Assembly (NCBI RefSeq): GCF_009914755.1
Contig: NC_060930.1
Strand: one strand, 5' to 3'
Length of the DNA stretch: 64,000 nucleotides
Origin: the human T2T-CHM13v2.0 reference genome, Homo sapiens
The notes below the pieces were generated by a model. That model was not told the DNA's origin. It searched no databases and saw nothing but the letters and a program-made list of their open reading frames with translations. Made by a program: the position numbers and the translations under genes. Positions 1 through 64,000 of the stretch are shown piece after piece. Position 1 is the first letter of the stretch, and each line of letters begins with the position of its first letter.

Positions 1-763
1 TTTATTTTTTGTTTCTCATGGTCCTGAGTCAATTTACTTACTAAAGAGTTCATTGAATTCAGGAATACTGTAAATGAAGTGCCAAAGTACTTAGGGGAAT
101 GAGCTATCCAGTGTACTCAAAGGATAATCCTGGAAAGTTCCCAGGAGCCGACGCCTTGGGGTTTCATTTATTTGTCTGCTTTTTCAGAAGCAGAAACACT
201 GTATGATGTAGTGGGGAAAACACAGGAGAAGAAGGAAGCATGGATTCTAGGCCTGGCTTAAACTATGTCTAATAAACATTTATTGAAACTTACCATGTGC
301 AATGCAATGCATTAAGCTCTGGATTATGCAGTGTGAGGATGTAGAGAATGAAAGACAGTGATGAATAATATATTCAAAATCCTGGCTCTGGCTTGCAAAC
401 TCCGGACACTGTGGACCACTTTCACTGACCTCATGTACCACTGTCAGTGTGCTCCAGCCTTACTAGCCACTTGCTCTTTCCTATACACATCCAACCTCTT
501 CCTATTTTAGGGCCGTGGATTGAAAGAATCCTTTCCCTTATTCTTTTAGGAGATCCAGGTCACTTGTCGAAACATCACCATTTTTGAAATCACTCTGCTT
601 AGCACATATTACTATCCAACATTTGTCTTGTTTATTTGAAGTATATATTTTGTTGGTCTTTCTGCTTTCCTTCTCTGGATTTATTTCCATGGGCATTGTT
701 TTAGACAGCACAAGATTTTGATTTAAACACTGTTTCATATTCCCTTTCCTTTGCATACTTCTG

Positions 764-2005
764 TTAGGTTGGTGCAAATGTAATTGAGGTTTTTGCATTG
801 TTAGAACTTGCCATTTGATATTGGAATACATTCTTAAATAAATGTGGTTATATCATACATCATTTTAATGGGCATTTCTGGCTTTATGTTTTTTTCTTTT
901 TTTGCTAATGACTTTTACTTGCTATTTATTTTAGACTATGGAAATGATGTTAGACAAAAAGCAAATCTGAGCGATTTTTTATTTGAGTTCAGTATTGGTC
1001 ATAAAGCAGCAGAGACAGCTTGCAACATCCACAACGCATTTCGTTCGGGCACTGCTAATGAACATACAGCGCAGTGGGGGTTCAAGAAGTTTTGCCAAGG
1101 AGAAGAAAGCTTTGAAGATGAGGAGTGTAGTAGCTGGCCATTGGAAGTTGACATCCACCAACTGAGAGCAATCATTGAAGCAGATCCTTTTACAACTACA
1201 TGGGAAGTTGCTGAAGAACTCAATGTTGGCCATTCTATGTCGTTCGGCATTTGAAGCAAATTGGAAAGGTGAAAAAGCTCAATAAGTGGGTGCCTCATGA
1301 GCTGAGTGAAAATAAAAAAATCATCGTTTTGAGGTATCATCTTCTCTTATTCTATGCAACAACAATGAACTATTTCTTGATCGGATTGTGACATGCGATA
1401 AAAAGTGGATTGTATATGACAACTGGAGAAAACCAGCTCAGTGATTGGACCAAAAAGAAACTCCAAAGCTTCTTGCACCAAAAGAAGATCATGGGCACTG
1501 TTTGGTGGCCTGCTGCCAGTCTGATCCACTACAGCTTTCGGAATCCCAGCAAAACCATCACATCTAAGAAGTATGCTCAGTAAATCAATTAGATGCACCG
1601 AAAACTGCAATGCCTGCAGCCGACATTGGTCAACAGAAAAGGCCAAATTCTCATGATAATGCCCAACCGCACATCAAACAACCAGTGCTTCAAAAGTTGA
1701 ATGAATTGGGCTACGAAGTTTTGCCTCATCCGACATATTCACCTGACCTCTTGCCAACCGACTACCTGTTCTTCAAACATCTCAACAACTTTATGCAGGG
1801 AAAACACTTCCACAACCAGCAGGATGCAGAAAATGCTTTCCACTACAGATTTTTATACTACCAGAATAAACAAACTTATTTATCATTGGCAAAAATGTGT
1901 TGATTATAATGGTTCTGATTTTGATTAATAAAGATGTATTTGAGCCTAGTTATAATGATTTAAAATTCATGGTCCAAAACCACAATTACTTTTGCACTAA
2001 CCTAA
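764..2005 (+). mobile_element. Hsmar1 mariner DNA transposon, near full length, disabled transposase (938-1928)
   Basis: ~30-bp TIRs ttaggttggtgcaaatgtaattgaggtttt / aaaaccacaattacttttgcactaacctaa; TA (left TG) flanks; fragments MEMMLDKK, WVPHEL, TCDKKW, HDNA, YSPDL, WQKCVD with frameshifts and stops. Confidence 0.96.
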
Positions 2006-2730
2006 TACCCCAGTAGTAAGAAAAGGACTATACTGCAAAAGGGTACTTTCTCCATTTGAAAAAGAGATTATGGACTCAGGGGTTAAAGGTTACAAAATAT
2101 TTTTTTCTCTAGATTCAATACATGAGATTTATTTATTTAGATCATCTACCACTGGAGGGTGGTTCAAAAATTGTATAATTTTATATTGGTTATCGTTGGA
2201 TGATCTGGTGCATCATACATGTAGTGGGGCATATCTTTGGAAATATGTTAGAAGCGTGTATCTGAACATACACACACATGTGCATGTGTATCCCTGGCTT
2301 CCTAGAAATGGTGGCTTCCTGGATCCAGATGGATCCCTCACATGGCTGTGCCTGTGCTTCCTGGCCCTGGTTGACTGGACCAGTGATACAGGCAGCTGAA
2401 ACAAGGAATGAAAGTAGTAGAGGTTCTTCTCAATATTACAGCCAATGAAGCAATCACAGTTTTCTGCTTTCCTTCTCTGACATTTTGGCTTTATTGATCT
2501 TGAAATTTTATTTCTCAGAGGACCCAGTAATGGTTTCATTGAGCTGGAAGTTGACTCTGCCGGCTGGGCTTCAAGGCTCCTTTTGAGTTAAACAATAGAC
2601 CAATAGACATGGGAGTGGACAGGGGTGTCGGGTTTTTGTACTGATTGGGTGATTGCTACTAATTGTCAAGTACACGGTTGCTGGGGCCAGGATAACTGTT
2701 TAGAATTCAAGGGCTTTTCTGGAGCACCTC

Positions 2731-3228
2731 TGTTGTGGCTTGAATAGTGCTCCCCACCCCCAATCCCGAAAAGATGTGGCTTTCTAGACCTGTGAATGTA
2801 ATATTATTTGGAAAAAGGGTTTTTTCTTTTTTGCACTTTTAATTAAAGTAAGGATCTTGAAATGAGATCATCCTGAATTATCAGGGTGAGCCCTAAATCT
2901 GATGACAGGTGTCTTTGAAGAAGACATGGATCAGAAGAGGAGAAATGCAGAGGAGTAGTCCATGAGAAGGTGGAGGCATAGATTAGGGTGATACATCTAC
3001 AAGTCAAGAATGTTAAAGATCCAAAGAATGCCAAAGGTCACCGGCAGCCAAAGAGTCTTGGAGAGAAGCATGGGACAGATTTTCCCTAAGAGCTTCAAAA
3101 AGGAATCAACTATGCCAATACCGTGATGTCTGATTTCTGGCCTCCAGAACCGTGAGAGGATAAAGTTTCATTGTTTGAAGCCACCAAGTTAGTGGTAACT
3201 TGTTATAGTAGCCACAGGAAACTGGAGA
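2731..3228 (+). mobile_element. MLT1-family (MaLR) solo LTR
   Basis: Typical MLT1 blocks: cctgtgaatgt..tatttggaaaaaggg, gagatcatcctg, ccagaaccgtgagaggataaa..aagccacc..gtggtaacttgttatag. Confidence 0.8.
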
Positions 3229-3527
3229 AACGTCTCTGTATTTTCATGTCTAGTACTAATGGTTAACAGGAAATAAAAGCAGCCCAATAAAAGCGGTTCT
3301 AGATGCTTCAGATATTAAGATTTGGGTTATCTCACTCTCAGGTGCTGGTTGAGGGCAATGGGGCAATGGGTCTGTATCCCATAAAAGGGAAACCATAAAT
3401 ACGAACCATGGTCTCATGGCCCCGTTACAGAAATGAGGATTATAGGAGCCATGTGTATTTTCTTCATTGTTTGTAATGTATATTTTTATATACATTAATT
3501 ATATTTTTTCCACTTTCACTCCCTCTT

Positions 3528-3670
3528 GTATTAGTTTTCCATGCAATGTAATGAATTACCACAAACTCAGAGACTTAAAAAACAATATACATATATGATC
3601 TCACACTTTCTGTGGATAGGAAGTCTAGGCATGCCTTAGCTGGGTCCTCTGCAAAGCTGCAATCTATGTG
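3528..3670 (-). mobile_element. MLT1-type LTR fragment, reverse
   Basis: tgtattagttttcc...aattaccacaaactcag..cttaaaa...tctcacactttctgtgg. Confidence 0.55.
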
Positions 3671-3679
3671 CTTTCATGT

Positions 3680-6235
3680 CCAGATCTTGGAAGTCCAAAA
3701 GTGTTTCCTCCTCTTCTATTTTCTTGGAAAAGATTGTGTAGAATCAGTGCTAATTCTTTACATGTTTATTAGAAATTTCCAATGAAACAATCTAAGCTCA
3801 GATATTTCTTTTTTGAGATTTTTAAATTATAAATTCAGTTTCTTTAATGGTACTGCTTTTATTGGGTTGCTTTTATTTTCCGTATTTTCCAGAATATCAA
3901 TTTTATCTTAGTTGCGTTTTAACAGTTAGTAGTATTTCAGAAATTTGCTCTCTTTTTTTTTGTAAATTGTCCAATTTTTTAATATAAAGTTTTTTTGCAG
4001 TATTCTCTATCTTTTTTTAAATTTCGACTTCTATTTTAGATACAGTAGGTGTATGTTCAGGTTTGTTAAATGGGAATATTCTGTGGTGCTGAAGTTTGGA
4101 GTACAGATACTGTCACCCAAAAAGCGAGCATAGTACCTGATAGTTTTGTAACGCCCCGCCCCCCATTCTCTAGTACTCCACAGCGTCTATTGTTCTTGTA
4201 TTTATGTCCATGTGTACTCTAGCTCCCATTTATGAGTGAGAGCATGTGGTATTTGGTCTTCTGTTCCTGCCTTAATTTGCTTAGAATTATGGCCTTCAGC
4301 TCCATTCATTTTGCTGCAAAGGACATAATTTCATCCTTTTTTTGTGGCTGCATGGTATTCCATCATGTGTATGTACCACATTATCTTTATCCAAGCTATC
4401 ATTGATGGGCCCCTGAGTTGAATCCATGTCTTTGCTATTGTGAATAGCATAAGGATGAACATACAAGTGCATGTGTCTTTTTGGCAGAATGATTTATGTT
4501 CTTTTGGGCATAATGGGGTTGCTGTAATGGGATTGCTGGCTCAACTATCTTTTTAATGTGTGCAGTATCTATAATGATGTTCTGTTTCAATCTTGATATT
4601 TATTTTTTTCTCTTAATTTTTGTCTGTCTTGTTAGAGATTTATCGATTTTATTAATATTTTGGAATTTTTTTATTGATATTCTCTAATGTTTTATTATTT
4701 TCATTGCCATTGATTTCTGCTCTTATCTTTATTATTTCCTTCCTTCTGTTTGCTTTTGTTTTCCTTCTTCTTTTTGTGTTTTCATGAGATAGGTTCTTAG
4801 GTAATTGATTTGAGAGCTTCCATCACTTCAAACGTAAGCATTTAATGCTATAAATTTCCTGCTCAGGACTACTTCAGGTGTCTCTCAGAAATTTTGATAC
4901 TTACAGTTCTTCCAGTTCTGTTCTAAAAAGTTTCCTTTGAAACTTTTTCCTTGACTCATGAAATACTTGGTAGAGTATAGCTTAATTACCATGTGTTTAG
5001 AGACTTTCTTACTGTCTTTCTGTTATTTAATTCTAGTTTGATATCTTTATGGCCAAAGACCATACTCTACAGAATTATTTTAAATGTGTTTTGTTGAGGT
5101 TTGTGTTATGGTCCATGACATAATTTATCTTGGTAAATGTTCCATAGGAACTGGAATAAAGTGTATTCTGCTGTTGTTGAGTATTCTATATTTCATCAAT
5201 TAGATCTGGTGATTGATTGTATTGTAGATTTCTATATCTTTGTTGATTTTCTGTCTAGTAATTCTACCAGTTGCAGAAAGTGGGTATTTGAAGTTTCCAA
5301 CCATAATTGTAGATTTCTCTAATTTCATCTCTATCAGTTTTTGATTCACGCATTTGGGGACTCTGTGTTTTGGTATGTATAGTTAGCACTATTATGTCTT
5401 CCTTGTGGATTGATCCTTTTATCATTAGTTAATCACCCTCTATGTCTGCAGTAATTTTATTTTTGCATGAGTCTACTTTAGCAGATATTACTATAGCTAC
5501 TCATGATTTTTTAAATTCACTGTTTGCATGGTATACATACACCATTTTCCTTCCCTTTACTCTCAACCTACCCATTTCATTGAATATGAACTGATATTCT
5601 TATACATATTATATAGGTGGGTCATGTTCTTTGTAGTTGGCTTTTATGCAGTCTGTCAAATTATATGTTTTATTGGCTTTTTAAAAAAAACTTTTAAAGT
5701 AATTATTGATAGTTTAGCAACTGTCATTTATTTGTTTTCTGTTTATTTTCTCTGGTTCTTATTCATCTGTTTCTCTTTCCTTACCTTCCTTTGGGTTATG
5801 TGAACATGTTTTAGGATTCCATCCTGATTCACTTATAGTGCATTTGAGCATATTTTTTCATATACTTTTCTCAGTGGTTTCTTTGATGATTATCCTGTAA
5901 CATGTGATGTGTTACAATCTAGTGGTATCAATATTTTACCATGTCGAGTGAAGTATAAAAATCTTACTTCTACTTAGATGTCTTTCCTTTCCCACTTTTA
6001 ACTATCATTTTATTGAGTTTCAGATGGTGTTGGATTTTTTTTGTTTCAATCATCAAAAACGACCTATGAGACAAATACATGTAAATAATGTTTTTGTAGG
6101 TACCCATAATTCTACTATCCATTGTTCTTTCTCCTTTCCTGATACTTGAAAATTCCTTCTTCTATCATTTACTTCCTGTTTGAAGACCTTCTTCAGCAAA
6201 TCTTCAAGGGAAGGTCTCCTGGCAACAAGGTAACA
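3680..6235 (-). mobile_element. Old L1 (L1M-type) antisense fragment, interrupted by a younger L1 3' end
   Basis: T-rich L1 ORF2 antisense blocks (tttctgctcttatctttattatttccttcctt, gcatttaatgctataaatttcc, gtgtattctgctgttgttg). Confidence 0.7.
4011..4544 (-). mobile_element. 5'-truncated L1PA/L1PB-type 3' end with target-site duplication
   Basis: L1 3'UTR antisense (tagctcccatttatgagtgagagcatgtggtatttgg, ggctgcatggtattccat); TSD ctatcttttt at 4007-4016 and 4545-4554. Confidence 0.8.
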
Positions 6236-7124
6236 TAAGCCAATAGCCTGCAAAGCTTAAACTATTTACGGGATGGCCCTCTTCAGATAGACATATGACT
6301 TCACTAGGTTTTAATTTCTTAACCTTAACAACAAGGGCATAGGATTAGATAATTTCTAATGTCCCTCTAATATTCTATAATTTCATGAGAAAAATATCAA
6401 TCCTCTAATTTCTTACGAGAAAATGAGATTCTTTTTCCTCAATGATCACATTTGATCACAGGCAATAAAAAACTTGACGTTGAAAAATAAGTCAAATTAA
6501 TGAATACATACTTTATCATTCCAAGAATATAACATGAAGGTGAAATCAATTTTGGTCTGCTGACTGTGCTTCAGGTAATTAGATTTATAGAACTAGAGTT
6601 CAGGTTCCCATTGTGAGCTGGCAACAGCCCACACTGCTTTACACCTGCCATGGAAGTCAGCAGGCATCATCACAATCTGGAAATGCGATGCTTCCACAGA
6701 TGCTATTCTGCACTTGTGACTAAAATCGTTCTGGCTGTCCCACGGCTCACAGAACAACTGCTCCCCTTTTGAGTTCTCAGTATTATTATTTCCAGAAGAA
6801 TTATCTCCTACTCATCATTTTGGGGAGTGCTTACTAGGTAAAATGTGTGAATTATTTTCTGAAACATGCTCTTCTGAATTTAGTCCAGGTACAAAGGAGC
6901 AGAAAGAGAAGCTGATCTTGTTTTTGTTGTTGTTTTGTTTTTATCTTAGGAGTCAAGATTCATCTACATGTATTTTTAAAACAGAAAAATATGTGAGGAA
7001 ACAAGGCAAATAGGAAAAAAGAACATGTATGGAAAACAGTTATGATGGCTATTTTAAGACAGCTAAAACTCATATTTCTTTTAAATGATTTAAAAAAGTT
7101 AAAACAGTAAAACCAGTTATTCCA

Positions 7125-7775
7125 TAATGGAGGTCACAGACTGGGAGCCTGAAGCTCTTACACAACCACAGCAAGTGTAGCCTTCAGACAGGGTTGGTTT
7201 GTTCTGCACAGAATTGGGCCAGAGGTTTGTTTTCATCTGTATTTCTAAACTTAATTGGTTACCAACATTCGGAAAAGTTTCTAAATTAATCTAAACATTT
7301 TGATTTCTACATTCTCTTGGGAAATGGGCCATGCTTGGGTCCATATTCCTGTGCAGCAAAGGCTGCAGGAAGGTAGTGCTGCTGCAGGTGTTGCATGTGC
7401 TTTCGAGTCCCAGTGGGGGCAGCCCTCCCCACATTGCTCCCTTTTGTCCCCATGTCAAACAGCAGGTACCATTTATTATCACTCACATTTTTTTGTGTTT
7501 CTTACAGTACAGCTGAATATGGCAGAATATCTAGTATCCATTTTTGAATCAACAGTGGGAAAATGCAAGATTAATCAATAGGAACATGTGTTTTAATAAA
7601 ACTAGGAGGCAGAATTTTCTTGTAGAGATGAAAAATATTCCTATTAGGAAACACACAAGCTAAGGACGTTCATTGTAATAATATGACCTGAGTGACCATT
7701 CTTAAATATACATGGCTCACTTCCCACACTCATGGTCCCTGCTGGCCTTGCAGGCATGAATTTCCAACTCTTTTC
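7125..7775 (+). mobile_element. Degenerate hAT-Charlie (MER102/Charlie4-like) element
   Basis: Both ends resemble MER102-type termini (gaggtcacagactgg... / ...ctgctggccttgcaggcatgaatttccaactc). Confidence 0.4.
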
Positions 7776-7916
7776 TCAACAAATAGTAGGTGGATGCCAT
7801 GACATTCATATTTTTCTCTACTTTCTCAGTTAGATTTTGTCTCCCCAACCATGCAGCATTGTCTAAATGCATGGACTTTGCCTATCTGTACGTTCTAATT
7901 TCTATTTAAGAAAAGA

Positions 7917-8252
<336 letters not shown>

Positions 8253-9253
8253 TCAATTTAGACATTCCTGTTCTTCATATTCTATATCTGAATAGACTGC
8301 ATAGATTATATCTAAGTACTGAGGGTTGGATTCTTATGGCCTAAGTGCTACATATTCCTGACGGAATCAAGACTAATATATCCTAAAAGACTAATCAAAT
8401 CTGCCCAGAGAACATGAGAAGGAAGGCATTTTATGACAGATAACATCTCATGATGATGGACTTGCCAATTGTATTAAATGATCGACAATACTTAACATCT
8501 AACACAGAAAATTGAGTGCTGATTTATTCCGATGTAGTTGATTAGTTTCAACATAGTCTTAACATTAAAGAAGGAGCTTTCAGATATTCCATAGTGACCT
8601 ACGTTTGCTTCAATGATTTAGAAACTCTCCATTGGTGTCTTTCCGGATTTGATAACAACAGGGTCTCTGTGTTGTTCGTTATCTTCCAGGTTAGCTAGCA
8701 TTTCAATTCACTTTGGAGGAAGCTGGAAGTTCAGAAGTGTCATATATATCTACCACATTTCCATTGATTTTTGGCCAATTTATATTCCAAAAAGCCACTT
8801 ATAGCTACTTAAAGTAGCCTTTCCTTTTAGTTTCAGAGAGATATAATAATACTCGAATACTCTGCAGACTGCTTGAACAGACTGGAGTTGTGAACAAATT
8901 CAGGTATCTCTTCTACTCCAAACCTCCCTAAGCTGTGAGGCTATGAAATAATATGTAAGTAGAAATGATTAAGGGAGGCACAGCCAGCTGCCTTCTAGCT
9001 TCACTCAGTGTTGAATGAAATGGCACATAGACTCTACACTAAGTAGGGGTGTTTACTAAAACACTGAAATAAGTCTAGGAAGGATGTGGAGTCTCTGCCT
9101 ATGGAAACATTTTATAAGGTAAATATTACATATTATACCCAGGGTATGTGATGGATTATTGATTTCTGGCTATTTTGTTATTAAAAAGAATGCTTGCCAA
9201 AGTGCACAGAAATTAAATATAAATGCTGAATTGTCACTCCCCTATGAAAGTTA

Positions 9254-9557
<304 letters not shown>

Positions 9558-9954
9558 AGGCAAATCTCAAAGGTGGTCTTCCAAAGCTAGTAGACTGCCC
9601 ACCTCATATTTTCAGTTGAGCTACAATCAGCCCCTGCTCTTCTGCATTTTAGTATTTACTGGTATCTATTAAGTTCAGATGCTAAGAACCTCTTGCCTTA
9701 CACCATTTTCTGGAAGGAGAGTAGATATGAGAAGGAGCAGCCTTTGGTGTCTGACTTCCAAGTTTACGACATGAATGCCTGGAACTCAAGAGATTCTTGT
9801 GGTAATATGAATACTGAATGAGCACATCAGCACATCAGTGTGGAGATAAACATGCAGCCTCTCCATGTCCAGGCAAAAAATATCTCCCCTTTTGTTTATC
9901 TTTCAATGTCAGAGATCATTTGGCTGCAACACAGCAACACCTTTATCTAAAGAC

Positions 9955-10380
9955 TGATGGTTAATACTGAGTGTCAACTTGATTGGATTGAAGGATACAA
10001 AGTATTAATCCTGGGTGTGTCTATGTGTTGCCAAAAGAGGTTAACATTTGAGTCAGTGGGCTGGGGAAGGCAGATCCACCCTTAATCTGGTGGGGACAAT
10101 CTAATCAGCTGCCAGCAAATATAAAGCAGGCAGAAAAACGTGAAAAGGCAAGACTGGCCTAATCTCCCTGCCTACATCTTTCGCCTGTGCTGGATGCTTC
10201 CTGCCCTTGAACATCTGACTCCAAGTTCTTCCATTTTGAAACTCAGACTGGCTCTCCTCCTCCTCAAGCTTGCAGACAGCCTATTGTGGGACCTTGTGAT
10301 CATGTAAGTTAACACTTAATAAACTCCTTTATATATTTATCCTATTAGTTCTGTCTCTCTAGAGAACCCTGACTAATACA
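9955..10380 (+). mobile_element. MLT2A (ERVL) solo LTR
   Basis: tgatggttaatactgagtgtcaacttgattggattgaagg ... cctattagttctgtctctctagagaaccctgactaataca. Confidence 0.9.
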
Positions 10381-11329
10381 GACTCCAAAGCCTAAGTATT
10401 AGAAAAGGCTAGGAGACAACTCTAAGAGAGATAACACTTATTTCCAAGAATGGTTTTAAAACTCAAAAATTCCCAGTTGCTGGTGTGTCTCTGGCCCACA
10501 CACTTCCAACATCTCCTTAGTGATAGTTATAGAAAGGGGGTCTGTAAAATTCAACGACATGACAGCCATTTAAGGAATAACTAAATTAGGAATAGGAAGC
10601 CCTAAACTATGAAAAGCATGTAGAGCTGTGCCAGTGGAAGAGGACCCCACCCCCAGCCAGCACCAGGACATCCGCCCAGAGGGACATGGCTGGGGGTGTC
10701 GGAGAACATAGTCATGCACAAGACTACTTAGGGAGCCCTTAAGGGTATAAGATATGAGCTTTTGAATATGAGTTTTGAGAGCAACAGGCAACCCCTCTTC
10801 CATTGTCTCCTGATCAAGTGGCTTCTGTGGTGCCCAAACAAAGCAAGCATGATATTTCAATTTCCTGTTACAAAGAAAGAGAACTCTTGTTCTTTGAATT
10901 ACAGAGGCTGCACAGACCTCTGAGCTTTGTGGACAGTTGTGCTCATGATAACTTTGCTGGTGTGTGGTGCAGTCATGAGCAGAAATGAAGTCAGTGTCAC
11001 ACAGTGAAACAGAATCTTCTATAGGATAACATAATAAACATTACTGGGTAAAAAAAATCTTGGGCGAGTTTGTGGATTTTTTTTTGTTAAATGCCTCCAT
11101 GTTTAAATGAAAATCAGCTTTCCTAAGAAAAGTTTGCTTTATCTGAATTTTTTAAAAAGTCACGCATTTTCTAATAAAGTACATAGCAAATGGGAGATTG
11201 AAGATGTCCATTATGATAATAATACTTTAAGAGAAAATTGATTAATGAGGAACAATAGAAATGAAATTCTAAATTTTTTTGTCTATCTTTGTGACATTTG
11301 GGAAACAATGTGTTTAGTGGTAAAGACAT

Positions 11330-11470
11330 AGCTGCTAAGTAAGAATGAATCTGTTGACAAATCATGTACCTTCTCATTAGCTTCCATTTCATCATCTGTA
11401 AAATAGGGATCATAAGTACCATTTGTCATGTTGGTTATAAGAAAAAAGTAAGATGTGTATTATATAAATG
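11330..11470 (+). mobile_element. MIR fragment
   Basis: cttccatttcatcatctgtaaaatagggatcataagtacc core. Confidence 0.5.
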
Positions 11471-11759
11471 GATAGTGACAAACACAAATGGAAAATGTGT
11501 ATTACATACATGGATAAATATAGAAACCAACAAACAAAAAATGATGTCAATCTCCTGGCCTTTTCCATCTCCACCTACTGGACATTTTGGCATTAAATTA
11601 AGAAAATAAAAATAAAAGAAACTAGAGGTTGGAAATCAGTTTTACTCTTTAAATAGAGTTTTTGTGGCCTACTTGTATCAACGAGTATAGGAATAAGCTA
11701 CTCATTTAGTGGTGAATGCATAAACATTAAGAGGAAAAAATGATGTGCAAACAATAACT

Positions 11760-13202
11760 GTTATAATTATAAAAACTTTATTTCATTCTTACTTTAATTA
11801 AATCTTTATAAGCACCATGTCATGAGCTGGCAATCTAGAAAGAGGACACTGGAATGCTTTAGTCAATTACAAACTGCAAGCTGATGATGTGAAGTTACAG
11901 CTACGTGGAGCATGTGAACAAGACCACATTTAGAAAGGTTCACTTAAGAATCCCATGACAATGCGCAAAACAGGAATCTGGCATTGATTTGTTCACACTT
12001 TTTATAGTCAGAACGCAAAGCTTGTGCATGTAAACATCAAGAGAAACATTTTATCACCCTGACAGTTTACAGTTTGCTCAAATTTGACCCTGAAAGCATA
12101 TATGTTGCCATCTTGTTTTCTTGACCAGTGCTGGGCCACAGGCTGAAAAACTCCATTCCTTTAAAATTTAAATGATGCTTAAAGGCTATGTTCAACATTG
12201 TGCAAGTTGTCAGCAAGGCCTTTTAATGTGTACATTTCTCATGTATGATCACCAAACCATTATTTACCTAATGAAATTGTGAAAAACTATACATATTCAG
12301 CAAAATGTTTTAATTTGGTCCTATATTAAAAGACCCAATTGCCAAGGGATTTTACACAAATTTAATTCACAAGCATGTACACAAGAGAATCACTATAAAG
12401 AACATTGCTTCCTGGTTTATGAATAAAAAGTTTATCTTCTACTTACACTAAAACATACAAAAAATAATCTACAAAAATCGTTTACAATTGATTTTAGCTA
12501 AAGAAAAAGCTTTCTTCAGGAAAAAAAAGATGATTGTGTGGTGGTAGTATTTTAGCCATCAAAAAAGGAATGTAAGTAACCAATAAATATAATGTGCTTT
12601 CTCCATATAGACATATTTACACTTGAGTCTTTGGCTTATGTTATTTTCTAAAAAGAACTTTAAATGATCCAGCCATCATTGCACATTAAAAGAAAATAAG
12701 CCAGTTATATATATTTATATATTTATATAGAGATCTGCTACACTGGAAACATATAAAAAACGAACTTTACTATGAATTTGCACAGCTTTTCTTTTCTTCT
12801 TCCTTTTAAGATTCATCAGCTTTCATTTTAGAAAGGGAGAAAAATGCCACGTAGAAAGTATGAACTCATGCAACATGTGGTAGCTGCTCTACTGAAACCA
12901 TGAGAAAAAAGGTGGCATGTTCACTGTACAAACACCAATACGTTCTCATTTCAATCTGGTTCTTATTAAATATAATTTATGTGGCATGAAATGTTGATGC
13001 TTTAATATAGTAATAAAAACTAATTCAGTCCTTTTTATTAAGATACACAACTTCATAAAAAAAATACTTTTACCTCTCAAATGTAAAAGTCTCCCACCCC
13101 CCACATTAAAATCTTTCTGCACAAGTGTAACAGGTACAACAGCTGCTGGCTCAATAGATGGACAGGTTTCTTCATGGATGCACTTTAAAGAGTCTCACCC
13201 AA
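11760..13202 (-). other. PTPRK: PTPRK 3'UTR (3' end approximate)
   Basis: Unique AU-rich sequence after the stop codon, ending just past an AATAAA with a GT/T-rich downstream element. Confidence 0.8.
11777..11782 (-). terminator. Polyadenylation signal AATAAA (distal)
   Basis: tttatt on the + strand; downstream on the - strand is cagttattgtttg...tttttt. Confidence 0.75.
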
Positions 13203-13256
13203 CTAAGATGATTCCAGGTACTCCAAAGCTACATCATAGCAGAAACGGTATTGCTC
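13203..13256 (-). CDS. PTPRK: Last coding exon: EQYRFCYDVALEYLESS*
   Basis: ttcAG|GAG CAA TAC ... TCA TCT TAG; recognisable PTPRK C-terminus. Confidence 0.96.
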   Translation of the reverse strand, partial: EQYRFCYDVALEYLESS

Positions 13257-15997
13257 CTGAAAGATGTCAAAACACAAAGAGTGAGAAAACTTAAGAAAGA
13301 GACTAATGTTGAATAACAGTTACCAAATGAAACTTGACAACCAATTTAGATTACTCAAGGATTACAATTTATTTTTTCTATATATGAGATTAATATCTAG
13401 GCATACATATTTTATACTTGAGTCTAATGATCCATTTAAGAAAAAGGAAATTTATCTTAAAAAGACATTTTATCTTTGCCGCATATTTTCTATCAATTTT
13501 TTAAATATCTAGAATTTTTTATCTGTTTATAATAGTAATATTTGATCATTACAGAACAATTCTGTACAAATATAAAGAATATACACATTCTGAACAAATA
13601 TAAAGAATGAGAAAAAGAGCTATAATTCTATCATCAGAAGAAATTGTTAAAATATCACCTTAGTTTGCCTCAGTTCTTTTTGTGCATGGTTGAAATAATT
13701 ATCTTAGAATAAATATAACTATGTATATTTCAAAATATAATTTTAAATGTAACTTTTAAAATTTAACATTGTTACAATTCTTTTTCCATGTTATTTAACA
13801 TCTTTTAATACCACATAAAAATCAAATATATGTATTGTTTGACTATTAAGTTGCTTTTATTTTTTTCTCTATTTTATAATGCTACAGTGATAAACTGCAA
13901 ATGTTTTTCTCCATATATTTCAGATGATTTCCTTGAGAAAAAAAAAGCCAGCCATTTTAAACAGCCATTTATGCAATTTCAAGTTCTTAATTTTTGACAC
14001 TGTTTTTGTCCATCAGAGTATTTAAGCAAATTTTTCAAGAATGGTTAGTGATCCTTAAATTTTGAGCCTACTTATACCTGAAAATGTATTTCTGCTGCCT
14101 TTATATGTTTAAGACAACATATTGGCAATAAAATTTTTGAGTTAAAACTGCCTTTCCTCTAAGCCCATCTATGGACTTGCTCCATAATAAGAATTTAGAA
14201 AAATTCAGAGACCATATCATAAACTATTACTTATAATATGCAATTCATTTAAAAATTCCCAACTCAGTTCATTCAAGTGGGTAAAATTCAGGCTGGAGAA
14301 CAGTCTAAAATGCATATTATTTTGGAATAGAAGTTCGAGGTGTCTCCAGCAATAAACTAGGGTAATAAAACTTTCCTTAAGAGGTCTTTATCATTCCAAC
14401 ACTATTCACCAAGTAGTTATGATTCAAATTCACCTACCACTGTGGCGAGTGCATTCAAGGAACCAAAATGTGCCTAGAAATAGTTATGTCTCTTTAAGCA
14501 GTCTCCAGCAATATTGCCTTCACTCTAAATCTCCTCACCAAACTCCTCAGCTCAACTCCACAGCTCACTAAACTAATCATCAACACTGATTAAACACAAA
14601 TCAGAGGGTGGGGTGTTCAGGATTCACGGGACATGAATGTAAAGGAAAATAGTAACTTTTTGGAAGGTCCCAGAATGGCACAGTTTAACCATAGATTTTT
14701 TTTTTAATTAAAAAAGGTGGGAAATCAGTTAAATTTGAAGGTAAAAGTTGAATTCTGAAGTCAGAAATGATCCCACTGATGATTTTAAGACTTGACCTGA
14801 AAAATGGAGGCAGAGTTTACATCAAGAAATCTTCAAATCGCAAAGTTTAGAGACATAACCACTATTCATTTAGTTGCTAAGACGATCTGAGAGTTCTCCC
14901 TCAAAAATCCCTCCGATTCATCCCCCCTTTCTCATCTCCATAGCCAGCACCCCAATCAAAACCAATGTAATCTTGTGTAGACAGCTGCAACAACCCAGGG
15001 AAATGAGGTGGTGTAGGGAGTTTGAGGACACCTGTAGAAAGGGTGGAAGTCTGGTACCGCTTGTAAAAGTGAAACAGTACAAACCTAAGTCTTCAGATTT
15101 TGTCTCAGGAAGCAACGCAACTCTTGTGCGAGCAATCCATGAGCAGGAAGTGGTGAAATACTTTAAAGGTTTATTGAATTGCTCATTCTAGTTATCTGAT
15201 CATCTTGATAAATGTAGGGCAAGCAACAATGATGCCTTGGTTTTTCTGGTTTACTTTTCTGTGAGCATACACTACACAGCTGCTCCCAACCTGATCCCAC
15301 CATGCACATACATATGTGTAACCCACAGATATCTCTTGTTAGAAGTAAAATGTGTTAGATAAGTGTAACTTTCTTTCTTACTCTGCATACAGCTTCACCT
15401 AGATGAACTGTCACACACACACATACCTATCAGCTCTTATTTTGTAAGCTATGTTCTGACTTTATGAGCCTTGACAAGCTCAAGTAGCATGATATGAACT
15501 GCCCTCTACAGTTGGTAAAAGCTGAAAACTTAACCATGATAGTTTAACCATTTACAATTTGATCAGAAAATGAATGAATAATTATAGATAATGACAAAAC
15601 TAAATTTCATTGCCTTTTAAAAATACTGGGTGTCTAAGGTACTGATGAAACCTATATCCCTTAGACATACAGCCTTGATATAGGATTTATTCTTCTTATA
15701 GGACCATTTACCAAAGTTTACTGCAGCAAATATTTTTTGGCTATAACAGAAAAAAAATCCTAAAAATTTCCCAAATTAAATGAAAATAGTTTCATGATTA
15801 GCAGTTTATGCAATACGTGATTAAGTGTCTGTGGGTAGAGGGGGATGCTCAGCAATGTATTAATTAGGCAGGAAAGTCCCCACAATGTCTCATTTTCACA
15901 TCTGATTCCCTATGTGTGTATGAAGTCAAATCAATAAGTAGGTATATGACTAACTAATCTCTAAGATGCCTTCCAAATCTAAGATTCTGTGACTCAC

Positions 15998-16133
15998 CGG
16001 GGCTTCCACCATGTTTGGCTTGCTGTTCCTCAGTGTCTTTACTGCATGGAAAACATCGACAACATTTTGCCGTTTCACCATTTCAACAACGATGCCTATA
16101 GCACAGAACATGCCACTTCGCCCGCCACCATTT
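15998..16133 (-). CDS. PTPRK: D2 exon (136 nt): [45 protein letters not shown]
   Basis: Completes HCLNGGGRSG; tttcAG|AAAT ... CCG|gtgagt. Confidence 0.96.
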
Positions 16134-16639
16134 CTGAAAGCAAAGAAAGCAAAGGCATTTTAGATAGCAGCACCAAGTGACCACAGGTCACACCATCATA
16201 TATGTTTGGGAAAATAAGACATTGTAGTTTTAATTGTTTTCCATTTGTGTCTTAATTTTGCTTTATATGTGTACAAGGCAGAGAGGAGAAAACTTGAGGA
16301 TGAAATTAGATCAGTAGCTTATACTCAGGAAAATGCTATAGGCATAGATTGCTGCAATCTAGACTTTGAGATTCTGATATATTTGTAAACTGTGTAAATC
16401 AGAAGTTGTTACGAGTAGTGTTCCAAAGAGTTTAAATAATATAGCTATATAATAATCAATATTTAGAAAATATACAAAATAAACTTAGTAGTTAATTATA
16501 GACTCATGAGACAGGAAGACTGTTTAAAAATAACATCTATGGGAGGTCCATAAGATGCAAGCCAGATAGTCTTTAACATTGAAAATGAGAAAATAAGCAC
16601 CAAGGCCCCATGAATGACAGGCTGAGCTGCCCTACTCAC

Positions 16640-16803
16640 AGGCAGTGGATAATCGTCCGGCCTTCCCCTTCCTCGCATTCCTCCTGCCACTTTTCCACCT
16701 GAAGTATCAGTTTCAAGAATGACCTTTTGGATCCAGGCACTTCTCGATGAGAAGCCCATCCTAGGTACTGAAACTGTTGCACCATCAGATAACCTTCCTG
16801 TGG
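16640..16803 (-). CDS. PTPRK: D2 exon (164 nt): [54 protein letters not shown](L)
   Basis: ctacAG|CCA ... CT|gtgagt; degenerate WPD loop (WAS). Confidence 0.96.
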
Positions 16804-16999
16804 CTGTAGAGGGAAGTGTTTTTATGTAAATACGCTGGGACTACAATTTTTACTAAAAAGTAAAAGGTGCATATAATTTACAATACAAATGGCATCTACA
16901 CTGGATTGAGTCTAGCTGATATAAATCCTCAATATGTACATGCTAGTAAAAAAACATTCTAAGTGACAACAGCAGGAAACATGGCAATCATCCTTTATA

Positions 17000-17870
17000 C
17001 CTGTTTCTCCCTCGCACTATGTATCCAGTAATTCATTACTACGATTACATTTCCTAAATAACTTTCAGATTCATTGCCTTCTCTTTATCACCACTGACAT
17101 CAATACACTACTAGTCACAGGTTCTGATAATTACCTCCTAGCTGATCTCCCTGAATAAACTTTGATCTCCTTCCAGTCCATTCTTACTATAGGCATCATG
17201 ATTATTTTGAACTGCAGATACAATCTTGTCATTTCCTGCTTTAATGATTTTCAAATGATCTTAGCATAAAATCCAAATTGTTGTCATGGCTTAAAAAAAC
17301 TTATGTGATCTGGCTCCACCCCCTTCTTCAACTTTCTCTTTGTCTTCTTTTAATCCATATATCAAGTCTCTTCTTGCCTTGGGGACTTTGCATATACTGT
17401 ATGTACCCTTTGCCTTGAATACTTCTTCCTTGCTTGGTCTTCTCAATCCCAAATAGAATGACCAACTTGTCCCAGGTTGGCCTGGGACTTCTCTGGTCTT
17501 AGCACTGAAGGCTGTGTGTCTTGGGAAAGCTCCTGCCCTGGGCAAACCAGGATGGTGGGTTACATCAACCCCCAACTAATTTCTATTGATTCATTAAATT
17601 TTGGCTTAAATACTACTATCGCAAAGAGGTCATCTCTGATCACACAGTTATGTCAGATCACCCAGTTAAACACTCTATATTCTTTACTCTTTCACTGTAA
17701 AATGCATCACTTTTATACAAAAAGGATTATACAATTTTCATGTAATGCTTTTCTTCCTGAAAAAAATAAAGATTCCTTAAGTACACGGAAATCTTTTTTT
17801 CCTACACTCTGTATCAGTAGAACTTTGCATAATACTTCCCCAAAAGTAGTAGTGTTGAAAGAATGAATCA
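17000..17870 (+). mobile_element. L2 fragment (3' region)
   Basis: L2-type blocks (cctcctagctgatctccctg, ttagcataaaatccaaa, ...gttgaaagaatgaat end). Confidence 0.6.
17454..17568. mobile_element. hAT-Blackjack MITE (MER81-like) inserted in L2
   Basis: tagaatgaccaacttgtcccaggtt...gggcaaaccaggatggtgggttacatc; ~115 bp with degenerate inverted ends. Confidence 0.6.
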
Positions 17871-18658
17871 AAACCTTAAACCTTGAAATAAAAATATCAG
17901 GAAGAATATGTAATATATGAGTAAATCATATCAGATTGGCAAGAGCCCATGCATCTTTTGGTAGATTACAAGCCCTACTTAGTACTCTACAAACTTGTTG
18001 GTACATGTTAAATGTTTGATGCAGTTAAATATATTAAATATATTAAATGATGAGAGTGAGAACAGAAAAAAAATCATGTACTAATAAGGACCAGAATACC
18101 AAATACAGAGGCAGTTCAATAAGTAAGCAAACAAATAAATAAATATGCTGACAAAAATATAACATTTCAGTTCCTGTTCCTAGAATATTTTTCACATAAA
18201 CTGCTCAATTAACAGACAAGCCTTACTGTCTTCAGCAGTTCTGTTTTTTTCCAACTCAAATATTACTAGAACCATAATGTAACAGATGTGCAGACATAAT
18301 GAGATTCCATTTAAATTAACATCTAAGATATGCATGAATATTATGAGATGATTGAAGTTATCCTTTTTTTCTCCACTGAAATGAGCAATAGGAGTCGATA
18401 TGATTCCATTCCCTGCTCATAGTTATATACATATAGACTTATTAACCAGACACACACGTAGTCATTTTGATATGAGAGACACTGAAACATGATAATCCTA
18501 ATCACACACTTAAAATACATACCCACAGAGCTGGTGCTTTAAAAAACAGAGTAATGTTTCTCTCTAAAAAGAGCTTAATTTCATGAAAGTTACTAATGTT
18601 TTCTTTTCCAATTCTGCTTGTTATTTGGTTACATAATCTAAATTGTTTTTATTAATAT

Positions 18659-18946
18659 CTTTTTTTGGGGGACGAAGTCTCGCTCTATACAGCCTGGGGT
18701 GCAGTGGCGTGATCTCAGCTCACTACAACTTCTGCCTCCCGGGTTCAAATGATTCTGCTGCCTCAGCCTCCCCACTAGCTGGGACTACAGGCATGCCACC
18801 ACCATGTCCAGCTAATTTTTGTATTTTTAGTAGAGATGGGGTTTCACCACGTTGGCCAGGCTGGTCTTGAACTCCTGACCTTATGATCTGCCCGCCTTGG
18901 CCTCCCAAAGTGCTGGGATTACAGGCATGAGGCACTGTGCCCGGGC
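18659..18946 (-). mobile_element. AluS
   Basis: Reverse-complement dimer ending ...cactgtgcccgggc. Confidence 0.93.
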
Positions 18947-19632
18947 TTTATTAGCACTTTTTTTTTTAAGATCTTCCCCACCCACATTGAATTTGTCATG
19001 TAGTGGAAAGCAAATGAGGAGTCAGAGAAAGACGATACAGTTACTACTTTGCTGCTGGGAAAAGGCATGGTGGTAGCAGCACTGGTTCTACCTTTAGATC
19101 TGCTTAGAGCCATAGGTTGAGACGTTTAGGAAGATGAAATTGCAGGTAGGATAATCAATAATGAACTTGGAACAGTGACATGGAACCCTTCTATAATGGT
19201 TGATCCAACATGTCTCTTTCCTCCTGCAGTACAGTTTCTCTGTCATTATTGTTATTGCAATGTTCTTATTTTTTTATCACATGCCATTTCTGGGCTGGAT
19301 GTCAATACTAATAAAACATGCAGTCATCCTTAAGATAAGTCTACATACACTCAGAGGCCAGGCCTAGGCTGTCCAACTTGACTGAGCCAGTGCATCTGTA
19401 TTTCCTGAGAGAATATGCTAGTCTAGTGACTGACGGAAAAATCTAGCTTCCAGCATTTCTGTTTTCCTGTATTTTTATTCGAGTACTAAGGCATAAGATG
19501 GTTACTAGCTTTGAGGTGGATGATATAGTGCTTATTAATTGTAGTCTCCCTGTTGTCTGAATAAAATTATACCACATCTTGGTTATGACTGACCTATTCT
19601 AGATCAGCTCAAAGGATCCGATAGTGACTTAC

Positions 19633-19758
19633 TCTTGTTAGATTGCATATCCTAAAAATCCGGTTGATCACATCACAGTCCATTGAACAAGACATACATT
19701 CCACTTGGATGGGGCCATATCGTAGCATCCCTTCCTCTGGCCAGTACTGAGGGCAGCC
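19633..19758 (-). CDS. PTPRK: D2 exon (126 nt): GCPQYWPEEGMLRYGPIQVECMSCSMDCDVINRIFRICNLTR
   Basis: QYWP motif; tttAG|GGC ... AGA|gtaagt. Confidence 0.96.
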
Positions 19759-19897
19759 CTAAATGATGAACGTTTTGAAAGAAAAAAAAAAGAGTATTAT
19801 TTTTTCTAGTTAGGATAGTATAAAGCAGATTTTAGCAATTCATTACTACTCTATTAAGTTGTATATAAGTACATAAAAGCAATCCATAGCCATTAAC

Positions 19898-20029
19898 CTG
19901 GGACAAGTCGACTTCGTTTAACATCACAATGGAGGTACAGCCATAATCATACACTAATCTCCAGAAGTCTTTTACAGTGTTTGGCAGAGGGTATTGTGTG
20001 ACGATGAAAGCAGCTGGTTGCCTGTAGCT
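19898..20029 (-). CDS. PTPRK: D2 exon (132 nt): [44 protein letters not shown]
   Basis: DFWRLV motif; ORF 19832..20101; donor CAG|gttaat. Confidence 0.96.
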
Positions 20030-21198
20030 CTGTGAAGAAACAAGGTAGATGGAGAAATATAAAAACTTAAAATGTATGATCGGTTGTACAAACAGATACA
20101 ATACACTTCAATGTAGGACCAGTAAGATGCAATAGCTTCATATGCAGAAGGAGCCAGAGTGATGATTAAACCATGGAATAGGAGATTCAGACCACTGGAA
20201 TGAACTGAATTAGTACAGTAATGAATCAATTTGGTGGAAGACTTCAATGCTTCCAAAGCAATTCAAGTCAATAACTGAGTTTTTACTTTACTGAAAGACG
20301 TAAATACAGGACAAATACAAAAGAAGAAACTAAAAAGCTTCTGAGGTTAACATCCTCTGTAAGGTTCCTGTTGGGCTATTTCAATTTTCCAAACGTAATC
20401 AGTCTCTGAGAGGCTGAAGGCAAAGTAAGCACAAAACCCCTGGTATGTCTATCAATCATCTGGGTATGTGTATAGTGTGTGTGCGTGCAAGTAAAATTGT
20501 TTTACTCTTCTCCACTCCAAATAAGAAAAACCACAAGTAGCTCAAACACTTGTGCTTTTACATTATGTGGACACTACCAGGATATTCTGCACATCTTGCA
20601 GACAATCCACCTTCCACAGCTTCCTGGGCATTTCTAACATATATCAAAGGTCATAATGACAGTCTCAACCATTTAAGATCCTGAAGCACCAAAGCATAAC
20701 AGCAATATATTTCCTGTCCCCACATAAGCGGGGAGATAGCTCCTTGTTAACCAAGTCCTCCTTGATTAGAACACAATATATTATCTCTTTCCAAAGGGAG
20801 AAGTAGTAAAAACAATATTTATCTGGACTGGACAATTGCCATTTGATTTAAACTAATTATTTGCAATAATAATAATAATAATTAGTAGATTATAGAGTTC
20901 CCTAATGCTGACAAAAATTTTCAATGATCTTGTAACTCATTTGTATCATACTACTATTTAAGTCCTTCAAGAATCTTAACATCAGCACAGGAACTGGTTC
21001 TTGGACTTCACTGATGCTACCACCATTTGGGAAATGCTACCAACCATGGCATTCAGCGTTGGCTGAAGACTGCAGGATAAATCTGAGTAGATGACAATAA
21101 TAATTTACCTGGCTACTTCTAAATGACCTCAAAACCTTACCAAGTTACACGTGCAGCTGGGATGAGTGTCTCCTAAGAAAGGCAGGAAGGTTCATGAG

Positions 21199-21569
21199 TA
21201 ATATTGTTTGGCTCTGTGTCCCCACCCAAATCTCACCTAGAATTGTAATAATCCCCACATGTCAAGGGCAGGACCAGGTGGAGATAATTGAATCATGCAG
21301 GCAGTTTCCCCCATGCTGTTCTCCAGATAGTGAGTGAGTTCTCATGACATCTGGTGGTTTTATAAGGGGCTTCCCCCTTTGCTTGGCACTCCTTCCCCTT
21401 CCTGCCACCATGAGAAGAAGGACGGGTTTGCTTCCCCTTCGGCCATAATTGCAGGGATCCTGAGGCCTCCCCAGCCCTGTGGAACTGTGAGTCAATTAAA
21501 ACTCTTTCCTTTATAAATTACCCAGTCTCAGGTATGTTTTTATTAGCAGTGTGAGAATGAACTAATACA
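21199..21569 (+). mobile_element. THE1 (MaLR) solo LTR
   Basis: t(g/a)atattgtttggctctgtgtccccacccaaatctca ... actaataca; 5-bp TSD ATGAG on both sides. Confidence 0.93.
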
Positions 21570-22049
21570 ATGAGAAAAGTTAGAAGAAAGGAAGCTCTTC
21601 TTCCAATCAAATGTCTGCTCCATGCAAAGGTAAGTCAAAGCAGACTGACGGCTATCTACTCATTTTTTGAGCCACAGGGGAGGGGATATGCATGAGGAGG
21701 AGCTGATAAGAGAGGAGAAGACTGAAGACTTCCTATTCTTTTTCCCTCTAAATGCAGGAACATATGTAAGGCTTTGAAATTACAGAATTCTTGGCCCTAG
21801 CTCCTAATCCCTCATAGACCTGGCAAAAGGGTACTAATGATGGGGATAAAGGGTAGGGAGAAAGAAGTGAACAATAAACCCTGTTCTTGTAAATCAAACC
21901 AGCTTTACTTCTCCAACGGTTCATTTGCACTACTAAATCCCCAGAACAGCTTTAACTATGAAATGTCTTTTTTTTGAATCACAGGGGATTAAGCAGACAG
22001 TAAGAGCAGGTGGATTACAAGCTTCAACTTTCATACAGAAAAAAAGACA

Positions 22050-22277
22050 AGCTTGGACAAGAAAGCAAGACCCCATCTTTACAAAAAATAATAAAAAAAA
22101 AATTAGCTGGGCATGATGGCATACACCTTAGTTCTAGCTACTTGGTAGGCTGAGGTGGGAGGACCACTTGAGCCCAGGAGATTGAGGCTGCAGTCATCTG
22201 TGATCATGCACGACACTCCAGCCTGTGCTACAGAGTGAGAGCTTGTCTCAAAAAGAAAAAGAAAAAAGAAAAGAAAA
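22050..22277 (+). mobile_element. 5'-truncated AluJ-like element
   Basis: End of left arm plus right arm (ggaggaccacttgagcccagga..tgaggctgcagt), (GAAAA)n tail. Confidence 0.85.
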
Positions 22278-22537
22278 GGAGACAATCTGGACATTGAGAA
22301 AAATTTGACAAAGATGCCAATGGCAAAAAATTCAAAGGCATCAATGCTTTTCTAAATATTATTATTTTCTCCTTTTCTTGTTCACACATCCTTTTTTTAT
22401 TCCATATTTAGATGCAGAAATGAAAAAGTATTGTATGCCATCTCTCTATTTAGTATATTTGCCTTTCCAGACACCTAATATAAAAAGAAAAGGTATAATT
22501 AGGATTTAATGTGATTTCAGTGGATGTGATTAATGGC

Positions 22538-22611
22538 CAGGCAAGACTCCGATCACAGCAAGGATGAGAGCTTTTCACAGGCAAGAGTGACCACAGCAAG
22601 GACGAGAGCCT
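22538..22611. repeat. Diverged two-copy tandem repeat (~40-bp period)
   Basis: caggcaagactccgatcacagcaaggatgagagct / caggcaagagtgaccacagcaaggacgagagcct. Confidence 0.75.
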
Positions 22612-22909
22612 GCCTTTAGACTATTCCGCTTTGCAGCACCAAAAAGAGTAAAGTAACTGGTGAAGACTACTCGTAGAAACAGAATGTGGGCTTAACAGGA
22701 ACAATAACTTAGAAAGCCTGTTATAGTCAGAAAGAAATGAACCGTGGCTTCTAATTTCTCCTTGATATGGTTTCATAGGAGAAAGGGCAAAAGCTAGAAA
22801 TGAAGGCAGTAAACTGTTTAAAAAGATTATAAACCATGATAGCTTTCTTGCTTCTTTCCAACATAATCAAAGTAAAGTGGCCAAAGTCATAATTTAAAAC
22901 TTTCTTTCC

Positions 22910-23546
<637 letters not shown>

Positions 23547-24090
23547 TTAAGATTTTAGAATGGGGCAAGATTGTTCTTTCATTATGATGGATGTGTTAAC
23601 ATAATACCATCCATCCCCTCTCTAGTTACTTATAATAGTCCTTATTGATTAATGGCCAACAAATTAATTGTAAATTATTGAAACATTAAATGTCAGAAAT
23701 AAAAATTTCCCAAATTAACATGATTTTTGTAGGATTTGGCATTCTGTGATTTAAAAAATTCATTTCTAATTATATTCAAAATAGATAAGGCATGATTTTC
23801 TTTTCTGAAAATAATTAAGATGAAATTTATAACTTGCAATATTTACTACATGAATATAATAATTGACAATCAAGCTCCAAATCTACAATAAAGCTATAAA
23901 AATGACAGTTCTTAAGAATCTCTATAGGGAAAACCTAAAATCATTTTCCAAAAAAATGTGTTTCAATAAAAGTTTCCACTTTTCCTTTTTAGGTTATTTT
24001 AATTTCCTCGAAAAGAAAACTAGCCAGTGTTCAGTTGCATTATGTAGCTTTCCACAACACTCTACACTAACAAAGAGGGCAGTCTCTTAC

Positions 24091-24264
24091 GTCCATAAGA
24101 GCAGCATTGATGTAGTTACTGCTCTCCCCATCAATTGTAATTAAAAAAGGCAGACATCTGTCAGGTGGCAGCATGTCCATGAAACGGTTCTTGTCATGGT
24201 TCCTTGGCAGGCACGCTATACTGCAGTCTTCAGCTTGTAGTCGAGGGGTGACTGAATTCAGAGT
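24091..24264 (-). CDS. PTPRK: D2 exon (174 nt): [58 protein letters not shown]
   Basis: KNRF and YINA motifs; ttttAG|ACT ... GAC|gtaaga; phase 0-0. Confidence 0.96.
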
Positions 24265-24792
24265 CTAAAAAGAAAAGAGAACCCAGGTTAAAAGACAGTG
24301 TGACCCATTTAACAGTATAACACAGATCCATCAGGAATTTAGAAGGCCAAGTAGAAAGTGAAGGATTTGTGCGAGGCAATGGCATTTGCTACTATGACAG
24401 GCTGATAGACCTTGTAGTTAAAGCTAATGAAGCCTGAGAAGTGACAAAGAAACAAGACACACATTGTTCAGGGCTCCTCTTCTTAAAAGGAAAAGGTACG
24501 CTAAACAACACTGCTACCTGCAAAATGCATTGCCTTAACCAAAGAAAATGCAATCGGGCAGTCCATTATGATAATGACCCTTCATCACACTGGGAAACGG
24601 TATCATTTGTAGTAACATCTGGGCTTGCCATATTTGAAGATAAGCTATGGCATGTTGGAAAGAGCACTGGATCAACAATCAAAGAATTTGGTCTCTGCCC
24701 TTGATTTTATTTTCACCCACCTTCAGGGGTGTTTTAAGGGCAGTGAAAACATTTAGGGCTATTTTGAAATAACATGTACTACAAACTTCATT

Positions 24793-25113
24793 TATTATTA
24801 TTATTACTATTATTATTTTTGAGACAGGGTCTTACTCTGTTGCCCAGGTTGGAGTGCAGTGGCAATATCTTGGCTCACCACAGCCTTCCAGGGTTAAGCA
24901 AACTTCCAGGGTCAAGCAATCCTCCCATCTCAACCTCCTGAGTAGCTGGGACTACAGGCATGCACCACCACACCCGGCTATTTTTTATATTTTTTGTAGA
25001 GATGAGGTTTTGCCATGTTGGCCAGGCTGGTCTTGAACTGCTGACCTCAAGATCTGCCTGCCTTGGCATCCCAAAGTGCTAGGATTATAGGTGTGAGCTG
25101 CCACTGAACCCAG
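24793..25113 (-). mobile_element. AluJ with (TTA)n tail and an internal 18-bp duplication
   Basis: gagacagggtctt, caagcaatcctcccatctca (AluJ-type). Confidence 0.9.
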
Positions 25114-25239
25114 ACTCAGTTATAATTAATGTGCTTGATCTCATCACATTGTGAGTGACCCAGGTCAAAATCTGTATGACTGCATGAAAAAAAGGCTATA
25201 AATACACACTAAATACACACAAATCACCACTCATTTTGA

Positions 25240-25548
<309 letters not shown>

Positions 25549-25805
25549 TAATTTTTGACTTTTATGATACCTTTCCCCTTTGCTCTTCCCTAAGTCTGAA
25601 CTTATTTGTCATTTTGGATATAGTAGATATAAATTCATCAATAGAAAAGTGACTATATAATATGTATAATGAAAGAGATACGTATTGTATTTAAAACAGG
25701 ATCAAAGGTTATAAATTTGACTTGAAAGACCTTCCTTGAAAGGATTCCTAGCGCCCAGAACAAATTGTAGTAAGTCACAAAAGAGGTTTTAGAAATAGTT
25801 AATAC

Positions 25806-25955
25806 CTGAAATTCATCCTTGAGATGTGAAGAGTTAGTCTGGGAGTCTATTCTAATCATATCAAAATATGCAGCTTTAAATTCACAGACAGGTATGGCAG
25901 TTTCTCCACATAAGCAGGCTTCTAAAATGGCATCATGAATAAAAATGTACTGTTC
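25806..25955 (-). CDS. PTPRK: D1 end / linker exon (150 nt): [50 protein letters not shown]
   Basis: QYxF motif; ggtAG|GAA ... CAG|gtatta. Confidence 0.96.
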
Positions 25956-26216
25956 CTACCAAAAGAATGAAAAAGAAAATTTTGTACTAGTTTTAGTATC
26001 ACTTTTCTGTCATCAAAGTTAGGAAATACAGAAAATTTTCTCTATATGGAAATATGAATTAAAACACCAATATTTTTCTATATGACTCAGCTAATATTGA
26101 TTACACATGAAAAACATCTCTTTCGGTTGAGTAGAGTATATATGAGAGACATCTACTCTTTGTTTGCAAAAAAAATAAAAAATAAAAAAAAGTCCACTAC
26201 AGGTAAATCTACATAC

Positions 26217-26352
26217 CTCTGTCTGGACCATATTAATACGCCGAGATCTTAAGGCTTTGACACAATTGTAAATATCAACAACACCCTCTCTTTCAGCCAT
26301 GTCTAGCATGATGTCAATCACAATGTAGCAGCCAGTTCGTCCAGCACCAGCA
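26217..26352 (-). CDS. PTPRK: D1 exon (136 nt): [45 protein letters not shown]
   Basis: Completes the [10 protein letters not shown] signature; Q-loop; ORF 26091..26363. Confidence 0.98.
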
Positions 26353-27074
26353 CTGAAAAACAATTAAATTTAATGAATTGTAAGAAGCATGTTAGTCTTC
26401 ATAACCTTAAATAAGGACTTTTTCCACTGTCAGATAGGTAGAATCAAATTGATTTAACAAACTGCAAGGCACAGCACTTGTCCCTGCTGTGTAAAAGCTT
26501 ATTAATGTACAAATAGCTTCATGCAGAGTATCTGCTTTGGTATAAACTAAAGATTGGAACAAGAGTTCTAAATTATTTTCAAATTGAAAATAACACTGTT
26601 TAAGTTCCACACCTCTCTCACAATTTTCATTTTATGTAAATTTAATACACATAATTTCAAGTTCATAGAATTGATCAAGTGGCAGATTCACGCTTCAAAA
26701 TTTAACTCAAGATTGAATATTTTTAGATTCATCTAGTTGTGTGTCCTCTGGCAACAATGTGAGAATGTTGGCTCACTCACTGTCTTCACCTCTTGTAAAT
26801 ACCAAGGCAAAAGAAAATTAATTCCCAAAACTTTAAACGGGAAATCTGAGGAGCCACGCTTCACAGGAAATGCAAATGGTGGGGGTGGGCAAGAGAATGA
26901 CGGTTATCAAAGGGGAGGAGAGTAACAGTGTAAAGACTATTTGAATCATGATCTGAAGAGAAATGAAAATGAATTATTAGGTGTAGAATATGATTCCCAG
27001 CAAATCAAAAGGCTAGCCGCTATCTTACTGTATTTAATTCTAAAGTTAATTTTTAAAAATACTTTTAAAAAATT

Positions 27075-27335
27075 ATATTTTAGTCTTTAATTGGCAAATA
27101 ATAATGTATATATTCTTGGGTACATAGTGATATTTTAATACACATAATGTAGAGTGATCAGAAAAGGGTGATTGGCATATGCGTCCTCTCAAACATGTAT
27201 CATTTATGTTGTGAACATTCAGTATCTTCCTTCTAGCTCTCTCAAACTAAACATTATCATTTACCAGACTCATCCTACAGTGGTACAGAACACTAAAATG
27301 TATTCCTCTATCTCACCATATTTTGTGTCCTTTAA
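27075..27335 (-). mobile_element. L1MA-type 3' end fragment
   Basis: tgtatatattcttgggtacatagtgatattttaatacacataatgtagagtgatcag...cctacagtggtacagaacactaaa. Confidence 0.7.
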
Positions 27336-28695
27336 TTGTAATATACTGTGATTATTTTGCAGCTGGGGAATGTTTCTCCAATTTTATATATAGAAGTCAA
27401 TGGGGAAAACAAAATAAGGATTTTTTGCGGGGAGTGGGGAATTCACTTTGTAGTCCAGAGATGCTTCAGTGTAGGTGGAAAATGACACTTCTGTTTCAAG
27501 AGAGTATCTGAGAATCTTGGAGCATTTCTGAAGCAAGCAATTCATAAGAAAGTAAACCTCTCTGATAAATCAAGAAATTCTTAAGTTGAAAACCTATTTA
27601 TCTCATTTTCTAAGTGCTTAGATAGGCTAGTAACATTATTTCCTTGTTATTCAGATTTGGTCACTTCTCTTAAACTCACTGTTCTTTTAGAAATTTAAGC
27701 AAAAGATATTGTGGCTATCTCTATTTATCTTTGTCCCCTACCATCTTCTCAATCACTGTTCCCAGAGTTGGAGACAGGAATGTAATTTAAGAGTACATCA
27801 GATTTCATGAGGAGGATTGAAAGGAAGTTTTTTTTGTTTTCAGGGTACATAGTATCTGATCCTATGGGACGTTTTACCTTTACTTCATTCTCTGCTTTTT
27901 TTCCCCTCTTTTATACATGGTTATTTAAATCCTGAATAGGTTGGATTTTCAGAAAGCAAAAAATGCTTAGGTACAACCTATTATGTAGCTTGGAGGGAAG
28001 AGCGTATGAGAATGGTGTGCAGCATCATTTAGGAAACGCTTTTCAGATTCAGTACTTATTTTTCTGGTCACACCTCAAAATGAGGCCATGTAATTTGCTT
28101 TTAGTATCTCTAAATGCTTGTTTTAAGAGAAGTTTCTAATCAGAAGAAAGTCTGGATATAATGCTCGTGTTTTTTGGCATATATTTGCTGAATCTCACTG
28201 ATGCAGTTTTCAAGGTCCTCTAATGTGAATTCTTTAAAAAAAATTTTTAAATAGCTGTTTTGCAGCACAAATCCTTGCAATTTAGGCCATTTAGTAACTC
28301 TGTATGTCTGAAATTTAGTTTTAAAGCTGGAATTCTATTGGGAATTTTCTAGATTGGCAAGAAATGTCTATTTCAACCTAGCATTCTATACAATATGGGA
28401 TTTGCAAAAGTGATAAAAACAAAAAACACAGATGTTGCCATTAAAAGGCAGAGTTTCTATACTTTAAATTGTGGATAACACTACACGCATTAGGATGAAT
28501 GTATGTATTTCTTAAGTTCCTGTTTTATAGACTACTTACAGCCAACTTTTATTTTATTGCTGTTTTACTTTATCTATAATACAAGCAAGCTGGAACTTCG
28601 TAAGCACACATTAGTTTTTGTGCTCAAAAGCCTTGTCTTGATACTCTAAAAAAAGCTGATTGCATACAGTCAATACCATTTGGACCACCACTTAC

Positions 28696-28850
28696 CTGCA
28701 ATGTACAACGATGGGGCCAGCACTGGGAGGGTTTGATAACTTGACTCGCCGGATAAAGGAAAGCAGCCCTGTAGCATGGTAGGGCACTCCATGGTCAGGC
28801 CAGCCCGTGAAATGGAACTGTTTAACTTCACGGATTTCATTGTACCCCCT
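28696..28850 (-). CDS. PTPRK: D1 exon (155 nt): [51 protein letters not shown](S)
   Basis: WPD loop and catalytic VHC; ORF 28692..28919; canonical splice sites. Confidence 0.98.
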
Positions 28851-30039
28851 CTGTGCAAAGATGGAAAGAAATGTTTTCAAAAGCCATTTTAATGGCCAAA
28901 ATAAAGCCATTAAACACAATTATGGGTACAGACCCAACTGACAATGATAACAATAAAACCTTTACGAAAGACTATGCCTTTTCTTAAAAAAAAAATATAA
29001 TAAAATGAAGGCCTAACATGGACTAGGAGCTTACCTTTATTGTCAGACAACTGCCAAAGAAAGAAAATTATAAGTCTTGCTCAGTTCTAAAAGTCTGGGT
29101 AAATTTTATTTACTTTGACAGCTTGTTTCTTGCTGGGAGTGACAACACATTAAATTATTAGGGGAAAAGAAGGAAATGGGAAAGCTAAAATGCTGCCCCA
29201 TTGACCCAATGCATTGAGTTCTCAAGTGGTGTATAAAAGCAACTTTCCAGCTTCTCACCTCACAAAGAGATTTTAATGCCTTGCTTATCCATGTTGAAAA
29301 TGGTTTTGAAGCATAGCATGTAGGGATTTTCCAGGACAGTGCTGCTCTAGATTGGCTTGTGAAAATATACAGGCAGCTAAACTGTTCTTTGGGCAAACTA
29401 TTTTTCTTAGCTCTGTGAAATAATTCAGCGCAGTATTATTTATAGTAACAAAAATACAAAATGAAAGAAGTGAAGCATCTGCTGTTGTGCTGCTCTCCTA
29501 TTGGGTTAATTTAAGAGAACCCTGTAAATGCACATTTCAAAGCTTTTTCCTTCCTTTTTTTAGAAGAAGTCTGTAGACTGAGGTAGCACAGCTTGGAAGG
29601 TATAGATGAAATATTGCCGAATTTATTTTTAAGAACTCACATTTGTAGCAAAAGGAAAAAAAATCCCACTATAATCTATATAATTCAAATTCTACTGTGA
29701 ACTATCTGTGAACTATCAATCTCACTTGTTCAATCAGAAAAGGTAGACACATTACATGAAATAAACAAAACTGAGAAAAACAGTTTATCTTTAGATTCAA
29801 TCTTATACAAACCAATACCACCAAAACCTTGGAAGTTAGTGATCATTTCTTAAAGGTTTTCTTAATTCCAATTCCTAGCACAATACCCTACACAAAGCAG
29901 GGATCATCAATAAATAACTGTAACAATCACAATGATAAGCATCACCATGGAATCACCCCAATGGAAAATCACCTTTTGCTACTTTTCAACTCTAGTGAGG
30001 AAGGTCAAAAATTGTTTCATGGCCTGATTTTAGGTAATA

Positions 30040-32960
30040 CTTTACTCCTTCTATATTAATTCTTTTATTGGAGTTGCTTAATAGGCCTTGCTCCCTTTAT
30101 CTTTCTATTACATGTATAGGGTTTGCTCTTTTTAGTACATTTTCATATGTCAGCACCTATTCCCTGATTTTTTTTTTAATTTTTCTGAATGATTTTCAAA
30201 TATGTGGTTAAAAAAACAACCCCCCCCATTTTCTTGTTCTAAATAACAAGAAAAAAAAATCCAATGATTTTCCAAATAGGATTGTATTAAATCCATACAG
30301 TGATATTAATATCAAGTACTCCCATATTCTGGAACATGGTGCATGTCTCCACTCATTCACATATTATGCGTATCCGTAAGTACACTTTTGTGTTTTTATT
30401 AAATCAGGAACTATATCGTTCTTATTAAATATATTCTGAGATATTTTGGCACTTTGTATTTTTAAAGATTATTTAGTAATATTTTCTTACTTCTGTTTAT
30501 CACTAATATAAAGACAAGCTATAACTCATGAATATTTATGCAGATTTGGTCATTTAAATAAATGTTTATACATCCCATTTAAAAATATTATCCATACTTT
30601 TCTTGGTATAAATCCTTTCATCTTAAAATAATTTGTCTTTTCTAGTAGTTACACAGTTTATTCCTCTTGCTGCCTTATTTCATTTGCTAAAACTTCCAAA
30701 AATGTTTAATATTAGTGACACTGATTATCCACATAACATTCATGATTGTAGAAGCAGTAATATAATCTTTATACTAGTTTTTTATGATAAATGAATAGTC
30801 GTTAGTTCTTCATTCCTTAACATGGCTGCTACTAGGTATTGTTGAATCACCTTTATCATGTTTAGGATGCCTCTTAATTTCCCTAATTAGAGTATTACTA
30901 TAAATATTTTGAAAATAAAATTAAATGCATTAATCTATTAAAGTCATACAGTTTTGGTACTTTAATGTACTGACATAATGAAATATCCTGTTAAGATTTC
31001 CCACTACAGTTGAAATATTCTTGCATTCTTAGGGAAAAAATAATAGGTCATGTAGTGATATTTTCTTAATTCACTACTAGATCCAAATTTTCAATATCTT
31101 ATTTTGAATTTTTTCATGTTCTTGAATGAAATTGGTCTGCAATATGTGTGTGCATGGGGAAGAGAGGAAGAGGGGGAAGAGAGGAAGAGAGAGAAGAAAG
31201 ACATCATGAAAGAGGGAATGAGAGCTCCAGAGAATGCTATCTTTATCTGATTCTGTTATCATCATTATGCTAACCTTTTTTTTTTTTTTTTTTTTTGAGA
31301 CAGTGTCTCCCTCTGTCGCCCAGGCTGGAGTGCAGTGGCGCCATCTTGGCTCACTGCAACCTCTGCTTTCCCAACTCGGATGATTCTCTTGCCTCAGCCT
31401 TCCAAGTACATTATGCTAACTTTTAAAACATAGATATTAGCTATTCCTTAAAGTATAAAGGAACTTTAACTTTAAAACCATAGTGCAATTTTAATGATAA
31501 TAACAATCATCCTATTTTCTTCTACCATCTATTCATGCTTCTAAATCTTTGTGACCTAATTTTTGAGAATCAGCATTTGTCAGAAAATCCGTGTCCTAGA
31601 CTAAAAGTTATATTTTTAAGTTTATACATAATATTTTCCATAGCTTTTCTAATAGCAAGTATAATGGCTATGTCCCTCTGTGTTTTCTAATATTGTATAT
31701 TTTCATTGTACCTCATTTAGAATTAATAGTGGTTTAATTACTTTATTGATCTTTTCAATAAACAAGCTTTTTCTTTTTTCTCATTTGTTTCTTTTTTATA
31801 TTTAATTTTTCCTTTGTTCTATTCTACTTTTTCTGATTTTCCAATGTTATAATTTTTCACATGATTTCAGAGCACATTTCAAAACAGAAATCACTTATGA
31901 GTATAAATTTTTCTTACAGAATAATGAGGTAAATTTTGATGTAAAACTATTGATCTATATAATATAATTTTAGTTTTGAGGAAATCATTCAAGGATTATT
32001 CAGAAGAGGATTTGGTGACTTCTAATAGGCTAATTTCTGGGGTCACTGGTCAGCAGTTTGTCATCATTGCTTTCTATTGGATTTTGGCAATATCTCAACT
32101 TTTTGTTATGTATTCAGGTTTTCCTTATTACTAAGTTCATCATTGATTTTTACAAGACTTGTATGAACTTAAGAGACTGCATATTCCACATTTCTTTTTT
32201 AATAATATGAGCTAGTTATTCATTAAATCAAGCTTAATGGTTCTTTCTGAAATCTCCCATATCAATTGCTTATTTTATTCTACTTGATTTGTCTAAGAAA
32301 TTTTCATACATATTTTACAGTTACAATAATCATGATTATGTTGTTCTGTATAATGCTATTTCAACTTAATATTTTGCCTAATTTTTTCATGTTGGTAGGA
32401 TAACTCACAAGTATTTTTATAAAATACTATGCAATTATTTCTCTATTGTTGGGCATTTATGGTTATCTATAAGTTTTTAATACTATAAATGAAGTCATTG
32501 TATTTTAAATAAATTCCTTAGGAGAGATTCATGAAAGTTAACTTCTCAAAGGACATAAACATTTTAAAGCTCTGGAGATATACTGTTTTATTGATTTAAA
32601 GAAGGTTTGTAGCGATTTAACTATGATCAGTAATGTATAAAAATATGTTTCAACATACTCTAACAATCAATGAGGATTATTCTTTTTTAAAGTTCTTGCT
32701 GATTTGGAAGGACAAAATGGTATATAAGTACACTAGGTTAAACATTTTTAATAGGCTTGTTAACAATTGTGTTTCTTCAGAGATTCTAGTTTTTTTTTTT
32801 TTCTTCTACTGGTATTAACATTATAAATTAAGGACATTAATAAACAATCGCAAGGTTCTTCTGTCTGTATGTACCTTTGATATTTTTTTGTGCCACAGGT
32901 AATTTCACAATTTTGTGTGGTCAAATCTACCAAGCTTTACCACAAAATGTATTTCACTGT
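30040..32960 (-). mobile_element. Highly degraded old L1 fragments
   Basis: T-rich L1-antisense-like blocks (gggattgtattaaatc, gtggtcaaatctacca); boundaries uncertain. Confidence 0.45.
31275..31408 (-). mobile_element. 5'-truncated Alu (part of right arm)
   Basis: Poly-T, gagacagtgtctc...; 12-bp TSD cattatgctaac (31263-31274, 31409-31420). Confidence 0.9.
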
Positions 32961-32974
32961 TACTATATTTCACT

Positions 32975-33648
32975 TTAGTCTACTACACCAGCCACCTTAC
33001 GTTATTCTTTGCAATGTAACACTTGGAGTGATCCTTTTAGAAATAAAATTCAGACCATGTTATCCCTGAGCTCACAAACCCTACAATGGCAGCCTAACTC
33101 AATTTTAGTATGAACTAAAATCATCATGGCCTACAAGGCACCACTTATCCAATTTTGTGATTTCTCTGCCTTCATTTTGTATTTCTTTCCCCTTCACTTA
33201 TGGATATCTGCACATCTTGGCCTGGTGACTGTCTGGCATTCTAACAGCTTTACACATGCCTCTAGGCTTCTGAAATGACTCTCCCCTCTGTCAGAAACAT
33301 TATTGCCCTGGACATAACCCGTCACTCCCTCACTTATTTCAGGTCTCTACTCATATTACTTTCTCAACAATGAGTTTTTCTTTGATCATCCTTTCAGAAT
33401 TGTAAACCATTTCTTACCCTGCCTAAATAATATTCCCTACTTCCTTCCCCAACATTATTTTTCTCTATATCACTTGTCATGATGTATGATATATTAGTTG
33501 ATTTATTTATTTTTATTGCTGTCTTAATTCAATCGGCTCTAAGATCCACACGAGGCGATTTTAACATGTGTCCCAAGGTTTAGAAACATGTCTGGCACAT
33601 AGTAAACTCTCAAATAAACATTTGTGGAATGAATACATGAATGAATGG
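32975..33648 (+). mobile_element. L2 3' fragment
   Basis: Ends tggcacatagtaaactctcaaataaacatttgtggaatgaatacatgaatgaatg. Confidence 0.7.
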
Positions 33649-33743
33649 ATTTTATAGCATCATCAAAACAGAACTTGGCAAAGATTTTAAGAGAAAAAGC
33701 AGTTTTGATATCACTTTTTAAAATAGAATTTTAGAGTACTTAC

Positions 33744-33860
33744 CCTTTCCAGGGTGAATGTCCTAACTACATATTCAGCAAGTGGTTCCATTTCTACACA
33801 CGTTACTTTGAAGTCACCATAAACTTCAGTATCATCAGGCCAATATTTATAGCATTTAAC
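33744..33860 (-). CDS. PTPRK: D1 exon (117 nt): [39 protein letters not shown]
   Basis: KCxxYWP motif; cttAG|GTT ... AGG|gtaagt. Confidence 0.96.
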
Positions 33861-34268
33861 CTAAGTGACAAAAAGAATATATAGACAGACCTGAATATAT
33901 AATACTAATTAGCCAAGGTGATTTAATTCCAGCAATAACTCCTTGTCACAATTAAAACTCAGTTTAAAAATCTATAAATGAGAAAAAAATCTATTATACA
34001 ATAAACAGAGTTTATATAGTCTCACAAAAAATATACAAGCCTGATAATGCAGTTAGATTCCAGTACAAAATTAAAGCTTATTTTATTACTCAATGAGAAA
34101 TCAAATAATTTTTCAGCCAGTCAAGGTCTACTTAGAAGTACTCAACTAAAATGTTGTGCCTATAATTTTTTTTAAACAATTGGATGATATTCTATTTTGA
34201 GTGTCTTACATGTTGCTTCTCAACTATGTTCATTTTTATGACAAAAAAATTCTTTTTCTTCCTCTTAC

Positions 34269-34366
34269 CCGGCCAACCTCAACTAAATTTGTAACCATCA
34301 CAATGCAAGCAGATTGTTCTTGCCAAATCATCCTCCAGAAATCATACACTGTTTCATGAACGGGAC
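34269..34366 (-). CDS. PTPRK: D1 exon (98 nt): [32 protein letters not shown]
   Basis: DFWRMIW and IVMVT motifs; canonical AG/GT ends. Confidence 0.96.
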
Positions 34367-35647
34367 CTACAAAGAAATTAATTTGAATATTATGTTATCA
34401 AAGGAATTTTGTAGTTAGTAAGAAGTTTAGCTAAGATAAGAAGCAGAGTAAACTAAGTAATTCCAAAAAAGGTCTAACACAAAATGTCACTGAAAATACT
34501 TAAATTCAGTTCATATCTAAATTCCCACAATAGGCAAAAACACAGGCATATACAAGTTTTTTTTTTTTTTTTTTCAATTTGCCCTCTACACTTCCCAATT
34601 TAGAAGAAACTATCACTAGTTTCTTGGGTATTTATATTTGTCACTAAGTCACTTTAATGCATCTTCAAATATGTGTAAAAAATAGAACTCTTATACCACC
34701 ATCAACCAGACAGCATATATTACCAATTAAATAAGTGCCCACTATTTATAAATAGTGCATGTTTAGGGATCAATAAAAACATATCCTTACACGTAAGGAC
34801 ATATCCTAATCTTATCATAATATCTCCAAACTGCAAAAGCATGTGCTGGGCTGTTCTCTACCGAATACCATAAAACTGAATATTGTTCACCACTATGGTC
34901 GATCTTTCTAACTTTAAAGAGTACACAACTGAACTCAATTACTCCAAAGATATGTGAAAACACAGAAAAATGACCCCTGTTAAAAGAGTAAACCTAGCTT
35001 TTGTTTTACTTTCCTTTTATATAAAAAAGATGTACAGGTTTCTCTTCTGAGGGCCAGTAGTCAATTTAGAGAGATAACTACAGATGCTTTTTTTGTTGTT
35101 GTTATTTGGATACTTTTACTCCCCAGTGTACCACTATAACAAGATCTCTCTACTGTCTTATTATATTCCATGAAGAATTAACTTGACTAAATTCCATCTC
35201 TTTGTTTTGTCTCAGTCTTGACTCGTCAAAAAATTGCTCAGTATAACAGCTCATTATAACAATATTGGTCTTGGGTACTACTAACAAACTTGCTGCAAGA
35301 AGACAGGCCTCTTATATGAGACTTCTTTTTCCTTTCCTCAAAAATGAGTAATTCCTCTGACTGGCACTATTGACTAGTGCTCTGACCTATCTGTGTAACA
35401 AGGATCAAATCATAATAACCACTACCAGCTTTTCTTTCACTTTTAATTAAAAGTAAATCAAGCTTAAATTTATATAAGCTTTACACACACAATAAATTTG
35501 TACTATACAAATGAGTAAGGAGCAGTGTTAATCAGAAGGGCTGATTTTTTTGTTACTAAGATAAAATTTAAAAAATAATAAAAACCACCACATAGATGAA
35601 TAAGCAAGTTTGTTTTTTCTATAACATTTAACAAGGCAAAGTTTTAC

Positions 35648-35684
35648 CTTGGGTTGCAATGTAATGACTTGGTCTCTGGTAGCC
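35648..35684 (-). CDS. PTPRK: D1 exon (37 nt): GYQRPSHYIATQ(G)
   Basis: YIATQG motif; ttttAG|GGC ... CAAG|gtaaaa. Confidence 0.95.
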
Positions 35685-36640
35685 CTAAAATAAGAGAACA
35701 AATTAGTTATCATTTTACATCAATATCAGAAATAAATGAATGAAGGCATAAAAAGATGAAGACAACCACCTGTTAAGATTAAGTTATAATAAAAAGTCCA
35801 GAAATGAGTAGTGAACACATAGTTCACTTCTCAAACCTATGTTATCTGAAAGGTAAACATAAAACAAAAATTAAATATTTTAAAGGCTCTGATTAGAATA
35901 TATATTGTATAATTGATTTTTGTTTGCCATGGAATAACCTCATAGATTTTGTTTGGTTTCACTAAAATGTTTATGCCTTCATGTAAATGTTTAGTCATTC
36001 ATTCCTGGTAAAATAGTGTTTAAAAATATTAATTCTCATTTTATCATCCAAAAGTACAACACACTGCATTACAAATGGACGAGGACATATTAGAACCATA
36101 AAAAAATAACAGAACATTCCAATGTTAGAGCTGGACAATGCATGTGTGCATCCAATCAAAGTCCTGCTGAGATTTTTAGAGAATATTCCTGTTCTACAAC
36201 ACATTCAGGGATATGCAAAAACTATTTTGTGCGTGCTCACAATGTTAATTTACACACACATAATTATAGATACACACATATATATAGGGAAAGAAGAATT
36301 TTTAAAAATGCATCTTATCTTGAGCAAAAATTTAGTATTTTTTTTTTCAGTGTGCTAAAAGTTCTGTTGAGGAGGAATAGATTTTTAGTTGCTTTCAATT
36401 GGTTTGAATAACAACAAAGCATAAGTTGTAAAAATGTTGATGATATGATCCTAAGTTCTGAATTTGTTGCATATTTACCAATGAGCCTTAGTAAAAGTCT
36501 GTGGTACAATTTGTCCACATACTGGTGTGGGCAACTCAATACACATATAAATACATGTGAACTGAGATCTCCAACCTAAAATTTAATAGCATGAGTATTA
36601 CGTTATTGCAAATTTGGAAGATTTCAAATTTTTAATATAC

Positions 36641-36681
36641 CACAATGTTTTATGGAAAATAGCACAATGTTTTATGGAAAA
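36641..36681. repeat. 19-bp tandem duplication
   Basis: cacaatgttttatggaaaa twice, 22-bp period. Confidence 0.85.
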
Positions 36682-37379
36682 ATTTTTCCAAGCTTTATAA
36701 GTATTTCATTTCCACTTCTTAAAAAAAATACCAATTGCAGAAGTATATACTCATATCGTTTACATATAATGAACTAATGGGAGAGGGAAAATTATGAAAT
36801 TGTATAGAAATAGACCAAAATACACTGGGGTCTTAACAGAAAGACTAGATAACAAGTCTTATTTAAAATACAGTCCTACCATATGAACCATGAAATAATT
36901 TTATAACAAGGCTCCAGTGTACAAGTCCTGGCAGAAAACCCAGGTTAAACTAAATAGGTAAGAACAATTACAAATTTGTCATAGAACTGTTGATTTTTTT
37001 ATTCTAAAAATTAGACCATTAGCTTAGTTTTACATAATGATGTTTGATAAATTTATATAATGAATAAGAGTAAGATTATGATCAGAAATTGAACTCATAT
37101 ACTCATATACTATGCTTTATAAAATATATTAGTTCAACTAAATACATAATGACAATTCATAACTCTAAAATGTGAACCTAATAAATGTAATGAAAATTAT
37201 TTCCTATTTATGGAAATTATAAAATGTTGGGTCCTAGGTTTCATACCTTTTAGGTCTATAAAAGTATACATATGCTACCATTCTTAATACCTCCACCTTT
37301 TGTCTTATAATTATACATATTGTGAATCAATTTAATTATAGCACACCTAGATTTTAATTGTAAAAAAAATAGTTGAAGT

Positions 37380-37570
37380 TTAAAGAGTGCTAAATATATG
37401 CTAGGCATTGGGCAAAATGCTCAACATGCATTACTTCATTGAATTCTCACAACAAAGTGATGAGGTTAGTACTGTTATTATTATCCCCACTGCAAAGATA
37501 AGGAAACTGAGGTACAGAGAGAGAAGTAACATTCCCAAGATCTCCAGGGTGATTATGAACCAGGTCTTCC
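37380..37570 (-). mobile_element. MIR
   Basis: tactgttattattatccccac...gataaggaaactgaggtacagagag. Confidence 0.7.
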
Positions 37571-38223
37571 TTATAGGTAATGTAATATATTGCCCTTTAA
37601 GAATATTCTATATTTTGTTTGATAATTACTTCCTTTAAATAAAGAATTTCCATGTAGATATGTATGTAATCAAAATTTAACAGTGAAATATATGATCAAA
37701 GCAACCTTTTTCATTTCTGTGATTCGATATATATGTGTGATATGTGTATTTTACAATTGAAATTTAGTAATTATTTTGCCTGAGTAATTTTATTACTTTA
37801 AAAGCCAATACAACACATCACAAAATAGTCTCCCTACTCATTTTAACGTCAGAAGTCAAATGTAAAAAGTAAAATTTCAGTAACACTAATACACATCATA
37901 CTATCCAGCTTCTCACATATGTTTAGGGAAGGGTAAGAATAAAAGCCAGAAACAGAAATCATCAACAAATAAAACTCGAGTACATAATAAACTGTCAAAG
38001 CTAAAAATGGTCCTGTTTTTCTACACAAGAAAAGGGAAGGTGGTAAAATAGATCTTTATGCATGTGAAAGAATTACAAAAAAACGAACAGAGATATATTG
38101 TATGAAGCTAATTAGGTGAAGCATGCAGAAATAACTAGTAGTAACAGAGCGTTAGTAATAACTGTAATTAAGAATGTTTGTATTTATAATAGGGTGCTGT
38201 TATTTACATATAGTGGTACTTAC

Positions 38224-38241
38224 ATCCCTGTACAGCCAAAT
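38224..38241 (-). CDS. PTPRK: Alternative 18-nt microexon IWLYRD inside D1
   Basis: tttgggctgtAG|ATTTGGCTGTACAGGGAT|GTAAGT; phase 0-0. Confidence 0.85.
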
Positions 38242-38436
38242 CTACAGCCCAAACCAAAGTCAGGTGTGAAAGAAAGCACAACAATGTCAGTAAGTACTAG
38301 GACGCAGAACAAGGAAAAGTGTACAGTTTGTACTTTTATATTTTAAAAAGCTAGCAATCACTTTATAGGTAATAAGCAAAAAGGTTCATATATATAAGCC
38401 AATAAAGTAGACATACTTAACTATAAAAATACTTAC

Positions 38437-38513
38437 ATCAATATAGTTGGCATTAATATAATCTGAGGAAGGATCATCCTCTACGGGTTGCAAAATCACT
38501 CTGGAGTGATCAT
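38437..38513 (-). CDS. PTPRK: D1 exon (77 nt): (Y)DHSRVILQPVEDDPSSDYINANYID
   Basis: DYINAN PTP motif; ttttAG|ATGAT ... GAT|gtaagt. Confidence 0.96.
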
Positions 38514-39435
38514 CTAAAATTTTAAAATAATAAATATAAGCTGTTAAATTTTCCCCCTGTTCTGAGACAATGTCATTGGTAGAGACTAAAGAATTCAGTG
38601 GTTGCCCATAGTCTATCCATAGTATACTACTACCAAATCAGTCCTTTGAAGAAATATAAGAATGTTAGTGAACCTTGCTATTACACTTATAATATTGTGT
38701 GACTTAAGCTTCACTGACTTGAACCTTCATAGTTAGTGTTTAGGAGACATGAAATTGTCTGGTAAGTAATCATTTGAGTCATAGAATTGTCTACATAACT
38801 GAACTAGACTTAACTTCTAATTTTGCTTTTTAGTCATGACTTTAAACGGGTTGGATCCTTTTCTTCTGCACTTTACAGCAAATGAGCCACAGAATTAAAA
38901 AGTGAATTTTGAATTCCCGCTCTCAGTTTCTTACTCCCTGAGAATCAAGGTTAGATTTTGAGCTATTCATAAGATACTTTAAAATAATTTAAATTCAGAG
39001 CAGAGTGGTCTAGGTAAATCAGCAGCTAGTTACAAGTTAAACTATCTGCTACTTTCTTTACTGATCCTGTGGTTTTGTCTGATAATGACTTTATTATCCC
39101 GTGTATATCTTGAGGACTTACTCAGGAGGAAGTCCCTAACGATAAATAATATCGAACAACTGGAGTTTAGACAGTGGCTCCAAGTAAGAATTAAAGGCAC
39201 GTGGAAAGAATAACACCCCAATCTTGAATATGTTTGATGGAAGTGTTAAAACAATTTATAACTGAAAAGATCTTACTTTTTCATTATCCTGATAGTCTCA
39301 GCTGTTCAGTAATACCCCATGCATTTATGTACAAACATGAAATCAAACAGCAAGTTATCTCCACAGGGTGAAGTGGCTGAGTCAATTTAATTAATGAGGA
39401 TGATGACAATTTCAGAATCACTGCTAATAGCCAAT

Positions 39436-39829
<394 letters not shown>

Positions 39830-39875
39830 TAAGCATATAATATTTACATTCACCAAGAATTGAATGGGAACTTAC

Positions 39876-39963
39876 ATGCTATAATGTTTCCATATCGGTT
39901 TTTTGCTCTATTTTGATCTTTTTTAGCTACATCCCAAGATGCTGACTGTCCTTCAAAAAAGCT
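39876..39963 (-). CDS. PTPRK: D1 exon (88 nt): [29 protein letters not shown]
   Basis: KNRY pTyr-recognition motif; ttcccAG|AGC ... GCAT|gtaagt. Confidence 0.97.
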
Positions 39964-41694
39964 CTGGGAAAACAAAACGAATAAGCAGACTGAATTTAAT
40001 TCCTTTTTAAAAATCAGGTTTATCTGTTCTGAAGCCCCAAATAGTAAAAACCACTTTCTCAGAGAGGAAAGCAGTCCTACAGTAGTAAACAAGTTTCATT
40101 CTCAGACCTCAAAGCCGCTTTGTTGGATTCATACTTGTTCATCTTAAATTGGATTCAGGTCAAATTAAAGACAAAAAAATAACTTTAGAGAAAAAAAATG
40201 GACCTTGAAAGTATTTTAAAATTAAGATCACTATAATGAGAAGTAGAAGTAGCAAAGTATCATTCTTTTCAAAACGTATTGAATGATAATGCATCAAAAC
40301 TGCAAAAAAGCTTTTAATGAGTATCTTTCAAGTGTGCATCATTTAGCATTTATAACAGTAGAAAGAAAACCTGCTTCCCTCCATAATTATTCATTAAATT
40401 GTGTGCAATACATCGCATCTGAGTTTCTTTGAAGATCATGAAAAAGAGTGAGTCTTCACAACAAGGGACCATATAAAAATTAAAATAGAGTCCCCTTCTT
40501 CAAGAATCTGGGAACAGAAGAATTTGTTGACTAGTTTAATTACTATATGCAGCAATTTAAAACGGGTGTAAATTTCATTTTGCAAAAGAACTTAAACTTT
40601 GCTCAACACAGGAAACGGGGTCTTCAAAGAGCCCAGTGGTCTTTGAAGCAAGGTACACAGGAGTACACATGAAATGAACAAAAAGAACCAGCTCTGGCAG
40701 AATAGTCTAATTCCTTGTACTTATTTTGTTACCACGGCAGTGTTTCTGGCATATATCTAAAATCAACTTTCAAAATTCAGAGATAATTAACACTCCTAAT
40801 TTAAGGTATACAGGTAATCCATAGATAAAATATGGAGTTTAAAAGATTCTTCATGAAATTGGATGTATTTTGGATGGCCTTTTCAAAGCAAAATATTACT
40901 TGGATTCTTTCACTTTAAATGTGTGCATACTGTGATGTGTTCATGGGTAGTGGACTGGCTTCCTTCCATGCCCCAGATTGGTATTTCTCAGTAAGTGAAG
41001 GGTGGCAAAGGAACTATTTTCCTTTTGCTATATTATGTTTGTTGGAATGTTTGGTTTTAAATCATTGCCTTTGTGAGATAAGTCCTGGTATTTTGGTTTG
41101 AGTAGGAAGGGGAAATAAGGTTGGAAGAAGAATTTCCCACTGCCTTCTTTTGGCTTCTCAGTGTTGTTTACTAGATTTGCATTGCTCTATTTTTTTTCTC
41201 AGCCACCCTCAACCAATAATCCATAAAATTAAACTGAGAGTGGCAAGTAGTATATTTAGAGCACAAAGCTTCATCTGATTTCTCAACCATAAGGTCAACA
41301 AAAAAAGGGGCAGAGAAGTACCTGCTACTTGATTCATTCAAATGATAGAATCTGCAATGGAACAATGGGACCCAAAGTGTATTGCTACTTGATTTTTGCA
41401 TGGGGAGATACGCAAAGTGTTTTTTTTTAATACCATAGTAAAATAAATTACGGAATCCAACATTAAAGATTCTTGTAATAAATTTAGACTCATATATCTC
41501 TGGGAAGTGCTTTTTTCCCCATTCCCTTCCCATTCCCAGGTACACACACTTGGTTGTACACTCATAAACACTAGATTAGAGAGCCTATAGAACAATCCCC
41601 TCCTTGTTGTGTTAAAGAGAGGGAAAAAAATGCTAAATTCCACTGAGTATCATAGTTAAAAATCAAATTCAATACAGTATCAAAACTTATTCAC

Positions 41695-41879
41695 CTCATA
41701 TTCCTCTTTGAACCCATAGCTGTCTGATGTCTTCATGAGATTAATGTGCTGCAGTAAATCAGCTACCCTGATGGCTGGATGCAGCTGTCCTGTCTGGTAA
41801 GGGGATTCCGTCCCCTCACAGAGGTAGCGAGGTACGTCTAGAAGGCGACTGGACTCTGCTGTAGCACTGTGGTTCTCAT
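41695..41879 (-). CDS. PTPRK: Exon (185 nt): (Y)[61 protein letters not shown]
   Basis: gccAG|ATGAGAAC ... GAG|gtgaat; ORF 41680..41886. Confidence 0.97.
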
Positions 41880-44171
41880 CTGGCATTTTTCAGATTTCAG
41901 AAGATTAAAAAAGAGACAAAGTTATCTTGTTTAATATATGTATCTATGCAATGAAGATTTTAAGACCTTAAGATCTTTCTGATAACAAGAGGAATTCTGG
42001 GAAAGAAATATCATACAGTATAGGCCTAGACAGTATCCCCAAAGACAAAACTCAAGGTTTCAGGTGAGAGTATATTATGTGTATATCAGCAAGACAACAG
42101 ACACTGTGAGATGCAGGGAGACATCTGATAGACCTTTTAAAAGCTTAAGCGGGAAATTTTGCTGAGTTGTTTTTCTTGCATCTGTAGTCATAGCAGTATA
42201 GAGTGGGACCAGAGGACCCAGCTGTCAAGTGGAGGTGTTTTCATGGTCTATTAAGTCGACCAAACTCCTTCCCAACCATATCCCAACCTCCCTCAGAGAT
42301 ACCCGATCTAGGTGACCCATCCCCAAAGGGCTGCTCTTCTTGTTCTCGTGGCCCTATTCTCTGGGGCTTTTTACCACAACACACTCTGCACTGGGAAACA
42401 TGGGCATTCCACATGATCACCCCCTGATGCCACTCTGTCTGCTAGCCAGACTACACGTGCATTTATATTCAACCTCTGCCGCCTTGACTTATTACTGTTA
42501 TTGTTTTTATTGCAAATGTATTTTGAGTCTCTTGGCCACGCTGCGAGAGAAATCAGGGCGCGCTTCTGGAGCAAAATGTGGGTTCCTCCCCTGGAAGTCT
42601 TTTCTGGCCCCTCCAGGTTGAGTTACAAAGCTCCTTCTTTATGTTCCCATGACCTCTTATTCATTTTTACATGTCATTTCACTTGCTCTATATTTTAATG
42701 ATTTATCTACTTGGCTATTTTCCTCACTAAATTCTGAACACACAGTACAGAGACAGAATATTTTTCTTTCTATTCCTAGTGCCTGATGCATAACAGTAAC
42801 TCAATAAATATTCCAATGAATGAATTAAAAAGTCAACTGAATCCCTGACCACTCACAATTAAGCGTAAGTCCCTTCCCAATTGTGTTATTAGCTTAAAAA
42901 GAAAAGAAACTTTAAATTCTTTTTCTGTCATAAGAAGGAAGAAAAGAACAAGAACATTTTTGCCTATGAAGAATAAACAGTACTTTAATGACCGAAGTAC
43001 TAAACATTACAACGAGAAGCATGCTCATATTTATCACATTTAAACTTACCACTTAAAAAAAAAAACAAATGTTTTAAGGGGTGTTACTTTGAAAAGCATT
43101 ATACCGTCATACTCATTAACAGAAGAGAAAATACACTCTTAGGGGAACTTTTTTTTTTAATGATAATGCATACTGTAGAGAATGATATTTAATTAACAGA
43201 TAAACATATTTCAAGTGCTAGTACATTTGCCTGTTCTATCACCAACTCTACAAATAGGATATAGCAAAAAATGAATTGTTGTCCCCATGATAAACATTTT
43301 TTCTTCCTGGAGAAGGGAAAAAAAAAAGAACCCTACAATCAGATTTGTGTGCCTCTGTAATTTAGCTTGATTGCATTTATCTTTACTCCCTCTTATTAAG
43401 CTGAATGCTCTTTTTGTAGCATTCATTCCTAAAAATACACTGAATCAAAAAATCCCTGATAGATTCTGTTGTGACCTAACCACTCAAGTGAATTCATGTC
43501 TTTTACTCAGATTTTGCCCACCCCTCTACACAAAAACATTGGCTAACAAACATGATTCATGAGAGTTTCCTGTTCTCACTATGCGACCAAAGTCAATGGA
43601 TCTACTTCTATTAAAATATTACAATCAACAGACCGACATAAAGAATAAATACATCTCCCCAGAAAAATTAAATTCAGAAGCAATTGATTTGGGCACTGCC
43701 ACAGAATATACAGTTAAGGATGAGAAGTAAAGAGAACAGATAACGTCAGAGAGGCAAAATGCAATCACTCAAGCTGGAAGAAGGTAGCCAGGGCTCAGTG
43801 GAGCAGCCCCAGAGCTCACTTTTACCTGCTGGAGTAGCAGAATATTTACAATTGAAAAAGGCTCAGTGAGAAACACAGAATTCACCCATATTCCAAATCT
43901 TACAGATGATTGTGTCCCAATATAAAATAGACAGTGCCTTTTGTTTTGCATTAAGCTTTAATACAGTAGTACAATGAGCAGTAAGGTCTTTAAAATAATC
44001 ACATATGCATTATTAATCTCAATACATTTCCACCTCATTAAACCACCTAATAATGTGACTAGTAGTGAGGGTACACGTACTAATCATTATCCTTATTATA
44101 CATTTAAGAATAATAACTTGAAATATATCCTTGATTGAAAGGTTTTCTAGAGTTCTTTGCAATACACTTAC

Positions 44172-44183
44172 CTGTTATAGGAA
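44172..44183 (-). CDS. PTPRK: Alternative 12-nt microexon, (V/F)PIT(D)
   Basis: tactgcttcattgggtttaAG|TTCCTATAACAG|GTAAGT; perfect donor, phase 1-1. Confidence 0.78.
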
Positions 44184-46172
44184 CTTAAACCCAATGAAGC
44201 AGTAAAACACAAAAACCAAAAATACGAATCAGTATGAAAAGTTTCTAAGCCCTTTTAAATCAGTAAGTATTAGCATTAAGCAATATTTGAAGTGATTTCA
44301 GAAACTGCATTATAAATACAAAAATGATTGGATGCAAAACTCTAAAGACCACAATCCTAAGAATGATGAAAAATACAACAAATCATTTCTACATCTAATA
44401 TGATTAATGAGATATTTAGCTTTTAAAGAATGCCAATATATTTTTAAAACCAGCTTGACTTTCAAAATTAAATAAAATGTGTAATGAATGTTTATATAAC
44501 TAGACTTTATGACTCTATTGTGTTAAATCTAGCTTTCCTTAAACATGAATATCCTTTTTCACAGGGAAAATTACTATGATAATTATTACAGTTTATAAAA
44601 CTCATACACATCATCTAATTTTCTCTTTATAATAAAACCCCATGAAAAAGGTATGGTAGGAATTATTATACTGTTTTATAGATGGGAAAACAAAGATGTA
44701 AGGTATTTTTATGAGTTCATATTGTAAATCCACAGGAGGACCGAGACTTGGACTTTACATATGTGTAGAAAATTATTGTAAGGAAACTTTTAACATTTAG
44801 GCAACTAATTTTTTTCCAATTAGTTCTCAATATTTTAATTGAAATTTATTTATTAACTTTATACTGACAGCATTCCACAGTGCTTAGCAGAAGATGACAT
44901 TTTCAGAGGCATCTGATGTATCCTTAATGATCCCCAGTGATCATGATTTATGGCTCCTCCCTGTGTGATAAGACCACTCCCTGGGGCAAATCCCCAGTTC
45001 ACTTCCTAACCATTATTGGTGGACATCAAAGGGAGAGTGCAAGTAGAGATGAAGAACATTGACTTTTCAGATTATTTTAGAATATATATCCTTTATAGTA
45101 ATTATAAAATTATAATTTTAAATATTTATTTTAGTAAATAAGAGGTATATTTTACATAACTGAGTTAGTTGTGTTGTTCCAAAATATTTTAAAAATGCAA
45201 TTGAACATTGATTGTATGTATAACAAAAATACAAGCATAAAATATAAGTTAAAGTTTTTTGTTCACAAGAAATGTTAAATATAAATAACAAACATGACAT
45301 TTGGGAATTTACAAGATATATTTATTTGATAGTTTCCATATTTCTTTGGTTAAAGCTTAACTAGAAACGCTGGTAAAATTGATATGGAACCTGTAAACAT
45401 ACAGGCAAGCTGATTACTAATCATTGGTGTATAATTAGTCAAGGAACAGGGTACAAAGTGAAATGAAAAATGAAACCCATTCCATTCTTAAATATATAGG
45501 TAGGTTTAAAAATTAATATAATTTTACATCTGTAAAAGCGTTAATTGTCATTAGTAATAGCATTGTCTTAGATGTTATACAGTGGTAACCCAAGTAGCTT
45601 GTTCTAAATTTCTTGAAAGATAACATTACTTATCAGGTAAGGTTCATGTAGAATGTCAAACCCCACATCAAGATTTTAGCAACTTTACCTACATTAAAAC
45701 ATTCTTAATAAAGACAAAAGCTAGAGCAAATGCACATAATCCTAATATTTACTTGTAAATTTGTTCTTTCGTGGTTATAAATTGGGAGGATTTAGAAACA
45801 TCCCTTTCCATTAGGTAGACTTTTACATATAAACTAGTTATTCAGGCAACATTGCACCCTCAGATGTATGCATTTGGCTTCATTCTACTAATTTTGACAC
45901 ATTAATATTAGTCAGACATTAAGGGCCATGTACTTTTGCTCCAAATCTAACAACCAAGAATTGAAGAATACATTAAATAGCATGCCTTGCTAATTTGAAA
46001 TCCACTAGATCTGATATTGGGTTGAACACAGTTGCTCTCTTTGATAATACCATGGCTGTCTATTTTCAAAACCAAGCTGCCTCCTGCACTGTAAATAATC
46101 TCTATGTGGGCAAACCCATGCAAGGAGGTGTGATCCATGCAATGAAAAGATGATAAAGATTTAGGGCCTCAC

Positions 46173-46208
46173 CTAACACAGCAGTCGGTACAAGTGGATC
46201 ATTGGGCA
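46173..46208 (-). CDS. PTPRK: Alternative 36-nt exon, (L)PNDPLVPTAVL
   Basis: ttttcctgcAG|TGCCCAATGATCCACTTGTACCGACTGCTGTGTTAG|GTGAGG; phase 1-1, open frame. Confidence 0.88.
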   Translation of the reverse strand, partial: CPMIHLYRLLC

Positions 46209-48059
46209 CTGCAGGAAAACAAAGCTCATGAAGGAATATATTGCTCTAAAATTGTTTTTTAAAATCTTTTTTCTTTAAAATAGATTTATGCTTTCTTAAG
46301 AAATATAATTATTAAACTTTCTCAGATTACTGTATTCTGCAAATGTAAAATTTTCTCTCTCAGCTTGGGTTATATCTAAACATCAAGAGAGGTGTATCTA
46401 TAATTATGGTTCAGAACTCTGTTTAATTTAAAAAGCCAGAAGATTAAACTTGACATTAAAAAATTAAAGAAAAAAAAACCCATGTATTTTAGATCTATCA
46501 AGTGTAAGGTATTTAAAGAAATAATTATCTCATATTCATTCCAAATAATTTTTTTCAGTTATCTGTGGGAAATAGATTTAATCCTTTCTCTAAGTTCATA
46601 AGTGGATATTTATAGTTACACTGCTGAATTCAAACTTTCAAATAAGGCCCTAAGGTAGGCAATAGATAGACAAGTTTGGGAGGCATGAATGCTTTCAAAA
46701 CCTTAATTGATTAAATATTAAATTAAGTAGTTAAAGAGATGATACATCTTTATTTTCCGCAAAACTTACTTTCAACAGTAATAGTATTTTACATTTTTCT
46801 CTATCATTTATCTATAGTGAAATAAAAATAAAATAGATCTGAAAGGCCCTGTCATGATTATAACTAAATTCCAAAATGACTCATGTATAGCATCCTTAAC
46901 TACTAATTTGGTATACATATATACATAGAAAATGATGGGCTTCATTTTAGATCCAATAGTTACTGAAAAATTTCTCCAAGCTGAACAATTCAGAAAAAAA
47001 CTTCCCTCTTTACATACAAGCATACAACCTACAAATACTTTGTTTTCAATCTTACTATTACATATGTTCATAGTTTGTACAGGAGATAATACTTATATTG
47101 TTTCTTTGCTTATACCCATGTTTTCCAAACCGGGGTGAGCATATCTCTGCGATCTGAGCCAAATGCCATAAGGCCCAAGTTATACAAGGCCAGTATACTC
47201 AAGAGATATACCTGATTTGCCTGCCTCAAGCATCAGTTTTACTTGAGGATTTGAAGAAACAAAGTTAGGCAATTTCACTTAAATTTAATTAACTTAAACA
47301 GATGCACTATAGAACAGAATATAACATTCATATGAAATTTGAAAATAAACAGTAATATTGATTCTGGGGTAATTATTAAAATCATCTGCTTTTAAATGGT
47401 ACTTCAGTGGAAATATTTTAAAAGCCTTGCCTTCATAGACCAACATTAGGAATTTTCAAGACAGATGGATGGATGAATTTCACTATGCCTTGCAAAACCC
47501 CCAATTCAAGTATACTTTTGGACTTCACACCAGATACTTAAGAGCATGTAGACTAATGTTTCCCTGAGTTAACTTTTTAGTATTGCAATTTTCCAGGAGT
47601 CTACAATATACTACTTTAATGCAATGATTTTACCTATGTCAATAATTCCCAAAAAGAATTACTGTTTCCTCTTATCGCAAAAGAGACTTTCATCTTACAC
47701 AAAGGAAGATGCAAATGGAAAAAGAATTATAAATTCTGACATGAACTAACTTTTTGTAGGCAATCGTGTATTTCCACTTAAAGCAATGACACGTGCTATG
47801 GACTGAGTGGTATATGTTTGGAATATCCCTTGTGATACAGTAATAAAATTCATAGAGTTTGAAGTTAAACTAAATCCAGTATCAATCTTGATGAGAATCC
47901 TTCTTGTAAATTCCATAATATTCTCCATCTCTTTCTCTTCTTTCTAGCTGCTTCTCCCCTCACTTTCCTACTCTCTCTCATTACTCAAAAGGTATCGTGT
48001 AGAATTCAAAGTGAAATGAGTTGTAACATCATTTATTAAAATTTTAATGAAAAACTTAC

Positions 48060-48220
48060 ATCTTGGACTAAAGTTATGTTGGTCCATGAAGGTGATGGAA
48101 AGAGGATCTTCTGCATGCAGAGTGCTCTGATCAGCATAACTTCGATCCATTGCATTCACCATGTGAGTCATCTCCTGCCGGGTATTCCCCATGGCATCTT
48201 TGCGTTTTTTAGCAAGTTTG
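48060..48220 (-). CDS. PTPRK: Juxtamembrane exon (161 nt): KLAKKRKDAMGNTRQEMTHMVNAMDRSYADQSTLHAEDPLSITFMDQHNFSPR
   Basis: cttggcAG|CAAACTT ... AGAT|gtaagt; lies inside ORF 47968..48246. Confidence 0.97.
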
Positions 48221-49804
48221 CTGCCAAGGCAAATACAAAAGGGCATCCTTAGTGTTTGAGGCTTGCAGGAGAGTTAACACCAGCAATAAATAGTCCAGGT
48301 GAGCCCGAGGATAATGTTACAAACATGGTTTAGAAACCCCAAGCACTGGTCACAATTTCAGGAATTAAGTTTGACATTCAAACAATTATATTTGCTCCTT
48401 GCTATAAAAGTATTTTGTCAGATGCATATTTCAATATTCAAGCTGTCAATCCAAATCTCTCATCATTTCCTGTTCTCTTAAATATCATAAAATATAATTA
48501 TATTTATTAAAAGCAAAATAAATACCTCCTTACTAGAGTAATTCAATAAATATTCAAGCTAAAGCCAAGTTTTGATACTCCTGGGTAATTAATTCTTTTG
48601 ATCAACTTTTAGTTCCTTTTAGAAATAACATGACTAACTTTTCAAGTCTGTTTTACTGTAGCCACCAAATTAAAACAGACAAAGACATGTCCCATTCTTC
48701 ATTCTCTGTGCTATTATTAAGTAAAAATGCAATGTGTAGCATTAACATATTTAGCAATATATTTATAACATTAATCAGAAGCTAATCTGAAGACTTTTAG
48801 AATAAGCCACTGCTAGAAAATTTCAAGTACACATGAATATATGGGATTAAATCATATACTGTGTAAGAAAAGTAGTGAGGAAAGTTTTAAAATATGGTAT
48901 GGAAAGACATGAAAATTATCATCTTGGAATATTCACATGGTCAAATATTAAAAATGTGTTTTCTAATTAGAACCACATGGCATACTATCAACTAACTACA
49001 GCAATGCTTTATAAATGCAGAAAGGCATATGATTTAAGGGATTGGCTATTAACAGCATTAGAATTATGAACTACTCAAATATTGGCATGTTTATCTTACA
49101 TATCATGGATGTAAAATATATTTTAGTTCTTGTGAATGTTACACATGTAACATCCAAGAAAAAGGGCTATTAAAGGCACATAAAATATTTAAATCACACT
49201 AACAAGAAAATTTATGTATAAATAAAGGCACTCTAAAAGCTTGTAATAGGCAAATTATGTTACTAAGTTTATGGCTGCAATTCATATTGCCTTGGAAATC
49301 TTTAGTTGTTTTAAGAACACCATTACCTTCACTAGATTATAAGCTAAGCCATTCTTTTCTGATCCTCATTAATATCCAAACCAGAGTAAATGTACTACAA
49401 ATACTACAAAGGCTCATTTAAAAGATTGAGTTTATGTATAAAGGCTTTTCCTTTACAACCTTAATCTAGCAATTGGAGGACTGCTCCAGTGTAGGATATA
49501 TTTTCTCTGAGAATTACAGTACTTGGCCTCAGGGCGGTACATACACAACACACACGACACATGTACACAGCAGATCTGACACTATGTTGTTTAAGATAGT
49601 CATAAGCTAAGATTCGAGGATGCAGATGGCTATTTTAGAAATAATAAATAATGATAATCACAGAATCACAGTATTAGTAATAAGAAAACAATGACAAAGT
49701 GTAACAAGAACTATTACCACCACCAACATAACTACCACTACACCATCACCACCATCATTTATTAGCAACATTTGTGCTATACATTCAAAGAGCTATTAAT
49801 CTTT

Positions 49805-50140
49805 TTCTAGACTTGAGGGTCAAAATCCTTTATGAATATGTAGGTTCAGACAGGTAATATAAATGAGTGCTGCTGTCAGTGGCAAGATACCATAAGGAAG
49901 GGTAATGGCTGTGAAGAACTGGAAAGCAGTTTAGGGGCAACTTGCCTAGGGGCATTTGATCCCACTGTTGAACTTCTCTCTGGCTTAATTTTTTTTTTTT
50001 AAAGACAAGCCATGAATCTGATTGATGTTAATTTTCTTGATTTTCTTCAAGTGATTTTATTTTTTGAAACAGTGTATGGGCCACATGAAACATCATAAGG
50101 TCACATTTAGCCTATGGACTTTCACTTTCCAAACTTCCCA
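49805..50140 (-). mobile_element. hAT-Charlie MER102-like element
   Basis: gagggtcaaaa...caggtaatataaatgag and tatgggccacatgaaaca...tttagcctatggac ends. Confidence 0.5.
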
Positions 50141-50726
50141 CTAGGCCATCATACAAGATGTTTGTTCTTCAACCTGCAACATTTTTTTGCCTGTAATATC
50201 TGGCTAAAATCTGTCTGTTCTGTCTCAGTGTAATAGATACTTCGTCAGGGAGGGTTTATATGCCTGACTCCAAAGCAACCTTTCTCAAATTAGGCTAGGT
50301 ATTTTCTATACTACCACATTCTTCCCCTGTAATGAGTGTTATTGATTGATAGGTGCAAATATCTTTCAATTGTTTTCCCCACTATGTGCTCCACAAAGAG
50401 AAGGATGATCTGCATAGCCTTGGCACTTGACGCAGTGTCTGGCACATAGCAGGCTTCAATAAATACTTGTTGAATAGATGAATTAGGCCTGTTATATACT
50501 TGGCACTTTTCATTTGTTAACTCAATTCTCAGATCAATCTGCTGAAAAAGGCACAAGGATTCTAATTGTATAGATAAGTTCAATGAGGCTCAGGGGAGTT
50601 AAATAACTGGCCCAAGGTTATTTATCTAATAAGCAATGAAGAATGACCTGGTTCTAAAGGCTAAGCTCTTACGCTGTATCTGGTTGCTTACACTTTTTAA
50701 ATTGACACATTTCAAAGTGGCACTAC

Positions 50727-50790
50727 TTACTCTAGCAGTTGAACACTAGTTAATATACACCAGTATTTACTCTAGCAGTTGAACACTAGT
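50727..50790. repeat. Perfect 24-bp direct repeat, 40-bp period
   Basis: ttactctagcagttgaacactagt at 50727-50750 and 50767-50790. Confidence 0.9.
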
Positions 50791-53136
50791 CGTTACAAAT
50801 TTCAGCAAAATATATAGAATAAATATTTTGCCATTTGTAAATTTTAAAACAGCAAAAATTGCTTTAGGAAATAACTTTCAATCTTTGTTTCTGGGATAAG
50901 AAGAATAAATTCATTTCTCAAAAAATATGAGAGACTGAATTGAATAAAAATAGCACAAACTGAAATTTGGATTCAGAACAATGTTAAAATTTTGAAGATG
51001 AGCAGTTCAAAGCCAATAGAAAAGAAAAATTTAAACCCTGAGGCTTTACTTTAAAATATGTATAATTTATATGTAGTTCATGATTGGAGAAAAACAATAA
51101 GTAATGAATTTGTCAAATGCATGACAGGTTAAAATTTTCATGCAATGAAGGACTTTAACTTTTCAGATTCACAAACCTAGATTAGTTGACAAATTATGGG
51201 GAAATATGACCTTTGTAAATATCTGCCAGCCATGAATTATCACCTTGGTTTTTATACCTCAATCCTCACAACAACCCTGTGAGGTAGGCTTTCATTCAAG
51301 TTCTTCTAAAACAAAGAAAAATTGACATCAGTGTTAAGTGTTTTGATCAAAAACAGATAGTAACTATGACAATGTCAATGAATATTAGCTCAAAGATCAC
51401 ATCTGGTTTTCTTTTAAGCTCTTCTCTAATTTATATCTATTTTTATCTTTAAAAACCCCTCTAATCCAGATAAGCATCACTAGGTATGGTTAAGCAGCCT
51501 TTAAAAGCATATCTCTGTGATAATATCTGTAGTTATGATTAAAATTACCAGTAGCCCCATGTACTATAATAATATTAGTATAACCTGTTACGTTGTCTGG
51601 AACACAGAAATGTTGTCTATCCACCAAAAAAGGGAATCTCATTTTAACATCAGAGCTACATCAATGGTTAATGTTAAGCTTATTGACAGTCTCATAATTA
51701 AATACTTAGTGATTCCAGTATGTTTGATGCTTTGTCTCCTCCTGAGTAACTAGCATACATAAAGTGCACTTCAGAACAGTTAAGAAATTCGTTTTGCAAC
51801 TACTTTGAGTTTGACAGATGTGCAAATGACTTTCATTATCAAAGCAGCCAACAGCACAAACTTCTGCAGGTGGATGTATGGGTGGGCCATAAAGGGGGAA
51901 AGTGCTCCATCATTGTATGAAATGGCACAGTTGATTATCTCTGGCTTCATCAAACATAATTTAACAAGGATATTATGATTCATCACAATAAGTTAGGAGC
52001 ACTGTTAGTGTACAGCTACTTGGTTTAGCAGATTTTAGGAAGCAAAATGTTTATAATATTTAAAATGTTGGCAGAATTGTGTTATAGTCATGGAGAATGG
52101 AGACTCTTATAAAGGTTTTGCTGTAAAGCTAGCTTGAATTTATCTAGTGATTTAAATGCTGTGGGATATGTGCCCCAAACATTCTTAATTTCAATCTTTA
52201 AACCTTGAAAGCTGGCGGATCAAATACTGGTCAAGCAAAGTCCAAGAATGCTTTGCTGTAATGTTCCTTTGATTTGGATGAAAAACTACTCTGGCATATA
52301 AGGTGATAAGCTGAAAAATGACTCAGGAAATAGAATGGACCATCTTCTCCATCCTTATCCAAATGAACATATCATGCTTGAGTTTCGGAAGAGTTACAGA
52401 CTCTGGAAGAGAAAAGGAGCAATGTGATGCCTATATCTGTTCCTAGTTGACAAAGGTTTTTTTGGCTGTAGTTTTAGAAAACATTTGTCCTACTTAAGTT
52501 ACAATAAACTCATTTTTTTCCTCTAAAAAGAATTTTTATTTCTTTGTTGCTGCAACACCATGGTTTTTCTACTTTTTTTTCTTTAACAAAAGCACAATGA
52601 TTGCCTTAATGGCCGGACCAAAGATGTTCTGAAGCTATAACCCATCTTGGATTCCTAGAAATACGGAGAAAGATGTTATCACATGCAGACCTGAACTAAT
52701 TTGCATCCTGTAAAGGCATTTTGAGTGTTCCATAAATACACCACTTGGCTCATTTTGTCAGACATGACAATGCTACATAAAGATAGTGATTTGTGAGTTA
52801 CAACCACTATCTCTTCTTTACCAGATGAGTGAAGTGCCATATTGCTAAGATAAGGTACAGGTTTAACTTTAGTAAATAAATTATGTTTTTGGCTCTAGAC
52901 TAAAGCTACTTATGGAAATTATAACTAAATTAAAAGTAGCTGGACATACAGAAATACAATATCCCTTTTTAAAAAGATTGGCAAAATAGGTGATAGATAA
53001 AGTTTATAGTTTTAGAGTCTGAAAAAACTTTTTTTTTGAAATGTCACCAAAATTGCAAGCATTCTGTTTTGTTTTTGAAAAGGGATACTGCATCCTTAAC
53101 ACACGTAAAGTTGTACATCACCCATTTTCTACTTAC

Positions 53137-53166
53137 AGGTAGTAGGAGTAAGAATAGTAGCTCCTC
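53137..53166 (-). CDS. PTPRK: Alternative 30-nt microexon giving (R)RSYYSYSYY(L) in the juxtamembrane region
   Basis: ttgcttgccAG|GAGGAGCTACTATTCTTACTCCTACTACCT|GTAAGT; 30 nt, phase 2-2, no stop in frame. Confidence 0.88.
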
Positions 53167-56100
53167 CTGGCAAGCAAATCACAGACAGTGGAAAAAGAGA
53201 AGCAATGGTGAATGAAAAGCGTGACTCTGTCACATTCAATAAAGCAGAAAAATGTGCGTTAAAAAATAAAATAAAATAAAATAAAATTCATGTTTTTTTT
53301 GCTTTGCATTTCAATTTGCTCATGCATTGTTAGTTTTTTTTGCCATGCAATTAAACAGACAGATATGCAATATAAAAATAAAATTTAAAATACATAATTT
53401 GGAAAAAATAACATGCTGGTATTTCTTATTGCCAAAATATTGAAAAATTAAATGGATTGTGTATTTTCAACATGCAGTTAAGCATAATATCATCCATTAT
53501 CTAAATATGACAGATGGAACAGCTGTGCATAGAACTTGTGTACTATATAGATTATTTTTCTTTAGATACAAAACATAAAGATCTATTATGTTAATATATC
53601 ATATATACAGAATAACACCTAAATTTCTACAAACAAGTTATTATATCTTAATGGTACATAGGTATATACATATGTTATGTGAATATACATATATACCATA
53701 TACTATATATACACAGATACTTCTACAGTAGATGCATGTGAACATGATATCATACACAAACATTTACTGTATTGAAACATAATTTCAAATTTATGTTTGA
53801 GTTATTAATGTGTTCATGCTGTGCATGTAAAATATAATACACAACCAATGAAAAAATGGCATACATTTGGAAATAATTGAATAGCGATTAAATTAAAAAA
53901 TGACATTGCGTTTTGAAAGATGCAATATCCCTTTTCTTAGCCTAAAAACTTACTTTATACATATCCTTAGCTGTAAAACTTTACTCAATTGAATTATACA
54001 CCATTCTTTTGCAAAACAACCAAAAAGACATGGAACTGTTTTCCGCATAAGAAATATATCTACATGTATTCATCCCAGTGAGGGATAAAATCAAACTTAA
54101 CAATTTCCCACTAAAATGTAGATAAGAGGCTAAAGTAATTTCCTTTTCCATTATTTTTATTATAAATTTATATATTAAAAGGGAAACATTTTATATTAAT
54201 AGTTTTAAGCTATACTTGATGATAATATCCAATGCAATGCTGCTATATCTATACTTTTTTATATGTATGATAAACATACTTGTGATTAAAGCATACATGG
54301 TACATGTGTGACACGCTACATATGAGTAAAAGTCATTACAAAATTGCTTTGGTAAGTAAGAAATTCAAGTAATGTAGATATAAATACTATATATTAGAAG
54401 GTAACATATCTAAATAATGAAACCTGGTCTATCTTTAAAAGTGCAGCTTTTCCTGGGTATAAAGGTGATGGTGAGGAACAGAAGCAAAAGCCCTAGCATA
54501 CTTTCTATCAAAAGACAATCAAAGCATAATTATGAAAGCTCAAATGTTAAATATTTTAATAGAGAGGCTCATTAACTTAACCATTTAATATATGAACCAG
54601 AAAATCAAGTTGTCATATTACACAATTTTAGAGAGCTGTCAGAGCATTTTACCTTCCCCCAAAATCTTGCTTAGTGATGGTTTTAGCATACTTTAGGAGG
54701 TTAATTTTTCAATTTTTTCATTATTGCTAAATCAGAGGCCTGGATAGGGAGAGTTATCAAGACAAATGAATGTTTTCAAATAAATAACAAATAAAACTAA
54801 ATAGTTTAGCCCAATTCTAGCTGAATGAGGATATAATCAGAAGCCACTTTCATGTTTACATCCAATCTGAAGTGACCAGAACATTGTGAAGCAATGTTTA
54901 GTTAACTTTACTCTCTAAATTGTTTACTTAAGTCTCCAAATACAAATTTAAACTAAACAGAGACATAAGGTCTGAAGGTTACATTTGGTGATTTTTATTG
55001 ATCTTTACTGGCAAATTTTTATTGCTAAAATACTTAAAACTTTTGCCTCACATATGATGTATTTTCCAACCACAGAGGGAGACAACAGCAAGAGAAAGCA
55101 CTATTTGGGGAAAGCACGTATGTAGCTAATTTAACACAAAACACTATAATGCATACCTAATGTTTCTAATGCAGATGTGTCTTCTCCAACATATATATCT
55201 CCAGGGGATAATCGTAAAGAGGCAATATATTAAAATAAACTCTGATGGAATCATTAAAACATGTAGTATGAGTCTTATCTATAATGTTAATGCTTTATTT
55301 CAAGTATAAAATAACTATAATAGTAAACTAGATAATTTAATGTAATATAAGCAACATCACTTATTATATTTTTCAATAGAATTCACTGATCACAACCACT
55401 TCTATACACCAAACTATTTTAGGACTGTACTTTTGCTTATAAATTTTTTTTTAAAAGTCCTTCCAAATTGTAGCATTAACCCAAATACATGATGGGAAGG
55501 ATTAGAGTGCTATATTAGTTTCCAAGACAATGCCTTACAGATTTATGGCATTTTATATAATGTACAATAGCTCATATTATAAAAACTGTGTACTTTGAAA
55601 TGCTTTTCATCAGGAATATACTTTGGTCTCCAGAGCAAAGCTCAGTTTAAATTCCAGTAGGTCTCAGTATCTTCAAGTAACGTCAGAAGATGGTGATATT
55701 AGTTGATATAGTATAAAAAGTTAATGTTCAATTAAAACAATTTACTCTCTATTTTAAAAGGCTAAAATTTTTAGTCAATGAATATTTAATGTACAATTTT
55801 ACTAAATAATGTTTATATTCTTCTCGTATCTTATTTGTAGCCAAGAAGTAGAAAAATACAGAAAAAGAGCACAAAATAATTCCTAGACCACAGCCCAAGT
55901 ATCACAATAAATCCATATTTTGCCATTGTTAATAATAACACTTCAAATATAAGATAAATGATCTCAAGTACCTTTGCATTTGAGACATTTAAATTCGGAT
56001 ATTAATTTCTAGGTCAACTTAACAAAAAGCATATGTTTATATCCAAAATTAAACTGCAAATAACCAAATAAGAATTTATTAGAAAGCATGTCCAATAGAC

Positions 56101-56239
56101 TCAGGTGCTGACAACATTGTTAAAATTAAAATTTTCTTCCTGTTGTTTGTTCTAATTTAAAGGATCTTGAGAAAAACAGGTTTTTAAAACCAGTGACATA
56201 AATGGTAAGTGAGCGGGACAGGACAATATTAGGCCTTAC

Positions 56240-56378
56240 CTCTTTTTTACAATTAATATGACAACTAGGAGAAGGAGGATGAACACCAAAATTCCAGCAC
56301 TAATTCCTGCTATTTTCACCACTCTGTCTGTCTGCTTGGCGGGATCTGGGATCACTTCTGGTTCTTCTGTTGCTGCTG
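56240..56378 (-). CDS. PTPRK: PTPRK transmembrane exon (139 nt): (A)AATEEPEVIPDPAKQTDRVVKIAGISAGILVFILLLLVVILIVKK(S)
   Basis: Acceptor ...ccattTAG|CAGCAGCA and donor AG|gtaagg; hydrophobic TM segment; phase 1 to phase 2, matches the next exon. Confidence 0.96.
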
Positions 56379-59300
56379 CTAAATGGATAAAAAAAAAAAT
56401 CAGTTACTGAAAGAAGCTAATAATCACAGAAAAAAATTATTCCCAGTAATTACCTCCAAGAAACACAACTTGTTTATTGTATATTAATAAAAATAATCCC
56501 ACAATGTAAATACAGAAGCATGCTAAAATACAATACGAGATTTAGGGTTGAGGTAAGGAAATCTTTCTGACAAGAGGTTTTGTTAACACAAAAAATAAAA
56601 CAAACCTCCACAATAAATATCAAAGAGAATGATGAACTAGTTTTCCCCAAGTGTCCTTGAAAGTCCGAACATAAGGTTGTCTAGCAACTAGTACATTGGA
56701 AAGAGATGGGGTCAGATTTAGAGGTTTATCAGTCAATTCAGCAAATGCTTCTTGACTCAAATGCCAGGTGGTATGCTTGGTGCTTTAAGGCAGTATTAAT
56801 GGTACTTGTCTGGGACAGAAGGGGTTAGGTTAAATAAATGCCTAATATAACTGTTAGAAGCATGTGTTTATGATTTAATATATATAATTTGAGATGAATA
56901 GTTGAGTTGGCACAAGAGAAGAATAGGCAAAGAAAAACAGACACACCAAGGAATATTTCAAATTCTTTTATTAAATAAAACCCAGATAATAAAGTTGGGA
57001 AACAACTTTGAGAAGATGATTATTTTTAAAAACTTCTTTGTATGCCCTAACTTCCTTTCTTTCTCAAAACCATCTGACTACTCATCATACACACAATCAA
57101 TTAAAATTACCAACTTTAACCCTTTTACAAGCCCCAGTAACTCTCTGAGGACATTTTCCTTTTACCTCATTTACCTTGAAAATTGACAAGGAAAGTATTA
57201 TTATCTACACTTTATCGATAAAGGAACTGAGGCTTACAAAGATAAGGATAGTTTATAAATTGCTCAAGAGCAAAGAAAAAATCTACTATATCTTCTGTCT
57301 TTTAACACAAAATTTCTCAATGTCTCCAGATCCATGGCTCCTACTGCTAAAAATTGGTGTAACAAGAGTCCAGGTGATTCTCAGGATTAGACACATTTGG
57401 GAAATTGCCTTGAAGCACCCAACACAGCACCTTGCACTTGGAGTCAAGAGATGGTGTCCACATGAACAGATACGCAAAGAAATCTCTAAACCTAACCTCA
57501 TGCCTTTCCAGTGGACAATCTGTTAATCAGCTCTTAAAAATCAACCATTTGTCTACATTCTGATCCTTTCTTCTTTACCTTCTCCTCTTGGCTTCTCTAT
57601 CCCCCTCCCCGCAACCCATAGTTCTATACATCCAAGTATCTGCTCCACTTTTCCCAACAGCCACAGATTCTGCCAAAAGGAGACTGTTGAGGTTAACTAT
57701 TAATTTCTCAAAGTAAGAAATCTGAAAGAATAAATATATCTAATGTAAATATCATTATATAAAATGGTAATTTAAAGCTAAACTGGTGAGAAAGACATAG
57801 CTCAAATAAAAGCGTCAGAACAGTTAACTTTGTAAAACAATTCACTATAACTGTCTTAATTTATCTTATTTCAATTGCATAAAAACTTCTCCATAGACTA
57901 GATTCACTAACTATTATTCTCAAGCAGAAAAAGCAAGGCTTTGGCTGGTGTATTTTGGGAAACTAAGGGAGATTCCCTTTCTGACTTGACACTTTCCATA
58001 TATTCCGGCTGTAGGGAATTTCTAACCTCATAATTATGAACAGAGATACCTTAAGGCTTTCAAATTATTTTATGGTTGAATTTACCAAAACATGTAGTAA
58101 ATATGTTAGAGATCTTTTCCTTTCCAGGGCGACGTTAGAAATATATACATATATCTATATCTCTATATATGTAGATATTGAAAACAGGTGGAATATATTA
58201 CAAAGTTGAATGAAAAAACCTAAAAGGAACATAGTCATTGCTTGTAACTCAAATTACATTGGTTTGCCACAGATACTACTTCAAATAGGAAGAGAAACAG
58301 AAGTTTGATGTAGAAATCTCTAGAAAAAAAGCTTTAGTCCATGCAACAAATCATCATTATTCACTAATCAAAGACTACTTTCTTCAGGTTCTATGAGACA
58401 CTTGGCTTTCAGGGGCTAATGATAATGATCCCTTAGTGATTTTCTGACATATCTGAGTTATAGAATTAAATGTTTCTGAAAATTCTCTGGAAGAGCAGTT
58501 CTTGCTTAATGAGGTCAGTATTTTTCATAACAGTTTAATTAAATAAAATACATGCTATTATGGTATAATTTTCTAAATATATTTTATTATGAGTCGCATA
58601 TGCTACATTTTACAAAAATCTTCAGAGCTGCTAATCCCTACCAGAAGCAGATAATGTATATGGGTACAAATATAATATATATAATGTATGTAGGTGCAAA
58701 TATAAACTATCATCATGAAGTAAGAACAGCAGCTTTAATACTATTACCTAGGTTTAGTAATAAAATAACAGAACTGACATGAGGGTGATGGGTAAAACAA
58801 TTTCAAACTCAGGGGATGAAGACATTTTTAAGATCTTACAAGTAATATAGATAGGTTAATGAATTCATGTAAACATATTTCCAGAAATAAAAAGCCAAAT
58901 CTGAAAGTAATTTTTTTAACATAGATAGAAACTAAAACGCTTGCAGGTATACCAAGAGTACAAAGCATTGAGACTTTCATAATCTATTATGCAAATCAGA
59001 GATAATAAAGTCATAATCTATATGTCTTTGTTAAAAACTAGACTTCAATTCACATTTACCAAGTGGTTAATAAAGAAAAAAAAGCCCATTAAGTTATTTA
59101 TTTGAGTTGGGTAAGGCTGCCTGTCTGTCAAGACAATTCTTGTGCCAAGAGTTGTTCACTAATCTTCAACATAATTATTAAACTTAAGTATAGAAGTCTA
59201 ATCAAATTCTCCAAATACATGTGATTTGGTGGTTGTTTTCCTTGACTGTGAATTCTCCTCAAAGTCTTTAGCTGTGGCATTTATTACTATCATTACTATT

Positions 59301-59984
59301 ACTACTATGAACAGTAGTTTTTACTAAATATGTCTGTATATATTTATTAGTTTGGATATTTTAATCACATGTATTTTTTTAAGTACTTGGCTTGCTATAA
59401 CCGAGGAACATAAATATCCTATTTAAAATCATTCAAGCTTAGAAGATTCATTAAAGGAAATACAAGCAGTAGCCCCTAAGTCAGCATTTTCCATTTTCTT
59501 CAAAGAGAGCAAAAAGCTATTATAGTGGTGGTGCCCCTGAGTTCTGTTTATAATTTCTGCACATACACAAAGACAATGTGGAGCACCTTTTTCAGAAATG
59601 CTTTCCTTGGCCATAAATCTTTACCATTTTTTTTATCTGCCAAAGAGCATATAAGGAATCCCCAGTGTTCAGAAGCCAAGAGAAGCATAATTCTTTGTAC
59701 AACGAGAAAAAAAACTAAGGCACAATTTTATTTTTATTGAGCAAATTTCTAGGATGCATTTTGGGGGGTAAAAATAGCTAAAGTGACTTGATCAATTGTG
59801 TCCTTGCTCCCACTACTTAAAAATGAAATAGCTTTAAAGTCACACAAATTTACCTAAAAAATTAAAACTATCTTAATAGCTGTGATTAGGCAAACTAATT
59901 CTTCTACTTTCATAATGGACATTAGAGATAGAAGCCTGTAAGTACAATGTATTAAGTAATCTTATGGTGTCTTCAGAGACATTA

Positions 59985-61185
59985 TTGTCACTCAAATTCT
60001 GCAAATCCTCCCGGCATTTCATTAGTGCTTTCTTTCTTTTTCAGTTATAGATCTGAGAAACTGTTCCCACTCACTTCCCAATCATTCTTTAAAATCCTAC
60101 CGGCAGGCTTATGTCCCCCATCCACACCAAACCACCATAACCAATGTTTCTAATGACTTGCAAGTTTCTGAATTCAATGTGTACTTTTCTAGTCTTATTT
60201 TATGTGACCTCTTAATAGCATGTGACATTCCTGTCTACTCCCTCTTTCTTGGAACACCCTTTTCCTGGGACTTCCATGAACTTGGGTACCTCCTAGTTTT
60301 CTGAGGACTCTGGTCTCTCCTTTCCAGATTTTTGTTTGCTCATCCCTTAAAAATAGGTGCCCCTTTGAGTTCCTCAGGGACCTATGCCTCTTGACACTGT
60401 GTTCCATACTTTCTGGCTTGGTGATCTTATCCATTTTCATCTCTTTAGTTACCATCCTGATAACTGATCACTCTCTAATCGATATATCTCTGACCAAAAG
60501 TTGCAACCCGAATTCCTGACCCATGGAGTCATGTGATTAATATGTCTTCACGTCAATGTATGACAGTCACCTTAAGCACACCATGTCCAACCCGAACTCA
60601 TAATCTTATCTCATGCCAGTTCTTTTTCTAGTGTATCCCCTTTCAGTAAATGGCAAAACTATCCATACAGTTCTTCAAGCCAGAAACCTATGCATCATTC
60701 TTGAATCCTCCACTTTCCTTATCTCTAGGATTAACATTTATCATCCAAATTGGGATGCTTTTGAAGGAAAACAAAAACTGGAATTATCTTGGGCAAACTG
60801 GAATGCACAGTCACTTTCTCACACAATTAGTTACAAAATTACTACTTCCTAAATATTCTTTGTCATCACTTTTCCCATCCCCACTGCTACTACCTTCATT
60901 CAGATCAGTATCCTCTCAGGCAGATCACACAGCAGCCACCTATGTTAAATCTCTGAATATACTGTCTGCCTGTTCCACCTCAAAACCCACATTGTAGCAC
61001 ACGGTATTTTCTAGGATTTCAACTGTATCATATCACTTCACTGATTAGAGCCCTCCAATAGCTTCCCATTGCTGTTAAGGTAAAGCCCATGAAAGCAAAA
61101 ACCATATTTATTTTGCTCACCATTGAATTTCTAGTAGGACCTAAAAAGGAGCAACAGAACAGAAAATATTAGTTGAATAAATGAA
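59985..61185 (+). mobile_element. L2 fragment with an embedded Blackjack (MER94-like) remnant near 60726-60820
   Basis: L2 ORF2/3' blocks (tactccctctttcttggaacac, tcagtaaatggcaaaactatccatacagttcttcaagccagaaaccta). Confidence 0.6.
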
Positions 61186-61429
61186 AGACCACCACTAAGC
61201 CTGCCTAAGCTAGGTTGCACTGGCATATAGAAAATCAGTTATCTCCTTAAAAAACACAAGGATGTCTCTGATCAGACATATCTCTTACTGTTGTGGACAT
61301 TAACATAAGATGAACTTGATAACAAACATTTCTGAGTTGTCTCTGGAAATTTCAAGCCCCTTTGTTACATTCCTTTATAGAGCTAACCATTTCCACCATC
61401 TGTCACCACCTATCACCAAACCAATGTGC

Positions 61430-61650
61430 AAGAAAAGTCCAGTGTCACTGAAAGCACAAGGGATTGGATCAGCAAGACCCTGTTTTGATTCTTAGTTTGT
61501 TCTCTTATCTGTTGTGTGACAATGAGCAAGTGAGAATCTTTTAGAGTGAATGCCTTCATCTATAAAAAAAAATTAATAACATTACCCATCTTGTGTAGCT
61601 TTTAGGAATACCAAGTAACATAATGGTGTGAAAGGTTTTTGTAAACTAAA
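61430..61650 (+). mobile_element. MIR
   Basis: tgtgtgacaatgagcaagtga...ccttcatctataaaa...taataacattacc. Confidence 0.55.
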
Positions 61651-63201
61651 ACACATGGGATAGTAGAAATAGTAGTAGACGCTGCTGCTCTAGGTAGAGA
61701 TAATCTAGATGTCAGTTCTTTGGGTCCATTACATAGAAATGAAAAACTATGAATAGGAAAAATGAAATTACTGAAAAACAGCTTTTAAAAAATCTTAGCT
61801 GCCTATTATATAAATATACAATGACAGGTTTTGTAAAGCACATGTTATTTATTACACAGGCTGCCACACTGGACACCTAAACCTTATGGGTGTCTTGAAG
61901 TATGTATTATTTAACTCAATGATCTTTTGAAGTAATTTGGCTTCCTCATTGCATGTGATCTTATGAAACTTGCCCAGTATTAGATCACTGACTAAAACAG
62001 GGTCTACCAGAGATTTTACTGGTGAGAAAAGAGAGCAGCTAAATGCCACGTGCTTTAACAGTAGTTGGAAAATAATTTATTCTCCTTTAATAATGATATG
62101 GACGTGATCCAAAGATTTCTGATGTGGAAAATAGTGCAAAAGTCTATGAAGACTTTAAACAACTAAGAAATAAAATTACAGATTAATACTGCAGATATTG
62201 AAAATTAATTTTACACTGCTTAAGGCATCTCCTTCTAGTCTTAGAGTCTCTAAATTTGTTTTGGTTTTAAAAACACAGTTCAAAATGCTGTACAAAATTC
62301 TGAAGTGACAGAAATACTTTTTAAGAAAGCAATAAAATAAGTATATTTTAGGAATGTATATAATGGTAAAAAAAGTAAAATATTATTTTGTTTCATAGTA
62401 ATGAAGAAGAAATGTTTTAATGTGCATATTAATTTTTCATCAAGCTTCCCACTAAATTCATTCAATTAGGTAAAATAGAGCGTTAGTGCACTGTCTTACT
62501 TCTTAAACACAGTTGATTCTATCTGCTTAGTTCTCTCTGAAATTGGTTCTGAATTCTCCACCCCACCTTCGACTGCCTTCAAGACCCAATCTTGTTTTTT
62601 CACTAGTCCTCCTGCTTCCCATGTTGGCTACCTCAGATTTATCCTACATATTGCTAGTTGGATGAGTTTTCTAAAAGGTAAATGCGAAGAAATGACTTCA
62701 CTGCTTTACATTCAAGAGGAAAAGGCAAAAGTTATGACACATACGGCCTTTCACAAGCAGGTGCCAATCAACATTTTCAACCTCATCTTCTGAGACACTT
62801 TCATTCATATACTCTTATCATTAAAATCCTTTCACCATTTCTCAAATACTCTTTATTTTAGGAGTTGGCAAACTGTGGTCCCTGAGTTTTATCCATCCCA
62901 TTTTGATAAAACAAAGATTGTAAATATTCAGCTTTACAAGATAATACCAAACTATTACCAATTTACATACCCACCAGCAGCATATGCCAACCCCATTTAA
63001 ATTATATCTTACCACTTTGTATTATCAGCCTTCTTGATTTTTGTCACTTCAGTAGTAGAAAATGAAATGTAATACATATTTGATTACTACTAAAATGACC
63101 TTTTGAGATACCTGAAATATCTCTACCTGTTTTTTTCTCTGAAATGCTCAGTATATAGCTTTGACTGAAATTTGTATTACAAATATCTTCTCCTATCAGA
63201 C

Positions 63202-63703
63202 TGTATAAGGGATGAAAACCATCCTTTCAAGATGTTAAAAGTTCATGGCTAGGACCCCTATTACAAAAGACAGATTAAGAAGAGAAAAATACAAATTTAT
63301 TAATATAAGTTTTACAAGTCATGGTAGACTTCATAAGGAAATGAAGAACTAATGCAACAGTTAAACCCGAGTGTTTTTATAGCAGGTTTGATGAAGGGTG
63401 ACGTTATAAAGGACTATGATAGGGCGAAGAGTATGAGCTAAGTATAGTAAACTGCAGAAAACTTAGCAAGGCCTGTTTGTTCAGATTCTTCTATGTGTCC
63501 CTTATCTTCGGAAAGAAAGGTGCTTTTTATTTTCCCCCCTAGCTATAAGGAGGACACTTCTCATATGAGGGTCTTATGATCTGCTTCAAGGGAAGGTCAG
63601 AGAGATCTTCCTGTTTTTGTCACTTTCTCCAACTTTTTTCAGGTTAAAATATTCAGTATGCCAAGGTGCCATATTTTGGGGTAATGTGCCCTGAAAGCCA
63701 TCA
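63202..63703 (-). mobile_element. MER34-family (ERV1) solo LTR inside an old L1 fragment
   Basis: TG...CA ends; cagtatgccaaggtgccatattttggggt is the reverse complement of the MER34-type start. Confidence 0.7.
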
Positions 63704-64000
63704 GTTGCTTTTCTTCTTACTTTACTTATGGTATGAATAACAGTTATTAATTTTAATGAAGTCAAATATATCAATCTTTTTTTTATGGTTAGGGCCTATT
63801 GTTTAAGAAGCTCCTTCAAAGCTGAGTTTTTCAAAAATCCTCTTTTTTATTTGAAAGTTTTAAAAGAGTCCAAGATGTATAGTAGAAAGTTGTTTCAGGT
63901 CCTCCTCCGTCCCCACATACATATCCAGTTACCTGTGCATAACTTTTGAATTGATCCAATGATCTACACAGCCACTTCTGTCCTATATCAAAATTACGTT

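What the first reader, a model, noticed from the sequence alone, without database searches (positions are those of the whole stretch)
41877..48060. A junction-encoded Tyr (Grb2-type YEN motif) is erased by inclusion of either of two cassette exons
Seen: the Tyr codon in ...SPR-Y-ENH... is split T|AT between exons 48060 and 41879. Both intervening cassettes (36 nt and 12 nt) end in G, so any inclusion changes that codon to G|AT (Asp). Products are SPRLPNDPLVPTAVLDENH, SPRFPITDENH or SPRLPNDPLVPTAVLVPITDENH. Established: pY-x-N is the Grb2 SH2 consensus. Inference: splicing acts as an on/off switch for a phosphotyrosine docking site rather than simply adding spacer.
Basis: partly seen in the sequence, partly recalled or inferred. 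Interest (0 to 1): 0.72.

Follow-up and report, generated by a model that had tools for sequence, protein, structure and literature searches.

The report
PTPRK splice junction swaps Tyr for Asp
In the human phosphatase gene PTPRK, skipping two small optional exons creates a tyrosine at the exon join and including either one replaces it with aspartate; this arrangement is ancient and real, but nothing yet shows that the tyrosine is a signalling switch.

Summary
Exon 48220-48060 ends in T and exon 41879-41695 starts with AT, so skipping gives SPR-Y-ENH (Tyr831). The 36-nt and 12-nt cassettes both end in G, so inclusion gives Asp.

The module is old. Of 120 listed PTPRK proteins, 70 skip-type models from mammals to gar and teleosts read R-Y-E-N-H. 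All 22 clean inclusion models read D-E-N-H. R-Y-E-N-H is invariant in 19 of 19 distinct local variants, while flanking positions vary.

PTPRM carries the same T|AT junction and homologous cassettes, but reads Y-E-T/S-H in tetrapods. PTPRT and PTPRU cannot encode Tyr there.

The cassette peptide is itself conserved, so it is more than an eraser or spacer. Cassettes ending in G are the default: 10 of 16 exons here do.

I found no evidence that Tyr831 is phosphorylated. The 36-nt exon is about 90% included in human cortical neurons and drops in FTD.

Verdict: this is a real, conserved motif swap. The Grb2 switch is plausible but untested.

The parts
48060..48220 (-). Constitutive juxtamembrane exon (RefSeq exon 15 of 30). 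It encodes KLAKKRK...NFSPR. Its last base, T at 48060, is the first base of the split codon.
   Evidence: The donor is T|gtaagt. PTPRM has the same ...AGA T|gtaagt exon end.
46173..46208 (-). 36-nt cassette exon, phase 1-1, encoding (L)PNDPLVPTAVL. It ends in G, so the next codon becomes GAT (Asp).
   Evidence: The peptide is present in ortholog models from mammals, snake, frog, coelacanth, gar, eel and mormyrid. A homologous 27-nt exon encoding DPFVPTAIL exists in PTPRM. The exon is about 90% included in control human cortical neurons.
44172..44183 (-). 12-nt microexon TTCCTATAACAG, phase 1-1. It encodes (V/F)PIT and ends in G, giving Asp.
   Evidence: VPIT-D-ENH occurs in 8 of 120 ortholog models (mammals, turtles) and in one unnamed fish-like representative, P0253. 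PTPRM has a homologous 12-nt exon encoding VPIN. A TGC lies 16-18 nt upstream of the acceptor (read).
41695..41879 (-). Constitutive exon (RefSeq exon 16). It begins AT GAG AAC CAC and encodes (Y/D)[11 protein letters not shown]... running into the start of phosphatase domain D1.
   Evidence: The exon is 95-100% identical from human to gar and bichir. Solved D1 structures begin only at PAIRVADLL, 33 residues downstream of the junction.
41872..41879 (-). The last two bases of the split Tyr/Asp codon (AT) followed by the Glu and Asn codons. With T at 48060 this gives Y-E-N; with a cassette's final G it gives D-E-N.
42957..43306 (-). 350-nt alternative last exon in the same intron, with no GT donor. 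Spliced directly to 48060 it reads T|GA, an immediate stop after SPR. Spliced after the 36-nt cassette it adds GRKNVYHGDNNSFFAISYL and then a stop.
   Evidence: An ATTAAA lies about 25 nt before the annotated exon end.

Best explanation
This is an ancient, regulated cassette-exon module in the juxtamembrane linker of PTPRK. That linker is probably disordered. The module swaps one short conserved peptide for another.

When both cassettes are skipped, which is the RefSeq Select form, the two exons meet in a split codon T|AT. The linker then carries the invariant pentad R-Y-E-N-H. When the 36-nt exon is included, with or without the 12-nt microexon, a conserved peptide LPNDPLVPTAVL(VPIT) is inserted and the junction residue becomes Asp. 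Inclusion is the predominant state in human cortical neurons.

Shown here:
- the sequence facts;
- conservation of both states across bony vertebrates;
- the same module in the paralog PTPRM;
- high inclusion in neurons.

Inferred:
- both the inserted peptide and the junction residue are under selection as parts of isoform-specific binding motifs;
- the module therefore changes which partners the linker binds, rather than acting only by removing one tyrosine or only by lengthening a spacer.

Whether Tyr831 is phosphorylated is open.
For: - Sequence and products.
- Orthologs (parsed). Of the 120 listed proteins (2733 passed E <= 0.001), 70 read ..R-Y-ENH, 14 read RLPNDPLVPTAVL-D-ENH, 8 read ..AVLVPIT-D-ENH, and 6 bird models read ..AVLGEDP-N-ENH.
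- R-Y-E-N-H is invariant in 19 of 19 distinct local variants, while positions -3, -2 and +4 to +6 vary.
- PTPRM has the T|AT junction, a 27-nt DPFVPTAIL exon and a 12-nt VPIN exon, each ending in G.
- The 36-nt exon (chr6:128003197-128003232, minus, hg38) is 90% included in control excitatory and inhibitory neurons and 37% in FTD inhibitory neurons. Delta-PSI is -0.53 in inhibitory neurons and -0.40 in astrocytes (PMC12558363, passages, supplement Table S2).
- The linker is low-confidence in the AlphaFold2 model. Residues 66-212 of P0006 have pLDDT below 50, and the Tyr is at residue 119.
- No solved structure covers the linker.
Against: - No partner of either state is known, and I could test no binding.
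- The whole downstream exon is 95-100% conserved, so conservation of E-N-H is not specific to the Tyr-containing state.
- The AlphaFold2 model is weak overall (mean pLDDT 60.5 from 58 aligned sequences), so 'disordered' is only suggested.
- Most ortholog isoforms are computational gene models, not sequenced cDNAs.
- Mapping the FTD paper's hg38 exon onto window 46173-46208 rests on gene, strand and the 36-nt length. The match of its distance from the gene's 3' end (within 6 nt) uses a gene coordinate I recall rather than one from a tool.
Confidence: 0.55

Rival explanations
1. Tyr831 in the skip isoform is phosphorylated and docks the Grb2 SH2 domain (pY-E-N). Inclusion of either cassette exists mainly to switch this docking site off.
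For: - Y-E-N fits the pY-x-N consensus (established knowledge).
- R-Y-E-N-H is invariant in 19 of 19 local variants with variable flanks.
- It is the only one of 4 intracellular YxN motifs outside the PTP-domain core motifs. The intracellular part has 35 Tyr, and 1.5 YxN are expected by chance.
- It lies in a low-confidence, unsolved linker.
- In tetrapod PTPRM, where an extra 75-nt exon makes Asp the usual junction residue, the Asn has drifted to Thr or Ser. Unnamed PTPRM-like sequences P0352 and P0150 keep E-N-H. This fits selection on Asn only where Tyr is commonly present.
- Review PMC12067748 (passage) cites Drosopoulos 1999 for Grb2/MEK1-dependent neurite outgrowth on PTPkappa.
- Other phosphatases carry Grb2-binding pYxN sites: RPTPalpha Tyr789, SHP2 Tyr542 and Tyr580 (recalled, not from a call).
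Against: - No paper in the library holds the tryptic peptide, PTPRK with Y831, or PTPRK with Tyr831, Tyr832, Y832 or pY831.
- The CAL27 pTyr dataset lists PTPRK pY858 and pY916 but not this peptide, in 2 supplement files, one of them cut when stored.
- The peptide is absent from the 8 held supplement files of the PTPRK eLife study, which enriched with Src and Grb2 SH2 superbinders. Some of those files were also cut.
- The cassette peptides are conserved in their own right.
- Cassettes ending in G are the default.
- Neurons mostly include the 36-nt exon, so the neuronal Grb2 report is unlikely to run through this Tyr.
- Arg at position -1 is not typical of favoured tyrosine-kinase sites (recalled).
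Confidence: 0.17
2. The Tyr/Asp change is a passenger. Selection acts on the inserted peptides, or simply on linker length. The junction residue follows mechanically from an inherited phase-1 intron, an exon ending in T, and cassettes ending in the consensus G. Tyr831 has no phospho-signalling role and is at most a structural or neutral residue.
For: - The same T|AT junction exists in PTPRM without Asn at +2, so Tyr at the junction persists without a Grb2 consensus.
- 10 of 16 exons end in G.
- Bird models use a different second cassette that ends in A and gives Asn (6 of 120), so the replacing residue is not fixed.
- The cassette cores are conserved across roughly 400 million years and across two paralogs.
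- No phospho evidence was found.
Against: - Tyr is invariant in all 70 skip-type models and in 19 of 19 local variants, while neighbours at -3, -2 and +4 to +6 vary.
- A neutral junction residue could have drifted, because the exon-end base could change synonymously for the cassette-included forms only in part.
- The T at donor position -1 departs from the consensus G (recalled), yet it is retained in both PTPRK and PTPRM.
Confidence: 0.25

Closest known systems
PTPRM (RPTP mu) juxtamembrane alternative exons, and the R2B alternative splicing described by Besco et al. 2004 (BMC Genomics 5:14)
   Same: PTPRM has the same exon phase and an upstream exon ending ...AGA T|gtaagt. Its downstream exon starts AT GA(A). 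It carries a homologous DPFVPTAIL cassette and a 12-nt VPIN microexon, both ending in G. Full skipping gives Tyr and any inclusion gives Asp.
   Different: PTPRM has an extra 75-nt exon (SVSSP...YYP) that makes Asp the usual state. Tetrapod PTPRM reads E-T/S-H rather than E-N-H, so it has no YxN. Besco 2004 could not be read because it is not held. I know it only through citations.
Grb2-binding phosphotyrosines on phosphatases: RPTPalpha Tyr789, SHP2 Tyr542 and Tyr580, and PTPepsilon Tyr638
   Same: Each is a tyrosine phosphatase that carries its own Y-x-N type site in a flexible segment and can act as an adaptor.
   Different: Those sites are C-terminal, experimentally phosphorylated and shown to bind Grb2. 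These facts are recalled; only PTPRE Y638 appears in a call, as a passage. For PTPRK Tyr831, neither phosphorylation nor binding is shown, and the site is removable by splicing.
Neural microexons and small cassettes that rewire short linear motifs, such as the R2A RPTP mini-exons meA and meB and the FGFR juxtamembrane VT variant that controls FRS2 docking
   Same: These are very short, frame-preserving, deeply conserved, neuron-regulated exons that alter an interaction surface or linker of a receptor. Preprint PMC12871342 lists a PTPRK neural microexon of unknown function (passages).
   Different: Here the change includes a residue encoded across the splice junction. The meA/meB and FGFR VT examples are recalled, and only meA/meB appears in a search listing. 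The preprint does not say which PTPRK microexon it studied, so I cannot assign it to 44172-44183.

Membership tests
Frame-preserving cassette exon (phase 1-1) | AG acceptor, GT donor and a length divisible by three, with the reading frame open through every combination | tested here: met
   The 36-nt exon sits between cag| and |gtgagg, and the 12-nt exon between aag| and |gtaagt. All four combinations translate without a stop.
Frame-preserving cassette exon (phase 1-1) | Both inclusion and skipping are seen in transcripts or gene models | tested here: met
   The hub's RefSeq table lists both exons. Ortholog models comprise 70 skip, 14 with +36 and 8 with +36+12, out of 120. The 12-nt-only form appeared in 0 of 120.
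Grb2 SH2 docking site (pY-x-N) | Tyr with Asn at +2 in a cytosolic segment | tested here: met
   (Y-E-N-H). The site is cytosolic, about 53 residues after the transmembrane helix.
Grb2 SH2 docking site (pY-x-N) | Motif conserved in orthologs | tested here: met
   70 of 70 skip-type models and 19 of 19 local variants. It is not conserved in the paralogs.
Grb2 SH2 docking site (pY-x-N) | Accessible, non-globular context | tested here: inconclusive
   pLDDT is below 50 across residues 66-212 of the model, but the model is weak (mean 60.5). No solved structure covers the site.
Grb2 SH2 docking site (pY-x-N) | The Tyr is phosphorylated in cells | tested here: inconclusive
   It was not found in full-text searches or in two papers' supplements (some files cut when stored). 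PhosphoSitePlus and other phosphosite databases were not available.
Grb2 SH2 docking site (pY-x-N) | Direct phospho-dependent binding of the Grb2 SH2 domain | not testable with these tools
   No human Grb2 reference sequence and no phosphotyrosine modelling were available. This needs peptide pull-down or ITC.
Neural (SRRM4-type) microexon, for the 12-nt exon | Length of 27 nt or less, with a UGC close upstream of the acceptor | tested here: met
   The exon is 12 nt, with TGC at -18 to -16. The criterion itself is recalled and is echoed in preprint PMC12871342.
Neural (SRRM4-type) microexon, for the 12-nt exon | Neuron-enriched inclusion of this particular exon | not tested
   The preprint's PTPRK microexon is not identified by coordinates. 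No expression data were available.

The most novel reading that the evidence does not exclude
Tyr831 is a genuine, regulated phosphotyrosine docking site for a Grb2-family SH2 domain that exists only in the non-neural (skip) PTPRK isoform. This gives the phosphatase an adaptor output that neurons switch off by exon inclusion. The loss of 36-nt exon inclusion seen in FTD inhibitory neurons and astrocytes would then re-create the site in brain cells.
Probability: 0.13. Interest if true: 0.7.

Novelty: new member of a known kind. Interest (0 to 1): 0.45.

Why it matters
PTPRK is a tumour-suppressor-type adhesion phosphatase, and its juxtamembrane domain is still described as uncharacterized (eLife 2019, passage).

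If the junction Tyr or the inserted peptide is a binding motif, the neuronal and non-neuronal receptors would signal differently from the same catalytic domains. The 36-nt exon is also the most strongly shifted exon listed for inhibitory neurons and astrocytes in a GRN-FTD long-read study. Knowing what the two states bind would therefore give that disease observation a molecular meaning.

The finding also shows that a residue encoded across a splice junction can be held constant for hundreds of millions of years in two paralogs.

As it stands, the exons are annotated and the signalling role is conjecture.

Tried and rejected
1. Besco et al. 2004 and Drosopoulos et al. 1999 are not held, whether asked for by DOI, PMC id or PubMed id. 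What those papers say about these exons or about Grb2 is known to me only through citing papers.
3. The representative-protein search returned mostly short single-exon fragments without names. Only a few long rows were useful.
4. I looked for a DPxVPTAxL-like cassette in the PTPRU intron (12 kb) and in 20 kb upstream of the PTPRT exon. There was no core match, only one loose hit without splice sites. This was a regex on three frames, so a diverged exon could have been missed.
5. I first planned to fold an inclusion isoform. Candidates P0003 and P0010 turned out to be flawed gene models, with gaps or an insertion in D1. The skip-form model was already low-confidence, so I did not spend the second job.
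6. I considered AP-2 (DPF) or SH3 (PxxP) readings of the cassette core. DPF is present only in PTPRM (DPL in PTPRK), and P-x-V-P has no flanking basic residue. These remain guesses with no test.
7. I considered the neuronal Grb2 report as support for the Tyr switch. It is weakened because neurons mostly include the 36-nt exon.
8. No Grb2-PTPRK complex prediction was attempted. The tool offers no human reference sequences and cannot model phosphotyrosine.
Full report
**Observation.**
PTPRK lies on the minus strand of the window.
- The upstream exon 48220-48060 ends ...AGT CCA AGA T followed by gtaagt.
- The downstream exon 41879-41695 follows ...gccag and starts AT GAG AAC CAC.
- The 36-nt cassette 46208-46173 is flanked by cctgcag and gtgagg and ends in G.
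- The 12-nt cassette 44183-44172 is flanked by tttaag and gtaagt and ends in G.

Tyr appears only when both cassettes are skipped, and Asp appears otherwise. The Tyr is residue 831 in 1439-residue numbering. That numbering is fixed by the published pY858 peptide [18 protein letters not shown] (PMC4908701, Table 2) and by my own exon sum.

**Is it more than chance?**
Cassettes that end in G are the rule. In this window, 10 of 16 constitutive PTPRK exons end in G, 4 in T, 1 in A and 1 in C. So two cassettes both ending in G is not remarkable. The unusual element is the T that ends the upstream exon.

A YxN motif alone is also not rare. The intracellular part has 35 Tyr and 4 YxN motifs against 1.5 expected. 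The other three (Tyr916, Tyr940 and Tyr1229) sit in core motifs of the two phosphatase domains, so Tyr831 is the only one in the linker.

**Orthologs.**
I searched with the downstream exon (61 residues) for longer proteins. The search returned 2733 proteins at E <= 0.001, of which 120 were listed. The exon is 100% identical in mammals, birds, snakes and turtles, and 95-98% identical in frogs, caecilian, coelacanth, lungfish, bichir, gar and mormyrid.

Parsing the residues before E-N-H in those 120 proteins gave:
- 70 read ..R-Y-ENH.
- 14 read RLPNDPLVPTAVL-D-ENH. These include Naja, Leptobrachium, Latimeria, Atractosteus, Synaphobranchus, Scleropages and Paramormyrops.
- 8 read ..AVLVPIT-D-ENH (primate, rodent, deer, seal, three turtles).
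- 6 bird models read ..AVLGEDP-N-ENH, using a different second cassette that ends in A.
- 3 carry the 36-nt peptide behind an odd upstream model.
- 1 turtle model (P0029) has an extra CKYNSDRS insert that keeps Tyr.
- 5 did not match my pattern.
- 13 are fragments or odd models.
- None has the 12-nt exon alone.

Among 71 skip-form proteins there are 19 distinct local sequences. R, Y, E, N and H are invariant in all 19. Positions -3, -2, +4, +5 and +6 vary. That is the signature of a short linear motif. However, E-N-H is shared with the Asp-containing forms, so it does not single out the Tyr.

**Paralogs.**
A search of the window's own genome found the homologous exons on chr18 (PTPRM), chr1 (PTPRU, plus a second diverged copy) and chr20 (PTPRT).
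- PTPRM's upstream exon ends ...GGG AGA T|gtaagt. Its downstream exon starts ag|AT GAA ACC CAC. The T|AT junction is therefore shared, but the motif would be Y-E-T-H.
- PTPRU starts ag|GA GAC and PTPRT starts ag|CA GAT, so neither can encode Tyr.

The 9-kb PTPRM intron holds three exons, each ending in G:
- a 75-nt exon encoding SVSSP...NSYYP;
- a 27-nt exon encoding DPFVPTAIL;
- a 12-nt exon TGCCAATAAATG encoding VPIN.

A second protein search with the PTPRM exon listed 120 proteins. My strict pattern sorted them as follows:
- 27 with ..YYP-D-E[TS]H;
- 10 with ..DPFVPTAIL-D;
- 11 with ..AILVPIN-D;
- 14 with NGR-Y-E[TS]H;
- 12 odd models;
- 46 missed by the pattern. Of these, 40 were printed and show the same four forms, with further skip-Tyr examples.

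Two unnamed PTPRM-like sequences keep E-N-H (P0150, P0352). The module therefore predates the PTPRK/PTPRM split, and the Asn was lost in tetrapod PTPRM.

No DPxVPTAxL-like exon was found in the PTPRU intron or in 20 kb upstream of the PTPRT exon. That scan was a simple pattern match.

**Usage.**
The RefSeq Select transcript skips both cassettes (hub table).

A single-nucleus long-read study of human cortex reports a 36-nt PTPRK exon on the minus strand at chr6:128003197-128003232 (hg38).
- It is 90% included in control excitatory and inhibitory neurons.
- It is 83% included in FTD excitatory neurons and 37% in FTD inhibitory neurons (PMC12558363, passage).
- It heads the lists for inhibitory neurons (delta-PSI -0.53) and astrocytes (-0.40) in supplement Table S2.

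I equate this exon with 46173-46208 on gene, strand and length. The distance from the gene end agrees within 6 nt, but that check uses a recalled hg38 coordinate.

A preprint lists a PTPRK neural microexon of unknown function but does not identify it (PMC12871342, passages).

**Phosphorylation and Grb2.**
No paper in the library contains the tryptic peptide, PTPRK with Y831, or PTPRK with Tyr831, Tyr832, Y832 or pY831.

The CAL27 pTyr dataset lists PTPRK pY858 and pY916 but not this peptide (2 supplement files, one cut when stored). The peptide is also absent from the 8 held supplement files of the PTPRK eLife paper (some cut). That study enriched pTyr peptides with Src and Grb2 SH2 superbinders. 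These are weak negatives.

The only Grb2 link is a review's account of Drosopoulos 1999: neurite outgrowth on PTPkappa was reduced by a Grb2 inhibitory peptide and a MEK1 inhibitor (PMC12067748, passage). The original paper is not held. Because neurons mostly include the 36-nt exon, that effect is unlikely to run through Tyr831.

**Structure.**
Solved R2B D1 structures begin at PAIRVADLL, 33 residues after the junction.

An AlphaFold2 model of a snake skip-form protein (P0006, alignment A1 of 58 sequences) has mean pLDDT 60.5. Residues 66-212 are below 50 and there is no secondary structure between residues 95 and 156. The Tyr is residue 119. This fits a flexible linker, but the model is weak.

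**Conclusion.**
What is there is an annotated, deeply conserved, neuron-regulated splicing module of the R2B juxtamembrane linker. It swaps R-Y-E-N-H for an inserted conserved peptide followed by D-E-N-H.

It lacks any phosphorylation evidence, and it understates the cassettes' own conservation.

I put the motif-swap reading at 0.55, the passenger reading at 0.25 and the Grb2 switch at 0.17. The exons are known. I found the junction Tyr/Asp toggle nowhere in print. It is a cheap, testable hypothesis rather than a discovery.

Noticed in passing
window 42957-43306 (-): This is a 350-nt alternative last exon in the same intron, with no GT donor and an ATTAAA about 25 nt before its end. Joined to exon 48060 it reads T|GA, an immediate stop after ...NFSPR. 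Joined after the 36-nt cassette it adds 19 residues and then stops. Either way it predicts a membrane-anchored PTPRK lacking both phosphatase domains.
   Followed up: partly
window 53137-53166 (-): This 30-nt cassette lies just after the transmembrane helix and encodes RSYYSYSYYL, with 6 Tyr in 10 residues. It also changes a junction residue, from KK-S-KLAKK to KK-R-...L-KLAKK. The same Tyr-rich cassette (SY[YH]SY[ST]YYL) is present in 33 of 381 stored PTPRK and PTPRM proteins.
   Followed up: partly
window 56375-56378 (-) and 55157-55198 (-): There is a tandem acceptor tttagCAG| that gives transcripts differing by one codon at exon 56378/56375. There is also a 42-nt cassette encoding YICWRRHICIRNI after the transmembrane helix.
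   Followed up: no
window 38224-38241 (-): This is an 18-nt microexon (ATTTGGCTGTACAGGGAT, donor gtaagt) inside the D1 coding region. It may be the PTPRK neural microexon of preprint PMC12871342, which gives no coordinates.
   Followed up: no
L003 and L009 (G000:C1:29330822-29330992 and 29339369-29339500, minus): A second, inverted, diverged copy of the PTPRU juxtamembrane exons lies about 185-205 kb from PTPRU on chr1. It is 60% and 45% identical to the PTPRK query, against 66% and 53% for PTPRU itself. The acceptor is changed from ctgcag to ctgcgg, so it looks like a partial duplicate or pseudogene.
   Followed up: no
P0150, P0352 (unnamed PTPRM-like proteins): Some PTPRM-like sequences read E-N-H after the junction (NGR-Y-ENH in P0150 and YYP-D-ENH in P0352), whereas all named tetrapod PTPRM rows read E-T-H or E-S-H. 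This suggests that Asn is ancestral.
   Followed up: partly
window 46173-46208 (-): The 36-nt exon is the first-listed dysregulated exon for inhibitory neurons (delta-PSI -0.53) and astrocytes (-0.40) in a GRN-FTD long-read study (PMC12558363 supplement Table S2). Skipping in disease would restore Tyr831.
   Followed up: partly
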